Positions 1-64,000 of a stretch of 64,000 bases of DNA are shown piece by piece. Numbering within the stretch: position 1 is the first letter of the stretch; every line of letters starts with the position of its first letter. This DNA comes from a virus (lineage: Duplodnaviria; Caudoviricetes). The DNA lies in the IMG/VR virus record IMGVR_UViG_2823592041_000002, positions 72,880 through 136,879 of that record. One strand, 5' to 3'. Both the position numbers and the translations under genes were made by a program. Under the pieces are notes generated by a model, which did not search any database, had not been told where the DNA came from, and worked only from the letters and a program-made list of their open reading frames with translations.

Positions 1-279
1 ACCCTACAATTGGAGGCAACATCTAAAAAAGTTGAAGATGTATATTCTCTAATTGTTGAGTCTGTTGAAAAAAATAGAGATAAGAAACTATATTTTGAAT
101 CTGATGACAGTTCTTTTGTTATAGACCCTAAAGTGTCTAAAATTATTAAAACTGTATACGAAAGTTTAAACAGAGATAATAGAAGAATTATGAGGGATAA
201 GTTGAATGAAAATTTATCATCCTTCTGTAAAGTACTATCTTTTTCTATATGTAAATTGGGGAAGGTAGAAGAGAGTTAA
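1..279 (+). CDS. Hypothetical head-region protein (possible prohead core protein), 5'-truncated by the window edge
   Basis: Frame is open from position 1 (acc cta caa ttg...); lies directly upstream of gp21, where T4-like phages have core proteins. Confidence 0.45.
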   Translation, partial: TLQLEATSKKVEDVYSLIVESVEKNRDKKLYFESDDSSFVIDPKVSKIIKTVYESLNRDNRRIMRDKLNENLSSFCKVLSFSICKLGKVEES

Positions 280-280
280 G

Positions 281-931
281 ATGAAACTGATAAAAGAGTT
301 GATAGAAGAAGAAAACCTTCAATTCATTACCGAAGAAAAAGACGGTGAGAAAAGATATTACATTGAAGGTGTTTTTATGCAAGCAGATGTTAAAAACAAA
401 AATGGTCGAGTTTATGGTTCGAACATGCTTGCTGAAAAGGTTGAAGAGTATTCCAAAAACTTCATAGAAAAAAATAGAGCATATGGAGAACTCGGTCATC
501 CATCAAACCCTTCTATTAATCTAGAGAGAGTTTCACATAGGATTATTTCATTAAGGAGAGATGGTTCAAACTTTGTAGGTAAGGCTCAAGTATCAAGTAC
601 CCCTTATGGTAACATCGTCAAAGGTCTTCTTGAAGACGGTGGAAAACTTGGTGTCTCATCTAGAGGTCTAGGATCATTAATGAAGGAAGATGGGATATTG
701 AAAGTCCAGAGTGACTTTTTAATCGTCACCCCTGCTGATATCGTAGCAGACCCATCTGCACCTGATGCTTTCGTTGAAGGTATTATGGAAGGTCGAGAAT
801 GGGTGTGGGATAACGGTATCATTCGTGAGAAAACTGTAGAAGATTATAAACAAGTTGTCGAGAAGACTTCATCAAAAGATTTGAAGATGGTGAAGTTGAA
901 ATTGTTTGAAGATTTTCTTTCGAAACTGTAA
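281..931 (+). CDS. gp21: Prohead core protease (T4 gp21-like)
   Basis: IEGVFMQA..KNKNGRVY, GELGHP (catalytic His), GVSSRGLGSL (catalytic Ser), DIVADPSAPDAFV; synteny with gp22/gp23. Confidence 0.96.
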   Translation: MKLIKELIEEENLQFITEEKDGEKRYYIEGVFMQADVKNKNGRVYGSNMLAEKVEEYSKNFIEKNRAYGELGHPSNPSINLERVSHRIISLRRDGSNFVGKAQVSSTPYGNIVKGLLEDGGKLGVSSRGLGSLMKEDGILKVQSDFLIVTPADIVADPSAPDAFVEGIMEGREWVWDNGIIREKTVEDYKQVVEKTSSKDLKMVKLKLFEDFLSKL

Positions 932-942
932 ATATTAATTAT

Positions 943-950
943 TATAAATA
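943..950 (+). promoter_or_regulatory. T4-type late promoter (TATAAATA) for gp22
   Basis: Exact TATAAATA in the intergenic gap; gp55 is encoded in the window. Confidence 0.8.
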
Positions 951-987
951 AGATATAATGAATGGAATACATTTAGGAGTATTAAAA

Positions 988-2109
988 ATGTCAGAAAAAA
1001 GTGAAATTTTAAATGAAGAAGAAAATATTGAAATTTCGGAAGAAACTACTGAAGAAACTGAAACTGCCGAGACTACAGAAACTGAAACTGAAACTGAAAC
1101 TGTAGAAGAAGTTACTGAAGTTGCTGAAGTTGAAATTTCCGAATTAGAAGAAGAAACTACTGAAACAGAAGTTGAAGAAACTGGTGCTGTATTGGAGAAT
1201 CTTCTAGAAACTTTACCAACTTCAAAATCAGGTATGGTTCAAACTATTAATTCCATGTTAGCAGAAATGACAAAAGATGAGTTACAATTTAAAGTAAAAC
1301 ATTTGGTTGAAGTTTTAACTGCTACTGAAAAAGAAATTCTTGAAAGAGAAGGTGGATTGAACTTAACTGATATTGAATTATCTGACGATGTAAATCAACT
1401 TTTCGAAGGTGAAGAGTTTGATGTAAACTTTCGAAGAAAAGCAACTTTGTTATTCGAAACTGCTGTTGCTAAAAGAGTTGAAGAAGTTCAAGGTAATATC
1501 GAAGAAAACTTCAAACAAGATATGGAAGAACAAGTGCTTGACTATAAAGAGAAGTTATCAGAAGCCGTTGATAAACTTTTGAATGCTTCTATTGAAGATT
1601 GGCAAGATGATAATAAACTTGCTATTCATTCAGGGTTGAAATCGGAAATTACCGAAGAGTTTATGAGTGGTCTGAAAACTCTTTTCAAGGAAAATTATAT
1701 TGATATTCCTGAAGATAAAGAGAATGAGTATGTGAATCTAAAAGAGATTCATGACAACACATCAATCAAGTTGAATGACGAAATTGAAAAAAATATCGAA
1801 CTGAAGTCAACTATCCATGAACAGAAAAGAGAAATTTTGTTCTGGGAAAACACTCAAGATTTAACGACAGTTGAACGAGAGAAACTGCAAAAACTTGCAG
1901 AAAAAATTGAATTTGATAATGATGAGGAATATGTTGAAGGGTTGGAGACAATCCGAAAATGTTATTTTTCAGAAAAGGAAGAATCAACTACTGAAGAAAA
2001 TACTGAAATTGAAGAAGTTGAAACTCTTCAAGTAGTAGCTGAAACTACTGAAAAACCTAAAACTAAAATTGAAAGATACGCCCAAGACCTTGGGAAGTAT
2101 TGGAAATAA
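988..2109 (+). CDS. gp22: Prohead core scaffold protein (T4 gp22-like)
   Basis: Very acidic coiled-coil between gp21 and gp23; FETAV, W..DNKLAI..GLKSEITEEFM.GLK.LF.ENYIDIPE; start moved to ATG 988 after AGGAG. Confidence 0.9.
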   Translation: MSEKSEILNEEENIEISEETTEETETAETTETETETETVEEVTEVAEVEISELEEETTETEVEETGAVLENLLETLPTSKSGMVQTINSMLAEMTKDELQFKVKHLVEVLTATEKEILEREGGLNLTDIELSDDVNQLFEGEEFDVNFRRKATLLFETAVAKRVEEVQGNIEENFKQDMEEQVLDYKEKLSEAVDKLLNASIEDWQDDNKLAIHSGLKSEITEEFMSGLKTLFKENYIDIPEDKENEYVNLKEIHDNTSIKLNDEIEKNIELKSTIHEQKREILFWENTQDLTTVEREKLQKLAEKIEFDNDEEYVEGLETIRKCYFSEKEESTTEENTEIEEVETLQVVAETTEKPKTKIERYAQDLGKYWK

Positions 2110-2129
2110 TAATTGTAAAAAACAAATAA

Positions 2130-2137
2130 TATAAATA
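2130..2137 (+). promoter_or_regulatory. T4-type late promoter for gp23
   Basis: Exact TATAAATA upstream of the major capsid gene. Confidence 0.85.
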
Positions 2138-2208
2138 TATTTGTGATGAACCAAGTGTAACTAAGATGTTAGATTCTGACAATCTATACGGAAAAGGAGA
2201 AAATTAAA

Positions 2209-3480
2209 ATGAGTTACGAAGATTTGTTGAAAAAGTGGGAACCTGTTCTTGAGCACCCTGAGTTTGCTGAGATTAAGGATCCTTACAAAAAGAAAGTCAC
2301 AGCAATCCTTTTAGAGAATCAGGATCGTGATATGGAAGAAGCTAAGAATGGCGGATATGGTTCTCTTAATGAAACTACTAACGTTATCGGAAACGGTAAT
2401 GCTAATGTAAAAACTTTTGACCCAGTTCTTATCTCTATGATTAGACGAAGTATGCCAAATTTGATTGCTTTTGATGTAATGGGTGTTCAACCTATGAACG
2501 GACCTTCTGGGCTTATCTTCGCAATGAAGAGTCATTACGATAGTCAAACTGGAACTGAAGCTCTTCATGATGAAGCTAATACTGGTTTTTCTGGTGACGC
2601 AACTGCTAATGGTGCTGCTAGTCCTTTTGATGCTGCGTATGCTGCTGGTTCTGGTATTGCAACTGCTGATGCTGAACTTTTAGGTTCTGGTGCTGCTGGT
2701 GCTGGTGATTTTGCTGAAATGGCAATGTCCATTGATAAGGTATCTGTAACTGCAAAGTCCAGAGCTCTTAAAGCAGAATACACTATGGAATTAGCACAAG
2801 ACTTGAAAGCAATTCATAATCTTGATGCTGAATCTGAGTTAGCAAACATTCTTTCTTCTGAAATTATGGCTGAAATTAACCGTGAAATGATTAGAAAGAT
2901 TAATTTGACTGCTTCCGCTGGTGCTGCTGACACTCAAACACCTGGAACTTTTGATTTAGACTTAGATTCCAGTGGTCGATGGTCTGTTGAAAAGTTCAAA
3001 GGGCTTTTATTCCAAATCGAACGAGATGCTAATGCTATTGCTAAGGCTACTCGACGAGGTAAGGGTAATGTTCTTATCTGTTCCTCTGATGTTGCTTCTG
3101 CTCTTCAGATGGCAGGTGTTCTAGATTATAATCCTGCACTCCAGAATAGTTTACAAGTTGATGATACTGGTAGTACTTTCGCAGGTATATTGAATGGTCG
3201 GTATAAAGTTTATATTGACCCTTATGTATCTGGTGTTGAATATTACACTTTAGGGTACAAAGGTTCCAGTGCTTATGATGCTGGATTATTCTACTGTCCA
3301 TATGTTCCACTACAAATGGTTCGAGCAATGGGGGAAAACACTTTCCAACCAAAAATCGGTTTTAAAACTCGATATGGTTTGGTAGCTAACCCATTCGCAA
3401 CCTCTGCTGGAGATGGTGACGTTGCTAGTAACAAAAAGAACAGTTACTACAGAGCTGTTAAAGTAGATAACTTATTATAA
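2209..3480 (+). CDS. gp23: Major capsid protein (T4 gp23-like)
   Basis: KKWEPVLEH, RRSMPNLIAFD, GVQPMNGPSGLIFAM, KSRALKAEYTMELAQDLKAIH, YCPYVPLQM, FQPKIGFKTRYG. Confidence 0.99.
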   Translation: MSYEDLLKKWEPVLEHPEFAEIKDPYKKKVTAILLENQDRDMEEAKNGGYGSLNETTNVIGNGNANVKTFDPVLISMIRRSMPNLIAFDVMGVQPMNGPSGLIFAMKSHYDSQTGTEALHDEANTGFSGDATANGAASPFDAAYAAGSGIATADAELLGSGAAGAGDFAEMAMSIDKVSVTAKSRALKAEYTMELAQDLKAIHNLDAESELANILSSEIMAEINREMIRKINLTASAGAADTQTPGTFDLDLDSSGRWSVEKFKGLLFQIERDANAIAKATRRGKGNVLICSSDVASALQMAGVLDYNPALQNSLQVDDTGSTFAGILNGRYKVYIDPYVSGVEYYTLGYKGSSAYDAGLFYCPYVPLQMVRAMGENTFQPKIGFKTRYGLVANPFATSAGDGDVASNKKNSYYRAVKVDNLL

Positions 3481-3500
3481 TATTATAATGTAGTATAAAT

Positions 3501-3532
3501 AAAAAAACCCTCTTTTCGGAGAGGGTTTTTTT
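3501..3532 (+). terminator. Rho-independent terminator after gp23
   Basis: AAAAAAACCCTCT-TTTCGG-AGAGGGTTTTTTT hairpin plus U-tract. Confidence 0.9.
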
Positions 3533-3537
3533 GCTAT

Positions 3538-3545
3538 TATAAATA
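3538..3545 (+). promoter_or_regulatory. T4-type late promoter for gp3
   Basis: Exact TATAAATA. Confidence 0.75.
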
Positions 3546-3562
3546 TAATAGAGGATTATATT

Positions 3563-4057
3563 ATGAGCTATATTGATAGACAACCAGTTGATAGAAATTT
3601 TCTATCTAAAGATAATTTCACTGCTGTATTTTCTAATTTTCCAAGTATGGAGTATTTTATTCAATCTTTTGAATTTCCAGGAGTAAATGTTCCAACACTA
3701 AAACAACCATCATATTTGAAAGGCGTTGATGTACATGGTTCACATATTGAGTATGATGATTTATCAATTAGTTTTGCAATCAATGAAGACTTCTCAAATT
3801 ACCGAGAAATATATGATTGGTTGGTTAAAACCGGAACACCTCAAAAATTAGAAGACTATCAATCACCAGATGATTTGGATCATTGTACACTAATGATTAC
3901 ATCTAATAATAAAAATACCACTTTGAAAGTCAGATTTGATAAAATATTCCCTATAGGACTTTCTTCTTTCACATTTGATACAACTTCAGAACATGATATA
4001 GTCGTCGCAACAGCAACTTTTAAGTTTAACTCAATGACATTTGACGCAAATATTTAA
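3563..4057 (+). CDS. gp3: Tail completion / tail tube terminator protein (T4 gp3-like)
   Basis: NFLS...F, YF.QS..FPGV, L.ISF.INED..NY.EIYDWL, FP..LS...FD, ATATFKF; position after gp23 as in marine T4-likes. Confidence 0.8.
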   Translation: MSYIDRQPVDRNFLSKDNFTAVFSNFPSMEYFIQSFEFPGVNVPTLKQPSYLKGVDVHGSHIEYDDLSISFAINEDFSNYREIYDWLVKTGTPQKLEDYQSPDDLDHCTLMITSNNKNTTLKVRFDKIFPIGLSSFTFDTTSEHDIVVATATFKFNSMTFDANI

Positions 4058-4067
4058 AGGAGTCTCT

Positions 4068-4517
4068 ATGCGAGAATCTATTTCATTAGAAGAAATAGAA
4101 AAAATGTGGGAGACTGATAGAAAGATGTTCCGTGATAAATTATCAGAACATAATCTTGACATCCCAAATCTACACGGTAGGTATATGACAATATATAATA
4201 CCGAAAGAATATTCAGAAAAACTCTTGACCTAAAAAAGAGAAGGCTTTACATGACACTGAGGTCATACTTTTCTGGTACTCTTGATAAAATGACTTTAGA
4301 CAAACACGGTTGGATTCCATATGGTGTTAAAGTTCTTAAATCAGATTTAGATATACACATAGAATCTCACGAATCTTTTTGTGATATCGAAAAGCAGGTT
4401 GAAGTGTCTAATATAAAAATCAATCTACTTGAACAAATTTTACGACTCATTATGAACAGAGGATTTCAAATCAAAAACGAAATAGAACTTGTTAAATGGG
4501 AGTCTGGTATTATTTAA
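4068..4517 (+). CDS. uvsY: Recombination mediator UvsY
   Basis: IPNLH..Y, RGFQIKN.IE..K motif; directly upstream of UvsW; start at ATG after AAGGAG. Confidence 0.85.
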   Translation: MRESISLEEIEKMWETDRKMFRDKLSEHNLDIPNLHGRYMTIYNTERIFRKTLDLKKRRLYMTLRSYFSGTLDKMTLDKHGWIPYGVKVLKSDLDIHIESHESFCDIEKQVEVSNIKINLLEQILRLIMNRGFQIKNEIELVKWESGII

Positions 4518-4520
4518 TAT

Positions 4521-6002
4521 ATGGAAATTGTAAAAATCAGAAAAATTAATGAAACATTCATGAAGATAGTGGCTGACCAAGGTGTTATGCGTGATATCTC
4601 TGAACATTTCACTTTCTTTGCTGATAATTACAAATTCATGCAACGATACAAGATAGGTATGTGGGATGGTAAAATACGACTTCTCAATATACTCACAGGA
4701 AAAATATATGTGGGTTTATTGCCTAGAGTATTGGAAGTCTGTGAGAACCTAAACTATAAAGTTGTCTTTGAGGATGTTGATGATTTTTCCCCAAACATTG
4801 TAACAATATCTGATTTGGAGGGTTGGGTCAAAACACTGAACTTACCCTTCCCGCCAAGAGATTATCAAATGAGTTCTCTTCATGATATGGTCACACGTAA
4901 AAGAATGGTTGTATTAAGTCCGACTGGTTCTGGTAAGTCACTTATTATTTATATGTTCATTCAATGGTTTCTTTCTGAATACCCTAATGAAAAACTTATG
5001 TTGGTAGTTCCAAATGTAAGTCTCGTTCATCAAATGTATCAAGATTTCGAAGAATATTCAAGTAAAAATTCTTGGGATGTAGAAAAATATTGTCAGAAAG
5101 TGTATTCAGGACAAGATAAAAACTTTCAATCCAGTGTTATTATAACCACTTGGCAATCAGTATACAAGTTGAGACCAGTAAAATTTGCACCATTCAAAGC
5201 AGTTATATCAGATGAATGTCATTTAGCCAAAGCAACATCCCTCATTGCAATCCTTGAGAAGATGAAAAATGCTGAGTATCGATTTGGTACAACTGGGACT
5301 TTGGATGATATTAATTTGAACGAATTGACTTTGTGTGGGTTGTTTGGGGATGTTAAGAGACATGTTACAACGAAAACTCTGATAGATAGTAACCACCTTT
5401 CCTCCTTCAGAATAAAGTATATCACTCTTAAATACCCTGAAAACGAGTGTAAAGAAGTTTGTAAAATGGATTACGTTGATGAGATTAATTATATACTGGA
5501 TCACGAAAAAAGAAATAAATTTATAAAAAATTTGTGTAAACACTTGCCTGGCAATACCTTAATATTATATACTTATGTTGAGAAGCATGGAAGTGTTTTA
5601 TCAGATATATTAGAAGATATTGAAGGTAAAGAAGTGTTTTTTATTCATGGTGGTATCAATGCCAGTATACGAGAAGATATCAGAAATGATGTTGAAGGTA
5701 AGGATAATTGCCTGATTGTAGCATCCTATGGAACTTTTTCAACGGGGGTTAATATAAAAAATCTACATAATGTTATTTTTGCCTCCCCGACGAAATCAAA
5801 AGTTCGGTCACTTCAATCTATTGGTAGAGGGTTGAGGCTTGGAGATAATAAAGATGGTTGTATCTTATTTGATATCTGTGACAACTTCTGTACAAAGAAA
5901 AAGTCAAATTATATGGTCAAACATGGTAATGAAAGATTAAAAATTTATTACAAAGAGAACTTTGATATTGAAATGGTCAACGTCAAGTTCACCGAGAAAT
6001 AA
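4521..6002 (+). CDS. uvsW: UvsW RNA-DNA/DNA helicase (SF2)
   Basis: WDGKIRL, PRDYQ, SPTGSGKS, DECH, TGT, QSIGRGLR. Confidence 0.96.
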   Translation: MEIVKIRKINETFMKIVADQGVMRDISEHFTFFADNYKFMQRYKIGMWDGKIRLLNILTGKIYVGLLPRVLEVCENLNYKVVFEDVDDFSPNIVTISDLEGWVKTLNLPFPPRDYQMSSLHDMVTRKRMVVLSPTGSGKSLIIYMFIQWFLSEYPNEKLMLVVPNVSLVHQMYQDFEEYSSKNSWDVEKYCQKVYSGQDKNFQSSVIITTWQSVYKLRPVKFAPFKAVISDECHLAKATSLIAILEKMKNAEYRFGTTGTLDDINLNELTLCGLFGDVKRHVTTKTLIDSNHLSSFRIKYITLKYPENECKEVCKMDYVDEINYILDHEKRNKFIKNLCKHLPGNTLILYTYVEKHGSVLSDILEDIEGKEVFFIHGGINASIREDIRNDVEGKDNCLIVASYGTFSTGVNIKNLHNVIFASPTKSKVRSLQSIGRGLRLGDNKDGCILFDICDNFCTKKKSNYMVKHGNERLKIYYKENFDIEMVNVKFTEK

Positions 6003-6027
6003 ATAAATTTTATTTTTAATTTATCTA

Positions 6028-6056
6028 TTGACTTATGTTATATAATATATTATAAT
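6028..6056 (+). promoter_or_regulatory. Sigma70-type early promoter for gp55
   Basis: TTGACT-N17-TATAAT. Confidence 0.75.
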
Positions 6057-6079
6057 ATATATAAAGGAAAAATTATATT

Positions 6080-6664
6080 ATGACTAAAAAAGTAAAACCA
6101 AAAGATAAAGTTCACTACGTAAACAATAAAGAGTTTTATGAAGCAGTGAAAATTCATATTAATCAATGTAAAGTAGCAGAAGAGATGGGTGTTGATTTAC
6201 CAAGGGTTCCAGAGTATGTTGGGGAATGTTTCTTCAAGATTGCTCAAAGGATTGCAACCAAACCAAACTTTACAAACTACACATTTAAAGAAGATATGAT
6301 ACTTGACGGTGTTGAGAACTGTTTGAGGTATATTAGAAACTTCAATCCAGAGAAGAGTAAAAATCCCTTCAGTTATTTCACAACAGTTATTACATATTCA
6401 TTTCTACGTAGAATTGAAAAAGAAAAGAAATACACTTACATCAAATTAAAGGCTATGGAAAATGAACTTCATAGACATGATTCAATTGGAAATCTTAATC
6501 CCTTCGACACTTCAAATTTCTCTGTTGATGGTGAAAACATGTATGACAACTTCTTCCAATTCATAAAGGATTATGAAGAATCCAGAAGAATTAAAAACGA
6601 GAAGAAGAAGAAACCTAAGACTAAAAAAAATAATGATTTGAAATTATTTCTTGACGATAAGTAA
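6080..6664 (+). CDS. gp55: Late-transcription sigma factor (T4 gp55-like)
   Basis: HYVNNKEF, YVGECF.KIA, PNF.NYTFKEDMI.DGVENC, FNPEKSKNPFSYFT, RRIEKEKK. Confidence 0.96.
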   Translation: MTKKVKPKDKVHYVNNKEFYEAVKIHINQCKVAEEMGVDLPRVPEYVGECFFKIAQRIATKPNFTNYTFKEDMILDGVENCLRYIRNFNPEKSKNPFSYFTTVITYSFLRRIEKEKKYTYIKLKAMENELHRHDSIGNLNPFDTSNFSVDGENMYDNFFQFIKDYEESRRIKNEKKKKPKTKKNNDLKLFLDDK

Positions 6665-6678
6665 CCTTGGAGGGTGTA

Positions 6679-6960
6679 ATGAGTATTCGAGAGTATGAAG
6701 GTGTTTTTTATAATTCAGAAGATTTTGATGCAACTGGTAGACCTTATGAAGATGCTGTTCCTATAAGAAAGGAAACTGAAGAAGAAAAGAAAGATAGAAT
6801 TCAGAAGGCACAGATGGCAGATGATACACATAAAGATAAAAAAGATTGTAAAAAATCTGGTTGTAATTGTATGAATGAGTATATATTACTTTTTGCTACT
6901 AATACTCATGAGGGTGTTAAATACGATACCTATGGGTTTGAAATAAAGGATATTTTATAA
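6679..6960 (+). CDS. Hypothetical protein
   Basis: ORF fills the gp55-gp47 gap, GGAGG SD, stop overlaps gp47 start. Confidence 0.6.
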   Translation: MSIREYEGVFYNSEDFDATGRPYEDAVPIRKETEEEKKDRIQKAQMADDTHKDKKDCKKSGCNCMNEYILLFATNTHEGVKYDTYGFEIKDIL

Positions 6961-8018
6961 TGAAATTGGCTTTAATCACCGACACACATTTCGGTGGTAG
7001 AAATGATAGTCAAATTTTCAATGATTATTTCTTCAAGTTCTGGGAGGAAGAGTTTTTCCCAACAGTTCTAAAGAAGAAAATAAAAAAAGTGATTCATCTC
7101 GGTGATATCTTTGATAGAAGGAAATTTGCAAATATTAAAACACTGAACTCTTTTAGGGAAAGATTTATTGAATGGTTTGAAAGGAATGGAGTAGAACTTC
7201 ATATAATTGTGGGAAATCATGATGTCTACTACAAAGATACAAACCGTGTAAACTCCCCAAAAGAAATATTTGGTGATAGGTATAAGAAAGTTAAAATCTA
7301 CGAAGACCCTGAGATAGTTAAGTTCGGTAAAACTAAAATATTATTCTTACCTTGGATCAATAGAGAGAATGGTGAGAAGTCTATGGAGTTGATTAATTCT
7401 AATGAAGCTTCAGTTGTTATGGGTCATCTTGAACTCAATGGTTTTAAGATGTATAAAAACTCTTTTTGTTATCATGGAATGAATCATACGGTTTTCAATA
7501 GCTATGACCTTGTAATGACAGGACATTATCATCATAAATCTACAGTGGGGAATATTGCTTACTTGGGGAGTACTTATGAAATCACTTGGGCTGATTATAA
7601 TGATCCAAGAGGTTATCATATTTTTGATACAAACACTCTTGATTTGGAGTATTATCAAAACCCTCATAAAATATTTCACAAGATTATTTACAATGATAAT
7701 GGCGTTGAAACTCTTGATAAGATAGTAAAGGACTTCAGTTTTTGTAAGAATAGTTATGTCAAGGTTTTAGTTGAGGCAAAGAACAACCCTTATCTTTTTG
7801 ATAAGTTTATTGACTCAATTCAATTACATGAACCTTTTGATTTGTCTATTATTGAAGACTTAAATTTATCCGTTGAAGAAGAGGAGATTGTAAACGAAGC
7901 TGAAGATACTGTCACGACACTTAACAAATATGTCGATGGATTGGATGTAAATGTCAATCTTGATAGATTAAAAGAAGTTCTAATGTCTTTACATAGAGAA
8001 GCAATTGATTTACAATAG
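6960..8018 (+). CDS. gp47: Recombination endonuclease subunit (gp47, Mre11/SbcD-like)
   Basis: DTHFG, LGDIFD, GNHD, GHLE, GHYH metallophosphoesterase motifs. Confidence 0.96.
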   Translation: MKLALITDTHFGGRNDSQIFNDYFFKFWEEEFFPTVLKKKIKKVIHLGDIFDRRKFANIKTLNSFRERFIEWFERNGVELHIIVGNHDVYYKDTNRVNSPKEIFGDRYKKVKIYEDPEIVKFGKTKILFLPWINRENGEKSMELINSNEASVVMGHLELNGFKMYKNSFCYHGMNHTVFNSYDLVMTGHYHHKSTVGNIAYLGSTYEITWADYNDPRGYHIFDTNTLDLEYYQNPHKIFHKIIYNDNGVETLDKIVKDFSFCKNSYVKVLVEAKNNPYLFDKFIDSIQLHEPFDLSIIEDLNLSVEEEEIVNEAEDTVTTLNKYVDGLDVNVNLDRLKEVLMSLHREAIDLQ

Positions 8019-8024
8019 AGTATT

Positions 8025-9734
8025 ATGATAATTTTTACAAAAGTTCGTTACAAAAATTTTCTTTCTACTGGTAATTACTTTAATGAAATAGTTTTGGATA
8101 ACAGTCCTTCAACTTTAGTCATGGGTAAGAATGGTGGAGGGAAGTCAACATTCTTAGATGCTATCTGTTTTGGTTTATTTGGTAAAGCATTCAGAAATAT
8201 CAATAAGAACCAAATGATAAATTCTATAAATGAAAAGGGTACAGTAGTTGAGATTGAATTCTCTATAGGTTCAAAAGAATATATGGTGAGAAGGGGTATC
8301 AAACCCAACATCTTTGAAATATATCTGAACGGTGAGTTTATTAATCAGTCAGCTGATGCTAGAGATTTCCAAAAGAAACTTGAAAAAACTATTCTCAAGA
8401 TGAACTATAAATCTTTCACACAGATAGTCATTTTAGGTTCCTCTAGTTTTACACCCTTTATGAAACTCTCAAGCAATAATAGAAGGGATGTGATTGAAGA
8501 TATTTTGGATATTGATATATTCAGTATTATGAACACACTTCTAAAGGAAAGATCTTCTGTACTTAAAACTGATATGTCACAGAATGATTATGATATTAAG
8601 TCTCTCGAATCTGGTATTGAGATGAAAGAGGAGTACATTGAGAAATTGAAGGGTACTAAACAAGATAGAGTTGAATCAATCAGAAAAAATATTCAAGATT
8701 GTAAGAATACAATATGCGAATTACAGCTCCAAATTGATACAAAGATGGAAGAGATTGAGTTGATAGATGTTGGTGATATTGATAAACTGAATTCTGAACT
8801 TGAAAAAACTGTTGATATTTTCAAGAAAATGAAAAACAATAAAGACAGGCTCAAAAAAGAAAACAAGTTTTTTACGGAGAACAATCATTGTAATACTTGT
8901 CATCAAGATATCGATGAGGAACTTTCATCTGAAATTATATCAAATAATGAGAATAGGATAACAGAATTAGATTCTGCTTTTGTTGAGATACAGAAGATGA
9001 TATCAGGTGTCAAAGATTCAATCAAAGTTGAACAGGATAAAGTTGATACTGTAAATAAAATCAACACGGAAATACTTAATTTGAATCAAGAGATTGGATT
9101 TCAAAATAAGAGTATAGAAAAATATGAGAAAGAGATTGAGTTCCTTAAAAATAAGAATGATATGATTGATGGGGAATATGAATCCCTAAATAAAATGAAA
9201 GAACAAATTCAAGAATCTCAACAAAGTAAAGTTGAATTTTTAGAAAGAAATGAGATCTATAATATATGTAGCGTCTTATTAAAAGATTCTGGTATTAAAA
9301 CTAGAATCATAAAACAATATCTTCCGATTATGAACAAATTAATCAATGGGTATTTGAATGATTTTGATTTCTTTGCTAATTTCAATCTTGACGAAAACTT
9401 CAATGAAGTGATAAAATCAAGACATAGGGATGAATTTTCTTATGATTCATTCTCAGAAGGTGAAAAACAGAGAATAGATTTAGCAATTCTTTTCACATGG
9501 AGAGAAGTAGCTAGAATGAAAAACTCTGTAAACACTAATTTACTAATATTAGATGAGGTATTTGATTCTTCACTTGATGCTGAAGGAACAGAAAACTTTA
9601 TGAAGGTTATGAACACCTTAGAAGGTAAGGGTCTAAACACCTTTGTAATATCACACAAAACAGATTTATTAGCCGATAAATTTGACAAACAAATTAAATT
9701 TGAGAAAATTGGTAACTTCTCTCACAAAAAATAG
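8025..9734 (+). CDS. gp46: Recombination endonuclease ATPase subunit (gp46, Rad50/SbcC-like)
   Basis: KNFLSTGN, GKNGGGKST, CNTC zinc hook, FSEGE signature, LDEVFD. Confidence 0.97.
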   Translation: MIIFTKVRYKNFLSTGNYFNEIVLDNSPSTLVMGKNGGGKSTFLDAICFGLFGKAFRNINKNQMINSINEKGTVVEIEFSIGSKEYMVRRGIKPNIFEIYLNGEFINQSADARDFQKKLEKTILKMNYKSFTQIVILGSSSFTPFMKLSSNNRRDVIEDILDIDIFSIMNTLLKERSSVLKTDMSQNDYDIKSLESGIEMKEEYIEKLKGTKQDRVESIRKNIQDCKNTICELQLQIDTKMEEIELIDVGDIDKLNSELEKTVDIFKKMKNNKDRLKKENKFFTENNHCNTCHQDIDEELSSEIISNNENRITELDSAFVEIQKMISGVKDSIKVEQDKVDTVNKINTEILNLNQEIGFQNKSIEKYEKEIEFLKNKNDMIDGEYESLNKMKEQIQESQQSKVEFLERNEIYNICSVLLKDSGIKTRIIKQYLPIMNKLINGYLNDFDFFANFNLDENFNEVIKSRHRDEFSYDSFSEGEKQRIDLAILFTWREVARMKNSVNTNLLILDEVFDSSLDAEGTENFMKVMNTLEGKGLNTFVISHKTDLLADKFDKQIKFEKIGNFSHKK

Positions 9735-9763
9735 TTGACAAACATTTCAAAATGTGTCATAAT
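9735..9763 (+). promoter_or_regulatory. Sigma70-type promoter for gp45
   Basis: TTGACA-N17-CATAAT. Confidence 0.7.
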
Positions 9764-9796
9764 AGTAGTATGACATTTAACTAGGAGATCTATATT

Positions 9797-10486
9797 ATGA
9801 GTGCAATTTCCGTATCTGAGGATACTTTAAGAACCTTAAAAAACCTTGCCAGTATTAACCAGAGTTTACTTTTCACATCTGGTAATACTTTATCCACCAT
9901 TAACAGTAGTAACAATGTTTTATGTACTGCTCAGATTTCAGAAGATTTACCAGCTGAGTTTGGTATCTATGATCTGAATAATTTGTTGGGTACACTTTCT
10001 TTATTTAACAATCCACAATTGGATATTAATTCAACCGATGGTTACATGACTATTCGTGACGGTGAGAATGCTTCAACTACCGTTAAATACACTTTCGCAA
10101 GTAGGAATTTGATAAAAGTTCCACCAAAAAATCATATCGACTTACCGAGTGAAGATGTTTCATTCACACTCGATGCAGACACCTTAGCTAAACTACAGAA
10201 AGCTAGTTCTGTTATGGGTCTCCAGTACCTATTTGTAAACGGTTCTGGAGGGGTTATTACGGTTGAACTGGGTAAACCTAGTGATGCTAATAGTAATCGT
10301 TTTAGAATCGTTGTAGGGGAAACACCACATGAGTTCTCTTTCATCTTCTTGATGGAGAATATCAAACTTTTGCCAGATGATTATGATGTTGTGATTTCAT
10401 CTCAATGTATCTCACAATTCACATCTGTAAATTCTAACAGAACGTATTGGATATCAACAGAAACTGGTTCTAAATTTAATTCATAA
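9797..10486 (+). CDS. gp45: Sliding clamp (T4 gp45-like)
   Basis: LKNLASINQS, FGIYDLNNLLG, ENIKLLP.DYDV, YWIS.E. Confidence 0.93.
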   Translation: MSAISVSEDTLRTLKNLASINQSLLFTSGNTLSTINSSNNVLCTAQISEDLPAEFGIYDLNNLLGTLSLFNNPQLDINSTDGYMTIRDGENASTTVKYTFASRNLIKVPPKNHIDLPSEDVSFTLDADTLAKLQKASSVMGLQYLFVNGSGGVITVELGKPSDANSNRFRIVVGETPHEFSFIFLMENIKLLPDDYDVVISSQCISQFTSVNSNRTYWISTETGSKFNS

Positions 10487-10494
10487 GGAGTGTT

Positions 10495-11442
10495 ATGAAT
10501 ATCGGTGAAGAGTATATCTGGGCTCAGAAGTATCGTCCTAAAACAATCGAAGAGTGTATTATTATAGATGAACTCAAAGATAAGTTCCAAAATTTTGTAG
10601 AGAATGGAGATTTACCTAATCTATTACTTTACGGAACTGCTGGGACAGGTAAAACAACTGTAGCAAAAGCAGTATTGGAAACTCTTGGTTGTGATTACAT
10701 AGAAATCAACGGTTCACTTGAAGGAAGAAATATTGACACCTTGAGGAACACTATCAAGAGTTTTGCTAGTTCTGTATCTTTTACTGGTGGTAGGAAGTTT
10801 GTATTGTTAGATGAGGCCGATGGTTTGAATCCTACTTCATTACAACCTGCTTTGCGTGGGTTTATGGAGGAGTTTTCTGCTAACTGCGGTTTCATTCTAA
10901 CATGTAACTTCAAAGACAAAATTATCAAACCATTACATTCAAGGTGTAGTGTAATAAATTTTGTTATTCCTAAAGATAAGAAACCTGTAATGGCCGCTGC
11001 CTTCTATAAAAGAGTTTGCGAGATTCTTGTAAAAGAAGGCGTTGAATATGATAAGGGAGTTGTTGTAAAATTAATACAAAAACACTTTCCTGATTTCAGA
11101 AGAGTATTGAATGAGTTACAACAATGTGCTAGTTCTTCTGGCGGTATTACCAGTGATGTTTTGATTTCTAATGATGTAGCTATGGATGAACTTATAGTTC
11201 ATTTAAAGAGTAAGAACTTTTCAAAGATGCGTGAATGGGTTTCCAATCATGGTGATACTGACCCAGAAAGATTCTTCAGAAAACTTTACGATGGGATGTA
11301 TGAGTGGATGAAACCTGAGACTATTCCAACAGTTGTTGTAACTCTTGCTGAATATCAGTACAAAGCATGTTTTGTTGCTGATCAAGAGATTAATATTGTT
11401 GCTTGTCTCACTGAACTTATGGCTAATGAGGTTTGTAAATGA
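10495..11442 (+). CDS. gp44: Clamp loader large subunit (gp44)
   Basis: WAQKYRP, GTAGTGKTT, DEAD, SRC, FPDFRR. Confidence 0.96.
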   Translation: MNIGEEYIWAQKYRPKTIEECIIIDELKDKFQNFVENGDLPNLLLYGTAGTGKTTVAKAVLETLGCDYIEINGSLEGRNIDTLRNTIKSFASSVSFTGGRKFVLLDEADGLNPTSLQPALRGFMEEFSANCGFILTCNFKDKIIKPLHSRCSVINFVIPKDKKPVMAAAFYKRVCEILVKEGVEYDKGVVVKLIQKHFPDFRRVLNELQQCASSSGGITSDVLISNDVAMDELIVHLKSKNFSKMREWVSNHGDTDPERFFRKLYDGMYEWMKPETIPTVVVTLAEYQYKACFVADQEINIVACLTELMANEVCK

Positions 11443-11930
11443 AATTATTTGAAGAACTTGAAGATGAAGTTAAATTTGACGATGAGGATTATTCAAAAGA
11501 GAGTTATTGTCCATTTAAGTTCTTTTTGGGTTCTATAAATATAACCAAAGAGAATGTTTTGTTGGATGATAGTAATGGTAAGATAGAGGAAGCATACAAT
11601 CCTTTTATTATTAATAAGACTTTATCATACTTTCCCGATACCATTATGCAGTCCAATACAATGAACCAATTTTTCGATATTGACAAGAAGTTGCAATATG
11701 AGTTTTTACTAAATAGTATTAGAAAGAAAAAAAGATTTAGTAGATGGATTAAGTCAAACATTGAGGAGAATGTTGACACCGTAAAGCAATATTACAAAGT
11801 TGGAAACGAAAAGGCTGTTGAAATATTATCTTTACTTAATGATGAACAAATATCTATAATAAAAAGTGAATTGAGTGAAGGTGGAGTAAGTGGAAGAAGA
11901 AACAATAGTACAAGGATTCGTGGAGATTAA
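11439..11930 (+). CDS. gp62: Clamp loader small subunit (gp62)
   Basis: YNPFIIN..LSYFPD, LQY.FLLNSIRKKKRFS.W, follows gp44. Confidence 0.92.
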   Translation: MKLFEELEDEVKFDDEDYSKESYCPFKFFLGSINITKENVLLDDSNGKIEEAYNPFIINKTLSYFPDTIMQSNTMNQFFDIDKKLQYEFLLNSIRKKKRFSRWIKSNIEENVDTVKQYYKVGNEKAVEILSLLNDEQISIIKSELSEGGVSGRRNNSTRIRGD

Positions 11931-12288
11931 ATTGAGGAAGTCCGAAGATTTTCTGAAGATTAAAGAAACCTTAACAAGAATCGGGATACCTTCTATAAAA
12001 GAAAGAAAGTTGTATCAATCTTGTCATATTTTACATAAAAGAGGTAAATATTATATTGTTCATTTTAAAGAATTATTTAAACTAGACGGAAAAAATACGG
12101 AAATTGAAGAAGAAGATATTCAGAGAAGAAATTTAATTTGTTCCCTCTTAGAAGAGTGGGAGTTGGTTGAATTAGTTGATAAAAATAAAATTGAAGATAA
12201 ACTTCATATAAAAAAAATAAAAATAATTCCATTCTCAAAAAAGAGTGAATGGGAACTTATAGCAAAATATAATATTGGTAAATATTGA
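11890..12288 (+). CDS. regA: Translational repressor RegA
   Basis: DFLKIKETLTRIGI, LYQSCHILHKRGKYYIVHFKELF.LDG. Confidence 0.97.
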   Translation: MEEETIVQGFVEIKLRKSEDFLKIKETLTRIGIPSIKERKLYQSCHILHKRGKYYIVHFKELFKLDGKNTEIEEEDIQRRNLICSLLEEWELVELVDKNKIEDKLHIKKIKIIPFSKKSEWELIAKYNIGKY

Positions 12289-12301
12289 CATTAAATTTGA
12301 T

Positions 12302-12402
12302 TCTGACTTTGTGAGGTCAGACTTATAAACTAAACAAAGATGCCGATTTTCGGGTCTTTATTACTCAACTTGCTTATTTAAGGAGTTGACCAAGGAGTTA
12401 TT
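12302..12402 (+). promoter_or_regulatory. Structured 5' leader of hsp20, ROSE-like RNA thermometer candidate
   Basis: Three hairpins (12302-12321, 12336-12359, 12365-12389); the third is UCAACUU-G-CUU/AAG-GAGUUGA with the UUGCU motif opposite AGGAG. Confidence 0.6.
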
Positions 12403-12807
12403 ATGCAAATGTCGAAATTTTTTGAGTTGGCGATTGCTGACAGTTTTTTAAAGGACAGTTTCAGTTTCAAGGCTGAATCTAGTTATTATCCCCCACACAA
12501 CATTTTAAAACATAACGATAATAAGTTTGTTTTGGAAATTGCTGTTGCTGGTTTTAAACAAGAAGATTTAAATGTCATTTTAGACAAAAACACTTTAATT
12601 GTTACAGGTGATAGGAGAAAAGATCAAAATTCTGATTCTTTTGATTATCTTCATAAAGGTATTGGAACTAGAAGTTTTAACAAATCTTTCGTTTTGGAAA
12701 GATATTTAATAGTGAAAGATGTAAAACTTTCTGATGGGATTTTAAAAATAGTTCTAGAAAGAGTTGTGCCTGAAGAGGAACAACCCAGAATTCTAGAAAT
12801 AGGATAA
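12403..12807 (+). CDS. hsp20: Small heat-shock protein (Hsp20/IbpA family)
   Basis: YPPHNI, LEIAVAGF, YLHKGIG.RSF...F, DGIL.I.LER.VPEE..PR. Confidence 0.95.
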   Translation: MQMSKFFELAIADSFLKDSFSFKAESSYYPPHNILKHNDNKFVLEIAVAGFKQEDLNVILDKNTLIVTGDRRKDQNSDSFDYLHKGIGTRSFNKSFVLERYLIVKDVKLSDGILKIVLERVVPEEEQPRILEIG

Positions 12808-12821
12808 CAAAATTTAAACAC

Positions 12822-12845
12822 GGTGAGGGGGTAAAACCTCTCACC
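12822..12845 (+). terminator. Stem-loop after hsp20 (probable terminator or processing signal)
   Basis: GGTGAGGGG-GTAAAA-CCTCTCACC; weak U-tract. Confidence 0.5.
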
Positions 12846-12853
12846 TATATATT

Positions 12854-13351
12854 ATGATGCACACAAATTTTATTTTATTAATGACAATATTTTTATGTAA
12901 CAGTTTTTATTCAGATTTTACTTTTGAAAAACCCTCAAGAACTGTTGACAGAGTTTTTATCCATTGTAGCGATAGTGACTGGAAACACCACGATGACATT
13001 TCTGTTATTAGAAAATGGCATGTAGACCAGAACGGTTGGGATCAAGTTGGATACCATTATTTTATAAAAAGAAATGGGACCATTCAAAAAGGTAGAAGTT
13101 TAGAACTCACACCTTCAGCTCAAAAAAGACATAATGTTAGAACAATAGCTATATGCCTACACGGTAGAAAAAAATTCACAAAAAAACAATTTAAATCTTT
13201 GAGAAAATTATGCTCAGAGATTCAAAAATCATATAAAGGTAAGGTGACTTTCCATGGACATAAGGAAGTTGCTAGAGAAAAAACTTGTCCAAATTTTGAT
13301 TACGTTAAAGTGTTGAACCTAGATGGCCACGGACGTATGAAGGGAATATAA
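12854..13351 (+). CDS. N-acetylmuramoyl-L-alanine amidase (Amidase_2, T7 lysozyme-like) with hydrophobic N-terminus
   Basis: VFIHCS, IRKWH...GW..VGYHYFI...G.IQ.GR, IAICL.G, GHKE...KTCPNFD. Confidence 0.9.
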   Translation: MMHTNFILLMTIFLCNSFYSDFTFEKPSRTVDRVFIHCSDSDWKHHDDISVIRKWHVDQNGWDQVGYHYFIKRNGTIQKGRSLELTPSAQKRHNVRTIAICLHGRKKFTKKQFKSLRKLCSEIQKSYKGKVTFHGHKEVAREKTCPNFDYVKVLNLDGHGRMKGI

Positions 13352-13352
13352 A

Positions 13353-13652
13353 ATGAATATTTATGCGATGAGACTAAAAACAGGTGAGGAAGTGATTTTT
13401 AGAACAGAGACTAACTTTACAACGTTGGTTGAATCTATTAATCAGAATATTCTAATTAAAGTTGAGAAGCCTGTAACTATGTTGCCAGTTGAAAATAAAG
13501 TGACTTTTGTACCTTGGGTTTTCTTTGCAAAAGAAGATTCCTTTACAGTTAGCACACAAGATGTTGTTTTATTTTATCACGCACAAGACCAGATAGAAGG
13601 TGAATATAGGAGAATGACTAGCGGTATTATTACCAGCCCATCTTTAGCATAA
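13353..13652 (+). CDS. Conserved T4-like hypothetical protein (Sm-like fold candidate)
   Basis: RLKTGEEVI, PWV.F, Y...TSGII pattern typical of the small gene preceding gp43. Confidence 0.6.
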   Translation: MNIYAMRLKTGEEVIFRTETNFTTLVESINQNILIKVEKPVTMLPVENKVTFVPWVFFAKEDSFTVSTQDVVLFYHAQDQIEGEYRRMTSGIITSPSLA

Positions 13653-13655
13653 CAC

Positions 13656-13684
13656 TTGACTTTTCCGTTTTATTTTATTATAAT
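13656..13684 (+). promoter_or_regulatory. Sigma70-type promoter for gp43
   Basis: TTGACT-N17-TATAAT. Confidence 0.75.
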
Positions 13685-13704
13685 AGTAAAAGAAAAGAGG
13701 TTTT

Positions 13705-16176
13705 ATGCGTTTCTATACGTCAGTTAATTCCGTCAATGACAAAATGTGTGTCAGAGGTTTTGTCAACGGTAAAAGATTTATTGATAGAGTTCCCTATCAA
13801 CCTGCTATGTTTATGAAATGTAATGCAAGTGAGGTTACAAAATATAAAGATATCTATGGCAACCCCCTAAAGAAGATTGTCTTCCAAGGTCTTCAAGAAG
13901 CTAAAGATAAGTGTTTCCAAAAGACTACAAGAGAAGATTATCATGGGATGGCAAACTTTGAGTATTCTTATATTTCTGACAATTACCCAGAAGATATAGA
14001 ATTTGATCCTAAATTGGTGAAGAAACTATATCTCGATATTGAGGTTTCTTCTGAGAATGGTTTTCCAAAACCAGAAGAAGCTTCAGAACCTGTAACTGCA
14101 ATTACGGTTTCTGATGGTAAGAGGTACTTTGTTTTTGGGTTGAAAGATTACAAACCACACAAAGAGAATATCCATTATAAGAAGTGTAGTTCAGAACATG
14201 AATTGTTATATTACTTTGTCAAGTTTTGGGTTGGTTTTGAGGTTGATATTATTACAGGCTGGAACACTAAGTATTTCGATATCCCATATCTTGTCAACCG
14301 CATCAAAGCACTTTTAGGTGATAGGGAATCTAAAAAACTGTCACCATTCGGTGTTATTCGTGAACGAACTGTCCAGAAACATGCAAACCTTTCAGTGCAA
14401 ACTTACAATCTTTTAGGTGTTTCCGATTTAGATTATCTTGAAATGTACAGAAAGTTTACATTCTCTAATCAAGAAAGTTACAGACTTGATCATATTGCTT
14501 CTGTTGAGCTTGGTGAAAAGAAACTGGACTACTCTGAGTATGAAGGACTTTTTGACCTTTATGAAAAAGACTATCAGAAGTTTGTTGAATATAATGTGAA
14601 AGACGTTGAGTTGATTGTTCGACTTGAAGAGAAACTTGGTTTCATCGAAATGGTGCAGACGATGGCTTATGATGCAAAAGTGAATTATGATGACACTTTT
14701 TATCAAGTTCGTATGTGGGATGTTATTATCTTCAATGCACTAAGAAAAAAGAATGTTGTAGTTCCACCAAAAATCAAACAACCAAGTCAACCATTTGAAG
14801 GCGCTTATGTTAAAGAACCTAAGTCTGGATACTATGAATGGGTGACTTCTTTTGACTTGAACTCTCTATATCCCCACATCATTATGCAATGGAACAGCTC
14901 ACCCGAAACTCTTAAAAGAAAAAATGAACATGTTACTGTGAATGATTTACTCAATCAGGTCTATGAACCAGACATAAATGACAAGGAGTCTATGATGGCT
15001 AATGGTTCTGTTTATGACAGGACTAAGACTGGTATTCTACCTGCCCTGATGTCTAAAATGTATCAGGATAGGAAAATATACAAGAAAGAGATGATCAAGT
15101 TACAGAAGGAGTATGAGAGAACCAAAGACCATAAAACTAAGATGTTGGCAGACAAGTATTACAATCTTCAGTTAGTTAAGAAGATTCAATTGAACTCTGC
15201 TTATGGTGCGATTGGAAACAGGTTCTTTAGATTCTTTGATGTTCGTATTGCAGAAGGTATCACAACATCTGGACAGTTAGTTATTCGATGGGCTGAGAAA
15301 AAGATGAACGAGTTTCTAAGTAAGAGATTTGGTAACGATGAAAAAGATTTCGTAATTGCTTCTGACACAGATTCTCTTTATCTTGATCTTTCGGATTATG
15401 TCAAAGAGATGGACACCAAAGACAAAACAGAAATCACCGACAAACTGAATTTGATTTCACAGAACGAGATTCAGCCGTACATGGAACAGTTCTATGATGA
15501 ATTGAAAGATTATCTGAATTGTCCAAAACAAAAGATGGTTATGGAACGAGAAGTGATTGCTGATCAGGGTATATGGATTGGTAAGAAACACTACGTTCTC
15601 AATGTTCTTGATTCAGAGGGTGTTCGTTATGAAAAACCCAAACTCAAGATGATGGGTATATCTGCGGTGAAGAGTTCCACACCAGCTATCTGTCGTGATA
15701 ATATTAAGAAGTCGATTGATATTTTGATGAATGGTAATCAAGAGGAATTGTTTGATTTTCTTGAAACCGCAAAAGAAAACTTCATGAAAGCTAATCCAGA
15801 GGATGTGATGTTTCCAAGGGGTGTCAATAATCTAAAAAAGTATGCGGATAGGGATACACTTTACACAAAAGGTACTCCAATACATGTTAAAGGTTCCTTG
15901 TTGTTCAATAAATACTTAGTCGAAAAGAACCTTGATAAAAAGTATGAAAAGATAGAAGAAGGTGAAAAGATCAAGTTCTGTTATCTAAAACAACCCAACC
16001 CAATATTCGATACTGTTTTTGCAGTCAAGAATGTCCTACCAAAAGAGTTTGGATTGGAAGAGTTTATCGACTATGAAAAACAATGGGAGAAAGCTTTCCT
16101 TGAATCTGTTGAAGATATTGTTGATGCTAGAGGTTGGAAGACAAAAAAATCTTCAAGTTTGTTTGACTTTTTCTAA
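13705..16176 (+). CDS. gp43: Family B DNA polymerase (gp43)
   Basis: DIEV, GWN...FDIPY, YNVKDV, SFDLNSLYP, KIQLNSAYG, SDTDS, C-terminal clamp-binding SLFDFF. Confidence 0.99.
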   Translation: MRFYTSVNSVNDKMCVRGFVNGKRFIDRVPYQPAMFMKCNASEVTKYKDIYGNPLKKIVFQGLQEAKDKCFQKTTREDYHGMANFEYSYISDNYPEDIEFDPKLVKKLYLDIEVSSENGFPKPEEASEPVTAITVSDGKRYFVFGLKDYKPHKENIHYKKCSSEHELLYYFVKFWVGFEVDIITGWNTKYFDIPYLVNRIKALLGDRESKKLSPFGVIRERTVQKHANLSVQTYNLLGVSDLDYLEMYRKFTFSNQESYRLDHIASVELGEKKLDYSEYEGLFDLYEKDYQKFVEYNVKDVELIVRLEEKLGFIEMVQTMAYDAKVNYDDTFYQVRMWDVIIFNALRKKNVVVPPKIKQPSQPFEGAYVKEPKSGYYEWVTSFDLNSLYPHIIMQWNSSPETLKRKNEHVTVNDLLNQVYEPDINDKESMMANGSVYDRTKTGILPALMSKMYQDRKIYKKEMIKLQKEYERTKDHKTKMLADKYYNLQLVKKIQLNSAYGAIGNRFFRFFDVRIAEGITTSGQLVIRWAEKKMNEFLSKRFGNDEKDFVIASDTDSLYLDLSDYVKEMDTKDKTEITDKLNLISQNEIQPYMEQFYDELKDYLNCPKQKMVMEREVIADQGIWIGKKHYVLNVLDSEGVRYEKPKLKMMGISAVKSSTPAICRDNIKKSIDILMNGNQEELFDFLETAKENFMKANPEDVMFPRGVNNLKKYADRDTLYTKGTPIHVKGSLLFNKYLVEKNLDKKYEKIEEGEKIKFCYLKQPNPIFDTVFAVKNVLPKEFGLEEFIDYEKQWEKAFLESVEDIVDARGWKTKKSSSLFDFF

Positions 16177-16212
16177 AATATATGTTATTATAGTTTTATA
16201 GGAGTAAAAAAT

Positions 16213-17229
16213 ATGGATTTTAGTAATATTGTTTCTGCTGCTGGTAATGAGTTTGCACAGAATGCCAGTGATATGGATGAAACACAATCATATATTGATA
16301 CTGGGAGTTATACTCTCAATGCAATAATTTCTGGTTCAATTTACAAAGGATTGCCAGGAAATAAAGTTACCGCATATGCAGGGGAACAGGCAACAGGAAA
16401 GACCTTTTTTGTTTTCGAGGCTGTGAAGAACTTTCTACAATCTAATACAGATGGTAGAGTTCTATTTTTTGAAACTGAGAATGCCTTGGAGAAGGGGATG
16501 TTCGACTCTCGTGGAATTGATTCTTCCAGAATAACTATCTTTCCTGTTGCCACTATTGAAGAATTCAAGTCACAAGCAGTCAGAATACTTGATGCTTATC
16601 TTGCTGTAAAAGAAAAAGATAGACCCCCTCTATTGATGTGTCTTGATTCTTTGGGTATGTTATCAACTGCAAAAGAGGTGAATGATACAACAACAGGTTC
16701 TGATAAAGCAGATTTCACAAGACCAAAATTAATCAGATCCGCTTTCCGAGTTCTCACCCTCAAACTTGGAAGAGCAAACGTCCCTCTCCTAATTACCAAC
16801 CATACTTACACCAGTGTTGGTAGTTTTATTCCTACTCAAACTTCTGCTGGAGGTGGTGGATTAAAATATGCTGCCTCCAGTATTGTCCTTCTGAGTAAGA
16901 AACAAGTCAAAGAAGGGACGGAGAAAGTCGGAAATATAGTAAAGATAAAAATGGAGAAATCCAGATTTACCAAAGAAGGTTCATCTATAGAAACTAAAAT
17001 TGACTTTGAAAAGGGTCTTGATAGATATCATGGGATGATTGAACTTGGTTTAGAAGCAGGAGTATTTCAAAAGAGTGGTAACAGGATTCTGGTCGGAGAA
17101 TCTAAACTCTACCCAAAAGCAATCTATGATGACCCAGAAAAGTATTTCACAAAAGAAATACTTGACACAATAGATGAATATGTGATAAAAAGATATAGTT
17201 ACGGAACAACAGATACAACGGAGGAATAA
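16213..17229 (+). CDS. uvsX: RecA-like recombinase UvsX
   Basis: DTGSY.LN, GEQATGKT, LDSLGML, TNHTY, GGGGLKYAAS, KSRFTKE. Confidence 0.95.
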   Translation: MDFSNIVSAAGNEFAQNASDMDETQSYIDTGSYTLNAIISGSIYKGLPGNKVTAYAGEQATGKTFFVFEAVKNFLQSNTDGRVLFFETENALEKGMFDSRGIDSSRITIFPVATIEEFKSQAVRILDAYLAVKEKDRPPLLMCLDSLGMLSTAKEVNDTTTGSDKADFTRPKLIRSAFRVLTLKLGRANVPLLITNHTYTSVGSFIPTQTSAGGGGLKYAASSIVLLSKKQVKEGTEKVGNIVKIKMEKSRFTKEGSSIETKIDFEKGLDRYHGMIELGLEAGVFQKSGNRILVGESKLYPKAIYDDPEKYFTKEILDTIDEYVIKRYSYGTTDTTEE

Positions 17230-18614
17230 TGCGAGTTGAGAGAATCATATTATCGGGGATTCTCAAGAACGATTCTTATAGAAGGAAAGCTTTACCCCAT
17301 CTTCATGAAGAATATTTTCATGATAAAAAAGAATTGAATATTTTTTCAATAGTGAATAAACACATTTCAAAATATAAGAGTGCCCCTGTAAAAGACGAAT
17401 TATTGACGGAAGTTCAAACAATCCAAATGACAGACAAAGATGTTGAAGATTGTCAGGTGATTGCATCTGATCTTTTTGACATTGAAACTTCTGATGAACA
17501 ATGGTTGTTAGAAAAAACCGAGAAGTGGTGTCAAGAAAAGTCTGTATATAATGCGGTTATGGAGTCTATTTCCATTATTGATGGTTCTGTGGATAAAAAC
17601 AAAAACACCATTCCAGATATCCTTAAACAAGCTCTTGCAGTCACGTTCAAGATAGAACTTGGGCATGATTACATAGAAGATGCTGATGCTAGATTTGAGT
17701 ATTACAACAAGAAAGACGAGAAGAAAATACCCTTTGGAATTGACTTGTTCAACAAAGTCACAAGAGGTGGTATTGCTTCTAAGACTTTGAATGTTGTTAT
17801 GGCAGGAACTAATGTTGGTAAGTCTTTCTTTATGACTGACTTTGCTTCACATTGTCTTGCTAATCAAAAGAATGTTCTGTATATCACTCTTGAAATGAGT
17901 GAAGAAGAACTTGCTAGAAGGATTGATGCTAACTTATTAAACATAAAAATAAATGAACTTGATGAAGTCCCTACAACCCTCCTACAAAAGAAGTTAGAGG
18001 AAAAGAGTAGGAACATTAAAGGTAAATTAATATTTAAAGAGTTTCCGACAGGTAGAGGTAGTGCAGCTGATTTCAATAAATTGCTTGATGAACTTGAATT
18101 GAAAAAGGGATTCAAACCCGATATACTTTTTGTTGACTATATTAACATCTGTGCTTCCTCTACACTTGCATCTAGATTTAAAGCGGACAAGTATTTGTAT
18201 ATCAAAACGATTGCGGAAGAGTTGAGAGGTTTGGCTGTAGAAAAAGATATTCCTATCTTTACTGCGACACAAACAAATAGAGAAGGTTATGGTGATTCAG
18301 ACCCAGATTTGACTAATACGAGTGAATCATGGGGTCTACCTGCCACTGCTGACTTTATGTTTGCGATGATGACAGATGATCAATTGGAAGAACTTTCACA
18401 GTTTAGAATCAAACAACTCAAGAACAGATACAATCGTAAAGACTCTAATAAGAGATTTTGTATTGGGTATGATTTGATGAAGATGAGGCTTTTTGATATT
18501 GACGATAGTAATGTAGGTTCCGTATCTACAGGAGAAGAAGGTGAAACTCCCAGTAATGGTAGCAACTTTCTTCAAAAGAAAAAGACGCTGGATTTCTCTG
18601 GAATTTCAGTTTGA
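17229..18614 (+). CDS. gp41: Replicative DNA helicase (gp41, DnaB-like)
   Basis: AGTNVGKS, YITLEMSE, VDYINIC, AEELRGLAVE, TATQTNR, SESWGLPATAD, QLKNRY. Confidence 0.97.
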   Translation: MRVERIILSGILKNDSYRRKALPHLHEEYFHDKKELNIFSIVNKHISKYKSAPVKDELLTEVQTIQMTDKDVEDCQVIASDLFDIETSDEQWLLEKTEKWCQEKSVYNAVMESISIIDGSVDKNKNTIPDILKQALAVTFKIELGHDYIEDADARFEYYNKKDEKKIPFGIDLFNKVTRGGIASKTLNVVMAGTNVGKSFFMTDFASHCLANQKNVLYITLEMSEEELARRIDANLLNIKINELDEVPTTLLQKKLEEKSRNIKGKLIFKEFPTGRGSAADFNKLLDELELKKGFKPDILFVDYINICASSTLASRFKADKYLYIKTIAEELRGLAVEKDIPIFTATQTNREGYGDSDPDLTNTSESWGLPATADFMFAMMTDDQLEELSQFRIKQLKNRYNRKDSNKRFCIGYDLMKMRLFDIDDSNVGSVSTGEEGETPSNGSNFLQKKKTLDFSGISV

Positions 18615-18621
18615 GGTTATT

Positions 18622-19215
18622 ATGATAAATGTGATTTTTGATTTTGAATCTTTAGGGTTAAATGAAAATAGTGTATTGTTAAGTTTGGGTGTCCTAGCTT
18701 TTGACCCTAGTGATTATGATATTGCTGGTGATGGTGTAGAGACAACGTTCAATAAACTTTTACAACAAGGTTTGTATATTAAACTTGACGCAAAAGATCA
18801 AATGAGAACTTATGATAGACATATAAACAAGTCAACTCTTCTATGGTGGACTGAACAGAATGAAGAAGCTGGTCAAGTACTGAAAAGATGTGACGATGAT
18901 GTTAAGCTTCCTGATATGGAAAACCTTCTGAATGAATATCTTGAAATGAACGGTGTTACAAGAAATACACCAGTCTGGTCAAGGGGTTATACAGAACCTA
19001 TGTGGTATGAATCTGTAAAACTCAATCTGAATACTTATGGATCGTTCAGACATTATCAGTATCGTGATATTAGAACTCTTTTGAATGTTTCTATAGAAGA
19101 TAAATACTTGAGTAGAAACCATATAAATACTATTGAACATCCTGTAAGTTTTATAAAACATAATGCTCTACACGATGTATGTTTTGATGCAGTTCAATTT
19201 TTATGTACTCAATAA
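18622..19215 (+). CDS. DEDDh 3'-5' exonuclease (DexA-like)
   Basis: IFDFESLG, TLLWW..Q, VWSRG, RDIRT, HNALHD. Confidence 0.8.
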   Translation: MINVIFDFESLGLNENSVLLSLGVLAFDPSDYDIAGDGVETTFNKLLQQGLYIKLDAKDQMRTYDRHINKSTLLWWTEQNEEAGQVLKRCDDDVKLPDMENLLNEYLEMNGVTRNTPVWSRGYTEPMWYESVKLNLNTYGSFRHYQYRDIRTLLNVSIEDKYLSRNHINTIEHPVSFIKHNALHDVCFDAVQFLCTQ

Positions 19216-19221
19216 CTAAAA

Positions 19222-19260
19222 AAGTATTGACATTGTAGTCAATATTTGGTATTATAAATA
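19222..19260 (+). promoter_or_regulatory. Sigma70-type promoter with overlapping inverted-repeat operator and late promoter
   Basis: TTGACA(19227)-N17-TATTAT; IR AAGTATTGAC-N6-GTCAATATTT; TATAAATA at 19253-19260. Confidence 0.7.
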
Positions 19261-19292
19261 CTATATGTGAGAATAAAATACTTACGAGTGAT

Positions 19293-19356
19293 AAAACTTA
19301 GGTTTACGTATAAAAGCTAAAAGACCTATTAATGTCGAAAGACGGAAGATTAAATT
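19293..19356 (+). repeat. Diverged copy A of the structured leader repeat
   Basis: TAGGTTT-N16-AGACCTA-TTAA-TGTC(GAAA)GACG-GAAGATTAAATT-ATG; same layout as copies B and C. Confidence 0.7.
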
Positions 19357-19863
19357 ATGAAGAATGTAATTATTTTAGGCGATGTTTGCACGTTTGATAT
19401 CAATATTGAACATTTGTTTGAGTTAAACCCTTATGATGAAGATGAAATAGTGAGGCTTCTAGGGTTTCCAGAGGAGTTAATTCGATATTGTTCTGGGTTG
19501 ATTCCATTACATGTTGTCAATGCATTATACTCAATTCCAGATGATCAATATTCATTACAAACAATCGCTGATGAAATGGATTTATCTTACGGCAACATTA
19601 TTTCAAAAAACATTGGTGATCTTAGTTATCTCGAATTGGGTAGTTGTGGGTTCAGTTCCAGTAGTTCCAAAAATATTTGGCAGAAATCTAAAATAGACAC
19701 CAATGGTGTTTATAAAAGCCATTGCGGCGATCCAGATTTAGATTACAAAATGAAAATAACCGACACAAACAATAAGTTTGAATTCATTTTATATCCATAT
19801 TCGATAGTAGGATTAAGAGATATGAACAATCTGTCCGATTATAAGATAGCGAGATTTGATTAA
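19357..19863 (+). CDS. Hypothetical protein
   Basis: 168-aa ORF after promoter and leader; C-terminal YPYSIVG...ARFD. Confidence 0.7.
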   Translation: MKNVIILGDVCTFDINIEHLFELNPYDEDEIVRLLGFPEELIRYCSGLIPLHVVNALYSIPDDQYSLQTIADEMDLSYGNIISKNIGDLSYLELGSCGFSSSSSKNIWQKSKIDTNGVYKSHCGDPDLDYKMKITDTNNKFEFILYPYSIVGLRDMNNLSDYKIARFD

Positions 19864-19883
19864 ATTAAAATAAATTTGAAAAA

Positions 19884-19917
19884 AAGTATTGACAAGTGAT
19901 TGAATACTTGTTATAAT
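19884..19917 (+). promoter_or_regulatory. Sigma70-type promoter with overlapping inverted-repeat operator
   Basis: TTGACA(19889)-N17-TATAAT; IR AAGTATTGAC-N6-TTGAATACTT. Confidence 0.8.
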
Positions 19918-19935
19918 AGTATATGTAAAAATAAA

Positions 19936-19995
19936 AAAATCTAGGTTTAAGTGTGAAAGCGAAAAAACCTATTAACGTTTAACGCAAAGGATAAA
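19936..19995 (+). repeat. 60-bp direct repeat, copy B (leader hairpin plus RBS)
   Basis: AAAATCTAGGTTTAAGTGTGAAAGCGAAAAAACCTATTAACGTTTAACGCAAAGGATAAA, identical to 20191-20250. Confidence 0.95.
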
Positions 19996-19999
19996 AATT

Positions 20000-20173
20000 A
20001 TGGCTAGGCCAAAATCTAAAGAAACAATGGAAAAATTTACAATGTGTGTGCCGAAAGAAGATCTCAAAAGATATGAAGAGAACGGTGCTAGTATAGGATT
20101 GACACGCAATTCATATATCAGATTTATGACACAATTAGGAGAAGAAACATACTCTAAAATGAGGAATAAATAG
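20000..20173 (+). CDS. Ribbon-helix-helix (CopG/Arc/MetJ-like) DNA-binding protein, 57 aa, absent from the ORF track
   Basis: MARPKSKETMEKFTMCVPKEDLKRYEENGASIGLTRNSYIRFMTQLGEETYSKMRNK: alternating beta strand, helix, G-x-T-R-N-x-x-I-R turn; AAGGA SD. Confidence 0.75.
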   Translation: MARPKSKETMEKFTMCVPKEDLKRYEENGASIGLTRNSYIRFMTQLGEETYSKMRNK

Positions 20174-20190
20174 AAAAATTTACAATTGAC

Positions 20191-20250
20191 AAAATCTAGG
20201 TTTAAGTGTGAAAGCGAAAAAACCTATTAACGTTTAACGCAAAGGATAAA
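20191..20250 (+). repeat. 60-bp direct repeat, copy C
   Basis: Identical to 19936-19995; directly precedes ATG 20253. Confidence 0.95.
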
Positions 20251-20252
20251 TT

Positions 20253-21377
20253 ATGACGAATGTTAAATTTTTAACTTTTACGGATGCAGAATTTGAATCG
20301 TACATTGACGGTCCGTATGTAAAAAAGCTTTGGGATAGATACACCAGTCTTATGGATTTCAAGGACTGTATTCCCGATTTGGAGGATTCGGAACTTGTAA
20401 AGATTTATTGGATGTCTAAGGACACAATATTGGAAGATTCCCATCTACATAGTACAGTTTTCAGACAAGCTTGTATTCGAGATGAGGATGTTGCAACCAA
20501 TGAAAGTAGAGTCGCAACTCTACGTGGCTCGTTTATTAGATCTGGATGGAGTCCAAATCCAGAAGAATCTATGCCTATCGTCGCATCCGATGGGCCAGGA
20601 ACCCCATTAGAGTTTCAAGAGGGTCGAGGAAGAGTTCAGGCTAATATTGAGGGTGAAACACCTCAAGGTTGGATACCTGTTGCAGAGTTTAGAAAAAATA
20701 ACCTAATACGAGATTCTCTTACCAACAGTTTAAGATATGGTTTTTTAACCAATATAGTTGATAAACCAAAAACTGGTGCAAAGATGGATGACTACGTACC
20801 AGCTCTTATGAAAGCAATTAAAGCTGGTGTCGTGAATGAAAACTTGGAAGATGTGAAAAAATACCTGATAAATGAGTTATTGTTTTCAAAAGTGTTTCCT
20901 CACACTGCATCCGCAACCAAAACAGCTAAAAAAGCTTTGAAGAGAAAATCTGAGTCTGAGTTCGTTTTAGAAAGGATGGAACTGGATGATGTTAAAGTTT
21001 GGGGTTCACGAAACCCTAAAATAAAAAATCTATCTGGTAAAGTATTTTACATTCGTTCCAACAGTAGAAAGGCTTTAAATTCTGCCTTGGAAGAAATTTT
21101 ACATTACTTGCTTAACAATCCTTATGAACATGTTAATATTGTGTTCTACACAACTGAGATAGTATACTCAAAAGCGAAAGAAGAAGTTCAGAAAGCTCAA
21201 AAACGAGTTGATGATTGGTGGAATAACTTTCATAAAGTTGCTTTTGCGAGTTTCTTTAGTGGTTCTAACCTTGTAGTCATTCCAGAAGCTAGGTACACTA
21301 TTTTGGGATGTGTTCCTCAATTTGTACTTAAACATGATATTAATGGGAACTCATTAGTCCCAATTAAACAGTACTAA
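20253..21377 (+). CDS. Hypothetical protein with possible ParB/Srx-like N-terminal domain
   Basis: RQ..IR...RV.TL..SF..SGW...MPIV...EGRGRVQA resembles the ParB-N pattern (G...PI.V...DGxxR). Confidence 0.45.
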   Translation: MTNVKFLTFTDAEFESYIDGPYVKKLWDRYTSLMDFKDCIPDLEDSELVKIYWMSKDTILEDSHLHSTVFRQACIRDEDVATNESRVATLRGSFIRSGWSPNPEESMPIVASDGPGTPLEFQEGRGRVQANIEGETPQGWIPVAEFRKNNLIRDSLTNSLRYGFLTNIVDKPKTGAKMDDYVPALMKAIKAGVVNENLEDVKKYLINELLFSKVFPHTASATKTAKKALKRKSESEFVLERMELDDVKVWGSRNPKIKNLSGKVFYIRSNSRKALNSALEEILHYLLNNPYEHVNIVFYTTEIVYSKAKEEVQKAQKRVDDWWNNFHKVAFASFFSGSNLVVIPEARYTILGCVPQFVLKHDINGNSLVPIKQY

Positions 21378-21384
21378 TGCCATT

Positions 21385-21417
21385 GAGAGAGTGATCAACT
21401 TGATCACTCTCTCTTTT
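21385..21417 (+). terminator. Rho-independent terminator closing the RHH/ParB-like cassette
   Basis: Perfect 13-bp stem GAGAGAGTGATCA-ACT-TGATCACTCTCTC followed by TTTT. Confidence 0.8.
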
Positions 21418-21532
21418 ACTAGCCTTTTAATTAATAGTGTCATTTCTAATAGGCATAATTCTTGATATTTCACCCTCAAATATAGTATAATAGAATATAG
21501 TGAGAGACTAAATAGTTAGTGAGAGTTTTGAA

Positions 21533-22813
21533 ATGAGTTATTCTATACGAAAATATTTGAAAGAAGATGTCCTTGTTGAAGCAAAAGTAAACAAGAATTT
21601 ACATCTTGAACACCTTGAAGACAATCCACTCAATTTTGGTTATACTGGAATATCTAAAACAATAGATTTCCTAAACGCAACTATTGGTTTATTGTCTGGT
21701 TCTGCAAACAAGAGTGTTGATGTCACTGTCAAATATGATGGTGCTCCTGCAATATTCTGTGGTACTGACCCAGAGGATGGTAAGTTTTTTGTTGGAACCA
21801 AATCAGTATTCTCCAAGAATGCTAAACTTGTTAAACGGGAGTCCGATTTAGACAAATATGGGTTCTCTGGACAACTCAAAGACAAACTATCCATTGCTCT
21901 CAAAGAACTCCCTAAATTGGGTATTGAAGGGGTCTTACAGGGTGATATGATGTTCACATCTGATGACATCACAACCAAAAAGATAAATGGTGAACCTTAC
22001 ATCACCTTTCAACCAAATACTATCATGTATGCTGTTCCTAGCAATTCTGATCTTGCTTCTAAAATGTTGAAGTCTAAAATCGGGATCATCTTTCATACTA
22101 CATATTCTGGTGATAAACTGGAAGACATGAAAGCATCTTTTGGTGCTAATGTTTCAAAATTGAACAAAGTCAGCTCAGTTTGGGTTGATGATGCATTTTA
22201 TAAAGATGTAACTGGATCACTTTTCTCTGAAAAAGAAACTTCCGATTTAGAGAAAAAGATTGCTAAACTCCAAAGAGTTGGTAATGCTATTAGTAAGAAG
22301 TCTATGAATAATATTCTTTCCGTTCACGATGAATTGAAAACTTCTGAACTTGGTGCTGGATTGAAAACATATTTCAACTCAAATGTTAGAAGAGGTATTT
22401 TGCCAAAGTCTGGTGTTACTGGAGTGAATAACTTCCTTATTCATTTTGGAAATCATTTTGAAGATAAAGTTATCGCAAAAGTAAAACAAGAAAAGACAAA
22501 GAATCAGAAGAAGGAAAGAAAACAACAACTCCTAAACCTTCTAATCAAGGAAAAAGTTGCACTAGCTAACCTATTAGAATTCATGTTATTGACGATAGAT
22601 TTGAAGAACTCTGTGATAAGAAAATTAGAAACAGGAGTTAATTCTAAAATGGAAACTTTTGTAGTTGATAATAAAGGTATCCGAGTTACAAAACCAGAAG
22701 GATTTGTTGCTATTGATAAACTATCTGGTGGTGCTGTAAAGTTCGTTGACAGACTTGAATTCTCCCAATTAAATTTCACAGTTGACAAGAACTGGTCTAA
22801 AGTCTCATCGTAG
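21533..22813 (+). CDS. Putative ATP-dependent RNA ligase-like covalent nucleotidyltransferase (Rnl2-type motifs) with capsid-targeting-like N-terminus
   Basis: Motif I VKYDGA, III LQGDMMF, IV PEGFVA, V AVKFV; N-terminus MSYSIRKYLKE. Confidence 0.6.
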   Translation: MSYSIRKYLKEDVLVEAKVNKNLHLEHLEDNPLNFGYTGISKTIDFLNATIGLLSGSANKSVDVTVKYDGAPAIFCGTDPEDGKFFVGTKSVFSKNAKLVKRESDLDKYGFSGQLKDKLSIALKELPKLGIEGVLQGDMMFTSDDITTKKINGEPYITFQPNTIMYAVPSNSDLASKMLKSKIGIIFHTTYSGDKLEDMKASFGANVSKLNKVSSVWVDDAFYKDVTGSLFSEKETSDLEKKIAKLQRVGNAISKKSMNNILSVHDELKTSELGAGLKTYFNSNVRRGILPKSGVTGVNNFLIHFGNHFEDKVIAKVKQEKTKNQKKERKQQLLNLLIKEKVALANLLEFMLLTIDLKNSVIRKLETGVNSKMETFVVDNKGIRVTKPEGFVAIDKLSGGAVKFVDRLEFSQLNFTVDKNWSKVSS

Positions 22814-22821
22814 TATAAATA
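22814..22821 (+). promoter_or_regulatory. T4-type late promoter
   Basis: Exact TATAAATA. Confidence 0.75.
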
Positions 22822-22845
22822 GTTATAAATTATTAGGAGAGTAAT

Positions 22846-23352
22846 ATGACAGTTTATAGACCTTTCACTGAGAAACTTGGAGCATCAGACCCAACAACTT
22901 TTATCGGTAATGCCGGAGAACTTTTTTACAATGCGGATACTCAACAAGTTTTCATTTCCGATGGTTCAACTCCTGGAGGTATTCCAATTGCTGGTGGTGG
23001 TGGGGTTCAATCTTCAATAACAGATGGAACAAGCACTTTATCTTTTGATAGTAATAATAGAATTTCAATAGATACTCACATTATACCAGACACTAATGCT
23101 GCTTATGATTTAGGTAACGCTGAATACAAAATAAGACACTTATTTTTAAGTGACAATAGTTTAACTATGGGTGATACAACTCTAAGTGAACAGAATATTA
23201 TCAGAAGTGTCGAAATTGGTGATGAACCAGCACCAAACGTTCCTAATGAGCCTGGGAGAAAAGGTGATATTAGGATTAGTCCTGAACACCTATATATCTG
23301 TGTTGAAGAGAATCAATGGAGAAGAGTTTCTTTAGATCCTGCTTGGGTGTAA
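22846..23352 (+). CDS. Short fibre/structural protein with Mtd-N-like N-terminus
   Basis: GELFY..DT....ISDG.TPGG, IIPDTNAAYDLG, G..GDIR....LYICV..NQWRRV.L, motifs common in phage fibres. Confidence 0.6.
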   Translation: MTVYRPFTEKLGASDPTTFIGNAGELFYNADTQQVFISDGSTPGGIPIAGGGGVQSSITDGTSTLSFDSNNRISIDTHIIPDTNAAYDLGNAEYKIRHLFLSDNSLTMGDTTLSEQNIIRSVEIGDEPAPNVPNEPGRKGDIRISPEHLYICVEENQWRRVSLDPAWV

Positions 23353-23355
23353 TAT

Positions 23356-24069
23356 ATGAAAAAGATTGTAATGATATTTGGTAGATTTAATCCACCTACA
23401 ACAGGACATGAGTTGTTAGTGGACAAGAGTTTTCGTCACGCAAAGAAACTTGGAGCCGAATACGCAATTTTTACATCTAAATCAAATGACCCAAAAAAGA
23501 ACCCACTATCCATAGATGATAAAATCAAGTTTATGAAATTATCATTCCCAAAACATAAAAACCGTATACACCATCCAGATGTTATAGGAATTAGAACACC
23601 TGCTGAAGTATTAGAATGGTTGAGTGAAAATGGATATGAAGAACTTCATTTTGTTGTTGGTTCTGATAGAGTAAAATCCTTTGAAGGGATGATAAACTCC
23701 ATGCAAAAGAAAGGGTACACAAAGTTTAAGAAAGTTGTTGTTGTATCTGCTGGAGAAAGAGATCCAGATGCTGATGATGTTTCTGGAATGAGTGCATCTA
23801 AGATGAGGGGGTTTGTTAAGAAAGGTGATTTTGATTCTTTCGCAAAAGGCACTCCCATGAATTCTAAAGATGCTAGGAAAATGTTTGATAAACTAAAAGA
23901 GGGGATGAAACTCAGTGAAAGTTATATAACTGAAGTTTTAAAACCATCTGACCCTCTTGAGAAATGGATAAAGGATTTTCTAAAATCTGATGATCCAAGA
24001 TTTGATGATAAATCAAAAGAGAAAATAATACAAATGGCTACAGCTGCATATTATGCTGCACAGGAATAA
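23356..24069 (+). CDS. HxGH-superfamily nucleotidyltransferase (cytidylyltransferase/NMNAT/PPAT-like) plus small C-terminal domain
   Basis: FGRFNPPTTGH, KNPL, VVGSDR, SAG.RDPD, MSASKMR; tail domain after LSE/ITE. Confidence 0.85.
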   Translation: MKKIVMIFGRFNPPTTGHELLVDKSFRHAKKLGAEYAIFTSKSNDPKKNPLSIDDKIKFMKLSFPKHKNRIHHPDVIGIRTPAEVLEWLSENGYEELHFVVGSDRVKSFEGMINSMQKKGYTKFKKVVVVSAGERDPDADDVSGMSASKMRGFVKKGDFDSFAKGTPMNSKDARKMFDKLKEGMKLSESYITEVLKPSDPLEKWIKDFLKSDDPRFDDKSKEKIIQMATAAYYAAQE

Positions 24070-24079
24070 GGAGAATAAG

Positions 24080-25672
24080 ATGCCAGATATAAAAGATATG
24101 GAAGGCCCTGTAAGATTTAAGAAGGGTGTTGAATTATATTTTGACCCTAAAAAAGATATGTTTTATGACCCAAAGAAGAAAAAGTATGTTTCCGAAAAGG
24201 ATATCTTAAAACTTGAAGATGTTGATTTCGATGAATTGGAAACAATAGAAGAAGGTGTATATGACCCTTCAATCTTCAAAGCTATATTTATGGCTGGAGG
24301 GCCTGGCAGCGGTAAATCTTATGTATCTAATAAAGTGACAGCTGGACTTGGAATGAAGGTTGTAAATAGTGACGACATTTTTGAGATTTTCTTGAAGAAG
24401 GCTGGAATGACTACAACAGCAAAAGATATTTTTTCTGATAAAGGTCAAGAGATTAGAGGTAATGCTAAGAGTGTCACTTCTAAAAGAATGAAACTTTATT
24501 TGGAAGGTAGATTAGGTTTGCTTATAGATGGTACTGGTAAAGACTACTCAAACATTAAAAAGAAAGCTGATAGACTTAGAGACTTAGGATATGACACTTA
24601 TATGGTTTTCGTCAATACATCTTTGGAAATCGCACAAGAAAGGAATGCTGCGAGGTCTAGAAAATTAGACCCAAAAGAAGTTGAAAAAATGTGGAGAGCT
24701 GTTCAAGAAAATATTGGATTGTTTCAGAAATATTTTGGTGCTAGAAATATGATTATTGTAGATAATAATGCTGCTGATGAGAAATATTTAACAGAAGTTT
24801 ATAAACAAGTTAAAAAATTGATAAAGAAACCTGCACAGAATAGATTAGCTAGAGATTGGATTTCTAAAGCTTTAGATGATAAAGTTAGAAAAGAGAGTGT
24901 TGAACTTGAAGAAGTTGACCTTTTTGAAAAATCTGAAGAATACCAAAAGTTCTTTCAATCTGCTTTGAAAAAGTTTGGTATAGACTCACCTGCTGAATTA
25001 GACGACGAGAAGAAAAAAGAATTCTTTGACTATATTGATAAGAATTGGGAAGGTGAGAACGAAGAGGACGAAGAAGAAACTATTGAAGAACTATCACTTG
25101 AAGAAGCAATCGCAGAAGCAAAAGAGTGGAAAGTTGGAGCTCCTGTATTCATAGTAATAAGTTATCATACTAATGGAAAACACTCCACCACAGTTCTTAG
25201 GACAAAGGAGAAAGCAATGAAGTTTGCAAAAGATGAAGAATATCATGAAGATGATGTTAAAGGAACTGCTGTTCTTGATATGAAAGTTGGAAAGTTTATT
25301 GATAAGAAGACTGGAAAGCACATCAAGGAAGACGTTGAACTTTCCGAAAAGATGCAAAAATATGTAGATGCTTGTGGGAAAGATTTCACAAACTATTCCC
25401 TCAAAGAAGGAAAGAAAGATTATGAAATTTATCATAAAACTTTCACATCCGCAATTGAAGAAGTAGAGAAGTTTGCTGAGAAGAATGGATATGAAATAGA
25501 CTCAGATGAAATGTTCAATAAAGTTGGCACTGGCCCTAAAAAACCTTCTGTCGGTAAAACTAATGAATATCATCTGACACTAATGAAAAATGGTAAAGAA
25601 GATAGAAAGAAATTACATTTTCAAGTTTATGGATTAAAATCCCAGTATGAACTGAACATGTACATCTCATAG
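24080..25672 (+). CDS. Multidomain protein with P-loop kinase domain (AAA_33/zeta-toxin/PNK-like)
   Basis: IFMAGGPGSGKS, NSDD, IDGTG, ERNAARSR lid; flanked by small domains separated by acidic I/L-x-E linkers; start at ATG after AGGAG. Confidence 0.75.
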   Translation: MPDIKDMEGPVRFKKGVELYFDPKKDMFYDPKKKKYVSEKDILKLEDVDFDELETIEEGVYDPSIFKAIFMAGGPGSGKSYVSNKVTAGLGMKVVNSDDIFEIFLKKAGMTTTAKDIFSDKGQEIRGNAKSVTSKRMKLYLEGRLGLLIDGTGKDYSNIKKKADRLRDLGYDTYMVFVNTSLEIAQERNAARSRKLDPKEVEKMWRAVQENIGLFQKYFGARNMIIVDNNAADEKYLTEVYKQVKKLIKKPAQNRLARDWISKALDDKVRKESVELEEVDLFEKSEEYQKFFQSALKKFGIDSPAELDDEKKKEFFDYIDKNWEGENEEDEEETIEELSLEEAIAEAKEWKVGAPVFIVISYHTNGKHSTTVLRTKEKAMKFAKDEEYHEDDVKGTAVLDMKVGKFIDKKTGKHIKEDVELSEKMQKYVDACGKDFTNYSLKEGKKDYEIYHKTFTSAIEEVEKFAEKNGYEIDSDEMFNKVGTGPKKPSVGKTNEYHLTLMKNGKEDRKKLHFQVYGLKSQYELNMYIS

Positions 25673-25680
25673 GAAATAAA

Positions 25681-27123
25681 ATGGATCGAATATCACAATA
25701 TAAAAAATATCTTAATAATGGAAAAGAAGATGTTGTGATAGAAGAGGAAGAAATACTCAAACCTTCTGAAATCAAAATATTAGTTCTTACATCTGCAACG
25801 GATAGTGAAGAACCTACTGTAAATAGATTGGAAAAGGTTTGTAAAAAGAGGAGTATTGAACTTCACAGGATTTCTTCTGATAAAGCTTATGTATCCAAGA
25901 AGAGTGAATCTAAAGAAACCCTGATCATTTATAATTATGATGGTGAGGGTAATTCTATGGAAGTAAACTCCAATGATAATATAGTTTGTATTGCCAGAAG
26001 AACTGTTGTAACAAACAGAAATGCTGGAATATTACATAAGATGTTATCTGATCATGGAGTTTTCTGTATTAACTCCCCAAGTAGTGTAAGAACTGCAAGC
26101 AATAAGTTTAACGCATATATCAACTTTATTAATAATGACATCAAAACACCAAGAACTTGTTTAGTGAGTGATGTGAAATACATTGACGATGCTCTCAAAG
26201 AAGTCGGTGGAAAGTTTCCTGTGATTCTAAAATTTACAGAAGGTCATGGTGGAAAAGGTGTTATGAAACTTGATTCCAGAGACAGTTTAGTTTCCGTTAT
26301 TCAAGCATTAAGAAGTGATGAAGAAAATAAAAAAGAGTTAATCCTACAAGAATATAAAGAAGTCAAAGACGATAGAAGAATTCTTGTATTAAATGGTAAG
26401 GTGATTGCTGCTGCAAAAAGAAAGAAAATGAAAAGAGATTTCAGATCAAATGTTTCTTTGGGTGCGGAAGTAGAACCTTATAAACCTACAGAGGAAGAAA
26501 TAGAGATTGCTGTTAAAACTGCAAAGTCCGTTGATTGTTATTATTGTGGTGTTGATATCATAGAATACAAAGATGAGTATTTTGTTTTAGAAGTTAATCC
26601 ATCGCCTGGCTCTAAGTCAAGTTATTGGGATTTAGATAAAAAGAAAAATATCAACGGAACCGAATTGATTGCAAAACTTGTAGATGGTATAATGGATAAA
26701 GATGACTGGAAACATGAGACAAAAGAAGTCGGAGTTATAGAGGTTGTTGATGTCTTAGAAAAGGGTATTGAGCCAATGACTGCTAAAATGGACACTGGAA
26801 ATAGTGGATATAATGTTATTGGTGTTGATAAATTACAAGTTAAAAATAAGACTGCTGAGTTTTATATAAAAGGGTTCGATAAAAAAATAACAAAAAAAGT
26901 TCTACCTAAAAAATCTTTGATTAAAAATAATGGAAGTAAGACAGAAGAAAGGTATTGTGTAAGTTTTGATATAAAGGTTGGAGAAAAGGTGTATAAAGAT
27001 GTACATTTTTCTCTTTCAGATAGAGATAATATGAATCACACAATATTGATTTCTAGAAAATTTATGATTGATTCTAAAATGAGTGTGAATCCAAAGAAAA
27101 AGTTTGTTTTAGGGGAATTATAA
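25681..27123 (+). CDS. RimK-family ATP-grasp ligase fused to C-terminal retropepsin-like (RimB-like) protease
   Basis: TPRT, FPVILK...G.GGKGV, ILQEY, FRSNVSLG, GVDII, LEVN.SPG; then AKMDTGN, ERY.V, LSDR..M...ILI.R. Confidence 0.85.
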   Translation: MDRISQYKKYLNNGKEDVVIEEEEILKPSEIKILVLTSATDSEEPTVNRLEKVCKKRSIELHRISSDKAYVSKKSESKETLIIYNYDGEGNSMEVNSNDNIVCIARRTVVTNRNAGILHKMLSDHGVFCINSPSSVRTASNKFNAYINFINNDIKTPRTCLVSDVKYIDDALKEVGGKFPVILKFTEGHGGKGVMKLDSRDSLVSVIQALRSDEENKKELILQEYKEVKDDRRILVLNGKVIAAAKRKKMKRDFRSNVSLGAEVEPYKPTEEEIEIAVKTAKSVDCYYCGVDIIEYKDEYFVLEVNPSPGSKSSYWDLDKKKNINGTELIAKLVDGIMDKDDWKHETKEVGVIEVVDVLEKGIEPMTAKMDTGNSGYNVIGVDKLQVKNKTAEFYIKGFDKKITKKVLPKKSLIKNNGSKTEERYCVSFDIKVGEKVYKDVHFSLSDRDNMNHTILISRKFMIDSKMSVNPKKKFVLGEL

Positions 27124-27126
27124 ATA
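27119..27126 (+). promoter_or_regulatory. T4-type late promoter
   Basis: Exact TATAAATA overlapping the upstream stop. Confidence 0.7.
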
Positions 27127-27158
27127 AACTTATAAAAGTTTTATAAAAGGAGAATAAA

Positions 27159-27410
27159 ATGAGTGGATGGTCAAATGAAGACGGCGCAAAAAAACCTAGT
27201 TACTTAACAGATGATGAGAAAGCAAGATGCTATTGTGATGATAGAGGTTGGGTTTTAGTCCATCTAGATGGTACTGAAGAAGTGTTGGTTTCTGCTAACA
27301 GTTTGAATAATACAGATGAAAAGGGTCATGGATTTGATGAAACATCTGGTGATTCTTTAGATCCAGATAGAGACCCAGCACATGCAGAAAAAGATAATCA
27401 ATTATCATAA
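27159..27410 (+). CDS. Small virion protein; paralogue of the N-terminal domain of the next gene
   Basis: RCYCDDRGWVLVH.DG.EEV.V.AN.LN...E.GHGF shared with the 27447 ORF. Confidence 0.75.
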   Translation: MSGWSNEDGAKKPSYLTDDEKARCYCDDRGWVLVHLDGTEEVLVSANSLNNTDEKGHGFDETSGDSLDPDRDPAHAEKDNQLS

Positions 27411-27446
27411 AAAATATTAAAAAATAAATTCAAATAGAGGTGTAAA

Positions 27447-30400
27447 ATGGTTAAGAAGTTATGGTCCAGAGAGGAAGATGGCCAACTCCCAAATTGGCTA
27501 AATGATGAACAAAAAAGTAGATGTTATTGTGATGATAGAGGTTGGGTATTAGTCCACAAAGATGGTAATGAAGAGGTTATCGTAGCAGCTAACACTTTGA
27601 ATGATCCCTCTGAAAGGGGTCATGGATTTGAAGATGGTAAATCTAAAGATGCCGACAGGTCAGGTGCTCATAATGACGTTTCATATTCTCTATCAAGGTC
27701 TAGTCAAATCATTAATGAAGGAGCTTTTGCTACAGTAACCCTAACAACTACAGGTGTTGCTGATAATACTCAAGTTCCGTACACTATAGAAGGTGTTGAA
27801 GCTGAAGATTTACAAGGTGGACAATTATCTGGAAATTTTTTAGTTTCTGGGGGAACTGCCACTTTAAACTTAACAGCTGTCAATGATTCACTAACTGAAG
27901 GACCGCAAACTATAACCGTTAGATTGGGTACTGGTGAATTTATTACGGTTGATATTAACGACACATCAAAAGCACCATCTTACATTCTTTCAGCTCCTGG
28001 TAGTGTTAATGAAGGTGAACCCTTCACAATAACACTTACTACCGAAAACTTTAATGACGGTCCAGTTGCTTATACAATAACAGGAATTGATGACAACGAC
28101 TTAGATATAGCTGGAGGTTCAGCGGGTAGAACGGGAAATATTAATGTATCAACCAATACAGGTTCTATAACATTAAAACTTAAAGAAGATTTATCTTTCA
28201 ATGAAGGTGATGAAACTTTAACTTTAACATTAGATGGTGACTTAGATACAATTGATGTAACCGTAGTTGACTCTTCAACAGCGTCACCAACTTATACATT
28301 ATCAGCGCCTGAAACCATTAATGAAGGTCAAGACCTAACAATAACACTTACTACCGAAGACGTTAATGACGGTCCAGTTCCATATACAATAACAGGAATT
28401 CAAAACGCAGATTTAGATATAGATGGAGGTTCAGCAGGGTTAAGTGGAGAATTCACAGTCTCTGGCAGTCCATCCTCTGATAGTATAACATTAAAACTTA
28501 AAGAAGATTTATCAGACAATGAGAATAACGAAAATTTAGTGCTAACTTTGAATAACGGTGAAGATTCAGTATCAGTTACGATTGTTGACACCTCCAAAGC
28601 ACCAGTCTTCAATTTAACTTCAAACCCATTGGTTAGTGTTAATGAGGGTGCTTCCCTTACAATAAATTTATCAACCGAGAACTTTTCAGGAAATACAGTT
28701 CCATATTTCGTGTCAGGTATAGATGATAATGATTTAGCTTCTGGTTCAGCTTCACTTAATTCGAATTTCAGTCTAGATGGTAATGGGGATGGTAGTTTAA
28801 TATTCAACATTAAAGAAGATGCAACAACAGAGGGTGTTGATAATTTTGTTCTTGAGTTATTGGGCCACGGTCAGCAAATACAAGTAGATATCAATGACAC
28901 TTCTCTAACCCCAGTTTACACTCTATCAACATCACCCCAATTTTCAGTTGATGAGGGTCTTGATTTGGTAGTAACACTACAGACTCAGAATGTCCCTGAT
29001 GGGGATTATACGTATAATATTTCTGGTACAGGTTTTGATTCGGATGATTTGAAACCTACTTCAGCAGGTAGAACAGGGAATTTCACAGTCTCTGGCAGTC
29101 CATCTACAGACTCCATAACATTACAACTGAAAAATGATTACACTTCAAACGAAGGTGATGAAACAATAACTATAGCATTAAATAATGGAGGAGATTCTAT
29201 TCAAGTTGATGTTATAGATACTTCTAACATGGGTTCTACTGATAGAGGTCAATTACCTGTTGTAAACGATAACCTTAAACATTCTTCTGTATCTGATGAT
29301 GCTCAATATGCAGCATTAGGTGCTACTTCTTCAGATGGTTCTGTGGAAATATTTAAATATAATGGTACTGGATGGGATTTATTACAAACACTTCCTAAAC
29401 CAATGGCAGATGCGTTCGATGCTCATGGTATGGCTACAGCATTCAATTCGGATGGTACAGTTTTAGCAGTTGGTGATGGTTGGGCTAATACCTATAGAGG
29501 TAGAGTTTTTATCTATAGGAGAGATGTAAATAGTGGTTTATTTGGACCAGACCCTGAGCATATAATCGATGGTCCTCACAATGCAACCGCATATTTCGGT
29601 CATGGGGTTGCCCTTACTGGTGATGGTAATCAATTATTTGTCGTTTGTACTCAGACAAACAAAATTTACAGATACGATTATAATAATTCAGAGTGGTCAT
29701 CTTCCCCAGATTACACACTAAACACACCAGTCAAATATAGGGATGTTGATGTTTCATCCGATGGTTTAATGCTAGTTGCTGCTGGTGGCCACGGAGCTCC
29801 ATTTGAAGCTAGAGTTTGGACTTGGGATGGATCATCTTTTACAGACCACTCTGTAGTATCTATGCCAACCCAAAATGCTACTCTCGGTGTGGCAATCTCA
29901 AACAAAAAACTCTTAGCCGTTGGCCAAGTTGGAACCGTTAATCAAGAGAATAGAGTTACACTTTTTGATTTGGATGGAACAACATGGACACCTAGACCAT
30001 TAGAATCATGGCAAACCAGTGCAATAGTTGGAAGTTGGACTATCAACAAAGGTTTTAAGATTGCTCTATCTGAACCTAAAAGTGATGGTAAGGTTCTTGT
30101 TGTTGACCATGAGGGTCAAATGCGTGATATTCTTGCAACAACTGATACATACTCAATTTCTGGCCCGAGCAGTATCAATGAAGGTCAAGATTTAACTTTA
30201 ACATTGACTGCACTTGGAATTGATGGTCAAGTTGGATATTCTATCTCAGGAATCACGGATGCTGATTTAGATATAGCAGGTGGTTCAGATTCAGTGGATG
30301 GCAATTTCCAAGTTTCTGATAGTGCAGGTTCTATAACCCTTAAAATAAAAGAAGATGCGAACTCATCTGATGGCTCTTTAGTGTTAACTCTTGACAATGG

Positions 30401-32003
30401 GGAAGCATCCAAGACTGTATCTATTATTGATATAACACCATCTTACGAATTAACATCAAGTCCACAAATCTCAGTTAATGAAGGTTCTACACTTAGAATA
30501 AGTTTATCAACTGAAAATGTGTCTGAAACTTCAATACCATACACTGTGAGTGGTATACAACCAGCTGACTTTAATGATGGGTCTGCTGACATGAATGGAA
30601 ATTTCAGTTTAGATGCTAACGGAGATGGGTTTGTTGATTTCCTTATCAAAGAAGATTTAACAACAGAATCAGTGGCTGAGGATTTAGTTCTTACATTAAC
30701 AGGTCTAGGTGAACAAATAAGTGTCAATATTATTGATTCATCTAAAACACCTATATGGAATTTGACGACAGACCCAGTTGATTCAGTTGATGAGGGTAAT
30801 AATTTACTTGTAACATTGGCAACTCAAAATGTCCCTGCTGGTAATTATGCTTATCGAATAGAAGGTATTGATGCTGCTGACTTAGACATAGCTGGAGGTT
30901 CAGCAGAATTAACAGGGGATTTTGTAATTACAGGTGCAACAAATGATGCTTCTTCCGATAGTATAACTTTAAAACTGAAAGCAGATGCTACATCAGAAGG
31001 TGCTGAGACACTAACTATATCATTGGATAATGGTGAAGTTGCCCCGATTACTATCACCGTGAATGACACTTCGAATTCAGACCCAGTTGCAGGTCCACTA
31101 ATACCTTGGGCCGGTTCAAGATACCCTTCAATAAGTGATGATGGTATGTATTCAGCAACTGTCGGTGGTAATCACGCTGCTAATGTTGTAAAATTCTACA
31201 AATATGAGAACTCGTCTTGGACTCACACTCAAAGTATATCGAACTATGATCCTGGTAGTCAAAATATTGATGGATATGGGGATATTAAAATGTCCTCTGA
31301 CGGATCAATAGTTGCATATTGTGACCCATACGCTAATGAAAAGGATAGCATAGTGAGAGTATTTGAAAGGGGTGGAGATGGTCAATATACTTTAAGGGAT
31401 ACATTTACTCCTGGAGGGGGTGGATTCCAAGCTACTTGGGGTATGGCCTTATCTGAGGATGGTCAAACTATAGTTGTAGGGTCAATGTTAGATTCCAAAA
31501 TTAGAACTTTTGAGTATTCTAACGGTACTTGGAACCCAGTTTCCACTATTAGTATACCAGTTAAACCTATGCAGCTGGACTTGTCATCTGACGGTCAAAA
31601 ATTATTATTTGGTACTGGTTGGAATAACACTGCAAATTCTGGGTTTTATATTTATAATAGAGATGGGAATAGTTGGACTCAAGATACTTTTAAATACATT
31701 GACAACCCAAACCCTGGAAATGTTCGAGTCTGGAGCTCAGCATGGTCTAAGGGTACAAATTTCATAGCTGTTGGAACATCTGGTTATGGAGCATACCCAA
31801 GCACAATTTTCTTTTTTGATTATGACTCATCTTCAGGTTCGTGGATTCAAAGATCGAGTACAATTGTAGACCCAGCAAGTGAGTTCCAAGGACATTACAA
31901 TTATGGTTCAAGAATAGCACTTAGTGAAGAGAATAATGGGCAAATAACTCTAATTACAACTGATGGTAATACATTCACATTACCGGCTGACCCACCAGAA
32001 TAA
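27447..32003 (+). CDS. Large virion surface/adhesin protein: anchor domain, 8 Calx-beta/Ig-like repeats, 2 beta-propeller-like regions
   Basis: About 100-aa repeats (Y.L.....NEG..L.I.L.T.N...YTI.GI...D...EG.E.L.L.L....V...DTS), 5 then 3; FG-GAP-like S.DG..LAVG blades. Confidence 0.75.
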   Translation: MVKKLWSREEDGQLPNWLNDEQKSRCYCDDRGWVLVHKDGNEEVIVAANTLNDPSERGHGFEDGKSKDADRSGAHNDVSYSLSRSSQIINEGAFATVTLTTTGVADNTQVPYTIEGVEAEDLQGGQLSGNFLVSGGTATLNLTAVNDSLTEGPQTITVRLGTGEFITVDINDTSKAPSYILSAPGSVNEGEPFTITLTTENFNDGPVAYTITGIDDNDLDIAGGSAGRTGNINVSTNTGSITLKLKEDLSFNEGDETLTLTLDGDLDTIDVTVVDSSTASPTYTLSAPETINEGQDLTITLTTEDVNDGPVPYTITGIQNADLDIDGGSAGLSGEFTVSGSPSSDSITLKLKEDLSDNENNENLVLTLNNGEDSVSVTIVDTSKAPVFNLTSNPLVSVNEGASLTINLSTENFSGNTVPYFVSGIDDNDLASGSASLNSNFSLDGNGDGSLIFNIKEDATTEGVDNFVLELLGHGQQIQVDINDTSLTPVYTLSTSPQFSVDEGLDLVVTLQTQNVPDGDYTYNISGTGFDSDDLKPTSAGRTGNFTVSGSPSTDSITLQLKNDYTSNEGDETITIALNNGGDSIQVDVIDTSNMGSTDRGQLPVVNDNLKHSSVSDDAQYAALGATSSDGSVEIFKYNGTGWDLLQTLPKPMADAFDAHGMATAFNSDGTVLAVGDGWANTYRGRVFIYRRDVNSGLFGPDPEHIIDGPHNATAYFGHGVALTGDGNQLFVVCTQTNKIYRYDYNNSEWSSSPDYTLNTPVKYRDVDVSSDGLMLVAAGGHGAPFEARVWTWDGSSFTDHSVVSMPTQNATLGVAISNKKLLAVGQVGTVNQENRVTLFDLDGTTWTPRPLESWQTSAIVGSWTINKGFKIALSEPKSDGKVLVVDHEGQMRDILATTDTYSISGPSSINEGQDLTLTLTALGIDGQVGYSISGITDADLDIAGGSDSVDGNFQVSDSAGSITLKIKEDANSSDGSLVLTLDNGEASKTVSIIDITPSYELTSSPQISVNEGSTLRISLSTENVSETSIPYTVSGIQPADFNDGSADMNGNFSLDANGDGFVDFLIKEDLTTESVAEDLVLTLTGLGEQISVNIIDSSKTPIWNLTTDPVDSVDEGNNLLVTLATQNVPAGNYAYRIEGIDAADLDIAGGSAELTGDFVITGATNDASSDSITLKLKADATSEGAETLTISLDNGEVAPITITVNDTSNSDPVAGPLIPWAGSRYPSISDDGMYSATVGGNHAANVVKFYKYENSSWTHTQSISNYDPGSQNIDGYGDIKMSSDGSIVAYCDPYANEKDSIVRVFERGGDGQYTLRDTFTPGGGGFQATWGMALSEDGQTIVVGSMLDSKIRTFEYSNGTWNPVSTISIPVKPMQLDLSSDGQKLLFGTGWNNTANSGFYIYNRDGNSWTQDTFKYIDNPNPGNVRVWSSAWSKGTNFIAVGTSGYGAYPSTIFFFDYDSSSGSWIQRSSTIVDPASEFQGHYNYGSRIALSEENNGQITLITTDGNTFTLPADPPE

Positions 32004-32023
32004 AAAATATTTTAAAAAAGTTA

Positions 32024-32052
32024 TTGACAATGTTATAAATATAGTTTATAAT
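32024..32052 (+). promoter_or_regulatory. Sigma70-type promoter with embedded late promoter
   Basis: TTGACA-N17-TATAAT; TATAAATA at 32034-32041. Confidence 0.7.
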
Positions 32053-32085
32053 ATAAATGTAGTTAAATATAATATGGAGGATTTA

Positions 32086-32571
32086 ATGAGTACTACTGAA
32101 GAAACTATTGAAACTACTACTGAAACAACTGAAGTTAAAGAAACTCCGGTTGGTGTTGGTGGTATTGTTGGGGAGACCCATGTCACATCTCTGGATGGAT
32201 TGATTAGTGTTATTTTGCAAGAAAGGTTAACTTTGGTTAGGTCTAATAAGAATAATACTGAACTTTTTAATAAATTGCAAGAATTTATTACAGAAAAGAG
32301 TAATAATGTGACCCAAGTTGATGGTGCTATTTCAGCATTGAATGGTTTTGTAACTGAAGATACACCTAGTGACGATAAACATGTTGTTGAATTGGCAAAA
32401 TTACATCACCAAAGAAATGACCTTATTGGTGAATTAAAAACGGCTGATGCTCAGAGAAGAAACATTTTCAGTACTATTACAATGACTGAAGGTGCTTTAC
32501 AAGTGTTGAATCAAGTTCTTTCCAAGACAGATCACACAGAAGAAGGAACAACTGAGGCAACAGAAGTTTGA
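32086..32571 (+). CDS. Hypothetical coiled-coil protein
   Basis: GGAGG SD before ATG 32086; internal repeat (VDGAISALN / TEGALQVLN). Confidence 0.65.
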   Translation: MSTTEETIETTTETTEVKETPVGVGGIVGETHVTSLDGLISVILQERLTLVRSNKNNTELFNKLQEFITEKSNNVTQVDGAISALNGFVTEDTPSDDKHVVELAKLHHQRNDLIGELKTADAQRRNIFSTITMTEGALQVLNQVLSKTDHTEEGTTEATEV

Positions 32572-32574
32572 TAG

Positions 32575-32961
32575 ATGAAAGATCTTAACAAAGAGAATAT
32601 TGACATATTTTCTGAATTATCTTATAGAAATCCGCAGTGCTTATCATCTGAGGATTTCTATGAGGATATGAGTAGGGTTAAATATGTTAAGAGGTTGTTC
32701 AATAAATATAATAGGGGTGGTGAAATAAAGACCAGATTAATTCTCAATCACATTATAGCATTTTATAATGTTTTTGAAAATAGAGATGCCACTAGAATAC
32801 TTTTCTTTAAGATGGACCAAAATTATTGGCCTTTATTAAAAACTTTTTTGTTATACTTATCTTATATGCCAGAAATAGTTCACGGTATTAATGGTAGAAA
32901 TATTATGTCCGAGGATATAAATATAGATGTGGCTATTTTTAGAGAATTGGAGAATATATGA
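32575..32961 (+). CDS. Conserved T4-like hypothetical protein
   Basis: Y.NPQC...EDFYED..R.KY.KRL, RLILNHII..YNVF, LKTFL.YL pattern typical of marine T4-likes. Confidence 0.75.
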   Translation: MKDLNKENIDIFSELSYRNPQCLSSEDFYEDMSRVKYVKRLFNKYNRGGEIKTRLILNHIIAFYNVFENRDATRILFFKMDQNYWPLLKTFLLYLSYMPEIVHGINGRNIMSEDINIDVAIFRELENI

Positions 32962-34175
32962 AAAGTGTTTTGAGAGAGGGGTTTCTTTCAAATGCCCTCA
33001 ACTATGTTGTATTATATAAATTAATTTCTAGGATGATAAAACCTATTAAGAAAACAAAAGCTTTTGAGCTTGGTATTGTTGATGAAAAAGGTAAAATTCT
33101 TAGAAAGAGGAGAAAATTGAAAACTAAAGAAGAAAAGGATGCTCTAACGAGATTGGACATATTTGTTTTCAATTTAAAAAGAGTTCTTGGTCCTCTTGGT
33201 AGGTCTAAACTTGCAAATATTGTGGGTGCTTTATATCTCCTTAAAGAACAAGATAATCTAGAAATGTTCGACGATGAAGAAAATAGATTTGTTCTTGTAG
33301 AGTCTAGATATTCAAGTTTTGTGGAATCTTTGTCCAGAGAAGATTATCTTTTTATAGAAGAGATTGCTAATGCTGTTGGTGATGGGTCGAACGTTGCTGG
33401 ACTTACAGGTGAGCCGCCTGTTGATCTTAAAAAGAAGAAAAAGAAAGATAAAAAAAAAGAGCAAAAGAACAACTTAGTCGAGGGGAAGACACAGGAAATC
33501 CCTAGAAGAAATATTAAAGCTTTAATCGGTAAAGCTAAGTCAAGCATTATAAACAAAAATATTACAATACGCTCAATCGCAAATCAGATTGAGAAAACTC
33601 TAAGAAGAAAGTATGATATAGAGATATCTATTGAGAAATCTTCAAAAGTTGCTTCTGGGTCAATAATAATAAATGCTTATTATGATCCAGAAAATGATAA
33701 AAATGGTGAAGATGTTCCAATTCAAATAGAATTGAAAGTTTCAGACCCAGAAATTCTATTAAATTTGGATAATTATTTGTGGAATAAGTTTTCTAATGAA
33801 CTTGCGGATGCAATTCAACATGAATATCTCCACATGTCACAGTACAGAAATAGAGGTTTTGTTAAAACCTCTGAGTATAAACCTAAAGTTACAAAAGAAA
33901 TAAAGGATTTTTATAATGCTAAAGTTTATTTAGGAAATTCTGATGAGATAGAGGCATACGCTTTGAACATCTCTAGCGAACTCCTAAATAAGTATAGAAC
34001 AAAACAAAAGACTATTGCTAATGTTAAACGATTGGATAAAAGTCTTTTCACAGCATCACCGAATTTGTTTGCTTATTTCATGGCATTCAATTTTGATAGT
34101 AGACATCCAGTAATTAGAAAACTTCTGAAGAAAGTTTTATTGTACATCGAAAGTCAAAGACCTTCTAGGAATTAG
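32958..34175 (+). CDS. Two-domain protein: conserved T4-like N-terminal domain plus HEXXH (zincin-like) domain
   Basis: AFELGIVDEKG, ALYLLKE, EEIANAVG; C-terminal IQHEYLHMSQ ... EIEAYA. Confidence 0.6.
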   Translation: MKSVLREGFLSNALNYVVLYKLISRMIKPIKKTKAFELGIVDEKGKILRKRRKLKTKEEKDALTRLDIFVFNLKRVLGPLGRSKLANIVGALYLLKEQDNLEMFDDEENRFVLVESRYSSFVESLSREDYLFIEEIANAVGDGSNVAGLTGEPPVDLKKKKKKDKKKEQKNNLVEGKTQEIPRRNIKALIGKAKSSIINKNITIRSIANQIEKTLRRKYDIEISIEKSSKVASGSIIINAYYDPENDKNGEDVPIQIELKVSDPEILLNLDNYLWNKFSNELADAIQHEYLHMSQYRNRGFVKTSEYKPKVTKEIKDFYNAKVYLGNSDEIEAYALNISSELLNKYRTKQKTIANVKRLDKSLFTASPNLFAYFMAFNFDSRHPVIRKLLKKVLLYIESQRPSRN

Positions 34176-34189
34176 GAAAGGAATATTTT

Positions 34190-36085
34190 ATGAAGAGAAA
34201 GTTGATAGTGTTGACCATATTTGGTCTGATCACCAGTGGTTTCTTCTTTTTTCAAAAGTATAGGGGAACACCTATATTCAAAACTAGTTATTCACATTTT
34301 GTGGAAAGTGTAAGAAATAAAAAGGCAGATAGTGTCGTCTTCAGTGATAGATTTATTGATTACGTGGTTGGAAGTAAAAAGTATAAAACACCCAGACCAA
34401 AAGGTGAAACGGATAGTTTAAAAGAAGTTAAGGAAAGTGATATACATTACACTTTTCAACCTGAAAGTAAACCTATATTAACACCTGTTGTAGTTCTTCT
34501 TTTTGGAATCTTTCTCGCAGTATCAACTTTCATAATGTGGAGATTGTATTGTTTTATCAATAGAATATTAAGTAATATGAGACACATGCAAGGTGGCCCA
34601 CATTTCGGTTCGAGTTCTTTTGGCGGTTCCGGTTCTGGTCCTGGAGACCCTTTTGGTGGAGGGGGTTCAAGACCTCCAACTCCATCAGAGAGTCCCTCAA
34701 AGTTCTTTGAACCAGAACAATCTGACGTAAAGTTTGACGATATTGCTGGTAATGAAGAAGCAAAAGAGGAATTAGAACAGATTGTAGATTTTCTCAAGAG
34801 TAATAAGAAGTATAAGAAGATGGGAGCTCATTTACCAAAAGGTGCTATTCTATATGGTCCTTCTGGAACTGGTAAAACCATGTTCGCAAAGGCAATTGCT
34901 GGAGAATCTGGTGTTCCCTTCATGTATGTCTCTGGTTCTGAATTCGTAGAAATGTATGTCGGTGTTGGTGCTGCAAGAGTGAGGGATATGTTTGCGAAAG
35001 CAAGAGAAGCATCCCCTTGTGTAGTTTTCATTGACGAGATTGATGCTGTTGGTAAGAAAAGAAGTAACAGTGATAAGAACTCTGAAAGAGATCAAACACT
35101 CAATCAGATTTTGGTTGAGATGGACGGTTTCAACAGTTTAGGTTCTGATGTTATTGTTATCGGCGCAACTAACAGACTTGAAACTCTTGATGATGCTTTA
35201 TTAAGGCCTGGCAGGTTTGATAAACACGTATCTGTAGATTTACCTGACAGAGAAGGTAGACAGAAGATATTGAATCTATGTTTGAAGAAACTTCCATTGT
35301 TGGAAGATGGTATCAATGTGGAAAGACTGTCAAAAAAGACTGTTGGATTTTCTGGTGCGGATTTAGTGAATGTTGTAAATGAAAGTGCTTTGTTGGCAGT
35401 CAAAGATGACCTCAAGAAGATTGACCAAGATTGTTTAGAAAGAGCAATTGAAAAGGTTGCTTATGGTTCTGAGAAGAAGTCTAGAAAACAAGACGAGAAA
35501 GAACTTGAGAACACTGCTTGGCACGAATCAGGTCATGCTTTGTTAGGTCTAATATTAGACAATAACGCAAAGATTGATAAAATCACTATCATACCAAGAA
35601 CTAAGAGTTTGGGGCATGTATCCTTTCTATCTGAAGAGAAGCATTCAACCAAATCACAACTCTTAAATTCCATCTGTATATCTTTGGGTGGTAGAGTCGG
35701 AGAGGAAATGCTTGCAGGTGATTATACCCCAGGAGCATCTTCTGATATTAGGAGCGCTACTCGAACTGCTAGAAACATGGTTACACGATGGGGTATGAGT
35801 TCCCTTGGGATGTTAAACTTGAACAATATGGAAGAAGGTTGGAAAACTCACGAACTTTCTGATGATATGTTGGAAAAGGTTGATAAAGAGATTCGAGGAA
35901 TTGTTGATGGACAGTATGATAGAGCAAAAAAACTTCTTGATATGAATAAAGAATCTCTGAAGAACTTGTCTGAACTTTTATTAGACAAGGAAACACTAAC
36001 TGGTGAAGAAGTTGAAAAACTACTTGATGGTGTTTTAGTAAATATTGAAGGATACAATGTATTTTTCAAGAAGGAAGATGAATAA
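34190..36085 (+). CDS. ftsH: FtsH-like membrane AAA+ zinc metalloprotease
   Basis: Two TM segments; F.DIAG.EEAKEEL, GPSGTGKT, FVEMYVGVGAARVR, VFIDEIDAVG, TNR...LD.AL.RPGRFD, HESGH. Confidence 0.95.
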   Translation: MKRKLIVLTIFGLITSGFFFFQKYRGTPIFKTSYSHFVESVRNKKADSVVFSDRFIDYVVGSKKYKTPRPKGETDSLKEVKESDIHYTFQPESKPILTPVVVLLFGIFLAVSTFIMWRLYCFINRILSNMRHMQGGPHFGSSSFGGSGSGPGDPFGGGGSRPPTPSESPSKFFEPEQSDVKFDDIAGNEEAKEELEQIVDFLKSNKKYKKMGAHLPKGAILYGPSGTGKTMFAKAIAGESGVPFMYVSGSEFVEMYVGVGAARVRDMFAKAREASPCVVFIDEIDAVGKKRSNSDKNSERDQTLNQILVEMDGFNSLGSDVIVIGATNRLETLDDALLRPGRFDKHVSVDLPDREGRQKILNLCLKKLPLLEDGINVERLSKKTVGFSGADLVNVVNESALLAVKDDLKKIDQDCLERAIEKVAYGSEKKSRKQDEKELENTAWHESGHALLGLILDNNAKIDKITIIPRTKSLGHVSFLSEEKHSTKSQLLNSICISLGGRVGEEMLAGDYTPGASSDIRSATRTARNMVTRWGMSSLGMLNLNNMEEGWKTHELSDDMLEKVDKEIRGIVDGQYDRAKKLLDMNKESLKNLSELLLDKETLTGEEVEKLLDGVLVNIEGYNVFFKKEDE

Positions 36086-36669
36086 TGTTTAAGAGGTTAT
36101 TTGGAGGATTATTTGGCGGCTTAGGTGGTCTATTAGGTAGATTGCCTTTGATAAACAGTGTTCTGGGTATATTTGGACTCAAGAACTTAGTTCTGTTGGG
36201 TGGTTTAGTTGGTTCATTCTCAGTAGCTTATTTAAGTTTTAAGAATGTTACAAATACAATATACAAAGAACACAGAAGAGTTTATGATAAGATTTCAAAT
36301 CTTGAAACTGAAGTCGCCGAAAAAGATATAGAAAATCAAAAGTTGAATAGGAAGATAAATTCCTTGAGAAGTCAAATGATGATTTTGAATATGGGTTTTG
36401 AGCAAGTGGCTCAAGCACTTAACGAAATAATAAAGAACGAACGAGAATCAAGAGAAAGTATTAAAAGATTAGAGGACAGACTTTACCGAGAAAAAGAAGG
36501 TAAAAAGTCATTAGAAGAATTAGCAGAAAAAAAACCCAAAATGGTAGAAAAAATTTTTAATAATGAATTGAAACGGTTGAGAAGATGTGTTGAACTTTTC
36601 ACTGGTTCAAAAAGAGGTGAAAATGAAAAGATTGATTGTACTGACATTTTTGGCAAGTCTGCTAACTAG
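36085..36669 (+). CDS. Inner-membrane spanin (Rz-like)
   Basis: N-terminal TM, long coiled coil, C-terminal Cys; overlaps a lipoprotein gene. Confidence 0.65.
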   Translation: MFKRLFGGLFGGLGGLLGRLPLINSVLGIFGLKNLVLLGGLVGSFSVAYLSFKNVTNTIYKEHRRVYDKISNLETEVAEKDIENQKLNRKINSLRSQMMILNMGFEQVAQALNEIIKNERESRESIKRLEDRLYREKEGKKSLEELAEKKPKMVEKIFNNELKRLRRCVELFTGSKRGENEKIDCTDIFGKSAN

Positions 36670-37024
36670 TTTATTAACAGGTTGTAAAAAACGTCGAGAA
36701 ATAATTAGAAAACTCCCACCAGAAGTTGGTGAGATGGTTAGAGAGGGTAAATTAAAACCTGCTCTCAAAATTCCTAAAAAAGACCCAGTAAAACTGAATG
36801 ATGTAAATTTCATTGTAGTTACTGAGAAAAACATTGAAGAAGTGTTTGCTAAACTGAAAGATGATGATAAGGTTCCAGTCTTATTCTCCCTTGATGGTAA
36901 GGATTACAAATTGATTTCTTTGAATGTTAGGCTTTTATTGGACTACATCAAGTATCAAAAAGTTGTTATAGGTTTATATAAAGATTACTACGAAAAGAAA
37001 GACAAAAGTCTTGACAAAAAGTAA
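36623..37024 (+). CDS. Outer-membrane lipoprotein spanin (Rz1-like)
   Basis: MKRLIVLTFLASLLTSLLTG-C lipobox; Pro-containing region; Y..IS.N...L..YI..Q...I..Y..YYE. Confidence 0.7.
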   Translation: MKRLIVLTFLASLLTSLLTGCKKRREIIRKLPPEVGEMVREGKLKPALKIPKKDPVKLNDVNFIVVTEKNIEEVFAKLKDDDKVPVLFSLDGKDYKLISLNVRLLLDYIKYQKVVIGLYKDYYEKKDKSLDKK

Positions 37025-37039
37025 TTTTTATTCTATAAT
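37011..37039 (+). promoter_or_regulatory. Sigma70-type promoter for primase (predicted +1 at the ATG)
   Basis: TTGACA-N17-TATAAT, ATG 7 nt after the -10 box, no SD. Confidence 0.7.
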
Positions 37040-37045
37040 AAACTT

Positions 37046-38059
37046 ATGAGTATTTGGATTGAACAAAAATATATTGGATTATTATCCCCTAAATTAGATA
37101 GATTTCACAGAGTTAGAGACAACTTATGGAACTTTAGATGTCCATATTGCGGAGACTCTGAAAAGTCTGAATCTAAGACAAGGGGATATTTCCATTTAAG
37201 TACGGATCAAAGCTACTATATTTACAAATGTCATAACTGTGGTTTTTATACTTCTTTTACAAAGTTTTTACAAACTCATGATTCTTTTTTGTATCAAGAA
37301 TATAAACTTGAGAACTTAAAAGAAACGAACCAGTTAAAAAATACTGAACCTGTTTATAAAAGTAAACCTGTAAAATTCAGTAAACCTAAAAGGAAAGTAA
37401 AAGAACTTCCTATGGTGAAGATGGACAATTTAGATGAGGAACACAAAGCAGTTCAGTATCTAAATTCCAGAATGATTCATTATAAATATAGGTGTAGATT
37501 CAGTTACACTGAAGACTTCAAAAGACTGATAGAACTAATCAGTCCAGATAAATCGCAAAGGTTGAAGAGTGAGGAGAGAATTGTTATTCCCTTCTTCAAT
37601 CGTCAAAACAAATTAACCCATATTCAAGGACGAGCACTTGATGATAACAGTCTTAGATATATTACAGTAAGTTTATCACAAGGTAGTAAGGTTTATGGAC
37701 TTGATAGAATTGATAATACAAAACCAGTTTATGTCGTAGAAGGTATTTTTGATTCACTGTTTTTAGAGAACTGTGTGGCTATGACAGGTTCAGATTTGAA
37801 TACAGAAGATTTACAAGATTGTGAATTGGTGTTCTTATTTGATAATGAACCTAGAAACAGGCAGATAGTTCAAAAAGTTGAAAAGATAATAGATATGGGT
37901 TATTCCATCGTATTATTTGATGACACCTTTAGAGGTAAAGATATCAATGATATGGTGAAAAATGATCACAGTATTGAACAGATAAAAGACTATATTGAAA
38001 ATCATACTTTCAAAGGTCTTAAAGCGAAAATGAAATTTACAGAATGGAGAAAATGGTGA
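37046..38059 (+). CDS. gp61: DNA primase (gp61)
   Basis: NFRCPYCGDS, KCHNCG, IPF, QGRAL, VVEGIFDSLF, DNEPRN, KDINDM. Confidence 0.96.
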   Translation: MSIWIEQKYIGLLSPKLDRFHRVRDNLWNFRCPYCGDSEKSESKTRGYFHLSTDQSYYIYKCHNCGFYTSFTKFLQTHDSFLYQEYKLENLKETNQLKNTEPVYKSKPVKFSKPKRKVKELPMVKMDNLDEEHKAVQYLNSRMIHYKYRCRFSYTEDFKRLIELISPDKSQRLKSEERIVIPFFNRQNKLTHIQGRALDDNSLRYITVSLSQGSKVYGLDRIDNTKPVYVVEGIFDSLFLENCVAMTGSDLNTEDLQDCELVFLFDNEPRNRQIVQKVEKIIDMGYSIVLFDDTFRGKDINDMVKNDHSIEQIKDYIENHTFKGLKAKMKFTEWRKW

Positions 38060-38226
38060 ACGAAGAACAGGGTGTGGAAATTAAAGAATCTCTCATTAGG
38101 ACTAGGGATTTTCTAAACTTCCTAAAAAACTACGACGACTTACCAAAGTTTGTTAAGTTGGATGCTGAGGTTTTATTGAAAGACTTCCCAACAGACTATA
38201 ACCTTACAAGATTATTTAATAAGTGA
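38053..38226 (+). CDS. Hypothetical small protein
   Basis: GGAG SD, fills the gap between primase and IMPDH. Confidence 0.55.
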   Translation: MVNEEQGVEIKESLIRTRDFLNFLKNYDDLPKFVKLDAEVLLKDFPTDYNLTRLFNK

Positions 38227-38232
38227 GTTTTT

Positions 38233-39249
38233 ATGTTTATGCAAGCTTACACTTACGATGATATTTTATTACTACCTAATAAATCCTTACATTCTCGGAA
38301 AGATCCAAAATTAGAAACAAAACTTTCTAGAAATATTTACATAGATAATCCTATAACATCCGCTAATATGGACACTATTACTGGATTTGAGTTAGCAAGA
38401 ACTATGAGCAAAATGGGTGGAGTTGGATTTCTTCATAGGAATATGGAGATTGAAGAGAATGTTACAATAGTAAAGAAATGTCTAGATGAATGGGAAACTT
38501 ACTGGAGTCCTGTTGTACCCACTGTTGGAGTTTCTAGTATTCAAGAGATGGCACGTGCAGAACTTCTTTTAGAATTAGGCATTCCTGCAATTTGTATTGA
38601 TATCGCTAATGCATATTCTGATAGAGTTGTTAATATGATAAATTTTATTAGAAGTAAATCAAAGGATACCGATATTATTGTTGGGAATGTTGCAACCGCT
38701 TCTGCTGCTTTATTTTTAGCAAAACATGGTGCGGATGCTATAAAAGTTGGTATTGGACCTGGAAGCGTTTGTACGACTAGGAGAATGACTGGTTTTGGAG
38801 TTCCTCAATTGACTGCTGTTAGAATGGTAAAGTTGGGTTTGATGGAGTATAAATATTCCGACATTCCAGTGATTGCTGACGGTGGGATTAAAAGTTCTGG
38901 TGACATTGTTAAGGCATTATGGGCTGGTGCAAGTTCTATTATGACGGGTAAATTATTTGCAGGTTGTAGAGAAGCAAATGATCCAACTTCATATAGAGGT
39001 ATGGCTTCAAGTAATGCTAGAGAAGTATTAAAAACAGATTCTGGAGATTCTGTTGCTGAAGAAGGTATTGCTATTGAAGTTGAGGATGCTGGAAGTGCAG
39101 AAGACGTTATTAAAGAACTTTGTAATGGTATTCGTTCTGGAATGTCTTATGCGGGTTGTAATTTTATAAGTGAATTAACACTCTCAAAAGAAGTTGGAGC
39201 TGTTGTGCAAACTCAGAATGGTATTATTGAAAGTGGTACTAGAAAATAA
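38233..39249 (+). CDS. IMP dehydrogenase / GMP reductase family protein (no CBS domains)
   Basis: [59 protein letters not shown]. Confidence 0.92.
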
Positions 39250-39270
39250 AAGGAATAATAGGAGAAAAAA

Positions 39271-41196
39271 ATGTTATTACCATCACTTTATCAAGAATTT
39301 ATCCACTTATCCAGATATTCTAGGTGGTTAGAGGATAAGGGAAGACGAGAAACTTGGGAAGAGACAGTTGACAGATATATGGGATTTTTTAAAACTCATT
39401 TATTAGAAAACTATTCATATGAAATCCCACAAGCAACATATAAAAAAGTTAGATCATTCATTTTAGAATTAAAAGTGATGCCTTCAATGAGGGCATTAAT
39501 GACTGCTGGCCCTGCTCTTAAAAGAGATAATGTTGCTGGATATAACTGTGCTTATACTGCTATTGATAAACTACGTGCATTTGATGAAATCCTCTACATC
39601 CTTATGTGCGGAACTGGTGTTGGATTTAGTGTAGAAAAATATCATGTAAAAAAATTACCAACAATTGCAGAAAGATTTGAAGATTCAGATACTACAATAG
39701 TTGTAGGAGATTCTAAAAAAGGTTGGGCAAAAGCATATCGTGAACTTGTTTCTCTTCTAGTTTCAGGTCAAGTTCCAAAGATTGATTATTCAAAAGTTCG
39801 ACCCGCTGGAGCAAGATTAAAAGTTTTTGGTGGTAGAGCATCTGGCCCAGAACCGTTGAGGCAATTAATGGAATTCACTATCAGTACTTTTAGAAATGCT
39901 GCTGGTAGAAAATTATATCCAATTGAATGTCATGATGTTGTATGTAAGATTGCTGAAATCGTGGTTGTTGGAGGGGTAAGACGTTCTGCACTTATTTCCT
40001 TATCCGACCTGAATGATGATAGAATGAGAAGTGCTAAATCAGGTCAGTGGTGGGTTATTGATCCACATAGAGCATTAGCAAACAACTCTGTATGTTATCG
40101 TGAAAGACCTGATATTGGAACTTTTATGGAAGAGTGGTTGTCATTATATCGTTCAAAGTCTGGAGAACGTGGTATTTTCAATCGTCAAGCATCAAAGAAA
40201 ACAGTTGAAAAATTAGATGGTAGACGAGAAATAGAATATGACTTTGGAACTAATCCTTGTTCTGAGATTATATTGAGGTCAAAAGAGTTTTGTAATCTAT
40301 CAGAAGCTGTGGTTTCTAATGATGATACTATTGAAACTCTGATGGAAAAGGTTGAAGTCGCTGCTATCATAGGAACTTGGCAATCTACACTAACACACTT
40401 TCCCTACTTATCAAAGCATTGGAGGGAGAACTGTGAAGAAGAAAGATTGCTTGGTGTATCTCTTACTGGTATTATGGATAGTGAAATCACTAACGGTAGA
40501 GGTGAAACTTCGCTAAAAGAACTTCTCCCCCAACTAAAACAAAAGACTATTGAAATGAACGAGAAGGTTGCTGCTGAAATAGGTGTAAATCCTTCTGCTG
40601 CAATCACTTGTGTAAAACCTTCTGGAACAGTATCACAATTAGTAAATGCTGCTAGTGGTATTCACGCAAGACATTCTGAATATTATATCAGAACTGTTAG
40701 AGGTGATAAGAAAGACCCATTGGCTCAGTTTATGGTTGAAATGGGTTTCCCACATGAAGAATGTTTTATGAAACCTGAGCATCAATGGGTATTCAGTTTT
40801 CCAGTAAAGTCTCCTGAGAATGCTGTATTCAGAAATGACATGTCTGCTATTGAACAGTTGGAATTGTGGTTAGACTATCAAAGACATTGGTGTGAACATA
40901 AACCTTCTGTAACAGTTTCTGTAAAAGAACATGAATGGTTTGAAGTTGGTTCTTGGGTGTGGAATCATTTTGATGAAGTTTCTGGTGTATCTTTTCTACC
41001 AAGTTCAGATCACACATATAAACAAGCACCTTATCAAGAATGTGGTGTTGGGGAATATGAAGAACTTTTAGCAAAGATTCCACAAGATGTTGATTGGTCT
41101 GGATTGGAAAGATTTGAAAAAGAAGACAACACAAAAGGTGCTCAAACTTACAGTTGTACTGCTGGAAGTTGTGAAATAGTTGATTTGACTGACTAA
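39271..41196 (+). CDS. nrdJ: Class II (adenosylcobalamin-dependent) ribonucleotide reductase
   Basis: RETWEETV.RY, MPSMR, YNC, GTGVGFS, GGVRRSA, TNPCSEI, VKPSGTVS, C-terminal CTAGSCE; no beta subunit adjacent. Confidence 0.93.
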   Translation: MLLPSLYQEFIHLSRYSRWLEDKGRRETWEETVDRYMGFFKTHLLENYSYEIPQATYKKVRSFILELKVMPSMRALMTAGPALKRDNVAGYNCAYTAIDKLRAFDEILYILMCGTGVGFSVEKYHVKKLPTIAERFEDSDTTIVVGDSKKGWAKAYRELVSLLVSGQVPKIDYSKVRPAGARLKVFGGRASGPEPLRQLMEFTISTFRNAAGRKLYPIECHDVVCKIAEIVVVGGVRRSALISLSDLNDDRMRSAKSGQWWVIDPHRALANNSVCYRERPDIGTFMEEWLSLYRSKSGERGIFNRQASKKTVEKLDGRREIEYDFGTNPCSEIILRSKEFCNLSEAVVSNDDTIETLMEKVEVAAIIGTWQSTLTHFPYLSKHWRENCEEERLLGVSLTGIMDSEITNGRGETSLKELLPQLKQKTIEMNEKVAAEIGVNPSAAITCVKPSGTVSQLVNAASGIHARHSEYYIRTVRGDKKDPLAQFMVEMGFPHEECFMKPEHQWVFSFPVKSPENAVFRNDMSAIEQLELWLDYQRHWCEHKPSVTVSVKEHEWFEVGSWVWNHFDEVSGVSFLPSSDHTYKQAPYQECGVGEYEELLAKIPQDVDWSGLERFEKEDNTKGAQTYSCTAGSCEIVDLTD

Positions 41197-41200
41197 AGTA

Positions 41201-41208
41201 TATAAATA
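41201..41208 (+). promoter_or_regulatory. T4-type late promoter, 13 nt upstream of the ATG
   Basis: Exact TATAAATA. Confidence 0.7.
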
Positions 41209-41213
41209 CTTGA

Positions 41214-42989
41214 ATGTCTATAAAGTATAAACAAATATTTCTCGATTTTGATTCCACTATATCTAAAATAGAAGGGATAGATGTTTTATCGGATATTCAG
41301 AAATTAGACAATATAAAAGAAATCACAAAACAGGGGATGGAAGGACAGATTGACTTAAAGAGGTCATATATAGAAAGAACCCAGCATCTGTCTTTCCACC
41401 CCCCTCATATGAAGATTGTTTCAGAAGTTTACATTGCTAATCTATACCCAGATGTTCAAGAGACTATCGATGTGTTGAAGTATTTTGATAAAGAGGTTGT
41501 AGTTGTAAGTGGTGGGTTTTATGAGGCAATAGAACCGGTATGTAATCATCTTGGAATTGATACACTCTATGCTATCAAAACTGAAGGTGGTCTTGAAGAT
41601 AGTGTTCTGATGAAACCTCAAGGTAAATGTGAGATTGTAAAGAAACACAAAACAGGAAACTCAGTATTCATAGGTGACGGTGTTACTGATGAAGTCACCA
41701 AAGATGTTGTTGAGAGAATGATACCCTTTGCTGGTGTTGAGAAAAGGCAATGGATGGAAAACACTGATTTGATGTGTTATTCTGGAAAGAGTTTTCTTGG
41801 TCTTTTATGCCTAATATTAGATGAAGAGGAATTTTCAATATTCCAAAAGAATTACCCTCAATTATCTGAGAAATCGTTATTATCTTGTGAAGTGAAAAAC
41901 CCTTCAGAATCGGTTGCAAACCTCTTAGAGAAGGGGATAAAACACTATCACATCCCTGGCCCAACTTCTATGCAAGAGGATATAAGAAACTTATCTTTCT
42001 CAATGATATCTCATAGGTCACCAGAGTTCATGGAGATATATGATGAGGTTCAAAAAGAACTTAAAAGGTGCTTCAAAACAGATAACGAATTTCTAACAGC
42101 ATGTTCTTCTGCTACTGGAATGATGGAAGCAATATCAAACACTTTACCTGAAGGTGCAAAAGTATTGAGTTTACAATCTGGTGATTTTGGTAAAAGATTT
42201 TCTGATGTTGCTAAGAAGTGGAAATTGAATGTTACTGATGTCTGTGCTGAATATGGTAAGGCTATCACACTAGAGGATTTAGAAAAGTATTCAGATGAAC
42301 ATTTTGATGCTGTTTTTATAGTTCAAAGTGAAACAAGTTCTGGAACAAACAATGATATCAAAAAGATATCCGAATATCTGAAAGTCAAGAACCCTGATAT
42401 ATGGGTTTTCGTAGATGCTGTAACAGGTGCTTTTTCTACACCAATTGATATGAGTTTATGTGATGGTTACTTCTTTGGTTCTCAGAAATGTCTGAACCTA
42501 GAACCAGGAATGTCATTTCTCTGCATCTCTCCAAAGTTTGAGAAGTATATTGATTTGGATGAAGGAAGAGGATACTATTTCAATCTGAAAATATCCCTTG
42601 ATAGACATAGATTGAGTATAACACAGTTCACTCCTGCTGTGGGCGTTTTCCAAAAGTTAGAATACACACTCAAAAAACACTTTGCTGATATGGATGAAGT
42701 TCATAAAAGATATAGAGATATATCAGAAAGAATATGGAAATTTTGTGACGATGAAGGATTGGAGATGTATTGTAAAAAAGACAGTAGAACTCTTGGAGCA
42801 ACCTGTATAGAACTTCCCAAACATAAACCTAATCTCCTCAAAGAACTCAGAAAAAGAGGTGTGGTGATTGCTTCTGGATATAAAGTCTTGAAGAAAACAC
42901 ATTTCAGAATCAGTCATATGGGTTCTTTTGATATGGATGAATTGGAAGAAATGTTAAAAATATTCAAAGAAATTTTAGAAACTCCTTGA
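41214..42989 (+). CDS. Fusion of HAD phosphoserine phosphatase (SerB-like) and class V PLP aminotransferase
   Basis: DFDST, VSGGF, GDGVTD; then IPGPT, SHRS.EF, S.TG.ME, ETSSG, VDAV, GSQKCL, FRI.HMG. Confidence 0.88.
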   Translation: MSIKYKQIFLDFDSTISKIEGIDVLSDIQKLDNIKEITKQGMEGQIDLKRSYIERTQHLSFHPPHMKIVSEVYIANLYPDVQETIDVLKYFDKEVVVVSGGFYEAIEPVCNHLGIDTLYAIKTEGGLEDSVLMKPQGKCEIVKKHKTGNSVFIGDGVTDEVTKDVVERMIPFAGVEKRQWMENTDLMCYSGKSFLGLLCLILDEEEFSIFQKNYPQLSEKSLLSCEVKNPSESVANLLEKGIKHYHIPGPTSMQEDIRNLSFSMISHRSPEFMEIYDEVQKELKRCFKTDNEFLTACSSATGMMEAISNTLPEGAKVLSLQSGDFGKRFSDVAKKWKLNVTDVCAEYGKAITLEDLEKYSDEHFDAVFIVQSETSSGTNNDIKKISEYLKVKNPDIWVFVDAVTGAFSTPIDMSLCDGYFFGSQKCLNLEPGMSFLCISPKFEKYIDLDEGRGYYFNLKISLDRHRLSITQFTPAVGVFQKLEYTLKKHFADMDEVHKRYRDISERIWKFCDDEGLEMYCKKDSRTLGATCIELPKHKPNLLKELRKRGVVIASGYKVLKKTHFRISHMGSFDMDELEEMLKIFKEILETP

Positions 42990-43014
42990 CTTCTCCCCTC
43001 AAATACTTTATAAT
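42986..43014 (+). promoter_or_regulatory. Sigma70-type early promoter
   Basis: TTGACT-N17-TATAAT. Confidence 0.75.
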
Positions 43015-43042
43015 AGTAATATAGAGTAAAAAGGAGATAGTA

Positions 43043-43231
43043 ATGAAAGAGTTCACGCTAGTATTAATCGACAATAATCAGAATATAAATATCTATAAGC
43101 AAGATACTTTTGACGAAACTGTCAAAAAAATCGTTGAATTAAGAGATTCATATGAGAATTTCGACACAAAAGAAATAAAATGGATTCTCTACAAAGGTAA
43201 CGATATTCTTGCCAGTAAGGATATAGAATGA
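43043..43231 (+). CDS. Hypothetical protein
   Basis: AAGGAG SD downstream of promoter. Confidence 0.65.
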   Translation: MKEFTLVLIDNNQNINIYKQDTFDETVKKIVELRDSYENFDTKEIKWILYKGNDILASKDIE

Positions 43232-43377
43232 CGAAACGTGAAAAGATTTTGGTAATATGGATTGTGATAATGACTTGGGGTCATATCATTTACAACAAAT
43301 ATTTGATTGAATGTAACAGATTGTTTATGCACGATATGTTCAGAGCATTTAGGAATTTGACAAACTCCTTTACATGA
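43228..43377 (+). CDS. Small membrane protein (49 aa), absent from the ORF track
   Basis: MTKREKILVIWIVIMTWGHIIYNKY...; ATGA overlaps with both neighbours. Confidence 0.55.
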   Translation: MTKREKILVIWIVIMTWGHIIYNKYLIECNRLFMHDMFRAFRNLTNSFT

Positions 43378-43913
43378 TAATAGCTGGAATAGACTACAGT
43401 ATGAGTTGTCCGTCACTCTGTATTTTTGATACTGAGTTGGATTTCACTTTCCAAAATTGCGACTTTTACTATCTAATAGATAAGAAAACCAAAATCATAG
43501 AAGAAGGAAATATACATGGTGAATATTATTCAAAGGATTCTGAAAATGTTAAAAGGTTCGATCATATATCGGACTGGGCAATCACTATTCTCAAAAACCA
43601 AAAAGTCAATCACGTATATTTGGAAGGGTATTCCATGGGTTCTAGGGGTAGAGTCTTCCACATCGCAGAAAACACAGGTGTCCTCAAACAAAAAATCTAC
43701 AAAGCAGGAATTACTTTCGAAGTTATCCCGCCTTCGACATGGAAAAAAGAAGTAGTCGGTAAAGGGAATGCTGACAAACAATATGTTTATGAATCTTTGG
43801 GTATAGACTTGAAGACGAAATTTAAATCAAAATCAATAACGAGCCCTATAAACGATATCGCTGATTCATATTTTATATGTAAGTATGGAAGCTTGACAAC
43901 TCAATCCCAATAG
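43374..43913 (+). CDS. RuvC-like Holliday junction resolvase
   Basis: GIDYS, YLEGYS, IAENTG.LK, P..WKK...GKGNADK, DIADS. Confidence 0.85.
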   Translation: MIIAGIDYSMSCPSLCIFDTELDFTFQNCDFYYLIDKKTKIIEEGNIHGEYYSKDSENVKRFDHISDWAITILKNQKVNHVYLEGYSMGSRGRVFHIAENTGVLKQKIYKAGITFEVIPPSTWKKEVVGKGNADKQYVYESLGIDLKTKFKSKSITSPINDIADSYFICKYGSLTTQSQ

Positions 43914-43921
43914 TTTATAAT
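43893..43921 (+). promoter_or_regulatory. Sigma70-type early promoter
   Basis: TTGACA-N17-TATAAT. Confidence 0.75.
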
Positions 43922-43942
43922 ATAAAGAAAAAGGAGTTTACC

Positions 43943-44767
43943 ATGCAGCAAAGAATGGTAGATGCTGAAGGAACTTATGTCTTTGGTACAAAACCAGTGT
44001 GGACTGATGAAGAAGTCCACATTGAAGATGCTAGAATATACAAAGCTATAAACTGGTATTCTTACAAATATGATAAATCTGTTGTTAAGAGTATACTGAT
44101 AGAGTATTTCAAAGAAGTTGAAGATGAAAAGTATGTGAATCAAATCAAGACATATGATGAAAACAAAATACGTTCATCTGTTGCTTGGATATGTGATATG
44201 ATTCTGAGTGGACTTGTTCTAGTTGACCCTAAAAGTGTTTTTCTGAATAAGATAGAAGATCTAAAAAACAACCCTAAAAAGTTCACGAAAGAATTGGAAA
44301 TAAAGAAAATAGATAAAAAAGAGGTTAAAAAAGTCTCACCTATGGCAAGAGTTCGTAGATTTTTTACCAAAATAGTTTCCGAAATTGATCAAGAAATTGA
44401 TGACTTTATCATCAATGGCTACAAAACGAGCTTCAATGTCAAAAAGTATTCAAAAACTATCAAGCCAATTTACGGTAAAATGATTTCTCAACACTATCAA
44501 TCTTTATTAACAGAATTACAATCTGTTGTTGATCGAGAGGATATAGAACTAGTTGAATCATATTCATATATGAAAAGATCCGAATTAAGACGATTTGTTA
44601 AATTCATAAAAGAAATCGTTGATATCTTCGGCCAAGTCAAGAATAAGAGAACTAAGAAAAAAGCAACCAAAAGAAAAAGGGTTGCAAAAGAGAAAACAAA
44701 ACCTAGAAAGCCTAAAAAACAGGCAGACATACAATTGAAAACAGTACCTATAACAGATTTTATGTGA
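43943..44767 (+). CDS. Conserved T4-like hypothetical protein with basic C-terminus
   Basis: G.KP.W, A.NWY.Y, L.E.YSY; AAGGAG SD. Confidence 0.7.
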   Translation: MQQRMVDAEGTYVFGTKPVWTDEEVHIEDARIYKAINWYSYKYDKSVVKSILIEYFKEVEDEKYVNQIKTYDENKIRSSVAWICDMILSGLVLVDPKSVFLNKIEDLKNNPKKFTKELEIKKIDKKEVKKVSPMARVRRFFTKIVSEIDQEIDDFIINGYKTSFNVKKYSKTIKPIYGKMISQHYQSLLTELQSVVDREDIELVESYSYMKRSELRRFVKFIKEIVDIFGQVKNKRTKKKATKRKRVAKEKTKPRKPKKQADIQLKTVPITDFM

Positions 44768-44788
44768 TCCATACAAGGAGTATTTATA

Positions 44789-45667
44789 ATGATATTAGTT
44801 GACTTTAGTCAGATAATGGTTTCCAACCTAATGGTGATGATTGCGAGAAATGAATATGACCCAATATTTTTTAGACATTGGGTCTTGAATTCTTTAAGAC
44901 AATACAATGTTAAATTCAGAGGTGATTATGGTGAAATGACTATATGTTGCGATTCACCGTCTTGGAGGAGAGAATATTTTCCTCACTATAAAATGAACCG
45001 AAAGAAGAAAAGAGCAGCAGATGATATAGATTGGGATTCAGTATTTAAGAACTTCAATGAAACTATAGAGATGATTGATAACAATTTTCCATATAAGGTT
45101 TTGAGGGTTGATAAATCTGAAGCAGATGATATTATCGCAGTATCAGTAAAGAACTTTAGAGAAACAACACAAGAACCTATATTGATTATTTCCTCTGATA
45201 AAGATTTCATGCAATTAAAAAAACATGGTAATGTGAAACAGTATTGCCCAAGGAATAAAAAATTCATTAATGAAGTCACTGATTTAGAAGTTATTCATGA
45301 TAATCTATTAGTTCATATCATAACAGGAGATACATCTGACGGAATTCCAAATATTTTTTCTGATGATGATGCTTTAGTTAATGAAGAGAAGAAACAAAAC
45401 AGAGCAACTAAAAAGAGAGTTGAGGATGTTAAGAATGAGATCAAATCAAATCTTATAAATAAGTATAGTTCCGCTATTTCTAGAAACACAGTGCTGATAG
45501 ATTTGGATAAAATTCCTGATTATGTAGTGAGTGAAATAATAGAACATATAAATAAAGATAGAAAAGGGAATATGAAGAAGTGTTTTTCATATTTAATGAA
45601 GAACCATTACAAAGAATTGATAAAACGGATTGACGATTTCAAACCGTTAAAATATGGTGGAGAATAG
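44789..45667 (+). CDS. rnh: RNase H / 5'-3' flap exonuclease (T4 rnh-like)
   Basis: MILVDFSQ, WRR..FP.YK..R, EADDIIA, ISSDKDF.QL, GD.SDGIPN. Confidence 0.95.
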   Translation: MILVDFSQIMVSNLMVMIARNEYDPIFFRHWVLNSLRQYNVKFRGDYGEMTICCDSPSWRREYFPHYKMNRKKKRAADDIDWDSVFKNFNETIEMIDNNFPYKVLRVDKSEADDIIAVSVKNFRETTQEPILIISSDKDFMQLKKHGNVKQYCPRNKKFINEVTDLEVIHDNLLVHIITGDTSDGIPNIFSDDDALVNEEKKQNRATKKRVEDVKNEIKSNLINKYSSAISRNTVLIDLDKIPDYVVSEIIEHINKDRKGNMKKCFSYLMKNHYKELIKRIDDFKPLKYGGE

Positions 45668-45670
45668 AAA

Positions 45671-46276
45671 ATGAGAAGATTGAGTATACCAGAAATTTTG
45701 GATAGTTTAGAAACAAAAGAATCTAATGAAAGAATTCAAATTCTTAGAAAGAATGATTCAAAAAGTTTGAGACATATTTTGCATGTATCATTTAACCCCC
45801 ATGTACAGATTATTTTACCAAATGAGAGACCAACACAATTAAAAATAGAAGAAAGTCCAGTTGGTTTATCTTCAAACACTTTATATCAACAATCGAGAAA
45901 ATTGAAAATATTTTTAAAAGATACTGGTTATGATCATTTAAGTAATTCTAAAAGGGAATCACTATTCACCCAGATTTTAGAATCAATCCATAGTAGTGAA
46001 GCTGAATTGTTATTACAAATTTGTGTGGATAGAAAATTGAAATCTTCACTAACATATGAAGAAGTTTCAGAAGCATTTCCAGAATTACTTCCTGTTGTTG
46101 AAGTGACATCTGAACCAGAACCTGTTGTTGAAGTTGCAGCTGAAGAAGAGCAGCCCAAAGTTTATAAAAATCTTCAAGAATTGTATAAAGAAGAGATTCC
46201 GAAAGCTAAAGCGAAAGCTAAAGAAAAAAGTAAAAAAAGTAAAAATAAAAAATCTTCTAAAAAGAAGAGTAAGTGA
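45671..46276 (+). CDS. Conserved T4-like hypothetical protein
   Basis: I.EIL, RE.LF.QILE.IH..EA.LL, V.EAFP.L; follows rnh. Confidence 0.7.
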   Translation: MRRLSIPEILDSLETKESNERIQILRKNDSKSLRHILHVSFNPHVQIILPNERPTQLKIEESPVGLSSNTLYQQSRKLKIFLKDTGYDHLSNSKRESLFTQILESIHSSEAELLLQICVDRKLKSSLTYEEVSEAFPELLPVVEVTSEPEPVVEVAAEEEQPKVYKNLQELYKEEIPKAKAKAKEKSKKSKNKKSSKKKSK

Positions 46277-46286
46277 GTTATAGATT

Positions 46287-46562
46287 ATGTTTATTGAGTA
46301 TTCTGTTTTATCTTTGTACCTAATATTTTCGGTGATATTTCTCGTTGCCGTTTGGTTTTATGTGGAATCATCTTCACATCAAATCGGCTATGAGGATGGT
46401 AAAGATGTTGGAATTAAGATTGGAACCAATATTGGTTTTATAAACTGTATGGATGAATTAAAGAAGCAAGGCGTTATTGAAGTAAAGTCAGATGGAACTA
46501 TTGTAGCAAAAAAACCTCCAACAAAAAGGAAAGCGAAAAAAGATGACGAAGATAAAAAGTAG
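46287..46562 (+). CDS. Small membrane protein
   Basis: N-terminal TM helix, basic tail. Confidence 0.6.
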   Translation: MFIEYSVLSLYLIFSVIFLVAVWFYVESSSHQIGYEDGKDVGIKIGTNIGFINCMDELKKQGVIEVKSDGTIVAKKPPTKRKAKKDDEDKK

Positions 46563-46575
46563 GTGATTTTTATAA

Positions 46576-47784
46576 GTGGGGGATATGTTTAAAATACTAC
46601 TTTTTCTATTTTGCGTCTGTAATGTTGTTGCAGATAATGAAGTTTTTGAAAGAATAAAGAATGGAACCGTTGTTATCAAGAGGATGATGGGTTCTGAAAG
46701 TAGACATTTTTTCAAGAATGTTGGTTCTGGGTTTATAGTCGATCCTAAAAAAGGCTATGTTATGACTTGTGCTCATGTTCTTGCTGGTTGGCAGGAAAGA
46801 GACAAAGACAATAGGACTTTAGCTATTGGTTTGTTTGATGGAAGAACCGTCAAAGCAAAACCTGTATTAATGTATTATAATAGAGATATTGCAATAGTAC
46901 AGATAATACCAAATCAATATGTGAAGTTGCCATTACCTGATGATTATTCCGTATCATTTAGACATTCCAGTGATTTAGGTATGGGTGAGAATGTTTTTGT
47001 TCTTGGTAATCCTATGGGTATGCAAAGAATAATGACTTCTGGTATTATCTCAAGTTTAGGCAAAAGGGTTATGATGCCCGCTCCAACACTTTATGAGAAT
47101 ATGATCCAAACAGATGCTATCGTTTTAGGTGGTAATTCTGGTGGGGGGTTATTTGATTCTTCTGGTAGTGTTATTGGATTAGTAGTAATATCCGTCAAAG
47201 AAAAATATGGTTTAGCAGTCCCAAGTGCATTATTGATGCAGGTTTGGGATAATTTCGTTAATAGACGAAGTATACAAGCACCTATGATAGGGATTGCTGC
47301 AAGGTCTTCAAGTAAGAAAGATGATAAGAGAATAAACTATCAATCACATCTGGGTGTTATTGTAAATAAAGTTCTGAGAGGTTCTCCAGCTGCGAAAGTG
47401 TTAAAAGCAGGAGATTACATTGTCAGTTTAAATGGTGAAAGAACTTATGCTACATCAACTTTAAGAGCATTATTGCATCAAGAAAAAGTTGGTTCAGAAC
47501 ATCAAATCACTTATTTTAGAAAAGGTAAGATAAAAACTTCCAAAATAAAAACAGTGAATTCATATTTTGATTTACGACAAGAAGATATTGTTATCAGTAA
47601 ACAAGATACGAAGATGGCTAAAAGGAAGATCAAGAGAAAGAACATGCAAATGGAGATATTCAAAAATTTGTATGGTGTTCCAAAGATCAAAAGAAGTATA
47701 ACAAAGAAAGACAGAAAAAACAAAGTCACAAAATATCAGAAAAAATATAGAAAAACCTTAATGAAGATGGGTAATTATATTTGA
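46576..47784 (+). CDS. HtrA/DegP-like serine protease with PDZ domain
   Basis: Signal-like N-terminus; GSGFI, TCAHV (His), DIA (Asp), IQTDA...GNSGG (Ser); V..GSPA...LK.GD.I...NG PDZ. Confidence 0.9.
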   Translation: MGDMFKILLFLFCVCNVVADNEVFERIKNGTVVIKRMMGSESRHFFKNVGSGFIVDPKKGYVMTCAHVLAGWQERDKDNRTLAIGLFDGRTVKAKPVLMYYNRDIAIVQIIPNQYVKLPLPDDYSVSFRHSSDLGMGENVFVLGNPMGMQRIMTSGIISSLGKRVMMPAPTLYENMIQTDAIVLGGNSGGGLFDSSGSVIGLVVISVKEKYGLAVPSALLMQVWDNFVNRRSIQAPMIGIAARSSSKKDDKRINYQSHLGVIVNKVLRGSPAAKVLKAGDYIVSLNGERTYATSTLRALLHQEKVGSEHQITYFRKGKIKTSKIKTVNSYFDLRQEDIVISKQDTKMAKRKIKRKNMQMEIFKNLYGVPKIKRSITKKDRKNKVTKYQKKYRKTLMKMGNYI

Positions 47785-47809
47785 CATGAATCTCTCCTTA
47801 TAGTATAAT
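47781..47809 (+). promoter_or_regulatory. Sigma70-type early promoter
   Basis: TTGACA-N17-TATAAT. Confidence 0.75.
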
Positions 47810-47828
47810 AGTAATATAAGGGGAAAAG

Positions 47829-48392
47829 ATGAATGTATTTGTTTTAGATAAAGACCCAGTAAAAGCTGCGGTACAACAGTGTGACAAACATATTGTGAAG
47901 ATGATACTGGAGAGTGCTCAAATGCTCTCTACATCTCACAGGATGTTGGATGGTGTCAAGGTCAGAAAACCTTCCAAGTCAGGTAAGACAACAGTCAATC
48001 ACTATATTCTACCAGATCATCCACATGAGAGTGTTCTATACAAAGCTGTACATTTCAACCACCCTTGTACGGTATGGACTAGAGAAAGTCTAGAAAATTA
48101 TGAATGGCATTACAGGCATTTTGTTGCGTTATGCGACGAATACAGGTACAGGTATGGTAAGGTACATCAAAGTGATAGAATCCTTCGAGAAGTCCTTAAA
48201 ACACCCCCTAAGAACATACCACAGAAGGGTTTGACGCAATTTCCACTAGCTATGAACACAAATCCAGAGTGTATGTTTCCAAAAGACCCAGTAAAATCGT
48301 ATAGAATGTTCTATCAGACTAAACAAAAACGATTTTCTATGGTGTGGTCTAAAAGAAAAATACCCAAATGGTTTAAAAAGTTGACTAAATAA
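47829..48392 (+). CDS. Pyrimidine-dimer DNA glycosylase-like (DenV-related) protein
   Basis: MNVF.LD..P..AA...CDKH.VKMILESAQMLST, H.NHPCTVW, EY..RYGK.H, SYR.FY. Confidence 0.75.
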   Translation: MNVFVLDKDPVKAAVQQCDKHIVKMILESAQMLSTSHRMLDGVKVRKPSKSGKTTVNHYILPDHPHESVLYKAVHFNHPCTVWTRESLENYEWHYRHFVALCDEYRYRYGKVHQSDRILREVLKTPPKNIPQKGLTQFPLAMNTNPECMFPKDPVKSYRMFYQTKQKRFSMVWSKRKIPKWFKKLTK

Positions 48393-48447
48393 CTTGGAAT
48401 AGTATATTATTTATGATAGAATAGATTATGGTGAAATTCATAAGGAT

Positions 48448-49254
48448 ATGAAAATGACACCACTAGATAAAGATGGAGTGCTAGTCCCATATCAAGAGAA
48501 CTTTATAAACCTATTATTGGTTGAAGATAAAGAACAGTGTAGAATAAACCTTATTGGTAAGTTCCGACAGATGAACTTTGAAGTAGAAACTTTCATAAAT
48601 TGTTCAGAAGCGCAGAAAAGACTAGATGACGAAAACCAACCAGGAATTGATTTCTTGGTTATAGATGCAGATGTTGTGAATGGAATAGATGGCATTTCTT
48701 TCGCAAGGAGACATAGAGAAAAGTATCCAATTTTACTAATATCATCAAAATCTGAGTCTTTGGATGAAGTTAAGGAAGAAGGGTTTATAACATTACATAA
48801 ACCAGATGAAGACCATTTACTGGCTAATAAGATCAACAGAGCAAAACATGAGTTTTTAGAAGCAAAGACTATAAAAGAAACAAAAGATGGTTTAGAGAAT
48901 TTGCAAAATGTAGTTTGTGATATTCAGGGAAATTTGAATTCATTGGTAGATGTTGTAAGTTGTCACTCAGAAAAGACACAACAAGATTTAAAAGATATAA
49001 AGGATATGTTTGTAGAAAATAGGGAAACTCAGAAAGTAAAAGAAGAGCAAAACAAAAAGTTATCTCTGATGGAACTTTTAAGATCTCCTAATTTGAAGAA
49101 TATGGTGGAGTTGATAAAGGTAGCATTTTCAACATTGAGAGTGTTTCTGATAATCGTAATGTTGATTGTTATGATGTTTGCTTCACAAAATGATAAAGTA
49201 AAAGAAATTGTACAACCGTATATTTCTGGCATTATAAGTATTGGTAAACCTTGA
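48448..49254 (+). CDS. Orphan response-regulator receiver domain with coiled coil and C-terminal TM
   Basis: LLLVED, FLVID (phosphoacceptor Asp), DGISF, ILLISS, LHKP; hydrophobic VFLIIVMLIVMMFA. Confidence 0.75.
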   Translation: MKMTPLDKDGVLVPYQENFINLLLVEDKEQCRINLIGKFRQMNFEVETFINCSEAQKRLDDENQPGIDFLVIDADVVNGIDGISFARRHREKYPILLISSKSESLDEVKEEGFITLHKPDEDHLLANKINRAKHEFLEAKTIKETKDGLENLQNVVCDIQGNLNSLVDVVSCHSEKTQQDLKDIKDMFVENRETQKVKEEQNKKLSLMELLRSPNLKNMVELIKVAFSTLRVFLIIVMLIVMMFASQNDKVKEIVQPYISGIISIGKP

Positions 49255-49264
49255 AAGGTATTTT

Positions 49265-49642
49265 ATGAAAAAGAATGATCCAAGTGACGATTTTGAGACA
49301 GAAAAATTACCCCCATATGTTGAGGTCTATTTTGAGAATGATCTTTTATATAGAGGTTTTTTGATAGATGTTGTGGTCGACGAACAAGAAAAAGAAAACA
49401 GTCATTACGCTGTTTCTTGTATAAATGGTGAGTTGTTATGCGTTCCATTATACGATGAAAGGTGGTCTGTACACCATTTAGGTACAGGTGATGATAAACC
49501 TACACCTTGGCAACTAGCTAAAAAAGAATTTGATATTCTTTGTACAGAAAGAACTGCTTATGAAATGGTGAGCATGGGATTCTTTACTGGGTTTTTTCTT
49601 GGATTTTTTGGAATGTTCTTTCTAGGTTGGATGATTTTCTAG
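49265..49642 (+). CDS. Hypothetical protein with C-terminal TM
   Basis: GFFTGFFLGFFGMFFLGWMIF tail. Confidence 0.6.
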   Translation: MKKNDPSDDFETEKLPPYVEVYFENDLLYRGFLIDVVVDEQEKENSHYAVSCINGELLCVPLYDERWSVHHLGTGDDKPTPWQLAKKEFDILCTERTAYEMVSMGFFTGFFLGFFGMFFLGWMIF

Positions 49643-49645
49643 TTT

Positions 49646-49653
49646 TATAAATA
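49646..49653 (+). promoter_or_regulatory. T4-type late promoter for the fibre cluster
   Basis: Exact TATAAATA. Confidence 0.8.
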
Positions 49654-49679
49654 TAGAAAGAATATATTGGAGAAATAAT

Positions 49680-51452
49680 ATGGGAACTCAGATAACACCT
49701 ACTGGAATAAAATTTCCAAATAATGATACAGAACAAACTAAACCTGTTGTATCTGTAAATTCCACTGCACCAGATGATTCAGGTAATATAGAAGTTGCTG
49801 CTGGTGGTGGTGCAACCTACACTAGTCAGGACTATCATGCATCCACTGACTTTTTATTTAAAGATTCAAAATGGTATGGTGGACATCTTGTATACAGTTA
49901 TTCTACTAATGCATCTGCCATTGAAAATCTTTCTGTTGGTAGTGTATTACACGAAGTTAGTTCTGGTTTACCATTTTCTGTTGTATCTATTGATGCAGCT
50001 GCTAATCAAATCACTTTAAATAGAGGTGATTTTACAGACTTAAATACATCTAATAGGGTATTGGAAGATAGAGAAAATTCAACTTTTGGTGGTACAACTT
50101 TCACTTATATTTCTGGTGCCAATAATTCACTAAACTGTACAAATATATGGTTGCAAGTAAAAGGTAATGAGAATCACGCAAATACCACAACTTTACCAAC
50201 TACAAACAATTCAGTTGCAAACTTACCTATGAAACTAGATCATCTCCCAAGTATGGCAACACATATTATATTCAGAGTTTCATCTGAGACAGGTGGTTCT
50301 TTTAAAATTTATAATAGAGAAACGTTTAACACCAGACCTGCTGATGCTGAATTACTCCCTTCTGAAATAGTTCACCAAATTGATATTGAAGGGTCTGGAA
50401 CTCAATCTGGATTTTCTGAATTTCGTGTTCCTATCAATTCATATTTTAGATTTTGGGTTACTGGTGGAGCAAAGGCAAATTTATATCCAGTTGGTTATAG
50501 TGTTTTGGATTTATCTGAAATTGATCTTGAATCTGCTTCCAATCCAGTTATTGATGCTATAGAAACCAGAGTTACTACATTAGAGACTAATGATGTAGTC
50601 ACTACTGTTAATGGTCAAACTGGTGATGTTACTGTATCTACATTCGATGGAAATTATAATTCATTAGATAATAAACCTTCATTGTTTGATGGAGACTATG
50701 ATTCATTATCTAATAAACCTACCATACCTACAGATATAAATCAATTGGATGACGATAGTCAACTTTTAAGTTCTGGTGGCGGTGGCGGTGCATATTCCTT
50801 TTATAGATTAATAACAGGAAGTTCTGAATTTACAAATATGAAGACTGACGGTTCTAATATTTTGAGGGCTGGTATTAAATATCGGATTAGTTTGATTGGT
50901 GCTGGAGGGGGTAGTTGGAGAGAAGGGAATTATTCATACATGCTTCACACTGCTGGTGGCGGTGGAGGTTCTATAAACTTTTACTACACACCAAGTGTTG
51001 ATACTTCTTATGAGGTATCTATAGGTAACGCAGGATCGACTTACAATTATGCGGATATTAATAAAGAGACTTCAATTGTTTTTAGTGATGGTTCGGAAGC
51101 TCGAGCTCACGGAGGTGAAAATGGTAGCAGTACAAAACGACTTTATAATGGAGGTTCTTATTCATATATAGCTAATAGTTCGAGTTTTGAATTTATAGAT
51201 GGGGCTATCGGAGGGAAGGGTTGGTATTATGATGACGGATCAACCCCAGCAAGAGCTAACCCAAATTCGGGTTTTGGTGGTGACGATTCTTTAGGCCCTA
51301 GTTCAAAAGCATATACAGGTTACACAGCTAGTGGTGCTGGGGGGATGAGTGGTAGAAGTTTGGAATTTGTTGAGCGAAGAGGAAACGGAAGTGGCGGTGG
51401 ATATGATAATGGCAGTGATGGTGCCATTTTGATTCAATGGAGCATAGAATAA
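49680..51452 (+). CDS. Tail fibre-like protein with glycine-rich C-terminal domain
   Basis: GI.FP....Q, V.SVN...PD.SGN, VTTVNGQTGDV, FDG.Y.SL.NKP repeats, GAGGG/GGGGG tip. Confidence 0.75.
   Translation: MGTQITPTGIKFPNNDTEQTKPVVSVNSTAPDDSGNIEVAAGGGATYTSQDYHASTDFLFKDSKWYGGHLVYSYSTNASAIENLSVGSVLHEVSSGLPFSVVSIDAAANQITLNRGDFTDLNTSNRVLEDRENSTFGGTTFTYISGANNSLNCTNIWLQVKGNENHANTTTLPTTNNSVANLPMKLDHLPSMATHIIFRVSSETGGSFKIYNRETFNTRPADAELLPSEIVHQIDIEGSGTQSGFSEFRVPINSYFRFWVTGGAKANLYPVGYSVLDLSEIDLESASNPVIDAIETRVTTLETNDVVTTVNGQTGDVTVSTFDGNYNSLDNKPSLFDGDYDSLSNKPTIPTDINQLDDDSQLLSSGGGGGAYSFYRLITGSSEFTNMKTDGSNILRAGIKYRISLIGAGGGSWREGNYSYMLHTAGGGGGSINFYYTPSVDTSYEVSIGNAGSTYNYADINKETSIVFSDGSEARAHGGENGSSTKRLYNGGSYSYIANSSSFEFIDGAIGGKGWYYDDGSTPARANPNSGFGGDDSLGPSSKAYTGYTASGAGGMSGRSLEFVERRGNGSGGGYDNGSDGAILIQWSIE
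50701..50779 (+). repeat. 79-bp block identical to 52303-52381
   Basis: ATTCATTATCTAATAAACCTACC...TTAAGTTCTGGTGG in both fibre genes. Confidence 0.9.
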
Positions 51453-51739
51453 TGGAAATTTTAGACAAATTAAAAAATTTAATATCATCTACTTTACAGA
51501 AAACAGACCATGTACACTTTTCCGAATTTCTTAGTGAAGAAGATAAAAAAATCATAACTGAACAAAGAGATTCAATATGGAATAAGTATCAAAATATTAA
51601 AAAATTCATTTTGGATAATAAACAGGAAGATATTTCTATATATTTAGAGAATCTAGAATCTTGTTTAGATAGAGGTGACAGTTTAAATAAAATATTCGAA
51701 TATTTTGGAATTGAAGAACCAGAGGAATTGACCGAATAA
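51452..51739 (+). CDS. Small acidic protein, possible fibre assembly chaperone
   Basis: Start overlaps fibre stop (TAATG). Confidence 0.5.
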   Translation: MEILDKLKNLISSTLQKTDHVHFSEFLSEEDKKIITEQRDSIWNKYQNIKKFILDNKQEDISIYLENLESCLDRGDSLNKIFEYFGIEEPEELTE

Positions 51740-51761
51740 ATAAATCTATAGGAGAAATGAT

Positions 51762-52892
51762 ATGGCAAAATTAGTAACTTCAGATGGAGTTCAAATAAAT
51801 CTGTTTTTAGATTTGAATTCTCATAACACAGGAGAAGGAACATTATTATATGGTCCAAAATCCCAAGCTGAAATGGATTTTATTGTCAAAGGTTTCAGAA
51901 ATTTTAAAACTAATACTGAATATAACGATAAGAATAGATTAGAATTTCATTCTGATGTTGAAATTGAAGTGAGTATTTCTACTCTAATGAGTGCAAATCC
52001 AACATCATCTAGTCAATATACAGTTCCAGGACATTCTAATACAAAACTATACTTTGTTGGGGATGATTTGGTATTATCCAAGACTGGTTCTAAAATACAT
52101 AGAATTGATTTGTTTACGAGTGCTAGTTCTAATACTGTCACTTCAGTTAATGGAAATTCCCCAGATGCAAGTGGGAATGTTACTGTATCTACTGGAAGTT
52201 CATTCGATGGAGATTATAATTCATTATCTAATAAACCTTCATTGTTTGATGGAGATTATAATTCATTATCTAATAAACCTTCATTGTTTGATGGAAATTA
52301 TAATTCATTATCTAATAAACCTACCATACCTACAGATATAAATCAATTGGATGACGATAGTCAACTTTTAAGTTCTGGTGGAGGTGGAGGTTTTACAAAT
52401 CAAAAAGTCTTCACAGCATCAACAACTTGGACTGTTCCAGCAGGAGTTGACAAAGTTAAGATTTCGGTTACTGGATCTGGAGATAGGGGTGGTAGTGATG
52501 GAAGTAATGGACTAAGAGCCGGAGGGGCTGGTGGCAGTGCTATAGCAATTTTCAGTGTAACGTCTGGAGAAACATTAACCATGACATTGGGCGCACCTAA
52601 GAGTAATTCATTTGTTGAAATTTCAGGTAGAAGTGGTAACATAGCAGGGTTTTCCGCACAAAGTGCTAGTGGTGGTGCGTCACATTGCACAATAACAACA
52701 GGACTTATAGGTGATGCCTTGCTCGTTCAAGGAGGGTCATTCCAAGGCCAAACAGATGTAAGGATGGGAGCATCTTCCATATATGGAAATGGTGAGGCAT
52801 ATGGTGGGGGTTCAGGTCACTCAAGTTGGAGTAGTTGGACAAACTCATATACAACAAGTCCGGGAGTTGCGGTCGTAGTATTGGAGTATTAA
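51762..52892 (+). CDS. Tail fibre-like protein with glycine-rich C-terminal domain
   Basis: VTSVNG.SPD.SGNV, 3x FDG.YNSLSNKP, FT.S.TWTVPAGV..V. Confidence 0.75.
   Translation: MAKLVTSDGVQINLFLDLNSHNTGEGTLLYGPKSQAEMDFIVKGFRNFKTNTEYNDKNRLEFHSDVEIEVSISTLMSANPTSSSQYTVPGHSNTKLYFVGDDLVLSKTGSKIHRIDLFTSASSNTVTSVNGNSPDASGNVTVSTGSSFDGDYNSLSNKPSLFDGDYNSLSNKPSLFDGNYNSLSNKPTIPTDINQLDDDSQLLSSGGGGGFTNQKVFTASTTWTVPAGVDKVKISVTGSGDRGGSDGSNGLRAGGAGGSAIAIFSVTSGETLTMTLGAPKSNSFVEISGRSGNIAGFSAQSASGGASHCTITTGLIGDALLVQGGSFQGQTDVRMGASSIYGNGEAYGGGSGHSSWSSWTNSYTTSPGVAVVVLEY
52203..52322 (+). repeat. Tandem 42-bp (14-aa) coding repeat, about 3 copies
   Basis: FDGDYNSLSNKPSL unit; two related copies at about 50643-50720. 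Confidence 0.9.
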
Positions 52893-52893
52893 A

Positions 52894-53346
52894 ATGATAG
52901 CATATTTATTAACAAAAGATGGAAAAATAGAAAATACGGTTATTGTTGACCCAGAAAACATAATATTTGATGATTGTATAACAGAACCTGTCCCAGAAGG
53001 ATTAGTAACTCCAAAATGGAATAGAAAATCTAAAAAATGGACAGAAGGTGCTACCCAAAAACAACTTTCAGAAAGATTAGAAGGTCTGAAAGAAGAGAAA
53101 AAATCTGGAAATAGATTACAAGTAAGAACTTTGTGTTTAGAAATAGCAGAAGAGATAGAGCAAACAAACTGGTTAAACTTCCCAGAAGATTATGAACCAG
53201 AAGAGATTGAAGAATTAAAAAATCAAATCAGAGAAATCAGGACAAAAGGTAGAGAAATCAGAGCAAACATTGATGCTGCTCAAAGTCTTGAAGAGATATA
53301 TGAACTTGATTTGAACATAATTCCAGAAGAAGTAGAAGGAGAATAA
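52894..53346 (+). CDS. Tail fibre assembly chaperone-like protein
   Basis: P.GL..PKW....KKW.EGAT, I.AA.SLEEI..LDL; directly follows a fibre gene. Confidence 0.65.
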   Translation: MIAYLLTKDGKIENTVIVDPENIIFDDCITEPVPEGLVTPKWNRKSKKWTEGATQKQLSERLEGLKEEKKSGNRLQVRTLCLEIAEEIEQTNWLNFPEDYEPEEIEELKNQIREIRTKGREIRANIDAAQSLEEIYELDLNIIPEEVEGE

Positions 53347-53347
53347 A

Positions 53348-55183
53348 ATGTCAAGTAAAATGACAGGTGAAGATATAGGGATAAACACCTTAGATCCAAA
53401 AGTTAGACTGCACATCAATAATGGTGCTGTTTTTGTCGATAGTGGTGGACTGAACCCAAATTCAACACCACTCAATTCTTATTACAATACTGGAAATGAA
53501 ACCTCACCACAGATAATTCTGGGGAATGAATGGGCTTGGGATAGTACTCGTCAATCTAGTCTCTTCACCAAAATTAAAGCAAGAGTTATGAATTATAACG
53601 GTGGTGGGATGCGATTAAGTATGAATGATGGGTCTCAACTTTATGACCATGCCAGTGGTCAATGGTTAGATAAAACATATGATTATGATGTTTATCCATC
53701 CCAATATTTGCATTTAAATATACTTTCAAATACTAATCAAGGAAGTGGGACATTACTTACTTGTGGTCTGAATGTTAGTGGAAACTATACTGGAAGTTTA
53801 AGTGGTGGTGATAGGTTATCTTTATATGCCGATGGTAGTTTAAAAATTACAGGACATTTAAGAATAGGTGATTCTCATGCTTCTGGGGGAACAAGTTATG
53901 GTCAAGGTTCTATAAGATATAATAGTTCAACAAATGATTTTGAAGGGTTTACTAGTGAATGGAAAAGTTTAACTCAAAGTGGTGGACTTTCCAATACTAC
54001 AACTACTTTGTTTTATAATAAGAGTATTGCAGTAAATGATGTATCAGGTGCTACCAATCAAGTATACGTATATGGGAAAGCATCTTCGAATCCGGATTAT
54101 GTGGTGTCTGAATTTCAAGATTTCAAATCAAATCATGATGACAAATACAAATTAGTGTTCTATAGTCAAGATGGTACGTCTGAGGTTTTAATCTCCGATT
54201 TGATAGATATTAATCCGTCATCAAATAATTATTTTTATTTGCAATATGATGACCAAACAAATAATGACGGATATCATGCTGTTTATTTTGACGGAGATGA
54301 TTTATATTATAGAGTTGGTTATAGTGGTTCTACTGGTGGATCAAATACTAGATTTGCAACTTATAGAATAGAGATGCATAGCTATGCAGAAGCACCTTCA
54401 AATATATACACAAAATCTGAGGTGAATGCATTAATATCATCAGTTGCTACTGGTTCTGATGAGAGCGCTATTCTGTGGTTTCATTATCCAAATAATCATA
54501 CTGGTAATCCGCAAAATGATACAGCAATAATGGATGCTTTAAATTCAACATACCCACCTGCTGATTATTCACCACTAAAAAGGTTGATTTTACATACTAA
54601 TGACCAAGAGGGTTCTGCTGGTGACACTCAATTTAGAAGTAAAGGGTATTTGTTTATCAGAAACCAAACTTTACTTCAGTGGGACTTTATAGATTTAATT
54701 GATAGCAATTTTGATTGGTCTTTGATAGAACCTCCAACACCTCCAACACCTCCAACTGCTGGAAATAATTTTATACATGTTGAATCTAATACAATAAATG
54801 TTGCTGATGGTACTACTCCATCATATACAGTAGGTGGTTGGAATGTTTTAACTTTTGATGATTTGTTTCCAACTTTGACGGAAAATGCTGTATTTTTAGT
54901 AACATGTTATGTTCTTTGGATTCCTATAAATGCTGGCCACAGTGTTTATTTTAGAAACCCTCACCCAAATGGTATTAGTGATAATAGTACACCATACACA
55001 AATGTAATTGATCCAAATGATAGTGCATTTTTAATTAGAGGTCCAAATGGTGGGGGTAGTATGATGTTCACTATGGTTGCTGAAAGGTCTTCTGGTTCAA
55101 GTGTTGCAATAAAATATTGGCCAACTCAAGGTGGGGCATCACATTTAACATTTACTTCATCACACTGTATGAAAATAGGATAA
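53348..55183 (+). CDS. Tail fibre/spike-like structural protein
   Basis: IGINT.DP...LHI, G.IRYNS.T.DFEG, YTK.EV; PPT linker before C-terminal domain. Confidence 0.7.
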   Translation: MSSKMTGEDIGINTLDPKVRLHINNGAVFVDSGGLNPNSTPLNSYYNTGNETSPQIILGNEWAWDSTRQSSLFTKIKARVMNYNGGGMRLSMNDGSQLYDHASGQWLDKTYDYDVYPSQYLHLNILSNTNQGSGTLLTCGLNVSGNYTGSLSGGDRLSLYADGSLKITGHLRIGDSHASGGTSYGQGSIRYNSSTNDFEGFTSEWKSLTQSGGLSNTTTTLFYNKSIAVNDVSGATNQVYVYGKASSNPDYVVSEFQDFKSNHDDKYKLVFYSQDGTSEVLISDLIDINPSSNNYFYLQYDDQTNNDGYHAVYFDGDDLYYRVGYSGSTGGSNTRFATYRIEMHSYAEAPSNIYTKSEVNALISSVATGSDESAILWFHYPNNHTGNPQNDTAIMDALNSTYPPADYSPLKRLILHTNDQEGSAGDTQFRSKGYLFIRNQTLLQWDFIDLIDSNFDWSLIEPPTPPTPPTAGNNFIHVESNTINVADGTTPSYTVGGWNVLTFDDLFPTLTENAVFLVTCYVLWIPINAGHSVYFRNPHPNGISDNSTPYTNVIDPNDSAFLIRGPNGGGSMMFTMVAERSSGSSVAIKYWPTQGGASHLTFTSSHCMKIG

Positions 55184-55199
55184 ATATTATTAACAATAA

Positions 55200-55272
55200 G
55201 GGTGATTAGCTCAGTTGGGAGAGCACCTGCTTTGCAAGCAGGGGGTCAGCGGTTCGAACCCGCTATCATCCA
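55200..55272 (+). tRNA. tRNA-Ala (TGC), CCA not encoded
   Basis: Acceptor GGGTGAT/ATCATCC with G3:U70, D-arm GCTC/GAGC, anticodon arm CCTGC-TT-TGC-AA-GCAGG, T-arm AGCGG-TTCGAAC-CCGCT, discriminator A. Confidence 0.97.
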
Positions 55273-55292
55273 TTTTATTTAAGGAGTATATT

Positions 55293-55451
55293 ATGAGTAT
55301 TTCAAATTTATTAAAAACCTTAGCATTGTTCTTTGGTTCTCAATTCATCCTTTCAGCATTAGGTATATACAATCCAGGGCTATGGTTCTTAACTGGTTGG
55401 ATTTTATGTTATATTGACATTGCCCTTGAAAGAGGGAACCTTAAATGGTGA
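55293..55451 (+). CDS. Small two-TM membrane protein
   Basis: AAGGAG SD before ATG 55293 (the track start at 55215 lies inside the tRNA). Confidence 0.6.
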   Translation: MSISNLLKTLALFFGSQFILSALGIYNPGLWFLTGWILCYIDIALERGNLKW

Positions 55452-55475
55452 TATAAATAATTATGTGGAGATTGT

Positions 55476-55988
55476 GTGATTAATAATCAAAAAGAAGTAA
55501 ATGCTAGAAGAATATATCTAAAACATGAAGATAAAATTCATGAATTTAAAACATATACTTCACCTTTTGTGTGTAAAGTTTGTTACCATGATCCAAACTG
55601 CCCAATAGTGGTGGATGCTTATAGTGATGACCCTATAGAGATATTAGAATTTAATAAATTCGAAAAACAATTTAAATATGAATCAGTTCATTTTTATGGT
55701 GAAGGGTACTGCATGGACATAATTTCTATTGAAATTAAAATAGTGAATTCTTATGCATTTTCAATTTTAATAACAAGAGAATCACCCTTTACTGAAATGC
55801 CTCTAGATTTTCATGAAATTTCATGTAATCATGTTTTAACGCCTAGATTTATTCATGAGAGTTTATTGTCTAGGTTAATAACATCTGTTAAAAATGTAGA
55901 ACCAATTAAAAAACTTTTAGAACTTAAAAGAGATGATGATGAGAGTAATAGGGGGAATTCATTTAAACCCCCAGTAAGCATTTATTAA
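55476..55988 (+). CDS. Hypothetical protein
   Basis: Late promoter TATAAATA at 55452-55459, GGAG SD, GTG start. Confidence 0.6.
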   Translation: MINNQKEVNARRIYLKHEDKIHEFKTYTSPFVCKVCYHDPNCPIVVDAYSDDPIEILEFNKFEKQFKYESVHFYGEGYCMDIISIEIKIVNSYAFSILITRESPFTEMPLDFHEISCNHVLTPRFIHESLLSRLITSVKNVEPIKKLLELKRDDDESNRGNSFKPPVSIY

Positions 55989-56002
55989 TTATAAATAAAT
56001 TT

Positions 56003-56236
56003 ATGGAAGAACAGAATATAAAAAATTCACCCGACCCAAAATTGAGATGGCAGAACAGAAGAAGAATGGCATGGACCGCTCTAGTGTCTATCTTGGTGGT
56101 AACATTTTTATCATTTTTTATAGTCGATGAATCAAGATTAAAATTGTTATCAGATGTCATCAATATGTTCTATCTTTCAATGGCCTCTATCGTAGGTGCA
56201 TATGTTGGATTTGCAACTCTAGATAAGAAAAATTAG
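56003..56236 (+). CDS. Holin-like two-TM protein
   Basis: W.NRRRMAW + TM1, TM2 FYLSMASIVGAYVGFAT; late promoter at 55990-55997. Confidence 0.55.
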   Translation: MEEQNIKNSPDPKLRWQNRRRMAWTALVSILVVTFLSFFIVDESRLKLLSDVINMFYLSMASIVGAYVGFATLDKKN

Positions 56237-56288
56237 TTGACAATTTCTATACAATTATTATATAATAAAGTATACATTGGAGAACTAA

Positions 56289-56447
56289 ATGATCAACCCA
56301 CCAGAAATAGTAAATTTCATATATAGTTCGAACCCATATTATCGCAGAAGAAAAGTCGAAAAAGTTACAAAATCTAAGAAAAATGACAACTATTTCGCAC
56401 CAAAAGATACTTGGGAACCGAGTGAGGAATATAGGAAGTTGAAATAA
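56289..56447 (+). CDS. Small basic hypothetical protein (52 aa), absent from the ORF track
   Basis: GGAG SD; TTGACA(56237)-N18-TATAAT upstream. Confidence 0.55.
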   Translation: MINPPEIVNFIYSSNPYYRRRKVEKVTKSKKNDNYFAPKDTWEPSEEYRKLK

Positions 56448-56583
56448 TCAACATTTTGTATGCCTTTTACAAAATATTACTAAAATATTACATTTTTGTA
56501 AAAAAATTACATTTTAAATATATTAATAAATATATATTGGGGTATAACGCTCTCTAGTAAAGTTTTTTAAAAAAAGGTAAAAT

Positions 56584-56970
56584 ATGAGTAAATATTCAGT
56601 AAAAAAGTACTACATTCAAAATGATTTGGAAAGTATGTGGAATAGAATACAAAACAGTTCATATGTTGACCATAGAGATAGTATGTTCAGTTGGTTGAAA
56701 ATCATGGAAAATGGGGAGATGTTCAAGGTAACTTCTGACATTCACCACCTTATAATCAATTCGGAAAGATTGTCTGATGAAGATAGACTGGAAGATGAAA
56801 GATTATATGAATCTGATATGGGTAATAATCATTTCAGAGTCCCTGTAATAATCAAAAATTCAAAAGGTGATATGGTTCTATTATTTGGTGGTGTACATTT
56901 AGAAAAGATGATGCATGAGAACGGAAGTTGTAAAGTCTGGATAGTCAAAAGAGAACGGTGGAAGGAATGA
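56584..56970 (+). CDS. Hypothetical protein
   Basis: 128-aa ORF, AAGG SD. Confidence 0.6.
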   Translation: MSKYSVKKYYIQNDLESMWNRIQNSSYVDHRDSMFSWLKIMENGEMFKVTSDIHHLIINSERLSDEDRLEDERLYESDMGNNHFRVPVIIKNSKGDMVLLFGGVHLEKMMHENGSCKVWIVKRERWKE

Positions 56971-57194
56971 AACACTCACCAAAAGATGTGACCATTCAAT
57001 ACTGTAAAGAATCGGGATGTCCAGTCCAGAAATCAATAGATAATCATAGAGCACAATGCGGCCCAGAATCTGATATCAAATTAATAAAAGATGCGTATTG
57101 TGTGAGATGTGATGTATACAAAATGAGAAAGTGGTTGGAGAGAAAGAACATAGTCATGAGTCAAGAAGATGATGATCCAACAAGATTTATGTAA
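56958..57194 (+). CDS. Small Cys-rich hypothetical protein
   Basis: C...GCP, C, CVRC. Confidence 0.55.
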   Translation: MEGMKHSPKDVTIQYCKESGCPVQKSIDNHRAQCGPESDIKLIKDAYCVRCDVYKMRKWLERKNIVMSQEDDDPTRFM

Positions 57195-57208
57195 TTATAA
57201 ATAGAGTT

Positions 57209-57607
57209 ATGAACAGAAGATATAAAATAAAAAACTTTCTAAATGAAGATGTTGAACAAGTTGATGAAATCTTTTGGGGAAAGAAACGCAAATCAAAATA
57301 TCATGACGATGATGATTATGTTGAGACTGATGATAAAGAAGTTTATGCTGACGATTTGATAAGTTTTGATAAAAATAGAATTAAGAAGATAACAAGTGCT
57401 ATCTCTGCTTATGTTCGTAGATATACTACAAACTCAAAGGATAAAGAGGATACTGTGGAATTGCTTTTCAAACCCACTGTCCGATCATCTCTTGAAGATG
57501 TCAAGAAACAACTCTCAAAACTGAAAAATGTTCTGAAGATAAAAAGTATACAAGTGTTACACAGTCTAATCATAATCACTCTCAAAAACCAACACAAATA
57601 TTCATAA
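57209..57607 (+). CDS. Hypothetical late protein with capsid-targeting-like N-terminus
   Basis: TATAAATA at 57196-57203; MNRRYKIKNFLNE. Confidence 0.6.
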   Translation: MNRRYKIKNFLNEDVEQVDEIFWGKKRKSKYHDDDDYVETDDKEVYADDLISFDKNRIKKITSAISAYVRRYTTNSKDKEDTVELLFKPTVRSSLEDVKKQLSKLKNVLKIKSIQVLHSLIIITLKNQHKYS

Positions 57608-57879
57608 TGAATAAAGTAGATCCCAAATACAAATGTCTAGAACTGGAACCTGAACCAGATAATTCCTACACTCCAAGTTATTTTATAATTAAGTTGGTAG
57701 ATAAGAAATATTACCGAAGATATCAAAAAACCTTCTATAATTACAAAGATGCTTATGACTTCTATCTCGAAAGATTAGAGGAGAAGGAAAGTCTTTGGTC
57801 TGATGTCTGGATTATGGAAGTCAATAGAAAAAGAATCAACCCTGAGATGTATGCTGTTATGAGTGGGTTGTCTTATTAG
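57607..57879 (+). CDS. Hypothetical protein
   Basis: TAATG coupling with the previous gene. Confidence 0.55.
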   Translation: MNKVDPKYKCLELEPEPDNSYTPSYFIIKLVDKKYYRRYQKTFYNYKDAYDFYLERLEEKESLWSDVWIMEVNRKRINPEMYAVMSGLSY

Positions 57880-57887
57880 GGGTTGGT

Positions 57888-59609
57888 ATGGCTAAATCCG
57901 ATGACATTCTCAAAAATCTTGATGATATTCTTCCAAACTTTGCAAAATTCCTATCTAGGTATGGTACTGGGGATAAACAAGTTGCTGATTGGGATAAATC
58001 TTCGATGGTTGTTAAATCTAGTGGTTCGAAACTAATCTTAAAACCAAATATTAAAAAAAATGATAAAAGGGGTGCTTTTGCTAACGATATTAAAAATCAT
58101 TTTGTTGATAGTAGTGGTAAATTAATAGAGAAAAATATTAATGTAGATTTAATCGGAGAAACACTAATACTTTCTTCAACTTCTCAAACCAAACTTGAGA
58201 TTGATAACGAATTTAAAAGACCCCCAACAACAGAATCCAAAAATGCTCCAACTTTTTATATTAAAGTTTTCGAAATAAGAGATAATCGTCGTTTGACTAA
58301 TCCAATGTTCACTTTTGCTATTGTGCCGAAAGCTTCATCAAAAGGTGCTAAAAAACCAGACCCACATGAACTGATGACTGCTTGTTTAATTTTACTCGGT
58401 GAACCAGTGGATGAAAAATCTTTGAACAGTTCTGATAGTCTTCATGAAGATGTTAAAGTGATTGTTGATAAGTGTTACAAAAAAGCCTCTAAAGTTGGCG
58501 GAGGTTCTGGACTGGAAGGTTTCTATTTGGATAATTCTAAGGAAGACCCAGATTTGGTTAATTTTGCAAAAGCATATTCAGCTTCAAACTACATATTGAG
58601 TGTTTTACCTACAAACTATAGTGATCTGATGATATGGCAAACAGGTCAATCATGGGCAAATGAGATTAAAAAGTTTGCAGGAAATGATGAGATTAAAAAA
58701 GAAATCAAAACTTACAACTCCTCAGACATTGTGATTAGGTTTAGAACTGGTACAGGTTCAAATCAAAAAACTCATTTTTGGGGAATATCTCTCAAGAAGA
58801 GGGGTATGTCCAATATTAACACTGCTGATAAAGAACCAACATTGTTGAATAAACCAGTAATAGACCTCATTCGAAAATACACTCCATCAAGTGAAGTTAA
58901 AAAGATAGAAGATGCGAAACTAAAGTTCTTTAAAAACGCATTGAAAATAAAGTATAGTCAATCTAAAAAAAACACAATTGTTCCAAACTTGGATAGTTGG
59001 GATATGAAAAAAGTTTTAAAAGAGTGTGATGCGATGTTTTTCGAAAAAGATAAGGCTGCAATGTTGAGAGGTCAGGGTGAATATTCAAATAATCCTAACA
59101 TATACTTTGAAGAAATAGATAGAGTTTTTTTAGAATATTGTGGTAAGAAGAATATAGAACCTTTTTTTCATGAGTTTCTAGATTTAATTTTCAAAGTTGA
59201 TATGGACACTTATATTAATGACGGTAGATTTCATTTCAGTCTTATAACAGGAACTGGTGATTTTAATGCTAAAAAAGGGATGTTCATTTCAGAAAAGGCT
59301 TTAGAGAAATATGGTAAAACTACAACTTCTATTTTTAGAAAAATGCTTGGTAAGGAAAAAACAAAATATATTTTAATGAAGGATCCAAGTAAGAAAAATG
59401 CTTTTGAAAGAGGATCAACAGCAGCTAAGTTGTTTTATATTTTGAAATTAAACAATGTTTCAATAGTTGACATAGAAGTTAGATATAAAGGATCCTTAAC
59501 TGCCCAACCACAATTTCAAGTTTTTATGTCAGTTCGAAAACCTAATTTTTCAAGGTTATATAAAAAGTATGCTGGAATGTTTATGAAAGGTAAAAATAGA
59601 TGGGACTAA
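57888..59609 (+). CDS. Large hypothetical protein, possible PD-(D/E)XK-type nuclease fold
   Basis: PHELMTA (E), SSDIVI (D), GISLKK (S-x-K). Confidence 0.45.
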   Translation: MAKSDDILKNLDDILPNFAKFLSRYGTGDKQVADWDKSSMVVKSSGSKLILKPNIKKNDKRGAFANDIKNHFVDSSGKLIEKNINVDLIGETLILSSTSQTKLEIDNEFKRPPTTESKNAPTFYIKVFEIRDNRRLTNPMFTFAIVPKASSKGAKKPDPHELMTACLILLGEPVDEKSLNSSDSLHEDVKVIVDKCYKKASKVGGGSGLEGFYLDNSKEDPDLVNFAKAYSASNYILSVLPTNYSDLMIWQTGQSWANEIKKFAGNDEIKKEIKTYNSSDIVIRFRTGTGSNQKTHFWGISLKKRGMSNINTADKEPTLLNKPVIDLIRKYTPSSEVKKIEDAKLKFFKNALKIKYSQSKKNTIVPNLDSWDMKKVLKECDAMFFEKDKAAMLRGQGEYSNNPNIYFEEIDRVFLEYCGKKNIEPFFHEFLDLIFKVDMDTYINDGRFHFSLITGTGDFNAKKGMFISEKALEKYGKTTTSIFRKMLGKEKTKYILMKDPSKKNAFERGSTAAKLFYILKLNNVSIVDIEVRYKGSLTAQPQFQVFMSVRKPNFSRLYKKYAGMFMKGKNRWD

Positions 59610-59655
59610 ATACTTATATAATAATAAGACAATAATAACAATAACACTTTAATTA

Positions 59656-59680
59656 GTCCCATTCATTTGGGACACTTTTT
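59656..59680 (+). terminator. Probable Rho-independent terminator
   Basis: GTCCCA-TTCATT-TGGGAC then ACTTTTT. Confidence 0.55.
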
Positions 59681-59685
59681 ATAAG

Positions 59686-59883
59686 ATGCCAGACTTTCCA
59701 AGACATGTACTAGAAAACTTGAGACAAATCAAAAGAAGACTTCAAGCACTTCTGCCCGAAATAGAAAATGCACCGAACCTAAAGAAAGAAACAGAAGAAG
59801 TTAAAAAGGCAATCAAGACAATAACCGAAATACAAATAAAAGGATTACCAGTAACCAGAATTCTTAGGAATAGAAAGAAATGA
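59686..59883 (+). CDS. Small hypothetical protein
   Basis: First of a run of tightly packed small ORFs. Confidence 0.5.
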   Translation: MPDFPRHVLENLRQIKRRLQALLPEIENAPNLKKETEEVKKAIKTITEIQIKGLPVTRILRNRKK

Positions 59884-60113
59884 AAACAGAGATTGATAAA
59901 AACCTCCTATGTGAAATTCTCAAAACCACAGAAGAGATGAAAGTGTTGAGAAAAAAGATTCGAGAAAATGCAGAAGATATATCTGTGAAACTCGCAAAAG
60001 AAATACACGAACTGGAACAAGTACCCAACCCTACACCAAAACTACAGAAACTGATTCTATCCGCAAAATTCCTATTAAGGGACATAAACAGGATACCTAA
60101 ATACTGTGTGTAA
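59880..60113 (+). CDS. Small hypothetical coiled-coil protein
   Basis: ATGA overlap. Confidence 0.55.
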   Translation: MKTEIDKNLLCEILKTTEEMKVLRKKIRENAEDISVKLAKEIHELEQVPNPTPKLQKLILSAKFLLRDINRIPKYCV

Positions 60114-60116
60114 AGG

Positions 60117-60320
60117 ATGGGAAATATGAAACACGGCAAAAAAGCACAACAACAAAGAAGAAGATTCAGACTCAAAGTATTACATCATCCACAAAACATT
60201 TATCTATATGAAGAACTTATTGGGAAAACTGTCGAACAACTTAAAGAAATTCTTGAATCGCTTGTCGAAGAAGAATCCAAACTCAACGAATCAAAAACAG
60301 ATTCGGGAGACACTGAATAA
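60117..60320 (+). CDS. Small hypothetical protein
   Basis: Tight packing. Confidence 0.5.
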   Translation: MGNMKHGKKAQQQRRRFRLKVLHHPQNIYLYEELIGKTVEQLKEILESLVEEESKLNESKTDSGDTE

Positions 60321-60442
60321 GAATCTTATGTTTTTGGTTGGCATTACCATATTCAACCTGAGGACAATTGTTGAACACTTTCCAAATGATAAGCTTCTTG
60401 ATGCAATAGAAGTGTTAGAACAAATAAAGAAGGATAGTGAAG

Positions 60443-60601
60443 ATGATAACAATTGAAGATAACAAAGACGGAACAGTTAAGGTGTATTTGAAAAATAAAG
60501 AACCTATTACACTAACAGACGAAGAATTCGATAAACTCCTCAAAGAGACACTTGCTGAAGAATACCCAGATCTGGTGAAAGATTACTTAGATGAAATATA
60601 A
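60443..60601 (+). CDS. Small acidic hypothetical protein (52 aa), absent from the ORF track
   Basis: MITIEDNKDGTVKVYLKNKEPITLTDEEFDKLLKE...; AAGGA SD. Confidence 0.55.
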   Translation: MITIEDNKDGTVKVYLKNKEPITLTDEEFDKLLKETLAEEYPDLVKDYLDEI

Positions 60602-60609
60602 ACTCAAAG

Positions 60610-60816
60610 GTGTCAAACTTAAACAATTACAAGGAAGGAGACTTACAGATGTCATCAATACTAATAGGAACCCTACTAATATTAACAACGATAACTCTAA
60701 CAATAGTCAAAAGAAAAGTTAAGGTTCGTCGAAGAATACAAGCAAATGATAAAATCATTCGTGATATCATTGATAAGATCGAAAGATACGAACAAGAGAA
60801 AAACAAGAGCAGATAA
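60610..60816 (+). CDS. Small membrane protein (true start probably the ATG after AAGGAG)
   Basis: TM ILIGTLLILTTITLTIV followed by basic segment. Confidence 0.55.
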   Translation: MSNLNNYKEGDLQMSSILIGTLLILTTITLTIVKRKVKVRRRIQANDKIIRDIIDKIERYEQEKNKSR

Positions 60817-60995
60817 TGGTTCCAATCCTCATATTCATAATAATACTCTTATTGATCAATACACTTATCACCAATATCCAAGTGAAGAAGATAATGAAAA
60901 TATTGAATAATGAGAACCCAAATGAACTCAGAGATAAGGCCAAAAAATTCAAGAAAGAATACAAATCCTTTATAAAAAGATGGGGTAAATTCTAA
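60816..60995 (+). CDS. Small membrane protein (59 aa), absent from the ORF track
   Basis: MVPILIFIIILLLINTLIT...; TAATG coupling. Confidence 0.55.
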   Translation: MVPILIFIIILLLINTLITNIQVKKIMKILNNENPNELRDKAKKFKKEYKSFIKRWGKF

Positions 60996-61001
60996 AAACC
61001 C

Positions 61002-61037
61002 TTGACTTTCCTCCTTAGATAGTATATAATATAAATA
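61002..61037 (+). promoter_or_regulatory. Tandem sigma70-type and late promoter
   Basis: TTGACT-N17-TATAAT with TATAAATA at 61030-61037. Confidence 0.75.
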
Positions 61038-61052
61038 TAGAGTAAGGTAAGG

Positions 61053-61628
61053 GTGATCATGGAAAAGAAAACTATCAAAGACATATCAGAAATCCTTCAG
61101 GGTTTGAGAAATCAACAAATCTTAAAAGAAGAACATTCACCAGAGCAAATAAAAGAACATGCTCAAGCAATCACTAGTAAAATCATTGCTATATGGAAAG
61201 ACCTTTTCCCAACAGCAGGTGCAACTGCTAGAAGTTCTTCACTTGATAGTAGAGGAATGTCAAAAACAACTTTCATTCAATTCACTCTTGGTAGTAAGAA
61301 AAGTGAATTTGTTAACGGATATATTGAAAACGATCCATTGAAACTAAGTATCTCCATAATCACCCACCCCAAAACTGAAAAGATTGCTATTGAATACGAT
61401 AATGATTCAGTACACATAACCCCAGAGCAATCATATCTAGCATTTGGTAATCACAGGTTCAAACTAAGAAAACAAATGGCAAAAGATGAAAAAGCATTAC
61501 TCAACAAGGTCAAGAAAGATTTAACCAAGGTGAAAGAAGGCCTCCTGAAACTTTATAAAGATGGTCAGATGTCAGTACACGATAGAGAAGATAATCTCAA
61601 AGACATGTTGAAAAAGAAACTAGGGTAA
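61053..61628 (+). CDS. Hypothetical protein (possible internal head protein)
   Basis: Behind early/late promoters; ILKE-E possible cleavage site near N-terminus. Confidence 0.6.
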   Translation: MIMEKKTIKDISEILQGLRNQQILKEEHSPEQIKEHAQAITSKIIAIWKDLFPTAGATARSSSLDSRGMSKTTFIQFTLGSKKSEFVNGYIENDPLKLSISIITHPKTEKIAIEYDNDSVHITPEQSYLAFGNHRFKLRKQMAKDEKALLNKVKKDLTKVKEGLLKLYKDGQMSVHDREDNLKDMLKKKLG

Positions 61629-61633
61629 ACAAA

Positions 61634-62665
61634 ATGAGAAGATATAACATTGACAACTACTTAACTGAAATGTCTGCACCAGAAGCAGAACAACTATTCG
61701 GTCTGACTGACAGATACACTGCCGCAGACGTAAAGAAGATATGGAGAAAACTTTCCCTACAACATCACCCTGATAAAGGTGGATCAACCGAAATGATGAA
61801 AAAGGTCAATGCTGCATATGACCTACTCAAGAGTGGCGGAACAGTCAAGAAAATGTCCCAACAAGACAAGGCTGCCAAGTACTGGAAAAAAATCAATAAG
61901 AATAGAGATATTGCAAAGAAGCATATCGAAAAGGAATTTGACTCCTCAATATACGTCAAGCACCTAGAAACAGTAACTGGACTAAAGTTTGAAATAGATA
62001 ATGAAGAGATAGTTGTCCCAAATACTAGTCCAATAGTAATGCTAAAGGTTAGATTTAAATCAGTAAAAGGTTACGATACATTTGACCTTTCCCTTACAAT
62101 ACATATGCCCAGTCTAACACAAAGTTTATCAGGTCAGGATCAGAAAGAAGAATATGAAGTCACTTTCTCTGGCGATGCTATTCTAAGTGGTAAGAAATAT
62201 AAACTATACCATAGAAATAGGGGAATCAGGTACATCAACTCCCTAGACATATCAGATCCAGAACTACTCTTCCCAAAAGCAAAAATAAAAAGACACATGA
62301 AGACATCTTCTAAGAAATCATTAAAGAAAAGGGACGTAGAAGCATACTTCAGAACTGCCAAAAGAGCAAGAACGACATCTCAAGGTGATTACGCAATAGA
62401 ACTAAAAGATGAAGGAATGTATATAATAGTAACAAGACAAGTATTTATGAGAAAAGGTTTATACCGAATAGGCCTCTACAAAAGAAGAGGTCAGTACAGT
62501 TACGATGCAATCAATGAATATATTGCACTTGTTCCAGAAGGCCCAAACGAATTCCTAGAAATGTTAGAAGAACTCGGTAAATCAAAATCCACGGACGTAA
62601 TCAGAATCTTAAAAAAATACAAAAACAAGATAGAAGACATGCACGTAAGAGTAAGTAAACTATAA
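61634..62665 (+). CDS. J-domain (DnaJ-like) protein with capsid-targeting-like N-terminus and unknown C-terminal region
   Basis: MRRYNIDNYLTE; VKK.WRKLSLQHHPDKGGS.E.MKKVNAAYD.L (HPD motif). Confidence 0.85.
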   Translation: MRRYNIDNYLTEMSAPEAEQLFGLTDRYTAADVKKIWRKLSLQHHPDKGGSTEMMKKVNAAYDLLKSGGTVKKMSQQDKAAKYWKKINKNRDIAKKHIEKEFDSSIYVKHLETVTGLKFEIDNEEIVVPNTSPIVMLKVRFKSVKGYDTFDLSLTIHMPSLTQSLSGQDQKEEYEVTFSGDAILSGKKYKLYHRNRGIRYINSLDISDPELLFPKAKIKRHMKTSSKKSLKKRDVEAYFRTAKRARTTSQGDYAIELKDEGMYIIVTRQVFMRKGLYRIGLYKRRGQYSYDAINEYIALVPEGPNEFLEMLEELGKSKSTDVIRILKKYKNKIEDMHVRVSKL

Positions 62666-62670
62666 AAAAC

Positions 62671-62699
62671 TTGACATAATTCCATAAACCCTTTATAAT
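62671..62699 (+). promoter_or_regulatory. Sigma70-type early promoter
   Basis: TTGACA-N17-TATAAT. Confidence 0.75.
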
Positions 62700-62708
62700 A
62701 AGGCCATT

Positions 62709-63236
62709 ATGAAAAAAATCCAAAGACATGATTACGATGGTAATGATATCATATCCACTCGTACAATCACAATCAATCCAGTGGAATACACTCAAGAGAA
62801 CATGGAGAGATTGATACAAACCATTAGAGATAACCTGACACCTGATTTACTCAAGTTTAAGAGACTCAAGTACAAAGGTGACAGTAGATACTATGGACAT
62901 TGTTATCACTCAACACATGCGCTCTTTTTAATCCTCAACACAGATAGATTAGTACCCATGAGTGGAGAAGACTTCAGAGGAGAGAATCATTGGTGGCTTC
63001 AAGACAAAGAAACCCAAACAATATATGATTGCACTCCAGAACAATACTATATCAAAGAACAACAACCACCATATGACAAAGGAAAGAAATCATCTTGGTA
63101 TGGATGGAAGGGTAGACCACTAGTATGCACAATGAATCTAGTTAAAAGAGTTGCAATACACGAAAACATATTCTTAGATGATACAGAAACATTCGTAGAT
63201 CAAAATGATCTAAATAAATTTCTTAAAAGCTCTTGA
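62709..63236 (+). CDS. Hypothetical protein with Cys-His-Asp (papain/transglutaminase-like) triad pattern
   Basis: GHCY, HWWL, IYD.T..QY. Confidence 0.5.
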   Translation: MKKIQRHDYDGNDIISTRTITINPVEYTQENMERLIQTIRDNLTPDLLKFKRLKYKGDSRYYGHCYHSTHALFLILNTDRLVPMSGEDFRGENHWWLQDKETQTIYDCTPEQYYIKEQQPPYDKGKKSSWYGWKGRPLVCTMNLVKRVAIHENIFLDDTETFVDQNDLNKFLKSS

Positions 63237-63291
63237 CTTTCCGCCCCAATATTTGTTATACTGATCTTGTAGGTGAGAAAAGGAGATACAA

Positions 63292-63570
63292 ATGGAAAAG
63301 TATTTATCAGAAAAGTATGATTACTTCAACATCGAACTACCAAAGACTGAAAAGATCTTAGATTGGAGAGAACACACAGTAATGTACTGGATAAGATTGA
63401 CTGAAGAATATTACAACAAAGTTAAATTAGACGAAACCAAAACACTCCTACTAGAAGAACTCAAGATGGAAGAAAACCCAGAGTACCTTGAGGACATCAT
63501 AGAAGGACTAGAGAAGGAAAACTTAATAACAATCAACGGAAACCTTATTAACATAGTGGAAGGGGTATAG
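63292..63570 (+). CDS. Small hypothetical protein
   Basis: AAGGAG SD; promoter TTGACT(63233)-N18-TATACT. Confidence 0.6.
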   Translation: MEKYLSEKYDYFNIELPKTEKILDWREHTVMYWIRLTEEYYNKVKLDETKTLLLEELKMEENPEYLEDIIEGLEKENLITINGNLINIVEGV

Positions 63571-63571
63571 A

Positions 63572-63772
63572 ATGGACAAGAAAACAGTATTAGCAACAGT
63601 ATGGCATACTATGTGGCACAGTTATTGTAAGAAGATGTATATTGATACACTATGGCATTTTACAGGAAAGGAGTATTACTTCGATGCTCTGAAACACTTA
63701 AAAAGCAAAGCAGTAGAGCACGGATACAAAACTAAATTCGGGAGAAAGTACATCTCCCTAGTAAAGGATTAA
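63572..63772 (+). CDS. Small hypothetical protein
   Basis: Tight packing. Confidence 0.55.
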   Translation: MDKKTVLATVWHTMWHSYCKKMYIDTLWHFTGKEYYFDALKHLKSKAVEHGYKTKFGRKYISLVKD

Positions 63773-63774
63773 TA

Positions 63775-63918
63775 ATGGATATAAAATTTAAAATCATAGA
63801 ACTAACGGACAAGTACCTATCCGCAAAGACAGAAAAGGAAAAGGAAGAGATCAACAACCAAGTAATCAAACTAGTGGAGAATAACAAAGAGGAATGCCTA
63901 AAGAAAGGATTAATATAA
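63775..63918 (+). CDS. Small hypothetical protein (47 aa), absent from the ORF track
   Basis: AAGGA SD; MDIKFKIIELTDKYLSAK... Confidence 0.5.
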   Translation: MDIKFKIIELTDKYLSAKTEKEKEEINNQVIKLVENNKEECLKKGLI

Positions 63919-64000
63919 TGGAAACTTTATCAATCAACGAATTAAGAAAAAGAGCTTCTGAATATGGTAATAGACTGAATCAATGCAGAACAAACAAAGA

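Follow-up and report, generated by a model that had tools for sequence, protein, structure and literature searches.

Enzymes of a marine T4-like phage as probable phage-head cargo of the T4 internal-protein type

The T4 proteins IPI, IPII, IPIII and Alt are targeted to the capsid, processed by gp21 and injected. Proteases of the gp21 type are expected to cut after (I/L)-x-E. IPII and IPIII begin with MKTYQEFIAE followed by A in the T4 record, and within this leader residues 4 and 7 serve targeting and residues 8 and 10 processing, according to the accessible part of the source (PMC9026906). Three cyanophage studies report, in the portions accessible, NMNAT-like or cytidylyltransferase proteins with an HxGH motif in virions, namely S-SZBM1_140, S-CREM2 gp154 and S-SCSM1_91 (PMC9146016, PMC10665884, PMC9602691). 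The same portions carry the authors' caveat that virion preparations may contain co-purified enzymes of high abundance, and mention neither a targeting leader nor processing. For the enzymes themselves, described counterparts are T4 Pnkp and Rnl1, NadR (NMN adenylyltransferase/ribosylnicotinamide kinase), and RimK (ribosomal protein S6 glutamate ligase) with RimB.

We analysed a 64-kb window from the 137-kb record of a marine T4-like phage. The four enzyme ORFs delimited in an earlier note on this DNA are real genes, all on the + strand. They encode a DUF6267 protein of 426 aa (21533..22813; PF19782, E 3.7e-102), a cytidylyltransferase-like, NMNAT-like HxGH nucleotidyltransferase of 237 aa (23356..24069; PF01467, phrog_3041), a multi-module protein of 539 aa with a P-loop kinase (24053..25672; AAA_33, Zeta_toxin, E about 3e-13), and a RimK-family ATP-grasp ligase fused to a RimB-like retropepsin (25681..27123; RimK E 5e-36; TIGR00768; PF05618). 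Missed at that time was a fifth ORF between the first two enzymes (22846..23352, +), an inserted fibre-like gene of 168 aa outside the enzyme set. Its product matches Mtd_N weakly (23.1 bits, below the cut-off) as well as tail-fibre PHROGs, and it has no counterpart in the relatives L004 and L006, which are 96-97% identical. The surroundings had been described as structural genes, which is half right: homologues of gp21, scaffold and major capsid protein lie at 281-3480, but the upstream neighbours of the enzymes are DNA polymerase, UvsX and gp41. The head maturation protease is of the gp21 type (281..931, +; phrog_207, E 1.5e-72) and itself contains nine [IL]xE sites versus 3.6 expected (P 0.002).

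Both late-type promoter motifs previously reported for the enzyme genes were found. ACTAAATA (21507..21514, +), a possible variant late promoter, lies 26 nt ahead of the DUF6267 start; it occurs seven times in the 137-kb record, with an ORF starting no more than 80 nt downstream of four of the seven copies, and keeps an equal distance from the gene in L004, L006 and L007. DUF6267 is also preceded by a terminator-like hairpin that closes the upstream ParB-like cassette (21385..21413, +; 13-bp stem with six GC pairs, then a T run) and by the sigma-70-like promoter TTGATA-18-TATAAT (21462..21491, +; 11 of 12 consensus positions). Region-wide, sigma-70-like sites show no enrichment (49 versus 41.3 expected). 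TATAAATA (22814..22821, +) is enriched in the window, where 25 copies were counted versus 7.9 expected and none of 100 shuffles reached 25. The next gene after it is here the fifth ORF and not the HxGH gene, before which it stands directly in L004 and L006. Another copy (27119..27126, +) precedes the next gene (27159) at the end of the unit. The positions of both motifs are kept in relatives, a point in favour of the explanation that we prefer. The sigma-70-like promoter and the adjoining replication genes would equally suit an ordinary early enzyme.

At the sequence level, the leader of the DUF6267 family matches the capsid-targeting sequence of T4 IPII and IPIII. Of the 124 testable cluster representatives, 117 have an [ILVM]xE site in the 14 residues that precede the HxxH core, versus 439 of 3420 control windows (12.8%), and the consensus at the last pre-core site reads M-K-S-F-K-Q-F-L-T-E, then A-K. 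L or I fills P3 in 90%, F or Y fills P4 in 47% and F fills P7 in 42%, with Glu as residue 10 in 36 of 100. As in T4, the leader comprises about ten residues with aromatics at 4 and 7, I or L at 8 and Glu at 10, followed by Ala; it is conserved while the mature parts are diverse, and a gp21-type protease gene is present. Among the IMG/VR loci the strict leader pattern was found in 64 of 79 DUF6267 ORFs, in 28 of 567 other ORFs and in none of 34 UvsX or 46 gp41 ORFs. The leader pattern is not fully specific (UvsX of S-SZBM1 and HTVC008M also match). DUF6267 domains that follow another domain in a fusion retain the cut site in the linker. The window protein has a capsid-targeting-like propeptide that spans residues 1-11 or 1-16 (LKE11, LVE16); its leader, MSYSIRKYLKE, is off register by one residue and matches the loose pattern only. 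Unlike the small, basic T4 proteins, the cargo here would consist of large conserved enzymes, often polyproteins with internal sites, and its loading and cutting are predictions from sequence.

All six I/L-x-E sites that had been quoted as bounding the enzyme domains exist (YLKE, VLVE, KLSE, YITE, TIEE, VIEE). Their number is near chance, with 5 versus 3.9 expected in DUF6267, 5 versus 6.0 in the ATP-grasp protein, 4 versus 1.6 in the HxGH protein (P 0.063) and 12 versus 7.2 in the kinase (P 0.044); it is the conserved position that carries the signal. KLSE and YITE together make up KLSESYITE, a double (L/I)-x-E site at HxGH residues 185-193 (23908..23934, +), and motifs of this class mark the HxGH/RimK junction in 56 of 66 fused relatives. 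TIEE, followed by GVYDP, precedes the kinase domain (residues about 68-287), and HTVC008M gp129 starts with MIPFILKE followed by GLYDP. VIEE ends the N-terminal 22 residues of the ATP-grasp protein, ahead of the ATP-grasp (about 33-315) and retropepsin (351-476) domains; a Mosig homologue begins with MQVQPFKNYLEE followed by A. The window HxGH protein has no N-terminal leader, as is the case for seven of 19 distinct HxGH N-termini, and neither has the kinase ORF, which shares 17 nt, read in a different frame, with the HxGH ORF. In contrast, all three virion-detected cyanophage homologues carry the leader; they are 39-43% identical to the window HxGH protein and share its neighbourhood downstream of UvsX and gp41. 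S-SZBM1_141, a leaderless DUF6267 homologue, is not named in the accessible part of the S-SZBM1 virion paper.

The proposal that the enzymes form one system is supported because natural fusions occur among all four types, but conservation of the neighbourhood does not extend to the kinase and ATP-grasp genes (9 of 22 and 1 of 70 loci, respectively). Of the 22 loci whose downstream flank extends for 8 kb or more, 15 have HxGH downstream of DUF6267. Among 31 long DUF6267 representatives, ten include HxGH, with the two domains in either order, and one includes the kinase. Where an HxGH match is directly followed by a kinase match, the HxGH ORF is leader-tagged in eight of eight distinct loci. Nearly all long RimK relatives (66 of 67) are leader-HxGH-RimK-protease polyproteins. 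The window protein passes the RimK model TIGR00768 (168 bits, cut-off 143.4) and Zn_protease PF05618 (34 bits, cut-off 27) but falls below the RimB model (35 bits, cut-off 200). With its RimB/Zn_protease-type C-terminal domain it resembles RimK plus RimB, from which this family differs in being phage-encoded, leader-tagged and usually fused behind the HxGH transferase.

The earlier suggestion of packaging and processing gains support from the family-wide DUF6267 leader and cut site, the gp21-type protease gene, the leader-bearing HxGH proteins found in virions and the placement of KLSE/YITE on a conserved junction. Packaging of enzyme cargo thus appears well supported. Leader, cut-site positions, protease gene and fusions emerge from sequence comparison, and the virion detection of HxGH homologues comes from the literature; loading, cutting and injection in the present phage are inferred.

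That the enzymes act unpackaged in the cytoplasm, in nucleotide or NAD+ metabolism or ribosome modification, with another role for the motif and virion detections as carry-over, seems unlikely to us. The genes do adjoin the replication module, a sigma-70-like promoter precedes DUF6267, the HxGH and kinase proteins of the window are leaderless, the proteome papers state their co-purification caveat in the parts accessible, and such lists can be generous (the YerA41 particle proteome includes polymerases and helicases). Yet the motif agrees with the T4 targeting and processing positions, is retained in internal linkers, is missing from UvsX and gp41 of the same loci and is present on three of three virion-detected HxGH proteins. 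We consider it highly improbable that kinase and ATP-grasp ligase act on modified bases as DNA hypermodification enzymes: outside marine phages, the isolate that matches the ATP-grasp protein best is the phage YerA41, whose thymidine is heavily modified, which is an association only, while no further modification genes were seen here and leaders and junction sites would be left unexplained.

The claim that DUF6267 is ligase-like holds for its invariant motifs (K67-x-D69-G70, D138, Y166, H188-T189, E389-G390, K403 and R407 in 103 sequences), whereas no known ligase was found to resemble it significantly. Comparing its profile with that of T4 Rnl1 produced no significant match: the hhalign probability for the Rnl1 family was 1.5%, in an alignment that pairs the KxDG lysine with the motif I lysine, and the Rnl1 HMM scored 8.4 bits, no better than shuffled copies (5.2 and 6.1). 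Weak Pfam matches among the 103 members went to SWI2_SNF2 in 12 and to RNA_lig_T4_1 in only four. Our best guess for the chemistry, a tentative one, is adenylyl transfer or ligation. An injected tRNA or RNA repair kit of the Pnkp-Rnl1 kind, in which the kinase would heal 5' ends and DUF6267 seal them against anticodon nucleases at entry, would draw on that lysine pairing, on the joint presence of a kinase and a KxDG protein in a T4-like phage (T4 rnlA is annotated as tRNA repair with PseT), on the kinase match to phrog_505 (polynucleotide kinase, E 1.8e-7), and on leader-tagged neighbours of DUF6267 in relatives, which include CCA-adding enzymes (L018:4420-6204, L023:4026-5654) and nucleotidase-type proteins (L019, NT5C; L030, HAD match only sub-threshold). 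We nevertheless find it improbable: neither T4 enzyme shows significant similarity, the kinase lacks a phosphatase domain and is closest to adenylate and NMP kinases (adenylate kinases among solved proteins, E 0.0015; not PNK), the 137-kb record yielded no phosphatase, no CCA enzyme and no known family of RNA ligases, and the pathway has no place for an HxGH transferase or a RimK ligase. A NadR-like supply of NAD+ is a possibility that we hold with some doubt. HxGH would then adenylylate NMN and the kinase phosphorylate a riboside or nucleotide, giving a metabolic boost or countering NAD+-depleting defences, with DUF6267 as cofactor consumer or unrelated; such a role is proposed in the accessible parts of the cyanophage papers. 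The HxGH protein (CTP_transf_like PF01467, 27.5 bits, cut-off 21; phrog_3041, E 3.2e-55) is closest, if weakly, to NadR, NadD and NMNAT among solved and curated relatives (NadR, the best solved match, E 0.03; NadR and NadD, E 0.03-0.1), fusions follow the NadR order of HxGH and then kinase, and phage homologues are annotated as NMNAT or bifunctional NadR-like protein. The NCBIfam NMNAT models score far under their cut-offs (24.9 bits versus 341), however, the kinase resembles adenylate kinases and occurs in only nine phage records versus 545 for HxGH, NAMPT was not found in the record, and the window encodes the two in separate ORFs that overlap.

Our preferred reading, to which we assign a probability of roughly 60%, is that the stretch encodes phage-head enzyme cargo made like the T4 internal proteins, with a cargo polyprotein split here. 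DUF6267 would be synthesised with a short N-terminal propeptide that binds the scaffolding core while the prohead assembles and is removed by the gp21-type protease after Leu-x-Glu; the mature enzyme would remain with the DNA in the head and enter the cell alongside it. The HxGH transferase, the adenylate-kinase-like kinase and the RimK/retropepsin protein would belong with DUF6267 to one pool of cargo modules, which related phages appear to string in varying order behind a single leader, as polyproteins with protease-type sites between. In the present phage the string would have been split into separate genes, with the kinase gene and the fibre-like gene inserted at the joints. The NadR-like nucleotidyltransferase and the kinase might, as a pair, make or recycle a nucleotide cofactor for DUF6267, and the cargo as a whole may have a repair or counter-defence role.

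The source record, 136,879 bp of an uncultured marine T4-like phage, is 76% complete by CheckV estimate; among isolates, Methylophilales phage Melnitz and Pelagibacter phage HTVC008M (both Kyanoviridae) come closest to it. Within 21533–27123 we found five ORFs, all on the + strand, where the earlier note had described a cluster of four enzymes. All four enzyme genes are present, but a fifth, fibre-like ORF sits among them. The DUF6267 protein (21533–22813, 426 aa; PF19782, E 3.7e-102) is followed by this fibre-like ORF (22846–23352, 168 aa; tail-fibre PHROGs, Mtd_N below cut-off), an HxGH nucleotidyltransferase (23356–24069; PF01467 27.5 bits, cut-off 21; phrog_3041 'cytidyltransferase', E 3.2e-55), a P-loop kinase protein (24053–25672, 539 aa, kinase at residues 76–238; AAA_33/Zeta_toxin, E ~3e-13) and, according to domain and family models, a RimK ATP-grasp ligase fused to a Zn_protease/RimB-type retropepsin domain (25681–27123). 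We interpret the fibre-like ORF as a recent insertion at the DUF6267/HxGH joint, because it is missing from the related loci L004 and L006; there, the late-type promoter motif TATAAATA lies immediately 5' of the HxGH gene.

Upstream of DUF6267 lie the DNA polymerase (13705–16176), UvsX, gp41, an exonuclease and a ParB-like cassette, and the order UvsX, gp41, DUF6267 is kept in 28 of the 31 related loci whose sequence extends 5 kb or more in the upstream direction. The window also encodes a gp21-type prohead protease (281–931; phrog_207, E 1.5e-72), together with scaffold and major capsid protein at 281–3480. A 1518-aa repeat protein follows the enzyme stretch. Its N-terminus (27447–27640) and an 83-aa ORF (27159–27410) that is preceded by its own TATAAATA at 27119 have a duplicated module of ~60 residues in common, which reads …CYCDDRGWVLVH.DG.EEV… and weakly matches DUF7440.

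TATAAATA is enriched in the window (25 copies versus 7.9 expected), and 23 of the 38 copies in the whole record have an ORF start within the next 80 nt; the copies at 22814 and 27119 are both on the + strand. At 21507, ACTAAATA differs from the canonical motif. Four of its seven copies in the whole record are found just 5' of ORF starts, and the spacing of 26 nt between this element and the start of DUF6267 is retained in three relatives, L004 and L006 (96–97% identity) and L007 (63%). Ahead of DUF6267 there are also a strong terminator and a sigma-70-like TTGATA-18-TATAAT site. From the coexistence of this site with ACTAAATA, early and late expression of DUF6267 would both be possible.

The enzyme domains had been described as bounded by I/L-x-E sites, and all quoted sites exist in the proteins. 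As evidence, raw enrichment of such sites was rejected: their number is what amino-acid composition predicts. We counted 5 versus 3.9 expected in DUF6267, 5 versus 6.0 in the ATP-grasp protein, 4 versus 1.6 in HxGH (P 0.063) and 12 versus 7.2 in the kinase protein (P 0.044), with the gp21-type protease as positive control (9 versus 3.6, P 0.002). The evidential value of the sites is their position rather than their number.

Position was analysed through the N-termini of 103 diverse, aligned DUF6267 proteins. Most of these N-termini read M-K-x-F-x-Q-F-L-x-E and the leader consensus is MKSFKQFLTE/A (the slash marks the putative cut), while the T4 record gives MKTYQEFIAE/A for the internal proteins IPII and IPIII. 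In T4, according to excerpts of a review, the first 10 residues of the leader are enough for head loading, with positions 4 and 7 serving targeting and 8 and 10 processing (PMC9026906). These T4-type features (aromatic residues at 4 and 7, I/L at 8, Glu at 10) are present in the DUF6267 family. Its site profile comprises M at P10, F at P7 (42%), F/Y at P4 (47%), L/I at P3 (90%), E at P1, A/S at P1' (61%) and K at P2' (47%), and in 36 of 100 proteins the site Glu is the tenth residue. Of 124 testable representatives, 117 have an [ILVM]xE site at most 14 residues ahead of the conserved HxxH core, versus 439 of 3420 control windows of the same proteins (12.8%); 143 representatives carried the core motif, and 19 with too short an upstream sequence were left out. 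Across 80 IMG/VR loci, the strict leader pattern was matched by 64 of 79 DUF6267 proteins, versus 0 of 34 UvsX, 0 of 46 gp41 and 28 of 567 other ORFs. When DUF6267 is fused C-terminally to another domain, the cut-type site is retained in the linker.

The pattern is imperfectly specific. The UvsX proteins of S-SZBM1 (L086:14845–15858) and HTVC008M (L002:2031–3050) begin M-x-F-L-x-x-[VI]-[VI]-K-E and match it; both are probably false positives, which warns about its specificity. Enzymes are found among the leader-bearing other ORFs, namely CCA-adding enzymes, an NT5C-type nucleotidase and a protein with a sub-threshold HAD match only. Leader-tagged enzymes adjoin DUF6267 in the related loci L018:4420–6204, L023:4026–5654, L019:4924–5514 and L030:3118–3726, and comprise CCA-adding tRNA nucleotidyltransferases (one with an HD domain) and the NT5C-type nucleotidase, with the sub-threshold HAD match in L030. 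Four DUF6267-family proteins of 800–1070 aa (P0183, P0197, P0217 and P0234) are leaderless and open with a second HxGH type, GGFKPPH.GH; they end in the DUF6267 domain, just before which an …LTE..TE site is found. In the head/structural module of S-SZBM1, ORFs 191 and 192 (L085:22312–23126) begin MKSFKSFLSE and MKTFKQYITEA and, by these N-termini, resemble the classical small internal proteins, here encoded by a cyanophage.

The window's own N-termini are less regular. Its DUF6267 protein begins MSYSIRKYLKE/DVLVE/AK, an off-register variant that matches only the loose pattern and is identical in L004 and L006. The ATP-grasp protein carries a similar N-terminal stretch ending in VIEE, and its homologue in Pelagibacter phage Mosig begins MQVQPFKNYLEE/A. 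The kinase protein has no N-terminal leader; TIEE/GVYDP immediately precedes its kinase domain, and the kinase gene of HTVC008M begins MIPFILKE/GLYDP. The window HxGH protein likewise lacks a leader. Of 19 distinct HxGH N-termini in the loci, 7 are leaderless and 12 have a leader; the 12 include all 8 distinct HxGH ORFs whose match is directly followed by a kinase match in the tblastn table.

Natural fusions connect all four enzyme types. Among the 31 long DUF6267 representatives (at least 480 aa, taken from the best 150), 10 carry an HxGH domain on either side and one a kinase, and the phrog_455 profile covers DUF6267 plus transferase. Of 67 long proteins related to the ATP-grasp protein, 66 show the order HxGH-RimK-protease, with further modules behind. 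Among these 66, 51 open with a leader that contains an [ILVMT]xE site, and a double site [LMIV]xE-x-[YFWH]-x-x-E marks the HxGH/RimK junction in 56. KLSESYITE in the window HxGH protein is this junction double site and contains two of the sites that the earlier note had quoted. The tail after it includes VLKPSD, and ILKPSE stands in the ATP-grasp leader just before the domain. Judging from these two stretches, the kinase gene may have entered what was once a joint between HxGH and RimK. In the window, 17 nt (24053–24069) belong to both the HxGH and the kinase ORF, in different frames, whereas relatives have in-frame HxGH-kinase fusions. The C-terminal half of the kinase protein (24917–25672, residues ~290–539) is built from small modules that are also seen elsewhere among the proteins of relatives: a 462-aa protein of Melnitz and proteins of loci L023, L025 and L036 match residues 450–538, and phrog_28651 matches residues 295–335. 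The close relative L004 has a shorter form.

The four enzymes had been proposed to form one system. The fusions favour this proposal, but the neighbourhood is looser: of the 22 loci that reach 8 kb or more past DUF6267 on its downstream side, 15 have HxGH there, 9 the kinase and none the ATP-grasp gene, which neighbours DUF6267 in one of 70 loci with a downstream flank of at least 1 kb. Among isolates, the phage records matched numbered 545 for HxGH, 465 for DUF6267, 27 for the ATP-grasp protein and 9 for the kinase, and DUF6267 has 2374 cluster representatives. The fusions may stem from common packaging instead of a common pathway.

Homologues of the window HxGH protein have been detected in virions. 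Excerpts of cyanophage proteome papers list cytidylyltransferase/NMNAT-like proteins in particles of S-SZBM1 (ORF140, 2 peptides; PMC9146016), S-CREM2 (ORF154, 3 peptides; PMC10665884) and S-SCSM1 (ORF91; PMC9602691, which also cites S-CBWM1 and one further phage). The excerpts also record that the authors of such papers regard co-purification with particles as possible. The three detected proteins begin MRFRQFIIEA, MKNFSSFLTEA and MKSFLQFLKEA, respectively. The S-SZBM1 homologue of DUF6267, ORF141 (39% identity), is leaderless and goes unnamed in the main text of PMC9146016, as far as the excerpt extends; this single case is consistent with packaging. In YerA41, the homologue of the ATP-grasp protein carries the annotation 'structural protein', but the particle proteome of this phage is, from the excerpted text, a generous one (PMC7354516). 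In S-SCSM1, ORFs 89–97 (L091:31358–38307), 3' of gp41 and mazG and around the NMNAT-like gene, are annotated as virion proteins, and no DUF6267 homologue was found within this interval.

What the enzymes do is less clear. The window HxGH protein has the signatures GRFNPPTTGH (HxGH) and MSASKMR (SxxxxR) and is nearest to NadR, NadD and NMNAT, but it fails the curated NMNAT/NadR models (24.9 versus 341, 24.2 versus 112 and 19.2 versus 397 bits). The kinase is nearest to adenylate and NMP kinases, adenylate kinases being its best solved matches (E 0.0015). Unlike T4 Pnkp, it has no HAD phosphatase domain according to domain and family models, and its phrog_505 match is weak. The ATP-grasp part passes the RimK family model TIGR00768 (168 versus 143.4 bits); the protease domain passes PF05618 (34 bits, cut-off 27) and reaches only 35 of 200 bits with the RimB equivalog model. 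A tRNA-repair function, raised by the leader-tagged CCA enzymes of relatives, was not adopted because no CCA enzyme was found in the phage's own 76%-complete record and because the comparisons with Rnl1 and PNK failed. DNA hypermodification, suggested by the link to YerA41, had no support of any kind and was dropped.

A ligase-like identity of DUF6267 was weighed at greater length. Residues K67-x-D69-G70, D138, Y166, H188-T189, E389-G390, K403 and R407 are invariant in the 103 sequences. The Lys-x-Asp-Gly of motif I of covalent nucleotidyltransferases is thus present, and D138, Y166, E389-G390 and K403 follow in the order of motifs III, IIIa, IV and V, as assigned by eye, with ~190 residues (a helical insert) between putative motifs IIIa and IV. 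By this residue pattern, DUF6267 would fit the motif order of lysine-nucleotidylating enzymes. Homology statistics failed or were marginal in every comparison, and DUF6267 was therefore not filed as a ligase. Sequence and profile searches against the PDB returned low-complexity matches only. With hhalign, the 103-sequence profile gave E 0.096 against T4 Rnl1, 0.03 against gp30 (in an irrelevant region) and 0.62 against Rnl2, and a probability of 1.5% against a 119-sequence Rnl1 family alignment; sub-regions, and the profile minus the helical insert, gave P 0.012–0.5. The same profile found nothing in the whole T4 genome. An Rnl1 HMM scored at most 8.4 bits among 193 DUF6267 proteins (shuffled 5.2, reversed 6.1), PF09511 weakly matched 4 of the 103 members (best E 6.2e-4), and the Atlas contains DUF6267 in unnamed viral clusters only, with no model.

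In the phage's own 137-kb record (CheckV 76% complete), PF01068, PF01653, PF09414, PF09511, PF04095 and PF01743 had no match, and known ligase, NAMPT and CCA-enzyme families were not found. It is a long shot that DUF6267 is an unrecognised lysine-nucleotidylating, ligase-like branch carried in the phage head with its own cofactor factory, in which the fused NadR-like HxGH protein and kinase would supply the adenylyl donor by synthesis or recycling, and nicks could be sealed, or incoming or host nucleic acid adenylylated, before phage gene expression. On this reading, and with the record yielding no match to known ligase families for DNA or RNA, the ligase that seems to be 'missing' from marine T4-like phages might even be DUF6267.

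Packaging of the enzymes stands on firmer ground than their chemistry. The earlier note, which had interpreted the genes as a virion-delivered repair and counter-defence kit, was largely right in what it observed. Leader, site positions, gp21-type protease and fusions argue that it was right to view the enzymes as putative cargo modules, bounded by head-protease sites and capsid-tagged; their repair or counter-defence function is unproven. Loading of internal proteins is known from T4, and what is new is the enzymatic cargo that such loading would carry here. We found DUF6267 by name in no paper, in a search conducted mostly outside subscription journals, and, judged by title, none of the listed papers that speak of a capsid targeting sequence deals with cyanophages or pelagiphages. 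In the excerpted T4 review (PMC9026906), the word 'cyanophage' occurs only in a reference title.

If loading by a T4-type leader is true, infections in the ocean would, in their first minutes, involve injected catalysts besides DNA. The T4-like phages that infect cyanobacteria, SAR11 and methylophiles rank with the commonest marine viruses. Such loading would explain the recurrent 'metabolic' enzymes in cyanophage virion proteomes, and a simple sequence rule, a leader plus L-x-E joints, would predict injected cargo. The role of abundant hypothetical proteins such as DUF6267 and HxGH would then become a directly testable question.
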